NCBI GenBank assembly: GCA_027046625.1
Contig: JALTXX010000011.1
Location: 18,435 to 29,235, forward strand
Direction of reading: 5' to 3'
Source of the DNA: Candidatus Micrarchaeota archaeon
GTDB lineage: Archaea > Iainarchaeota > Iainarchaeia > JAADDC01
Length of the DNA: 10,801 nucleotides
The notes under the pieces are model-generated. The model saw only the letters and a list, made by a program, of their open reading frames with translations, searched no databases and was not told the DNA's origin. Made by a program: the position numbers and the translations under genes. The stretch's first letter is position 1. Every line of letters begins with the position of its first letter. This document shows, one piece after another, positions 1 through 10,801 of the stretch.

Positions 1-1897
1 CGAATTGCGGGGATAACCCGCGGGAACCCGGGGAATTGAAACATCTTAGTACCCGGAGGAAAAGAAAGCAAACGCGATGCCGTGAGTAGGGGCGACCGAA
101 AGCGGCACAGCCCAAACCGAACCCCGGAGGGATAACCTTCGGGGGATGTGGTGTAATGTGGGCCGGGGGCACTCCCGACCACGGGTAGCCGAACTCCGGT
201 GGAAGTCCGGGGCCGAAGAGGGTGATAGCCCCGTAGGCGAAACCGTGGGGGAGATTCCCCGTGTCCCTGAGTACCGGGCGTTGGGACTCGCTCGGGAAGT
301 AGGGGGAAACTCGCCCCCAAGGCTAAATACTCCCCGAGTCCGATAGCGTACGAGTACCGTGAGGGAAAGCTGAAAAGTAGGGGTGGAACCCCGGTGAAAA
401 GAGCCTGAAACCAGCCGGGGATATGAGGTGCAGCGGGAAAGGATAATCCCCTGGAAGGAAGCCGGGGAAACCCGGTTGTACGACAGGGGATACCGCCGTT
501 GCACCGTCAGTCATGAATCACTGGCCGGGGAGTTCACCCGAGTGGCGAGCCTAAGGGGGTCAGCCCCGGAGGCGCAGGGAAACCGAGTGTCCCGCAGGGG
601 GTATCCCCCGAGGGGACCGGGTCTAAAATGGGCCCACAGTCACTCGGGTGAGACCCGAAGCCCGGCGATCTAGCCCGCGGCAGGGTGAAGCGGGTCATCA
701 GACCCGTGGAGGCCCGATACCGGTGCTGGTCTAACCGCTCGGGTGACCGCAGGGCTAGGGGCGAAAGACCAATCGAGCCGGGCGATAGCGGGCCCCCGCC
801 GAAATAGCCCTCAGGCTAGCCCGCCCTGAGGTTGTCCGGTGGGTAGAGCTACTGACTGGACCGGCACGGGGAGAATATCCCCACCGGTCCTGTCAAACTC
901 CGAACCGCCGGACTCCGTAGACGGGCGGAGTAGGGGACGGGGGGTAAGCTCCCGTTCCGAGAGGGGAACAACCCAGACCCGGGTTAAGGCCCCAAAGTGC
1001 CGGCTAAGTGCATCAAAGGATGTCCCCCTCCTGAGACAGCGGGGAGGTAGGCTTAGAAGCAGCCATCCTCTAAGGAGTGCGTAAAAGCTCACCCGCCGAG
1101 GAGGGAGGCGCCGAAGATGGACGGGGCTCAAGCCGGCCGCCGAGACCCGGGGGAGGGACCGGTGGTCCCTATCCCGTAGGCGGGCGTCCCGATGGCGTAG
1201 AAGGAGGGCCGTGAGGTCCTCTGGAGCCGTCGGGAATGAGGATCCCGGCGCTAGTAGCAACAAAGAGGGGTGAGAATCCCCTCCGCCGGAAGGGCCAGGG
1301 TTCCTCGGCACTGATCCTCAACCGAGGGTGAGTCGGTCCTAAGCCGGGTGGTAACACCTCCCCGGCGAAAGGGAAAGGGGTTAATATTCCCCTACCGTCC
1401 GGGTAGGTGCGGCAACGCAAGCCCAGCCCCCGACGCCTCGGGGTAGGCCGACACGGGTCGTCGCCCGTGCCAAACGGGATAGGCCCCTGGAGAGCCGTAA
1501 AGGCGAGAAAGGGGCCAAACCGTGACGGGGCGGGGTTTCCCGCTTCGGCTGATCCCTGGGGCCCGTGAAAAGGGGGTTGGGAACGATCCCGGACGACCGT
1601 ACCGAGAACGAGGACACGTGCCCCTGGCTGAGAAGGCCAAGGCGTGGCGGGTAACTCCGGCCGAGGGAATTCGGCAAACTGGCCCCGTATCTTCGGTAGA
1701 AGGGGTGCCTGCGGTCGTGGTAGCCCCACGAACCGCAGGTGGCACTGACAAGGGGGGTCCGACTGTTTATCAAAAACACAGGTCCCTGCTAGGCCGAAAG
1801 GCTTGGAACAGGGGCCGACGCCTGCTCACTGCCGGTACGTGAAGCCCGGGTACAACCGGGTGAAGCGCCGGTGAAGAGCGGGCCTAACCCTGAGGCT
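1..1897 (+). rRNA. rrl: 23S rRNA, 5' exon (true 5' end lies upstream of the window)
   Basis: Conserved LSU motifs: GAATTGAAACATCTTAGTACCC near 33, GAGTACCGTGAGGGAAAG near 352, GTPase centre GGCTTAGAAGCAGCCATCC...GCGTAAAAGCTCAC near 1050-1092, GGGAATTCGGCAAA near 1665, and helix 69 GGGCCTAACCCTGAGGCT ending at 1897. Confidence 0.98.
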
Positions 1898-2017
1898 CGA
1901 CCTTAAGGGCCTCACAAAACCCCGCTATATGCTGGGATCCCGCTGAGCCGCGCCGGTCCCGAGGAGGGAACAAACCGGCGTTAGGCAGATGATGGGGAAC
2001 CAGCAGGGAAGCACCAC

Positions 2018-2024
2018 GGAGGTG
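2018..2024 (+). promoter_or_regulatory. Shine-Dalgarno sequence GGAGGTG for the intron ORF
   Basis: GGAGGTG lies 6 nt before the TTG at 2031. Its GGAG part belongs to the 5' strand of P6a. Confidence 0.75.
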
Positions 2025-2030
2025 TAAGCC

Positions 2031-2567
2031 TTGGAAGGAACAAACATCAGGAAATACTACAGGAAAAGAAAACGATTCTTTGATTATATTGCAGGTTTTG
2101 TGGATGCAGGCGGAAGTTTCACAGTTAGCATAAAAAAGGGGGAAACAAGGTGGGGTTACGCAGTAGACCCAGAGTTCAAGATAAGCGTCAGAAAAGAGGA
2201 TGCAGAGGTTCTTTACCTCATCAGTGAAGCCTTACAGTGCGGAAAAATATACAGGAAACCAGGCAGCAGCCAGCTAATGTTTGTAGTGAAGGACAAGAGA
2301 ACCCTTAAGGAGAAGATCCTGCCCTTCTTCAGAAGGCACCCATTAATTGTAAAGCAAAAAGAGTTACAGATCTTCAGCGATATCGTGGAAAGGCTAAACA
2401 AAGGGGAACATCTCACAAAGGAGGGTTTCATCAGGGTATTAAGGCTTGCTGAGAAGCTTAGGAAACTACACAGAAAGGGAAAAAGCAGCTATAACATAGA
2501 GAGGATTATAGAAGAGCTCCGTGGTGCCCCTCAGAGACCATACGCGGGGCGCCCCGAAAAGGGATAG
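2031..2567 (+). CDS. Intron-encoded single-motif LAGLIDADG protein, I-CeuI-like, probably nuclease-deficient
   Basis: YIAGFVDAGGSF motif. The blocks VDPEF, VLYL, GKIYRKPGS and EKILPFF parallel I-CeuI (VDPEF, VLYL, GRIRHKSGS, EKVIPFY, as recalled), which is the L1923 intron enzyme. TTG start with an SD; A-rich ORF inserted in loop L6. Confidence 0.92.
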   Translation: MEGTNIRKYYRKRKRFFDYIAGFVDAGGSFTVSIKKGETRWGYAVDPEFKISVRKEDAEVLYLISEALQCGKIYRKPGSSQLMFVVKDKRTLKEKILPFFRRHPLIVKQKELQIFSDIVERLNKGEHLTKEGFIRVLRLAEKLRKLHRKGKSSYNIERIIEELRGAPQRPYAGRPEKG

Positions 2568-2623
2568 CATCCCGAAAGGGGCGATGATATGGTCCACCCC
2601 CACGGGAAACCGTGGGAGAGGGG

Positions 2624-3627
2624 CTTAAGGTAGCGTAATACCTCGCCGCTTAATTGGCGGCTTGCATGAAGGGCGTAACGAGACCCCCGCTGTCCCCGGC
2701 CGGAACCCGGCGAACGCACTTGGTGGTGTACATGCCACCGACCCCCGACGGGAGGTGAAGACCCCGTGGAGCTTTACCGCAGCCTGGCGTTGCCCGTGGG
2801 GTTCCTGTGCTCAGCGTAGGCGGGAGCCGTCGAAGCGGGGTCTTCGGGCCCCGTGGAGGCGCCCATGAGACACCGCCCACAGGAACTTCACGGGCTTACC
2901 CCGAAAGGGGGACATCGTCAGGTGGGCGGTTTGGCTGGGGCGGCACGCCGCTGATAAGGCATCAGCGGCGCCCAAAGGTCGGCTCAGGCGGGTCAGAAAT
3001 CCGCCGTAGAGTGCAAGGGCAGAAGCCGGCTTGACGGTGCTCCCAACAGCAGGGGGCGCCGAGGGGAAACCCGGGCCTAGCGAACCACAGGCTGGCACGA
3101 GTGGCCGCCTGTGCTGTCGGAGAAGTTACCCCGGGGGTAACAGAGTGGTCGCGGGCGAGAGCCCACATCGACCCCGCGGTTTGCTGCTCCGATGTCGGCT
3201 CGTGGTATCCTGGCCGTGCAGAAGCGGCCAAGGGTAGGGTTGTTCACCCGTTAAAACCGCACGTGAGCTGGGTTAAGTACGGCGCGAGCCAGTACGGTTA
3301 CTATCTGTCGGGGGTGTTGGCCGCCTGAGGGGAAGCTCCGCCAAGTACGAAAGGAACGGCGGGGCGCGGCCTCTGGTGGACCGGTTGTCCGACAGGGCAC
3401 TGCCGGGTAGCTACGCCGTAGGGGATAACCGCTGAAGGCATCTAAGCGGGAAGCCCTCCCCGAAAAATAGGCGGCCGTTCGTCTGTTGGGGAGCTTCGGC
3501 TCTCCGGCAGACGACGAGGGCTCCGGCAGAACACCGGGTTGATAGGCGCCGGGTGTACGGCGGAAGGGTTTCCGACCGCCTCAGCCCTGGCGTACTAATC
3601 GCCCGAGCTGTACCCTCGGTCCGGACC
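2624..3627 (+). rRNA. rrl: 23S rRNA, 3' exon (3' end approximate)
   Basis: CTTAAGGTAGCG, GAAGACCCCGTGGAGCTTTAC, P-loop GGCTGGGGCGG, PTC ...TAACAG and CGATGTCGGCTC, A-loop TGTTC, sarcin-ricin loop AGTACGAAAGGA at 3344-3355, GCTGAAGGCATCTAAGC, and TACTAATCGCCCGAG near 3593. Confidence 0.97.
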
Positions 3628-3648
3628 TAATCCTGTGGGCGGCGTAAC

Positions 3649-3687
3649 CTAGATATTCTCCTTCTTGAATTCGATAAACCAAAGCTT
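3649..3687 (+). pseudogene. Short remnant of an ATPase/PD-(D/E)XK paralog
   Basis: Translates to LDILLLEFDKPKL versus VDILLLEFKKPKI at 6330-6368 (10/13 identical); many of the nucleotide differences are synonymous. Confidence 0.55.
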
Positions 3688-4310
3688 CCAGCCAAGAATC
3701 AATCACTCAAGCATGCACCACTCAAGGAGATTATACCACCGAAGAGCCGTGGAAAGTTATCAAAAGAAGGTTTGGTGATCCTCACCTAGCATACATGGTG
3801 TATACATCTCTACAAGGAGGCTCTGCAAAACAACATCCCAGAGAACTCATCAAAAAGGCGTTGACCCAGATGATCAAAAACGCTAGGGGCGTACTTTTCG
3901 AAGTAGTCCTTCCAAAGGCAGGCTTGGAAGCAATTATAAACAACGTAAAAGAAGGAGAGCTGTACCACCATGGCGGAAGAAAGGAAAAGTTCAGACAAAC
4001 GATTATTCCTCAAGACAAGAACTTTGGATGGTGGGTCTTCGAACAGACGCTGCATGATAAAAGAGGGAAGGTACTGGCTCACCAGAGGGCACTTATTCCC
4101 ACTCTCTTAAATGAAGAAGCCTTTCTAAATCTGCTAAGAGAGATTGGGAGAGAGATTAAGAAGAAAGTAAAAATTGTAGATGTTAGAGACAGGGATTCCC
4201 ACAAACCACCGGGGAAGGAGTATGCACACTGGTACCTCATCACAACAGAAGAGGTAAAGCACCCCTATAGGGAAAGTAGGGTCTTGGAAAGGGTCCTAGT
4301 CAGACAATAA
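3678..4310 (+). pseudogene. Probable 5'-truncated class I SAM-dependent methyltransferase-like gene (called ORF 3795-4310)
   Basis: The frame is open from 3678 and reads ...QGDYTTEEPWKVIKRRFGDPHLAYMVYTSL...ALTQMIKNARGVLFEVV..., resembling the post-motif-I half of a Rossmann methyltransferase. There is no GxGxG motif I and no good start upstream of 3795. The assignment is by eye only. Confidence 0.4.
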
Positions 4311-4414
4311 TAACGATAGGAGAGTAGGTTTTTGCACGTAGCAATAACGGAAGAGGTAAGATATAAACTAAAACGATATGCACCCCATATAGAGGTAGAG
4401 GTGCATAGCATCCC

Positions 4415-5179
4415 ATGAATCCCGCCACCCTATACAACAGCATCATAGAAGAGCTCAAAGCAAGAGAAAGGGATGGGGTGTGGACCCTATTTAATGATCC
4501 TCATCCGCTCCCTACTGCTGGTGCTGTACTACTTCTTTGCACAGAAGGTTACTGCAAGAACCACTATATAGACTCTATAAAGAAAGTAGCAGAGGAGGCA
4601 ACAGATGCAGAAAGTCTAAGATACGTAGCTCTTGCCTTGTATAGGTTGGGATTGCCAACTAAGAGGGCGGAAGACAAGCTAAAGAGGCTATATAAAGATG
4701 GTATGTGGAGGATAAACATGAAACTTCCGCCTGATCCTCTAACCACCTCCGCCATACTTGTTTCCCTTCACAACACACCCCTACTAAAAAAGGAAAGAAG
4801 GGCTGCCATTGAGCGCATAAAAGAGGAGAATAGGCTGCCGGAAGACATTGAGAGGCTAATAGGTGGACAAAGGCCTATCATATTAAACCTTTACAGGGCT
4901 TTGGCCCTTTCTCTATATGGAAAAGAGGAGGCAAAAGGGATATGGAATAGTATAAAAACCAAAGAACTAGTAGATCTACCCCCAAAAGTATACTTAGACA
5001 GGGGAATAAGGGAGGACAGACATTACCCAGCAGTGCTCTCCGCACTCTTGGCAAAAACCATGAAAGAAAATGTAGACAGATATCTGGAACCCTTCAAACG
5101 ACTTAACATAAAAAGGGAAGATAATGCTAGGCTCGTAACATTTGGATTCTATTTAGGGAAGTTACTTGAAAGGATTTAG
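4415..5179 (+). CDS. Hypothetical protein with prenyltransferase/terpene-cyclase-like (QW-like) alpha/alpha-barrel repeats
   Basis: 254-aa ORF with two repeats, LKARERDGVWTLFNDPHPLPTAGAVLLL and LKRLYKDGMWRINMKLPPDPLTTSAILVSL. GAGGTG at 4398-4403 is a possible SD. Confidence 0.65.
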   Translation: MNPATLYNSIIEELKARERDGVWTLFNDPHPLPTAGAVLLLCTEGYCKNHYIDSIKKVAEEATDAESLRYVALALYRLGLPTKRAEDKLKRLYKDGMWRINMKLPPDPLTTSAILVSLHNTPLLKKERRAAIERIKEENRLPEDIERLIGGQRPIILNLYRALALSLYGKEEAKGIWNSIKTKELVDLPPKVYLDRGIREDRHYPAVLSALLAKTMKENVDRYLEPFKRLNIKREDNARLVTFGFYLGKLLERI

Positions 5180-5185
5180 GGGATT

Positions 5186-5365
5186 ATGTACATCAGCAGA
5201 CCATTCCTTGAGGAAAAGATCAGAAGGGGAGGAAGAATACTGACTCTCCTAACCTACCTCCATAGGAAAAGAACACTACCAGAGGCAAACACAGGCCTCG
5301 TATCTAAGTGAACAGAGCTGGAGGTGTGGGATGTGGAGAGGATGAGAGAAGAGGTGAGGGTTTAA
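5186..5365 (+). pseudogene. Internally deleted third ATPase paralog
   Basis: ATG 5186 gives MYISRPFLEEKIRRGGRIL, resembling the N-termini of the two ATPases up to just before Walker A. After an in-frame TGA (5309-5311) the same frame gives TELEVWDVERMREEVRV*. 5311-5347 is identical to 7739-7775. Confidence 0.8.
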
Positions 5366-5386
5366 AATGTGATAATGTTATTATCA
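5361..5386 (+). promoter_or_regulatory. TATA box TTTAAAAT plus palindromic operator candidate TGATAAT-N3-ATTATCA
   Basis: The TATA-like element at 5361-5368 ends 22 nt before ATG 5391, the spacing expected for a leaderless transcript. A perfect 7-3-7 inverted repeat lies at 5370-5386. Confidence 0.6.
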
Positions 5387-5390
5387 TATT

Positions 5391-6560
5391 ATGATTATCA
5401 GAAGGGTGGAGTTGGACAGAATCCTTAATGGAGATAGACTGCTCCTCTATGGAAGAAGGAAAACAGGCAAGACATTTTACACACTCTACAAAAAGAAAGA
5501 CTGGGATTACGCCATAGTAAGATCAAGAAATGCAGTTTTAGTTGGTGATACAACCATGGACATAAACTCTTTTCTTGTGTACGCAAGGAAGGTAGACAGC
5601 ATAGTGATTGATGAGTTTCATAGGGCAGATCCCGTATTATTTGATGCACTTCAAGCTCACAAGCTCCCAGAAAATACCATACTAATTACATCCACAATGC
5701 ATCTCTTTAGGCAGAGGGAGGCATACTCTAAAATACTTGGCCTCCTCCCCGAACATAAGGTACCCCTCATATCTCCAGTGGATCTGGTTAGAGTCCTTCA
5801 GGGCGAGAGTCTCGAAAACGTCCTATTTTGGCAGGAGCCCACACAGATAGGACAAACCCTTGAAGATATACTTAGAAGTGGAAGGCTTTTTGTTCGGGAA
5901 CTCGTAGGAGAGATCCTTACAGAAGAAGACATCGCCATTCATAAGAAGATGGAGGGCATTCTGCTTGCCACTGCTGGCTCCACCACAAAACTCACAGATA
6001 TTGCAGGAACTTTAGCAAGATTTGGTTATATAGATAGGGCTGAGACTGGGCTCATAACCCCCTATATTGATACAGCAATAAAGATCGGGCTCATAGAGAG
6101 AGTTCCCCTCTTTGGAAAGAGAAGAGGTAGTCTTTACAGACATACCTCACCACTAACAGACTTGTTCTACTACCTTGACAAGAAATATGGCATCTTTGAG
6201 AGAGATTTACCCATTAAATTCCTTCTTAAGGTAATAAAGAAGAGGATTTCCTTCTATGTGGAACGCTTTGTTGAACAACTACTTGCAGAACTTTATGGAC
6301 TTCAACCAGTAAAATGTTTGAAACCAGAGGTAGACATTCTTCTCCTAGAATTCAAGAAGCCGAAGATTGTGGGGGAGGTGAAGTGGAAGGATAAGATAAC
6401 AAAGAGGGAGGTTAGGGAGGTGGAGGAGAAGCTGGAAATATTTGAAGGGGCGAGAAAGATCCTCTTTGTGAAGGATGCTTCCTCTGTGCCAGAAACAGAG
6501 CTGGAGGTGTGGGATGTGGAGAGGATTGGGGAGGAGGCGATAAAAATATCTAAGGATTGA
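5391..6560 (+). CDS. Archaeal ATPase (COG1672-like, STAND-related) with winged helix and C-terminal DUF234/PD-(D/E)XK nuclease-like domain
   Basis: Walker A YGRRKTGKT, Walker B IVIDEFHR, wHTH-like TTKLTDIA...YIDTAIKIGLIERVP, and nuclease motif EVDILLL...GEVKW. Confidence 0.9.
   Translation: MIIRRVELDRILNGDRLLLYGRRKTGKTFYTLYKKKDWDYAIVRSRNAVLVGDTTMDINSFLVYARKVDSIVIDEFHRADPVLFDALQAHKLPENTILITSTMHLFRQREAYSKILGLLPEHKVPLISPVDLVRVLQGESLENVLFWQEPTQIGQTLEDILRSGRLFVRELVGEILTEEDIAIHKKMEGILLATAGSTTKLTDIAGTLARFGYIDRAETGLITPYIDTAIKIGLIERVPLFGKRRGSLYRHTSPLTDLFYYLDKKYGIFERDLPIKFLLKVIKKRISFYVERFVEQLLAELYGLQPVKCLKPEVDILLLEFKKPKIVGEVKWKDKITKREVREVEEKLEIFEGARKILFVKDASSVPETELEVWDVERIGEEAIKISKD
6370..6431 (+). 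repeat. Direct repeat block 1, copy A (copy B at 7600-7661)
   Basis: 61/62 nt identical; the single mismatch is 6406 G versus 7636 A. Confidence 0.95.
6474..6526 (+). repeat. Direct repeat block 2, copy A (copy B at 7719-7771; partial copy at 5311-5343)
   Basis: 53/53 nt identical between copies A and B; the last 33 nt are also present at 5311-5343. Confidence 0.95.
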
Positions 6561-6569
6561 TTTTTAATA
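6561..6569 (+). promoter_or_regulatory. Possible TATA box for the second ATPase
   Basis: TTTTTAATA ends about 21 nt before ATG 6591, the same spacing as for the first ATPase, and there is no SD. The T-run could also act as a terminator. Confidence 0.4.
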
Positions 6570-6590
6570 ATTGTTACACCAATCATTAAT

Positions 6591-7802
6591 ATGCCAATTA
6601 TAATAAGAAGGAGAACCCTTGAAGAAAGATGGGAGAGGACAAGCAGCAGGAGACTAGTATATGGAAGGAGGAAAACAGGGAAGAGCTTCTTTGTGAGGGA
6701 GTTTACAGAGTGGGATAAGTATTATCTAGTAGGGAGAGGGGGTTATGTTTGGGATATAGAGAAGAGAGGAAGGAAGTTCACCTATGAGGAATTCTTAAAT
6801 ATCTTTCCAGAGGTCTGTGAAGGCGCGGTTGTGGACGAGTTCCACAGGTTACCAACAAGTTTTCTTGATCAGATACAGGCGTATCAGCCAAAGGAGATCA
6901 CTCTCGTGACTTCCACCCTTCACCTTGCCAAGGAGCTAGTCTCAGGAAATTCTCCCATAATGGGAATGTTTTCAGAGATAGAGGTGGGACTTATCTCACC
7001 TCTTGATGTTCTAAGAGATATATCGGAGTATTATGATGGAAGGGAGCTACTAGAGATGGCAGTGTACTTAAGGGAACCATTGCTTCTTGAGTACGTACCA
7101 GAGAGGGGTCTCAGAGACGTATTACATAATGGTCTAAGACACGCCGAAAGAATCGTGTCCGAAATCTTTACCGAGGAAGAAAAAAGGTATACAAAGTCTT
7201 ATAGGGCCGTTCTTCTGGCAATTACCCAAGGAACCACAAAATTCTCCCAGATAATAAACGAAATAGTGAAAGAAGCTGGTGTTTCTCCTACTGCAGCTTC
7301 CTACTATATCCAGATGTTAGTAGACATGGGAATAATAAGGAGAATTCCTGTCTTTGGCGAAAGAAAATCTGTTTATAGGCATGTGTCATCCCTCTTGGAT
7401 CTCTACTACTATCTAGAAGGTAAATACGGAATTTCAGATCTTTGGCTAGTCCAAGAAGATGAGCTGACAACTCTCTTACCTAGACATGTAGAGTGGTTCG
7501 CTGAGGATTATTTCTCTGAGCTATATGGGCTAAGACCGGTGAAGATATTAAAGCCTGAGGTGGATATTGCTCTTGTAAGGTTTAATAGACTTGCTTTTCT
7601 GGGGGAGGTGAAGTGGAAGGATAAGATAACAAAGAAGGAGGTTAGGGAGGTGGAGGAGAAGTTTAGTGAGGTGGAGAAAAGGTTTGGGGAGGTGGAGAGA
7701 AAGGTACTGGTGGTGCCTGATGCTTCCTCTGTGCCAGAAACAGAGCTGGAGGTGTGGGATGTGGAGAGGATGAGAAGAGCTGTCAACCTGACGAGTAACT
7801 AG
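6591..7802 (+). CDS. Second archaeal ATPase-wHTH-DUF234/PD-(D/E)XK paralog
   Basis: Walker A YGRRKTGKS, Walker B AVVDEFHR, wHTH-like TTKFSQII...YYIQMLVDMGIIRRIP, and EVDIALV...GEVKW. Confidence 0.9.
   Translation: MPIIIRRRTLEERWERTSSRRLVYGRRKTGKSFFVREFTEWDKYYLVGRGGYVWDIEKRGRKFTYEEFLNIFPEVCEGAVVDEFHRLPTSFLDQIQAYQPKEITLVTSTLHLAKELVSGNSPIMGMFSEIEVGLISPLDVLRDISEYYDGRELLEMAVYLREPLLLEYVPERGLRDVLHNGLRHAERIVSEIFTEEEKRYTKSYRAVLLAITQGTTKFSQIINEIVKEAGVSPTAASYYIQMLVDMGIIRRIPVFGERKSVYRHVSSLLDLYYYLEGKYGISDLWLVQEDELTTLLPRHVEWFAEDYFSELYGLRPVKILKPEVDIALVRFNRLAFLGEVKWKDKITKKEVREVEEKFSEVEKRFGEVERKVLVVPDASSVPETELEVWDVERMRRAVNLTSN
7647..7704 (+). repeat. Imperfect 21-nt in-frame tandem repeat (about 2.8 units)
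   Basis: GAGGTGGAGGAGAAGTTTAGT / GAGGTGGAGAAAAGGTTTGGG / GAGGTGGAGAGAAAGG, encoding EVEEKFS-EVEKRFG-EVERK. Confidence 0.75.
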
Positions 7803-8515
7803 TTCACAACCTCCACCATACCAAATCCTAAAGCTGTCCTCTCTCCAAAACCAGCCTTATATCCTACCTCAAGTAGCTTGGGTGTTCCACTTACAGTAAA
7901 GGTAAACATCCATCCAACATTCCATGTATCTTTTACCCTTATGCGTTTTCTCTGTATGTGTGAGATATGCAGTACCTCAAAGAGAGGATTTCTAAGGGAT
8001 TCTCCAAGGAAGAGTTCACACTTCTTTACAAGGTTCTCCTTCATGTGTATGAAAAACTCCTTCTCTAGAGGGGATAAGTCCCTGTGGGGGTTGGTTTTAT
8101 CCTTTGAGTAGCCCCTTAGGAGGATGGGAGAGAGCGTTTTAAAGGTCATTATGGGAGAGAAGGATGGTTCCTTCACTAAATGCGCATCCTCAATGTAAAA
8201 GGTTGTTCTTCCTATCCTTATATCCCTTTTCCTTGCCACACCTGCAAGAAATGCTGCACCTACCTCTTTGTCTATGGTGGAGAAGAACAGTGTATAGGTA
8301 TCTCCTTTTAGCAGCAGCCCACCTTCACTCTGTTCATACTTTCCAAAGAGCCAAGAAAATGTATATGGTTTTGGAAGTGATGTCTTATGAAGGTAAACGG
8401 CCATTTTTGGGTTGCCCTCCCCTATAATATTGTAAATAGCCCCTGAAAGCTTGTACATATAATCCCAGGGTATCTTATTTCCTTCCTTTGGTAGAAGGGT
8501 AAGCTTCACTCTCAT
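7799..8515 (-). CDS. cas6: CRISPR-associated endoribonuclease Cas6
   Basis: MRVKLTL N-terminus (ATG 8515 preferred to 8557). IYNII...NPKMAVYLHKTSLPKPYTFS carries the Tyr/His/Lys triad of Pyrococcus furiosus Cas6, and the C-terminal glycine-rich loop is GFGERTALGFG. Confidence 0.95.
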   Translation of the reverse strand: MRVKLTLLPKEGNKIPWDYMYKLSGAIYNIIGEGNPKMAVYLHKTSLPKPYTFSWLFGKYEQSEGGLLLKGDTYTLFFSTIDKEVGAAFLAGVARKRDIRIGRTTFYIEDAHLVKEPSFSPIMTFKTLSPILLRGYSKDKTNPHRDLSPLEKEFFIHMKENLVKKCELFLGESLRNPLFEVLHISHIQRKRIRVKDTWNVGWMFTFTVSGTPKLLEVGYKAGFGERTALGFGMVEVVN

Positions 8516-8540
8516 ACTAAACAAAACTAAGAGAAAGTAT

Positions 8541-10801
8541 TTATCTATCCATACCAAACGATCTCAAAACCTTCACCTTTACTAAATCGTTTATTAGTAC
8601 CCACAGAGCAGCGTAAATCCATACAAAGGCAACCAACAACCAGCCTATCGGCTGCACAAACACCCCCATTGCTGCAAGAATGCTACCTATCATATCTGTA
8701 ATTAGTACTGCAGCCAGCAGCCTCCTATCTGGATAAGGTCTTTCCCACACATAACCTCTGGACCGAGAGATAAGAAGTGTGAAATGCCCTGCAACCACTA
8801 GTTTTAGAAAGATAAGTGTTTGAATTGCTTCCATAGGAAGGTGTAATACTTCAAAGGCTATGTACAAAAGCAGTGCAGAGCTGATTAGGCCTATAACACC
8901 CAATATAGTAGCTAACATCACCAACCTCTTAGGCTGCCACCTTAGGGGTCTTTGAGACTCAGACACATTGTCAAATGCTATGGTAAGAATAGGTAAATCA
9001 TTTAGGAGTGCCAAAAGTATGACCATTGTGCTGTTAATAGGGTAAAAATCGAACAACAATATGGAGGTAGCCAAAAATAGCAGAATTCTTATGGTTTCTG
9101 TGAGTCTGTAGATTACATAGCTTTCCATCCTCCTAAATATCCTTCTTGCTGTGCGAAAGGCGTCCGATATAACAGATATTCCTGGTTCTAGCAATACTAT
9201 CGAGGCAGCCTGAATTGCCGCCCCGGTAGCACCCGCAACAGCTATTCCACAGTTGGATTTCTTAAGGGCGGGTACATCATTTATTCCGTCGCCCGTCATT
9301 GCTACTAGGTGTCCTGTCTCTTGTAATAGCCCTACTATTCTATATTTATCATCTGGCAACACCTCTGAAAAGATATCAAATTCATTTACTGCCTTTACCA
9401 TGTCGTGTCTGTGCATCTTTCTCAGCTTAGCTGCACTTAGAACCTTCTCTCCTATTCCTACAAGTTTACCTATAAATCTAGCTACGCTGGAGTGGTCCCC
9501 CGTTATCATCTTTACAGTAACACCCATCTTCTTGATAGAAGCCACAGCCTGGGCAGCATCTGGCCTAGGAGGATCGTATAAGCCTATAACACCTATTAGT
9601 TTATAACCTTCCCCAAAATCAACAGCTACGGCTATGGATCTAAATCCCTTTTCGGCAAATTCGTCCACCACATTTCTCATATCTTCTTCTACATCCTCTT
9701 TATTTCTAGAAATAGCCAGTATTACCTGGGGTGCCCCCTTTGTTACTCTTATCTTTTTTCCCTTCCAAATCACCTCAGCCTCTGTGCGCTTTAACTCCGG
9801 GGAGAAGGGACGGTAGTATAGCACCGTTACTTTCGGCTTCTTTACCCGTGACAATATAGCATCGTCTATGGGGTCTTTATCTTCTTCTCTAGACGCTAGT
9901 GAGGCATAAATGAGGACTTCTTCCTTACTAAATCCTCCGATGGGATACACATCGCCTACTTCTATCCTGTTTAGTGTTATAGTACCCGTTTTATCCGTGC
10001 ATAACACATCTACGCTTGCAAGCTCTTCTATCGAGACAAGCTTTGTAACTATGGCGTTCCTTCTGGCAAGCTCAAGCGCACCAACTACCATGGTTATAGA
10101 CAACACGGCAGGCAGGGCAGCCGGAATAGACGCCACCGCCAGTACAAGGGAAAATTTCAGCACCGACAGAACGTCTTTTCCTCTAATAAGGGTTTCAACT
10201 ATTATCATTATACCTATTACCAACAGAGCGAGAAACATTAGGTAGTTGCCCATCCTTATAACGGCTTTTTGGAGCTCGCTCTGCACTTCAGTCTCATTAA
10301 CAAGCTGCACGGACTTTCCGAAGTAGGTACTGGTTCCCGTTCCTATTACAACAGCTATAGCATCTCCTCTTCTCACGGTAGAGCCAGAGTATACTATGGC
10401 ACCCTCCTGTTTTGGCACGGGCAGAGACTCACCAGTAAGCACAGATTCGTCTACCTCTAACTCTCCCTCAACAATTCTCGAATCTGCTGGCACTATATCC
10501 CCGGGGCGTAACTTTATAACGTCTCCAGGCACCAACAATCTGGCATCTATTACTTTCCATCTGCCGTCTCTAAGAACACGGGACTTTACCGCCATTTGCT
10601 TTTTGAGATACCCTATGACATTTTCCGCCTTCCACTCCTGCCAGAACTCTACTACTGCGTTTATAAGTAGAAGAAGCAGTATAATCCAGAAATCAACCAT
10701 GTCTCCAACAAGGAAGGATAATAATAGTGCCAGCTCTATCATCCAAGGTATGGGCCCCCAGAAGTATGAGAGTATCTTTAAAATTAGATGTTTCTTCTTC
10801 T
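8541..10801 (-). CDS. P-type IIIA plasma-membrane H+-ATPase (5' end outside the window)
   Basis: TGES, phosphorylation motif DKTGT, KGAP, DPPR, MITGD, GDGIND, IIIA-type ASIPAALP, YVIYR and LLND. The frame stays open upstream of 10742 (KKKHLILKILSYFWGPIPWMIE), so the real start is beyond the edge. Confidence 0.95.
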   Translation of the reverse strand, partial: KKKHLILKILSYFWGPIPWMIELALLLSFLVGDMVDFWIILLLLLINAVVEFWQEWKAENVIGYLKKQMAVKSRVLRDGRWKVIDARLLVPGDVIKLRPGDIVPADSRIVEGELEVDESVLTGESLPVPKQEGAIVYSGSTVRRGDAIAVVIGTGTSTYFGKSVQLVNETEVQSELQKAVIRMGNYLMFLALLVIGIMIIVETLIRGKDVLSVLKFSLVLAVASIPAALPAVLSITMVVGALELARRNAIVTKLVSIEELASVDVLCTDKTGTITLNRIEVGDVYPIGGFSKEEVLIYASLASREEDKDPIDDAILSRVKKPKVTVLYYRPFSPELKRTEAEVIWKGKKIRVTKGAPQVILAISRNKEDVEEDMRNVVDEFAEKGFRSIAVAVDFGEGYKLIGVIGLYDPPRPDAAQAVASIKKMGVTVKMITGDHSSVARFIGKLVGIGEKVLSAAKLRKMHRHDMVKAVNEFDIFSEVLPDDKYRIVGLLQETGHLVAMTGDGINDVPALKKSNCGIAVAGATGAAIQAASIVLLEPGISVISDAFRTARRIFRRMESYVIYRLTETIRILLFLATSILLFDFYPINSTMVILLALLNDLPILTIAFDNVSESQRPLRWQPKRLVMLATILGVIGLISSALLLYIAFEVLHLPMEAIQTLIFLKLVVAGHFTLLISRSRGYVWERPYPDRRLLAAVLITDMIGSILAAMGVFVQPIGWLLVAFVWIYAALWVLINDLVKVKVLRSFGMDR

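What the first reader, a model, noticed from the sequence alone, without database searches (positions are those of the whole stretch)
1898..2623. Complete group I ribozyme in the 23S rRNA of an apparently hyperthermophilic archaeon
Seen: P1, P3-P9, P9.0, P10, the U.G splice site and the terminal G are all intact, the stems are extremely GC-rich and there is essentially no P2. Known: classic rRNA introns of archaeal hyperthermophiles are bulge-helix-bulge type and cut by EndA. Archaeal group I introns were recognised only comparatively recently, mostly from metagenomes, and L1923 is known mainly from algal organelles (I-CeuI) and a few bacteria. Inference: this is a compact, heat-adapted self-splicing ribozyme in helix 69 that must be removed to make a functional ribosome, and it may have crossed domains.
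Basis: partly seen in the sequence, partly recalled or inferred. Interest (0 to 1): 0.85.

Follow-up and report, generated by a model that had tools for sequence, protein, structure and literature searches.

The report
Group I intron in archaeal 23S rRNA
The insert is a real, complete group I self-splicing intron carrying a homing-endonuclease gene in the only 23S rRNA gene of a tiny heat-loving archaeon, but introns of this type at this site in archaea were already described in 2018.

Summary
Confirmed. Window 1898-2623 (726 nt) interrupts an archaeal 23S rRNA at E. coli position 1923. It has every group I hallmark: P1 with a U.G splice pair, P10, the P3/P7 pseudoknot, P4-P6, P8, P9 and a terminal G.

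Across 34 homologous archaeal introns at the same site, P1 and P3 pair in 100% of cells with compensatory changes. Covariance models built without this sequence hit both halves (E 3e-17 and 1e-12). No bulge-helix-bulge motif can form.

It lies in the P6 loop, and its catalytic acidic residue is replaced by Gly.

The host has a 652-kb genome with reverse gyrase. Its 23S exons are 64.7% GC against 44% for the genome, so a (hyper)thermophile is plausible.

The novelty claim fails. Nawrocki, Jones and Eddy 2018 reported 39 archaeal group I introns, 9 of them IB4 introns at LSU/1923. One of these (IB4.28) aligns with ours.

The endonuclease groups with archaeal copies, so there is no sign of a recent cross-domain jump. 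Splicing in this organism was not shown. Verdict: a new member of a known kind, of modest interest.

The parts
1..1897 (+). 23S rRNA 5' exon; the window starts at model position 130
   Evidence: RF02540 LSU_rRNA_archaea, 2479 bits over 1-3618. The junction is fixed by intronless same-family relatives.
1898..2623 (+). Group I intron (IB4-like), 726 nt, at E. coli LSU position 1923
   Evidence: Helices located; covariation; covariance-model hits; same site as the published IB4.28.
2624..3618 (+). 23S rRNA 3' exon
1892..1913 (+). P1: exon 1892-1897 paired with the internal guide 1908-1913. The splice pair is U1897.G1908.
   Evidence: In one search, 100% of cells pair, 3 of 6 pairs have compensatory changes, and the U.G pair is present in 34 of 34.
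1901..1907 (+). P10 guide strand, pairing with 3' exon 2624-2630 (7 bp here)
   Evidence: The two innermost pairs are held in 34 of 34; the outer pairs are weakly conserved in the family (53-76% paired).
1920..1925 (+). P3 5' strand (partner 2544-2549); spans the ORF
   Evidence: 100% paired, 5 of 6 pairs covary.
1931..2004 (+). P4-P5-P5a/b/c domain
   Evidence: Recovered by free folding (z -3.45). The P5b and P5c helices are 83-93% paired with many compensatory changes.
2005..2021 (+). P6 (2005-2008) and P6a (2011-2021) 5' strands; partners 2528-2531 and 2517-2527
   Evidence: 11 perfect bp close the ORF-bearing loop. An anchored helix of at least 7 bp with different sequences is present in 22 of 34 family members.
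2018..2024 (+). Shine-Dalgarno-like purine run, 6 nt before the TTG start; 4 of its bases lie in P6a
   Evidence: Read from the sequence. That it functions as a ribosome-binding site is inference.
2031..2567 (+). ORF of 178 aa: a single-motif LAGLIDADG endonuclease homologue in L6. Its last 51 nt overlap P6a', P6', J6/7, P7, P3' and P8, and the stop codon lies in the P8a loop.
   Evidence: PF00961, 63.1 bits, E 5e-17; PDB relatives include I-CeuI 2ex5 (E 4.5e-15).
2109..2111 (+). Codon for Gly27, at the position of the metal-binding acidic residue of the LAGLIDADG motif
   Evidence: 11 of 11 protein homologues have D or E here. So do 144 of 148 motif hits in fetched loci; ours is the only G.
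2534..2595 (+). P7 (2536-2541/2589-2594), extended by G2534-C2595 with A2535 bulged. It encloses P3' 2544-2549, P8 2550-2555/2578-2583 and P8a.
   Evidence: P7 is 99.5% paired and P8 90% paired with 6 of 6 pairs covarying. Reading this as the guanosine-binding site is by recalled analogy with Tetrahymena.
2597..2623 (+). P9.0 (2597-2598/2621-2622), P9 hairpin 2599-2605/2610-2616 with a GAAA loop, and terminal G2623
   Evidence: All 33 aligned family introns end in G.

Best explanation
Window 1898-2623 is a mobile-type group I intron of the IB4 kind, inserted at position 1923 of the host's single 23S rRNA gene.

Proposed mechanism:
1. After transcription, the internal guide (1901-1913) pairs with the last six exon bases (P1, U.G at the cleavage site) and with the first seven bases of the 3' exon (P10).
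2. The P3-P9 core folds around the P7 guanosine pocket.
3. An external guanosine attacks after U1897.

The 495-nt P6 loop carries a LAGLIDADG gene that once drove homing into intronless alleles. In this copy the catalytic acidic residue is Gly and the start codon is TTG, so the nuclease is probably inactive and the intron now immobile.

What is shown: the structure, its covariation, its homology to published archaeal IB4 introns, and the empty sites in relatives. What is inferred: the splicing chemistry, heat adaptation, and loss of nuclease activity.
For: - Structure and covariation on 34 introns: P1 and P3 100% paired, P7 99.5%, U.G pair 34 of 34, 57 of 83 pairs with changes on both sides, 0 of 500 shuffles as good.
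- The guide sequence tracks the host's own exon hexamer across four exon variants.
- Covariance models built from 32 other introns, without this one or its close relative, hit 1892-2018 (76.5 bits, E 3e-17) and 2520-2627 (62.4 bits, E 1e-12). Nothing else in the window scores below E 0.5.
- The published IB4.28 intron (NJDR01000009.1 12303-13059, LSU/1923) lies in locus L076 with the same boundaries and core.
- The Rfam group I model aligns the conserved P7/P3'/P8/P7'/P9 stretch (E 0.0024).
- Free folding recovers the helices (z -3.45 and -4.06).
- 26 of 28 relatives with a readable site are intronless, the sporadic pattern of a mobile intron.
- The core is 63-65% GC against 42% for the ORF-only part.
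- RNA-run contigs join 1897 to 2624 exactly, which agrees with the boundaries but is ambiguous as to organism.
Against: - No RNA evidence from this organism. The joined RNA contigs are only 90-99% alike, have short sides (20-28 nt) and may come from intronless relatives.
- RF00028 scores below its gathering threshold (22.3 against 50 bits).
- The GISSD IB4 model itself was not available, so the subgroup call rests on homology to one published IB4 intron.
- The family alignment was gathered through the endonuclease, so members are related, and shuffle controls overstate significance.
- P9, P8a and part of P6a are poorly aligned across the family (34-68% paired).
- Loss of nuclease activity rests on one residue in a low-depth assembly.
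Confidence: 0.9

Rival explanations
1. It is a classical archaeal bulge-helix-bulge intron with a LAGLIDADG gene, cut by the tRNA splicing endonuclease EndA and joined by a ligase, as in Desulfurococcus or Pyrobaculum rRNA introns.
For: The host encodes EndA (PF01974, 101 bits). BHB introns of thermophilic archaea often carry LAGLIDADG genes (stated in PMC6125680). One PDB relative of the ORF is an rRNA-intron endonuclease from such an intron (3e54, E 1.5e-17).
Against: A scan of all registers around both junctions found only a continuous helix (P10), with flanking helices of 0-1 bp. There is no canonical motif here, nor in 0 of 33 family members. The full group I core with covariation would then be unexplained.
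Confidence: 0.03
2. It is a group I intron whose ribozyme no longer splices on its own and depends on the retained, nuclease-dead LAGLIDADG protein as a maturase, or on another host factor.
For: The ORF is intact over 178 aa although its catalytic residue is Gly. LAGLIDADG maturases that lost cleavage are known in fungal mitochondria (recalled). The intron lies in the only 23S gene, so there is strong selection to keep splicing efficient.
Against: All core helices and the U.G and terminal G are intact and GC-rich. No defect in the ribozyme is visible. The substitution may simply be recent decay.
Confidence: 0.2
3. The insert is an assembly chimera, or the rRNA contig was binned into the wrong genome.
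For: The genome comes from a metagenome. rRNA contigs are often mis-binned. In the best DNA run the contigs leave a hole at 1952-1995, and the piece crossing the 3' junction has only 29 exon letters.
Against: The guide sequence is complementary to this host's own exon hexamer, which differs from that of most family members. An independent assembly of the same order (G015) has the homologous intron at the same site. Contig GC outside the rRNA (43.3%) matches the genome (44.1%). About 32 other assemblies show the same arrangement.
Confidence: 0.03

Closest known systems
Archaeal IB4 group I introns at LSU/1923 (Nawrocki, Jones and Eddy 2018, NAR 46:7970; for example IB4.28 in an Aenigmarchaeota MAG and IB4.9 in Caldiarchaeum subterraneum)
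   Same: Same insertion site, same core sequence blocks, same size class (687-1133 nt when ORF-bearing) and a LAGLIDADG ORF. IB4.28 aligns along the whole length, and models that include it hit both halves of ours.
   Different: The host is a 652-kb, reverse-gyrase-bearing archaeon of an unnamed lineage. The core is more GC-rich (0.63-0.64 against 0.35 for the IB4.28 3' half). The endonuclease lacks its catalytic acidic residue.
Chlamydomonas eugametos chloroplast LSU intron 5 encoding I-CeuI (L1923)
   Same: Same rRNA site and a single-motif LAGLIDADG protein. I-CeuI (2ex5) matches the ORF at E 4.5e-15.
   Different: It is organellar. The protein is a much more distant relative than the archaeal copies (the best archaeal copy is 62% identical). 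RNA homology to it was not tested here.
Group I introns in 23S rRNA of hyperthermophilic bacteria (Thermotoga; Nesbo and Doolittle 2003, seen only as a reference)
   Same: A self-splicing group I intron with a LAGLIDADG gene in the 23S rRNA of a hyperthermophile.
   Different: Bacterial host and, by recall, a different site (L1931). Not compared here.
Archaeal BHB rRNA introns with LAGLIDADG genes (I-DmoI, I-PorI, I-Vdi141I)
   Same: Thermophilic archaeal 23S host and a LAGLIDADG ORF.
   Different: There is no BHB motif at the junctions, and a full group I core is present.

Membership tests
Group I intron | P1 helix between the 5' exon end and an internal guide, with U.G at the cleavage site | tested here: met
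   1892-1897/1908-1913. 100% paired, U.G in 34 of 34, compensatory changes in 3 of 6 pairs.
Group I intron | Terminal guanosine at the 3' splice site | tested here: met
   G2623. All 33 family introns end in G.
Group I intron | Conserved core P3-P4-P6-P7-P8 with the P3/P7 pseudoknot, supported by covariation | tested here: met
   P3 100% paired, P4 fully paired, P7 99.5%, P8 90%. The structure beats 500 of 500 shuffles and all slid controls.
Group I intron | Guanosine-binding P7 with a bulged A followed by a G-C pair | tested here: met
   G2534-C2595, A2535 bulged, G2536-C2594. The canonical pattern is recalled, not taken from a call.
Group I intron | Rfam RF00028 at or above its gathering score | tested here: not met
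   22.3 bits against 50, E 0.0024. Nawrocki et al. report that RF00028 found none of the archaeal introns either.
Group I intron | Guanosine-dependent self-splicing | not testable with these tools
   Needs an in vitro assay.
IB4 subgroup (GISSD) | Significant match to the IB4 covariance model | tested here: inconclusive
   The GISSD model was not available. Surrogate models built from 32 archaeal L1923 introns, including the published IB4.28, hit at E 3e-17 and 1e-12.
Archaeal BHB intron | Bulge-helix-bulge motif placing both splice bonds in 3-nt bulges 4 bp apart, with flanking helices | tested here: not met
   flanking helices of 0-1 bp here; 0 of 33 in the family.
LAGLIDADG homing endonuclease, single-motif homodimeric type | LAGLIDADG_1 domain above the Pfam cut-off | tested here: met
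   63.1 bits against 23.1.
LAGLIDADG homing endonuclease, single-motif homodimeric type | Acidic metal-binding residue at the end of the motif | tested here: not met
   Gly27 here. D or E in 11 of 11 homologues and in 144 of 148 motif hits.
LAGLIDADG homing endonuclease, single-motif homodimeric type | Cleavage of the intronless L1923 site | not testable with these tools
   Needs an enzyme assay.

The most novel reading that the evidence does not exclude
This may be the first group I ribozyme documented in a reverse-gyrase-bearing, ultra-small (Nanoarchaeota-like) hyperthermophile. It has a 231-nt core with 79% G-C pairs that self-splices at very high temperature. Its LAGLIDADG protein has lost cleavage but is kept as a splicing helper, which would be an archaeal case of endonuclease-to-maturase conversion.
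Probability: 0.15. Interest if true: 0.5.

Novelty: new member of a known kind. Interest (0 to 1): 0.3.

Why it matters
It adds a clean, fully intact, heat-type example to the archaeal group I introns recognised since 2018, in a host with a minimal genome and only one 23S gene, where splicing is obligatory. The GC-rich 231-nt core could be a useful thermostable ribozyme for biochemistry. The intact but apparently nuclease-dead endonuclease bears on how homing elements decay or are co-opted. It does not change the picture of intron distribution.

Tried and rejected
- RNA evidence for splicing. Three metatranscriptome runs (X5, X12, X17) have contigs joining 1897 to 2624 (1, 2 and 2 contigs) and no depth over the intron. 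The contigs are only 90-99% alike, their shorter sides are 20-28 nt, and a DNA contig of another, more abundant organism in X1 is also intronless there. They may be rRNA of intronless relatives, so this is not counted as proof of splicing or of expression.
- Check against chimerism with X1 contigs. Identical pieces cover 2028-2652, but there is a hole at 1952-1995, and the 3' junction piece has 29 exon letters, under the tool's 31-letter rule. Inconclusive.
- Rfam at gathering threshold gave only the LSU rRNA.
- NCBIfam gave nothing for the ORF.
- Naming the host lineage. I did not pursue this further.
- Supplementary tables of Nawrocki et al. (P7 helices, expanded table) could not be seen. 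They may list further details of the LSU/1923 introns.
- Claim that this is not in print. Two searches found no paper reporting a group I intron in Nanoarchaeota rRNA. I saw listings only, plus passages of PMC11001627, PMC11270868 and PMC13748971.
- Rows dropped. Of 160 fetched loci, only those where BLAST with this window's archaeal exon flanks placed both junctions were aligned: 36 loci, 32 after removing 4 duplicates, plus L076 added by its published coordinates. Bacterial loci were therefore left out of the covariation count. Seven relatives with a 23S match had no locus fetched and were not inspected. 5 of 81 rows gave no ORF for the tree.

Full report
WHAT IS THERE

Window 1-3618 is an archaeal large-subunit rRNA (RF02540, 2479 bits, model positions 130-2987). 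It matches the model continuously except for one insert.

Three genomes of the same family (G006, G012, G013) carry the uninterrupted site. Their flanks are identical to ours over the 20+25 nt shown. Because C1898 and C2624 are the same base, the boundaries could equally be one position further on at each end.

The published intron IB4.28 (NJDR01000009.1 12303-13059, LSU/1923; Table 1 of PMC6125680) lies in my locus L076 with the same 3' exon start. The site is therefore E. coli L1923, at the 3' base of helix 69 (helix numbering recalled).

ANATOMY

- P1 1892-1897/1908-1913, with U1897.G1908 at the cleavage site
- P10 1901-1907/2624-2630
- six unpaired bases between P1 and P3, so no P2
- P3 1920-1925/2544-2549
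- P4 1931-1935/2000-2004
- P5 1938-1942/1993-1997, with P5a, P5b and P5c
- P6 2005-2008/2528-2531
- P6a 2011-2021/2517-2527, an 11-bp perfect helix that closes a 495-nt loop
- P7 2536-2541/2589-2594, extended by G2534-C2595 with A2535 bulged
- P8 2550-2555/2578-2583, with an inner hairpin
- P9 2599-2605/2610-2616, capped by a GAAA loop
- a 2-bp P9.0, and terminal G2623

Of 76 pairs, 60 are G-C, 12 A-U and 4 G.U. Folding each half alone recovers these helices (z -3.45, with 1 of 200 shuffles as good; z -4.06, with 0 of 200).

THE ORF

It is a LAGLIDADG_1 protein (63.1 bits, E 5e-17) with a single motif, like the homodimeric enzymes. PDB relatives include I-CeuI (2ex5, E 4.5e-15) and many I-OnuI-family enzymes.

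It fills the P6 loop. Its last 51 nt are also P6a', P6', J6/7, P7, P3' and the 5' strand of P8, and the stop codon lies in the P8a loop. This overlap explains the conserved C-terminal peptide seen in homologues.

Two signs of decay:
- Residue 27 (codon 2109-2111) is Gly, where 11 of 11 homologues and 144 of 148 motif hits in fetched loci have Asp or Glu. In that count, 13 of 161 sources gave no motif and two L hits are off-target. This residue binds the catalytic metal in the family (recalled from the literature on I-CreI and relatives).
- The start is TTG where the nearest relative with DNA (L003) has ATG.

A purine-rich Shine-Dalgarno-like run at 2018-2024 partly lies in P6a.

IS IT A GROUP I INTRON?

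The Rfam model alone is weak (22.3 bits against a 50-bit threshold, E 0.0024). It does align the conserved P7/P3'/P8/P7'/P9 blocks. Nawrocki et al. state that RF00028 found none of their archaeal introns.

I gathered relatives through the endonuclease:
- 12 proteins were aligned.
- 402 of 599 candidate stretches in species genomes encode relatives, as do 380 of 597 in metagenomes. The best 80 of each were kept.
- BLAST with this window's exon flanks placed both junctions in 36 loci, 32 after removing four duplicates. In all of them the insert lies at the identical site.

With the window and L076 this gave a 34-row alignment (A2). Results on A2:
- 78.5% of cells pair, against 65.9% in shuffles (0 of 500 shuffles as high) and 39-48% with partners slid.
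- P1 is 100% paired, with compensatory changes in 3 of 6 pairs and U.G in 34 of 34.
- P3 is 100% paired, with 5 of 6 pairs covarying.
- P7 is 99.5% paired.
- P8 is 90% paired, with 6 of 6 pairs covarying.
- The P5b and P5c helices are 83-93% paired.
- P9, P8a and the outer P6a columns are poorly aligned (34-68% paired).

A per-sequence search finds an anchored P6a helix of at least 7 bp with unrelated sequences in 22 of 34 (median best helix 9 bp).

The guide sequence follows the host's own exon hexamer through four exon variants. This also argues against a chimeric join.

Covariance models built from the other 32 introns, without this window or its close relative L003, hit 1892-2018 (76.5 bits, E 3e-17) and 2520-2627 (62.4 bits, E 1e-12). 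The next best hits in the 10.8-kb window are at E above 0.5. The own genome has only this one match.

BHB RIVAL

The host has EndA (101 bits). A scan of all registers found only the continuous P10 helix, with flanking helices of 0-1 bp. None of 33 family members has a canonical motif.

HOST

- The genome is 652,019 bases in 18 contigs, 94% complete.
- It holds a full-length reverse gyrase (1373.5 bits against a 471.7 cut-off, no stops).
- Genome GC is 44.1%, while the 23S exons are 64.7%.
- The best DNA holder is labelled a hydrothermal vent metagenome and holds 100%-identical contigs.

A thermophilic to hyperthermophilic, DPANN-sized archaeon is a fair reading. The lineage name and growth temperature were not determined.

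The intron's RNA parts are 63-65% GC, while the ORF-only part is 42.4%, close to the genome. This fits selection on RNA stability.

DISTRIBUTION AND ORIGIN

- The intron DNA matches 1 of 60 relatives (G015, same order; 69% identity).
- Of 29 relatives' 23S loci fetched, 28 show the site. 26 are empty and two are occupied: G015 (728 nt) and G016 (625 nt, with two matches to the 3' model).
- None of the five same-genus genomes has this 23S region assembled.
- The 3' model hits 76 of 80 species-genome loci, bacteria included, so the family spans domains, as already known.
- In a tree of 76 endonucleases (5 of 81 rows gave no ORF), this copy pairs with L003 (100/99). It lies among archaeal rows, and 45 of 46 bacterial rows form one clade (99/95). 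The 46th bacterial row is a long branch.
- Within archaea the tree cuts across phyla, which fits transfer or mis-binning.

There is no evidence for a recent cross-domain move of this copy.

RNA EVIDENCE

Contigs of three metatranscriptomes join 1897 to 2624 and show no depth over the intron. They are only 90-99% alike, with short sides, so they may be intronless relatives. Splicing in this organism is inferred, not shown.

COMPARISON AND VERDICT

Nawrocki, Jones and Eddy 2018 (whole text read) reported 39 archaeal group I introns. Nine of these are IB4 introns at LSU/1923, and 21 of the 39 carry LAGLIDADG ORFs.

Ours is a further member of that set. It stands out only for its likely hyperthermophilic, minimal-genome host, its GC-rich compact core (231 nt without the loop) and its probably inactive endonuclease.

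Two literature searches found no report of such an intron in Nanoarchaeota (listings and some passages only).

Interest is modest.

Noticed in passing
window 2109-2111: The LAGLIDADG motif's catalytic acidic residue is Gly in this copy. It is D or E in 11 of 11 protein homologues and in 144 of 148 motif hits. The ORF is otherwise intact, so it may be a dead nuclease or a maturase.
   Followed up: partly
L174 (G016:C4), about 1870-2504 on the minus strand: A same-class relative has a 625-nt insert at the same 23S site with two separate matches to the 3'-core model (51.6 and 49.7 bits). It probably holds two ORF-less group I introns close together.
   Followed up: no
window 3795-7802: Four consecutive plus-strand ORFs (171, 254, 389 and 403 aa) have no Pfam or NCBIfam family above cut-off; the last has only a weak HTH_24 match. 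They lie next to a Cas6 gene (7799-8557, minus strand). No CRISPR array was seen in the window.
   Followed up: partly
window 8541-10742 (minus strand): A P-type ATPase gene (E1-E2_ATPase E 2.8e-51, plus a HAD hydrolase domain) overlaps the end of Cas6 by a few bases.
   Followed up: no
loci L020, L031, L033: Identical or near-identical endonucleases sit in MAGs labelled Brockarchaeota, Hadarchaeum and Thermoproteota. This points to very recent transfer or to mis-binned rRNA contigs.
   Followed up: no
run X1 on window 1789-2626: A depth-16 DNA contig in the best-holding run matches only 1916-1937, 2527-2548 and from 2626 on. This may be a related intron with a different or absent ORF in another organism of the same sample.
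   Followed up: no
bacterial loci L029, L048, L054, L056, L060, L061, L062, L067, L078, L079, L080 and L082 (Actinomycetota, except L056, which is Armatimonadota): Each of these bacterial 23S stretches has three or four matches to the 3'-core model, so they carry several group I introns in one gene.
   Followed up: no

Follow-up and report, generated by a model that had tools for sequence, protein, structure and literature searches.

An intronic LAGLIDADG gene of an archaeal 23S rRNA lacks the metal-binding acidic residue: a probable case of recent inactivation

Introduction

That homing-endonuclease genes decay after they have become fixed is textbook knowledge. For the LAGLIDADG genes of rRNA introns, a model in which they are cyclically gained, degenerate, and are lost has been discussed (PMC11270868). 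Archaeal group I introns of the IB4 subtype have been described at the LSU/1923 position in Micrarchaeota, Pacearchaeota, Thaumarchaeota, and Aigarchaeota, with LAGLIDADG ORFs found in 21 of 39 of them (Nawrocki, Jones and Eddy, 2018; PMC6125680). The same rDNA stretch is cut by I-Vdi141I, an enzyme reported to be active, which cleaves at CCTGACTCTC/TTAA/GGTAGCC and whose intron is inserted at L1927, as against 1923 for the intron described here (PMC2602781). Moreover, among the LAGLIDADG maturases covered in a review (PMC3384342), some had lost cleavage via single point changes.

Here, we describe a single-motif LAGLIDADG gene that lies within the 23S rRNA gene of a Candidatus Micrarchaeota archaeon and encodes glycine at the position of the metal-binding acidic residue. 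The analysis covers a 10,801-nt stretch of DNA, which as a whole is referred to below as the window. Unless stated otherwise, all features lie on its plus strand.

Results

Host genome and surroundings of the intron

The host assembly comprises 652 kb in 18 contigs and is 94% complete, and at this completeness it contains one 23S rRNA gene and one LAGLIDADG gene. The archaeal 23S rRNA gene occupies positions 1-3618 of the window (Rfam LSU_rRNA_archaea, RF02540, 2479 bits) and is divided into exon 1 (1..1897), where the window begins at position 130 of the Rfam model, and exon 2 (2624..3618), as located by the Rfam match, cmscan, and the intronless relatives. The GC content of the rRNA exons is 64-66%, versus 42-44% for ordinary genes in the rest of the window. 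Together with the genome size, the rRNA GC content suggests a thermophilic host whose genome has been reduced. The sequencing runs in which related sequence occurs carry the labels of hydrothermal-vent and microbial-mat metagenomes.

Downstream of the 23S rRNA gene, two ORFs at 3795-4310 (171 aa) and 4415-5179 (254 aa) gave no match in a Pfam search. These are followed by tandem paralogous genes at 5391-6560 and 6591-7802, whose products (389 and 403 aa) are 40% identical and both carry a GRRKTGK(T/S)F P-loop-like motif; one of the two has a weak HTH_24 match below the Pfam cut-off, and no Pfam family could be assigned to either with confidence. On the minus strand, a Cas6 gene (7802-8557; PF01881, 2.9e-27; PF21350, 2.5e-19) adjoins a P-type ATPase gene (8544-10742; PF00122, 2.8e-51).

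Intron boundaries and ribozyme architecture

A cmscan of the 23S rRNA gene revealed about 731 nt inserted at a single place, with ...GAGGCUC on one side and GUAGCG on the other. In three intronless relatives from the same order (G004, G005, and G008), GAGGCT is joined straight to CTTAAGG, and their sequence reads ...CCCTGAGGCT-CTTAAGGTAGCG..., which is the spliced junction predicted for the window. Contigs having the same joint, from 1897 to 2624, were found in runs X2 and X3 as well. The intron delimited in this way covers 1898..2623 (726 nt), with C1898 as its first base and G2623, the omega-G, as its last. On helix 69 numbering, we take the insertion site to be directly after the U at position 1923 of the E. 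coli 23S rRNA. This site number agrees with the site label given to the archaeal introns (PMC6125680) and fits the intron of I-Vdi141I, which lies four bases downstream and is labelled L1927 (PMC2602781). By its predicted anatomy, what is inserted at this I-CeuI site (L1923) is a group I intron.

For covariation, we used a set of 44 homologous introns, that of the window included, which had been extracted from species-representative genomes. The P1 helix (1892..1913) is formed by exon bases GAGGCU (1892-1897) and the guide GGCCUC (1908-1913), the pair at the 5' splice site being a wobble (U1897-G1908). A perfect 6-bp P1 closing in U-G is present in 42/44 homologous introns, with nine covarying exon/guide pairs, and the two exceptions (L034 and L061) have probably been mis-delimited; the terminal G is found in 43/44. 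The P10 strand of the internal guide (1901..1907) pairs with the first seven bases of exon 2 (2624-2630), and these seven contiguous pairs are shared by the window and introns L003, L018, L027, L028, and L073, most other introns having fewer. The long-range P3 pairing joins CCCCGC at 1920..1925 to GCGGGG at 2544-2549, and is a perfect 6-bp helix in 39 of 42 introns with 15 covarying types.

The open reading frame is enclosed by P6, an 11-bp stem (2011..2021 with 2517-2527) that also appears in the MFE fold; a helix of at least 5 bp is found in the P6 place of 34 out of 40 introns, in 32 different sequences. Beyond it, the J6/7-P7 segment (2531..2543, UCAGAGACCAUAC) contains the 5' strand of P7 (GACCA, 2536-2540) and leads into the 3' strand of P3 (2544-2549). 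This motif fits the Rfam Intron_gpI consensus and is kept in 38 of the 42 introns searched. Next are the P8 stem-loop (2550..2583), which holds the ORF stop codon TAG (2565-2567), then J8/7 (AUGAUA) with the 3' strand of P7 (UGGUC, 2590-2594) in the segment 2584..2598, and finally the P9 hairpin with its GAAA loop (2599..2616). While P8 and P9 are seen in both the MFE fold and the Rfam alignment, J8/7 is placed by the Rfam alignment. Four covarying types of P7 occur, these being GACCA/UGGUC, GACUA/UAGUC, GACUG/CAGUC, and GACUU/AAGUC.

The match to Rfam Intron_gpI (RF00028) extends over 2430-2616 and scores 22.3 bits (E 0.0024). As the ORF interrupts the core, the score falls short of the gathering score of 50; only the 3' half was aligned properly, this part being the 3' core made up of J6/7-P7, P8, J8/7, and P9. 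The ribozyme core as such is GC-rich (62-65%) and complete in appearance. Moreover, introns from archaeal MAGs have near-identical J3/4 and J8/7 cores.

The intron-encoded LAGLIDADG protein

The single-motif LAGLIDADG gene (2031..2567) is situated inside the P6 loop, starts with TTG, and encodes 178 amino acids. Its match to Pfam LAGLIDADG_1 (PF00961) has an E value of 5.1e-17 and a score of 63.1 bits, versus a cut-off of 23.1. A Shine-Dalgarno-like GGAGGTG (2018..2024) is found 6 nt upstream of the TTG, where it overlaps the 5' strand of P6; being inside this stem, it may set translation and ribozyme folding in competition with each other. The protein is basic, with a pI of 10.1 and 41 Lys and Arg residues versus 22 Asp and Glu. 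All of this bears out the preliminary description, which had made out a full-length intact frame, a basic product, and a strong Shine-Dalgarno sequence. In the G002 homolog, the codon corresponding to the TTG at 2031 is an ATG (L003, position 193).

At its 3' end, the ORF overlaps P6', J6/7-P7, P3', and P8 of the ribozyme with its last 17 codons (from 2514), and this overlap accounts for the conservation of the PQRPYAG tail. It is the RNA and not the protein that shapes this end of the ORF. Over the approximately 29-nt ribozyme core CCCCTCAGAGACCATACGCGGGGCGCCCC (window 2514-2567; L003 673-729), we observed that the two homologous ORFs use different frames, their tails being translated as ...APQRPYAGRPEKG in the window and ...APLRDHTRGAPDKG in L003, with a common TAG in the P8 loop.

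The AlphaFold model of the protein (pLDDT 84, pTM 0.78) contains the LAGLIDADG core, in which the order of elements (H13-27, E28-36, E43-54, H59-68, E72-75, E81-86, and H89-102) is that of the alpha-beta-beta-alpha-beta-beta-alpha core fold. Foremost among the structural homologs in the PDB was I-Vdi141I (PDB ID: 3e54), with TMq/TMt of 0.80/0.89 and 33% identity. I-TnaI (PDB ID: 5gkk) matched with TMq/TMt of 0.73/0.88 and 34% identity, I-CeuI (PDB ID: 2ex5) with a TMq of 0.75 and 24% identity (Foldseek E 4.6e-11; phmmer E 4.5e-15), and several entries of I-CreI with a TMq of 0.75 and about 20% identity; single domains of I-LtrI were also high-ranking (TMq 0.66, 31% identity). The protein had earlier been called I-CeuI-like, with alignment and modelling against I-CeuI proposed. 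The name is apt for the insertion site, and the fold does match that of I-CeuI; however, I-Vdi141I and I-TnaI, from archaea and Thermotoga, stand closer to it in both sequence and fold.

The metal-binding position

In the window protein, the LAGLIDADG motif reads YIAGFVDAGGSF, and its helix (13-27 in the model) ends with codon 27 (GGC, 2109..2111), where Gly stands at the position of the metal-binding Asp or Glu. In the alignments of the five best matches among solved enzymes in the PDB, Glu or Asp lies opposite Gly27. Here, residue 27 corresponds by alignment coordinates (query 18 to I-LtrI 175) to Glu184 of I-LtrI, a residue named as metal-binding (PMC6294521).

To see how far this position is conserved, we drew on a HMMER scan of 1.84 billion representatives, which yielded 2633 matches at E <=0.001. 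Realignment of the best 150 of these 2633 matches plus 11 homologs from a word search gave 284 domain alignments, with position 27 covered in 279. Asp or Glu occurs in 276 of these 279 domains, Lys in three, and Gly in none, though since 50%-identity representatives hide rare variants, the counts convey the rule and not the frequency of exceptions. All 11 of the nearest homologs have Asp or Glu, with Asp in six of them that are 62-86% identical to the window protein. Likewise, Asp or Glu is present at all 80 of the homologous genome loci, though one of the two fetch patterns for these loci required it. The window protein is the sole member of its 90%-identity cluster. As a separate observation, those domains with Lys at the metal-binding position (P0016, P0045, and P0108; 3/279) could be non-cleaving derivatives.

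The acidic metal-binding residue, a hallmark of LAGLIDADG_1, is thereby absent from the predicted window protein, and its codon GGC is one transition from the GAC of the relatives, with contigs of diverged relatives in runs X2 and X5 having A at 2110 and hence GAC for Asp. On both of these points, the preliminary description had read the sequence correctly.

The residue at position 53

That description had also named Val53 (GTC, 2187..2189) as a second replaced catalytic residue, at a position where Gln was expected and where most homologs do have it. Our comparison does not support a second loss. Among the six closest homologs, all of which keep Asp27, the residue is Val in P0002 and P0003 and Ile in P0004-P0007, whereas the five more distant of the 11 nearest homologs have Gln. 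In the 284 aligned domains (from the best 150 of the 2633 matches plus the 11 homologs), Gln was counted 143 times, Leu 111, Ile 11, and Val 9, so that Leu, Ile, or Val takes up this position in 131/284. Two-motif enzymes mostly have Leu in the N-terminal domain (97/119) and Gln in the C-terminal one (106/119), and active two-domain enzymes have Leu, Met, or Val at position 53 in one domain. Such is the case for I-SmaMI, which has Val in its N-terminal domain and, according to the PDB title, was crystallised with cleaved DNA. In the wider L1923 family, Gln is found at 78/80 genome loci. Since Val53 is a clade trait that coexists with a conserved Asp27, it is not a second decay step, and only one catalytic residue, the one replaced by Gly27, has clearly been lost.

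A homodimer of this clade, with Val or Ile at position 53, would have no Gln in either active site. The P0002-P0007 clade of single-motif enzymes, having Val or Ile instead of the usual Gln beside the active site, merits biochemical attention.

Distribution of the intron

A probe from exon 2 matched seven of 16 genomes of the same order, and the junction was readable in five of these. The intron is patchily distributed, being present in the window genome and in G002 and absent from G004, G005, and G008. The endonuclease gene of G002 is 63% identical and has Asp at position 27. For G006 and G015, the matches are fragments that end short of the junction; the nine genomes without a probe match are 76-89% complete and hence uninformative on the intron.

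More widely, the L1923 intron-plus-gene module (L004-L082) was seen in MAGs with the archaeal labels Micrarchaeota, Bathyarchaeota, Nitrososphaeria, Sulfolobales, Brockarchaeota, Hadarchaeum, and Methanoxibalbensis, and also in MAGs labelled as CPR bacteria, Actinomycetota, Planctomycetes, and Omnitrophota. At six of the 80 homologous loci (L014, L040, L043, L047, L049, and L075), the tblastn matches contain in-frame stops, which are either decayed copies or assembly errors.

Selection on the protein

When the ORF was compared with contigs from runs X2, X3, and X5, 26 of the 30 differences listed, in a table with 163 further rows, were synonymous and four were non-synonymous (R11K, G27D, K36R, and R40K). 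In the comparison with L003 (62% identity), synonymous sites are saturated (pS about 1) and dN is 0.27. The family is under strong purifying selection. A search of metagenome contigs for DNA of close homologs (72-86% identity) returned 174 pattern matches, none of which was confirmed, and a 34-nt intron pattern had no match.

For the window lineage itself, six private changes were found at columns invariant in six relatives, versus 0-4 for P0002-P0006. Tajima counts of the window against P0002 with four outgroups were 14:5, 12:4, 9:7, and 13:4 (p 0.05-0.8), while those against P0003 ranged from 16:10 to 12:10 and were not significant. The terminal branch of the window protein has a length of 0.13, equal to the median of 0.13, compared with 0.061 and 0.092 for its two sisters. 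At most, these values point to a weak, non-significant excess of amino-acid change. Slight relaxation at most would fit a recent change, and it cannot separate decay from retention; purifying selection may have continued once the change had occurred.

Discussion

Early decay as the preferred explanation

We consider this locus to be, probably but with room for doubt, a recently inactivated homing-endonuclease gene inside a group I ribozyme that is still essential. Here, the starting point would be a group I intron of the mobile kind, inserted at the I-CeuI site of the sole 23S rRNA gene, with its LAGLIDADG gene accommodated in the P6 loop. The homodimeric enzyme of the relatives would cut the intronless ...GAGGCT/CTTAAGGTAGCG... 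sequence and so have the intron copied into the site. In the window genome, a single G-for-A change would then have turned the metal-binding Asp27 into Gly, and the homodimer would be left without a carboxylate in both active sites. Judged by analogy with other enzymes, the Gly27 protein has most likely kept folding and DNA binding and lost cleavage. As every 23S copy in the genome holds the intron, nothing selects for cleavage, and the loss of Asp27 would be the expected first decay step in a cycle of gain, fixation, degeneration, and loss. The frame would still be open because the change is recent, while the need to splice the rRNA would keep the ribozyme from decaying. The sequences themselves show the anatomy of the locus, a Gly27 found nowhere else among those compared, and an intron that is patchily present; that cleavage was lost, that this happened recently, and that no new role has been taken on is what we infer.

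Group I introns with LAGLIDADG genes at archaeal LSU/1923 sites are already known, as is the decay of such genes, and the finding has little weight alone. What it does offer, modestly, is a clear instance in nature of how inactivation begins, for which relatives that keep Asp and relatives that lack the intron are at hand both within the order and among further runs of vent-type metagenomes.

A possible retained splicing or binding role

The preliminary description had left the choice between early decay and repurposing. Of the two, decay is the one that fits with Gly27 being private and one transition away, with the intact frame, and with an excess of change that is weak at most, while nothing was found in support of repurposing. 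The latter would have a catalytically dead LAGLIDADG dimer kept either as a helper of group I folding at high temperature (a maturase or chaperone) or as a binder of the rDNA site, and we regard it as unlikely. A maturase role is mechanistically possible because the host intron is of group I, the class with known LAGLIDADG maturases, and not of the bulge-helix-bulge kind. An intact frame, a basic protein, a branch that is not strongly accelerated, and the position of the intron in the only 23S rRNA gene, which makes splicing essential, could all be accommodated by such a role. Set against it, Gly27 occurs in one sequence only, a 90%-identity cluster of one, and no clade keeps it; all six close homologs have Asp. 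With no second sequence in the clade carrying a non-acidic residue, nothing indicates that the protein was retained over long periods once the acidic residue had gone. Moreover, the complete-looking, GC-rich core gives no sign of needing help, and to our knowledge the known maturases are two-motif monomers, which also counts against repurposing. In its more specific form, namely that a thermophilic archaeon with a 0.65-Mb genome and a single, essential 23S rRNA gene has retained a Gly27 homodimer to assist the splicing of the group I intron in that gene or to act on it as an RNA chaperone, the proposal is less probable again, and we hold it to be a long shot. If true, it would mean a maturase caught at its origin, on a single-motif scaffold, and in archaea.

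A possible artefact or minority allele

About equally unlikely is that the population mostly has Asp27 and that the G at 2110 arose as an assembly, consensus, or low-depth error. Run X1, the sole run with the window sequence (72% of the sampled words), has a depth of only about 6.5 at 2110, and all relatives have A at this base. Yet the Logan contig of X1, made by a second assembler and 225 nt long (2028-2252, depth 6.5), has a G at 2110 and shows 0 differences from the window, with no alternative letter listed for X1 at this base. This contig rules out an assembler slip. However, X1 may be the source of the genome itself, in which case the check is not independent and concerns the assembly and not the reads; as contigs drop minority alleles, a population mixture is still compatible with it. 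Of the confirmation of base 2110 that had been proposed earlier, the part achieved is thus at the level of the assembly.

A hypothetical still-active endonuclease

A further explanation supposes that the active site of this clade, rebuilt with Val or Ile at position 53 where nearly the whole of the wider L1923 family has Gln, tolerates Gly27 and that the enzyme still cleaves. We deem this improbable to a marked degree, given that Asp27 is conserved in 6/6 of the other clade members, that an acidic residue is present in every active LAGLIDADG enzyme compared, and that the homodimer would lack this residue in both active sites at once.

The rejected alternative of a bulge-helix-bulge intron

Like the introns of I-Vdi141I or I-DmoI, the insertion might be an archaeal bulge-helix-bulge intron that the tRNA-splicing endonuclease cuts. 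This idea has in its favor the archaeal host and the closest solved fold, that of I-Vdi141I from an archaeal intron at L1927, but it can be set aside with hardly any reservation. At the cuts that yield the observed junction, the 4-nt strands are unpaired; the sole canonical arrangement, a 4-bp helix flanked by 3-nt bulges, requires cuts at 1900/2626 and would then place the junction 2 nt off that of the intronless relatives; and covariation backs the group I helices P1, P3, P6, and P7. In this respect, the window intron corrects the default assumption that archaeal rRNA introns are of the bulge-helix-bulge type.

Comparison with known systems

Returning to the early-decay reading, we compared the locus with the described systems nearest to it. 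As in the window, I-CeuI (PDB ID: 2ex5) is a single-motif LAGLIDADG protein from a group I intron of an LSU rRNA, in this case that of the Chlamydomonas chloroplast, and its insertion site is the same, 1923. The two differ in host, chloroplast versus archaeon, and in the residues of interest, with an acidic residue and Gln in I-CeuI as opposed to Gly27 and Val53 in the window protein.

I-Vdi141I (PDB ID: 3e54) and I-TnaI (PDB ID: 5gkk) are, like the window protein, small homodimer-type endonucleases from rRNA introns of thermophiles; the intron of I-Vdi141I, in contrast to that of the window, is of the archaeal type. I-TnaI was compared by its PDB title and fold.

The LAGLIDADG maturases that have lost cleavage, such as that of yeast bI2, resemble the window protein in being encoded by group I introns with an intact frame and in having lost the activity by point change, as far as they are covered in the review (PMC3384342). 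Maturases of the bI2 type, however, have been shown to act in splicing and are conserved in that function, whereas the Gly27 protein is a single sequence.

Closest in setting are the archaeal IB4 introns at LSU/1923, which occupy the same site in the same kind of host, that is, in several small-genome archaeal lineages; the likeness is one of site, of host, and of LAGLIDADG content (PMC6125680). Unlike the set as described in that report, the copy in the window has an endonuclease gene without the acidic residue.
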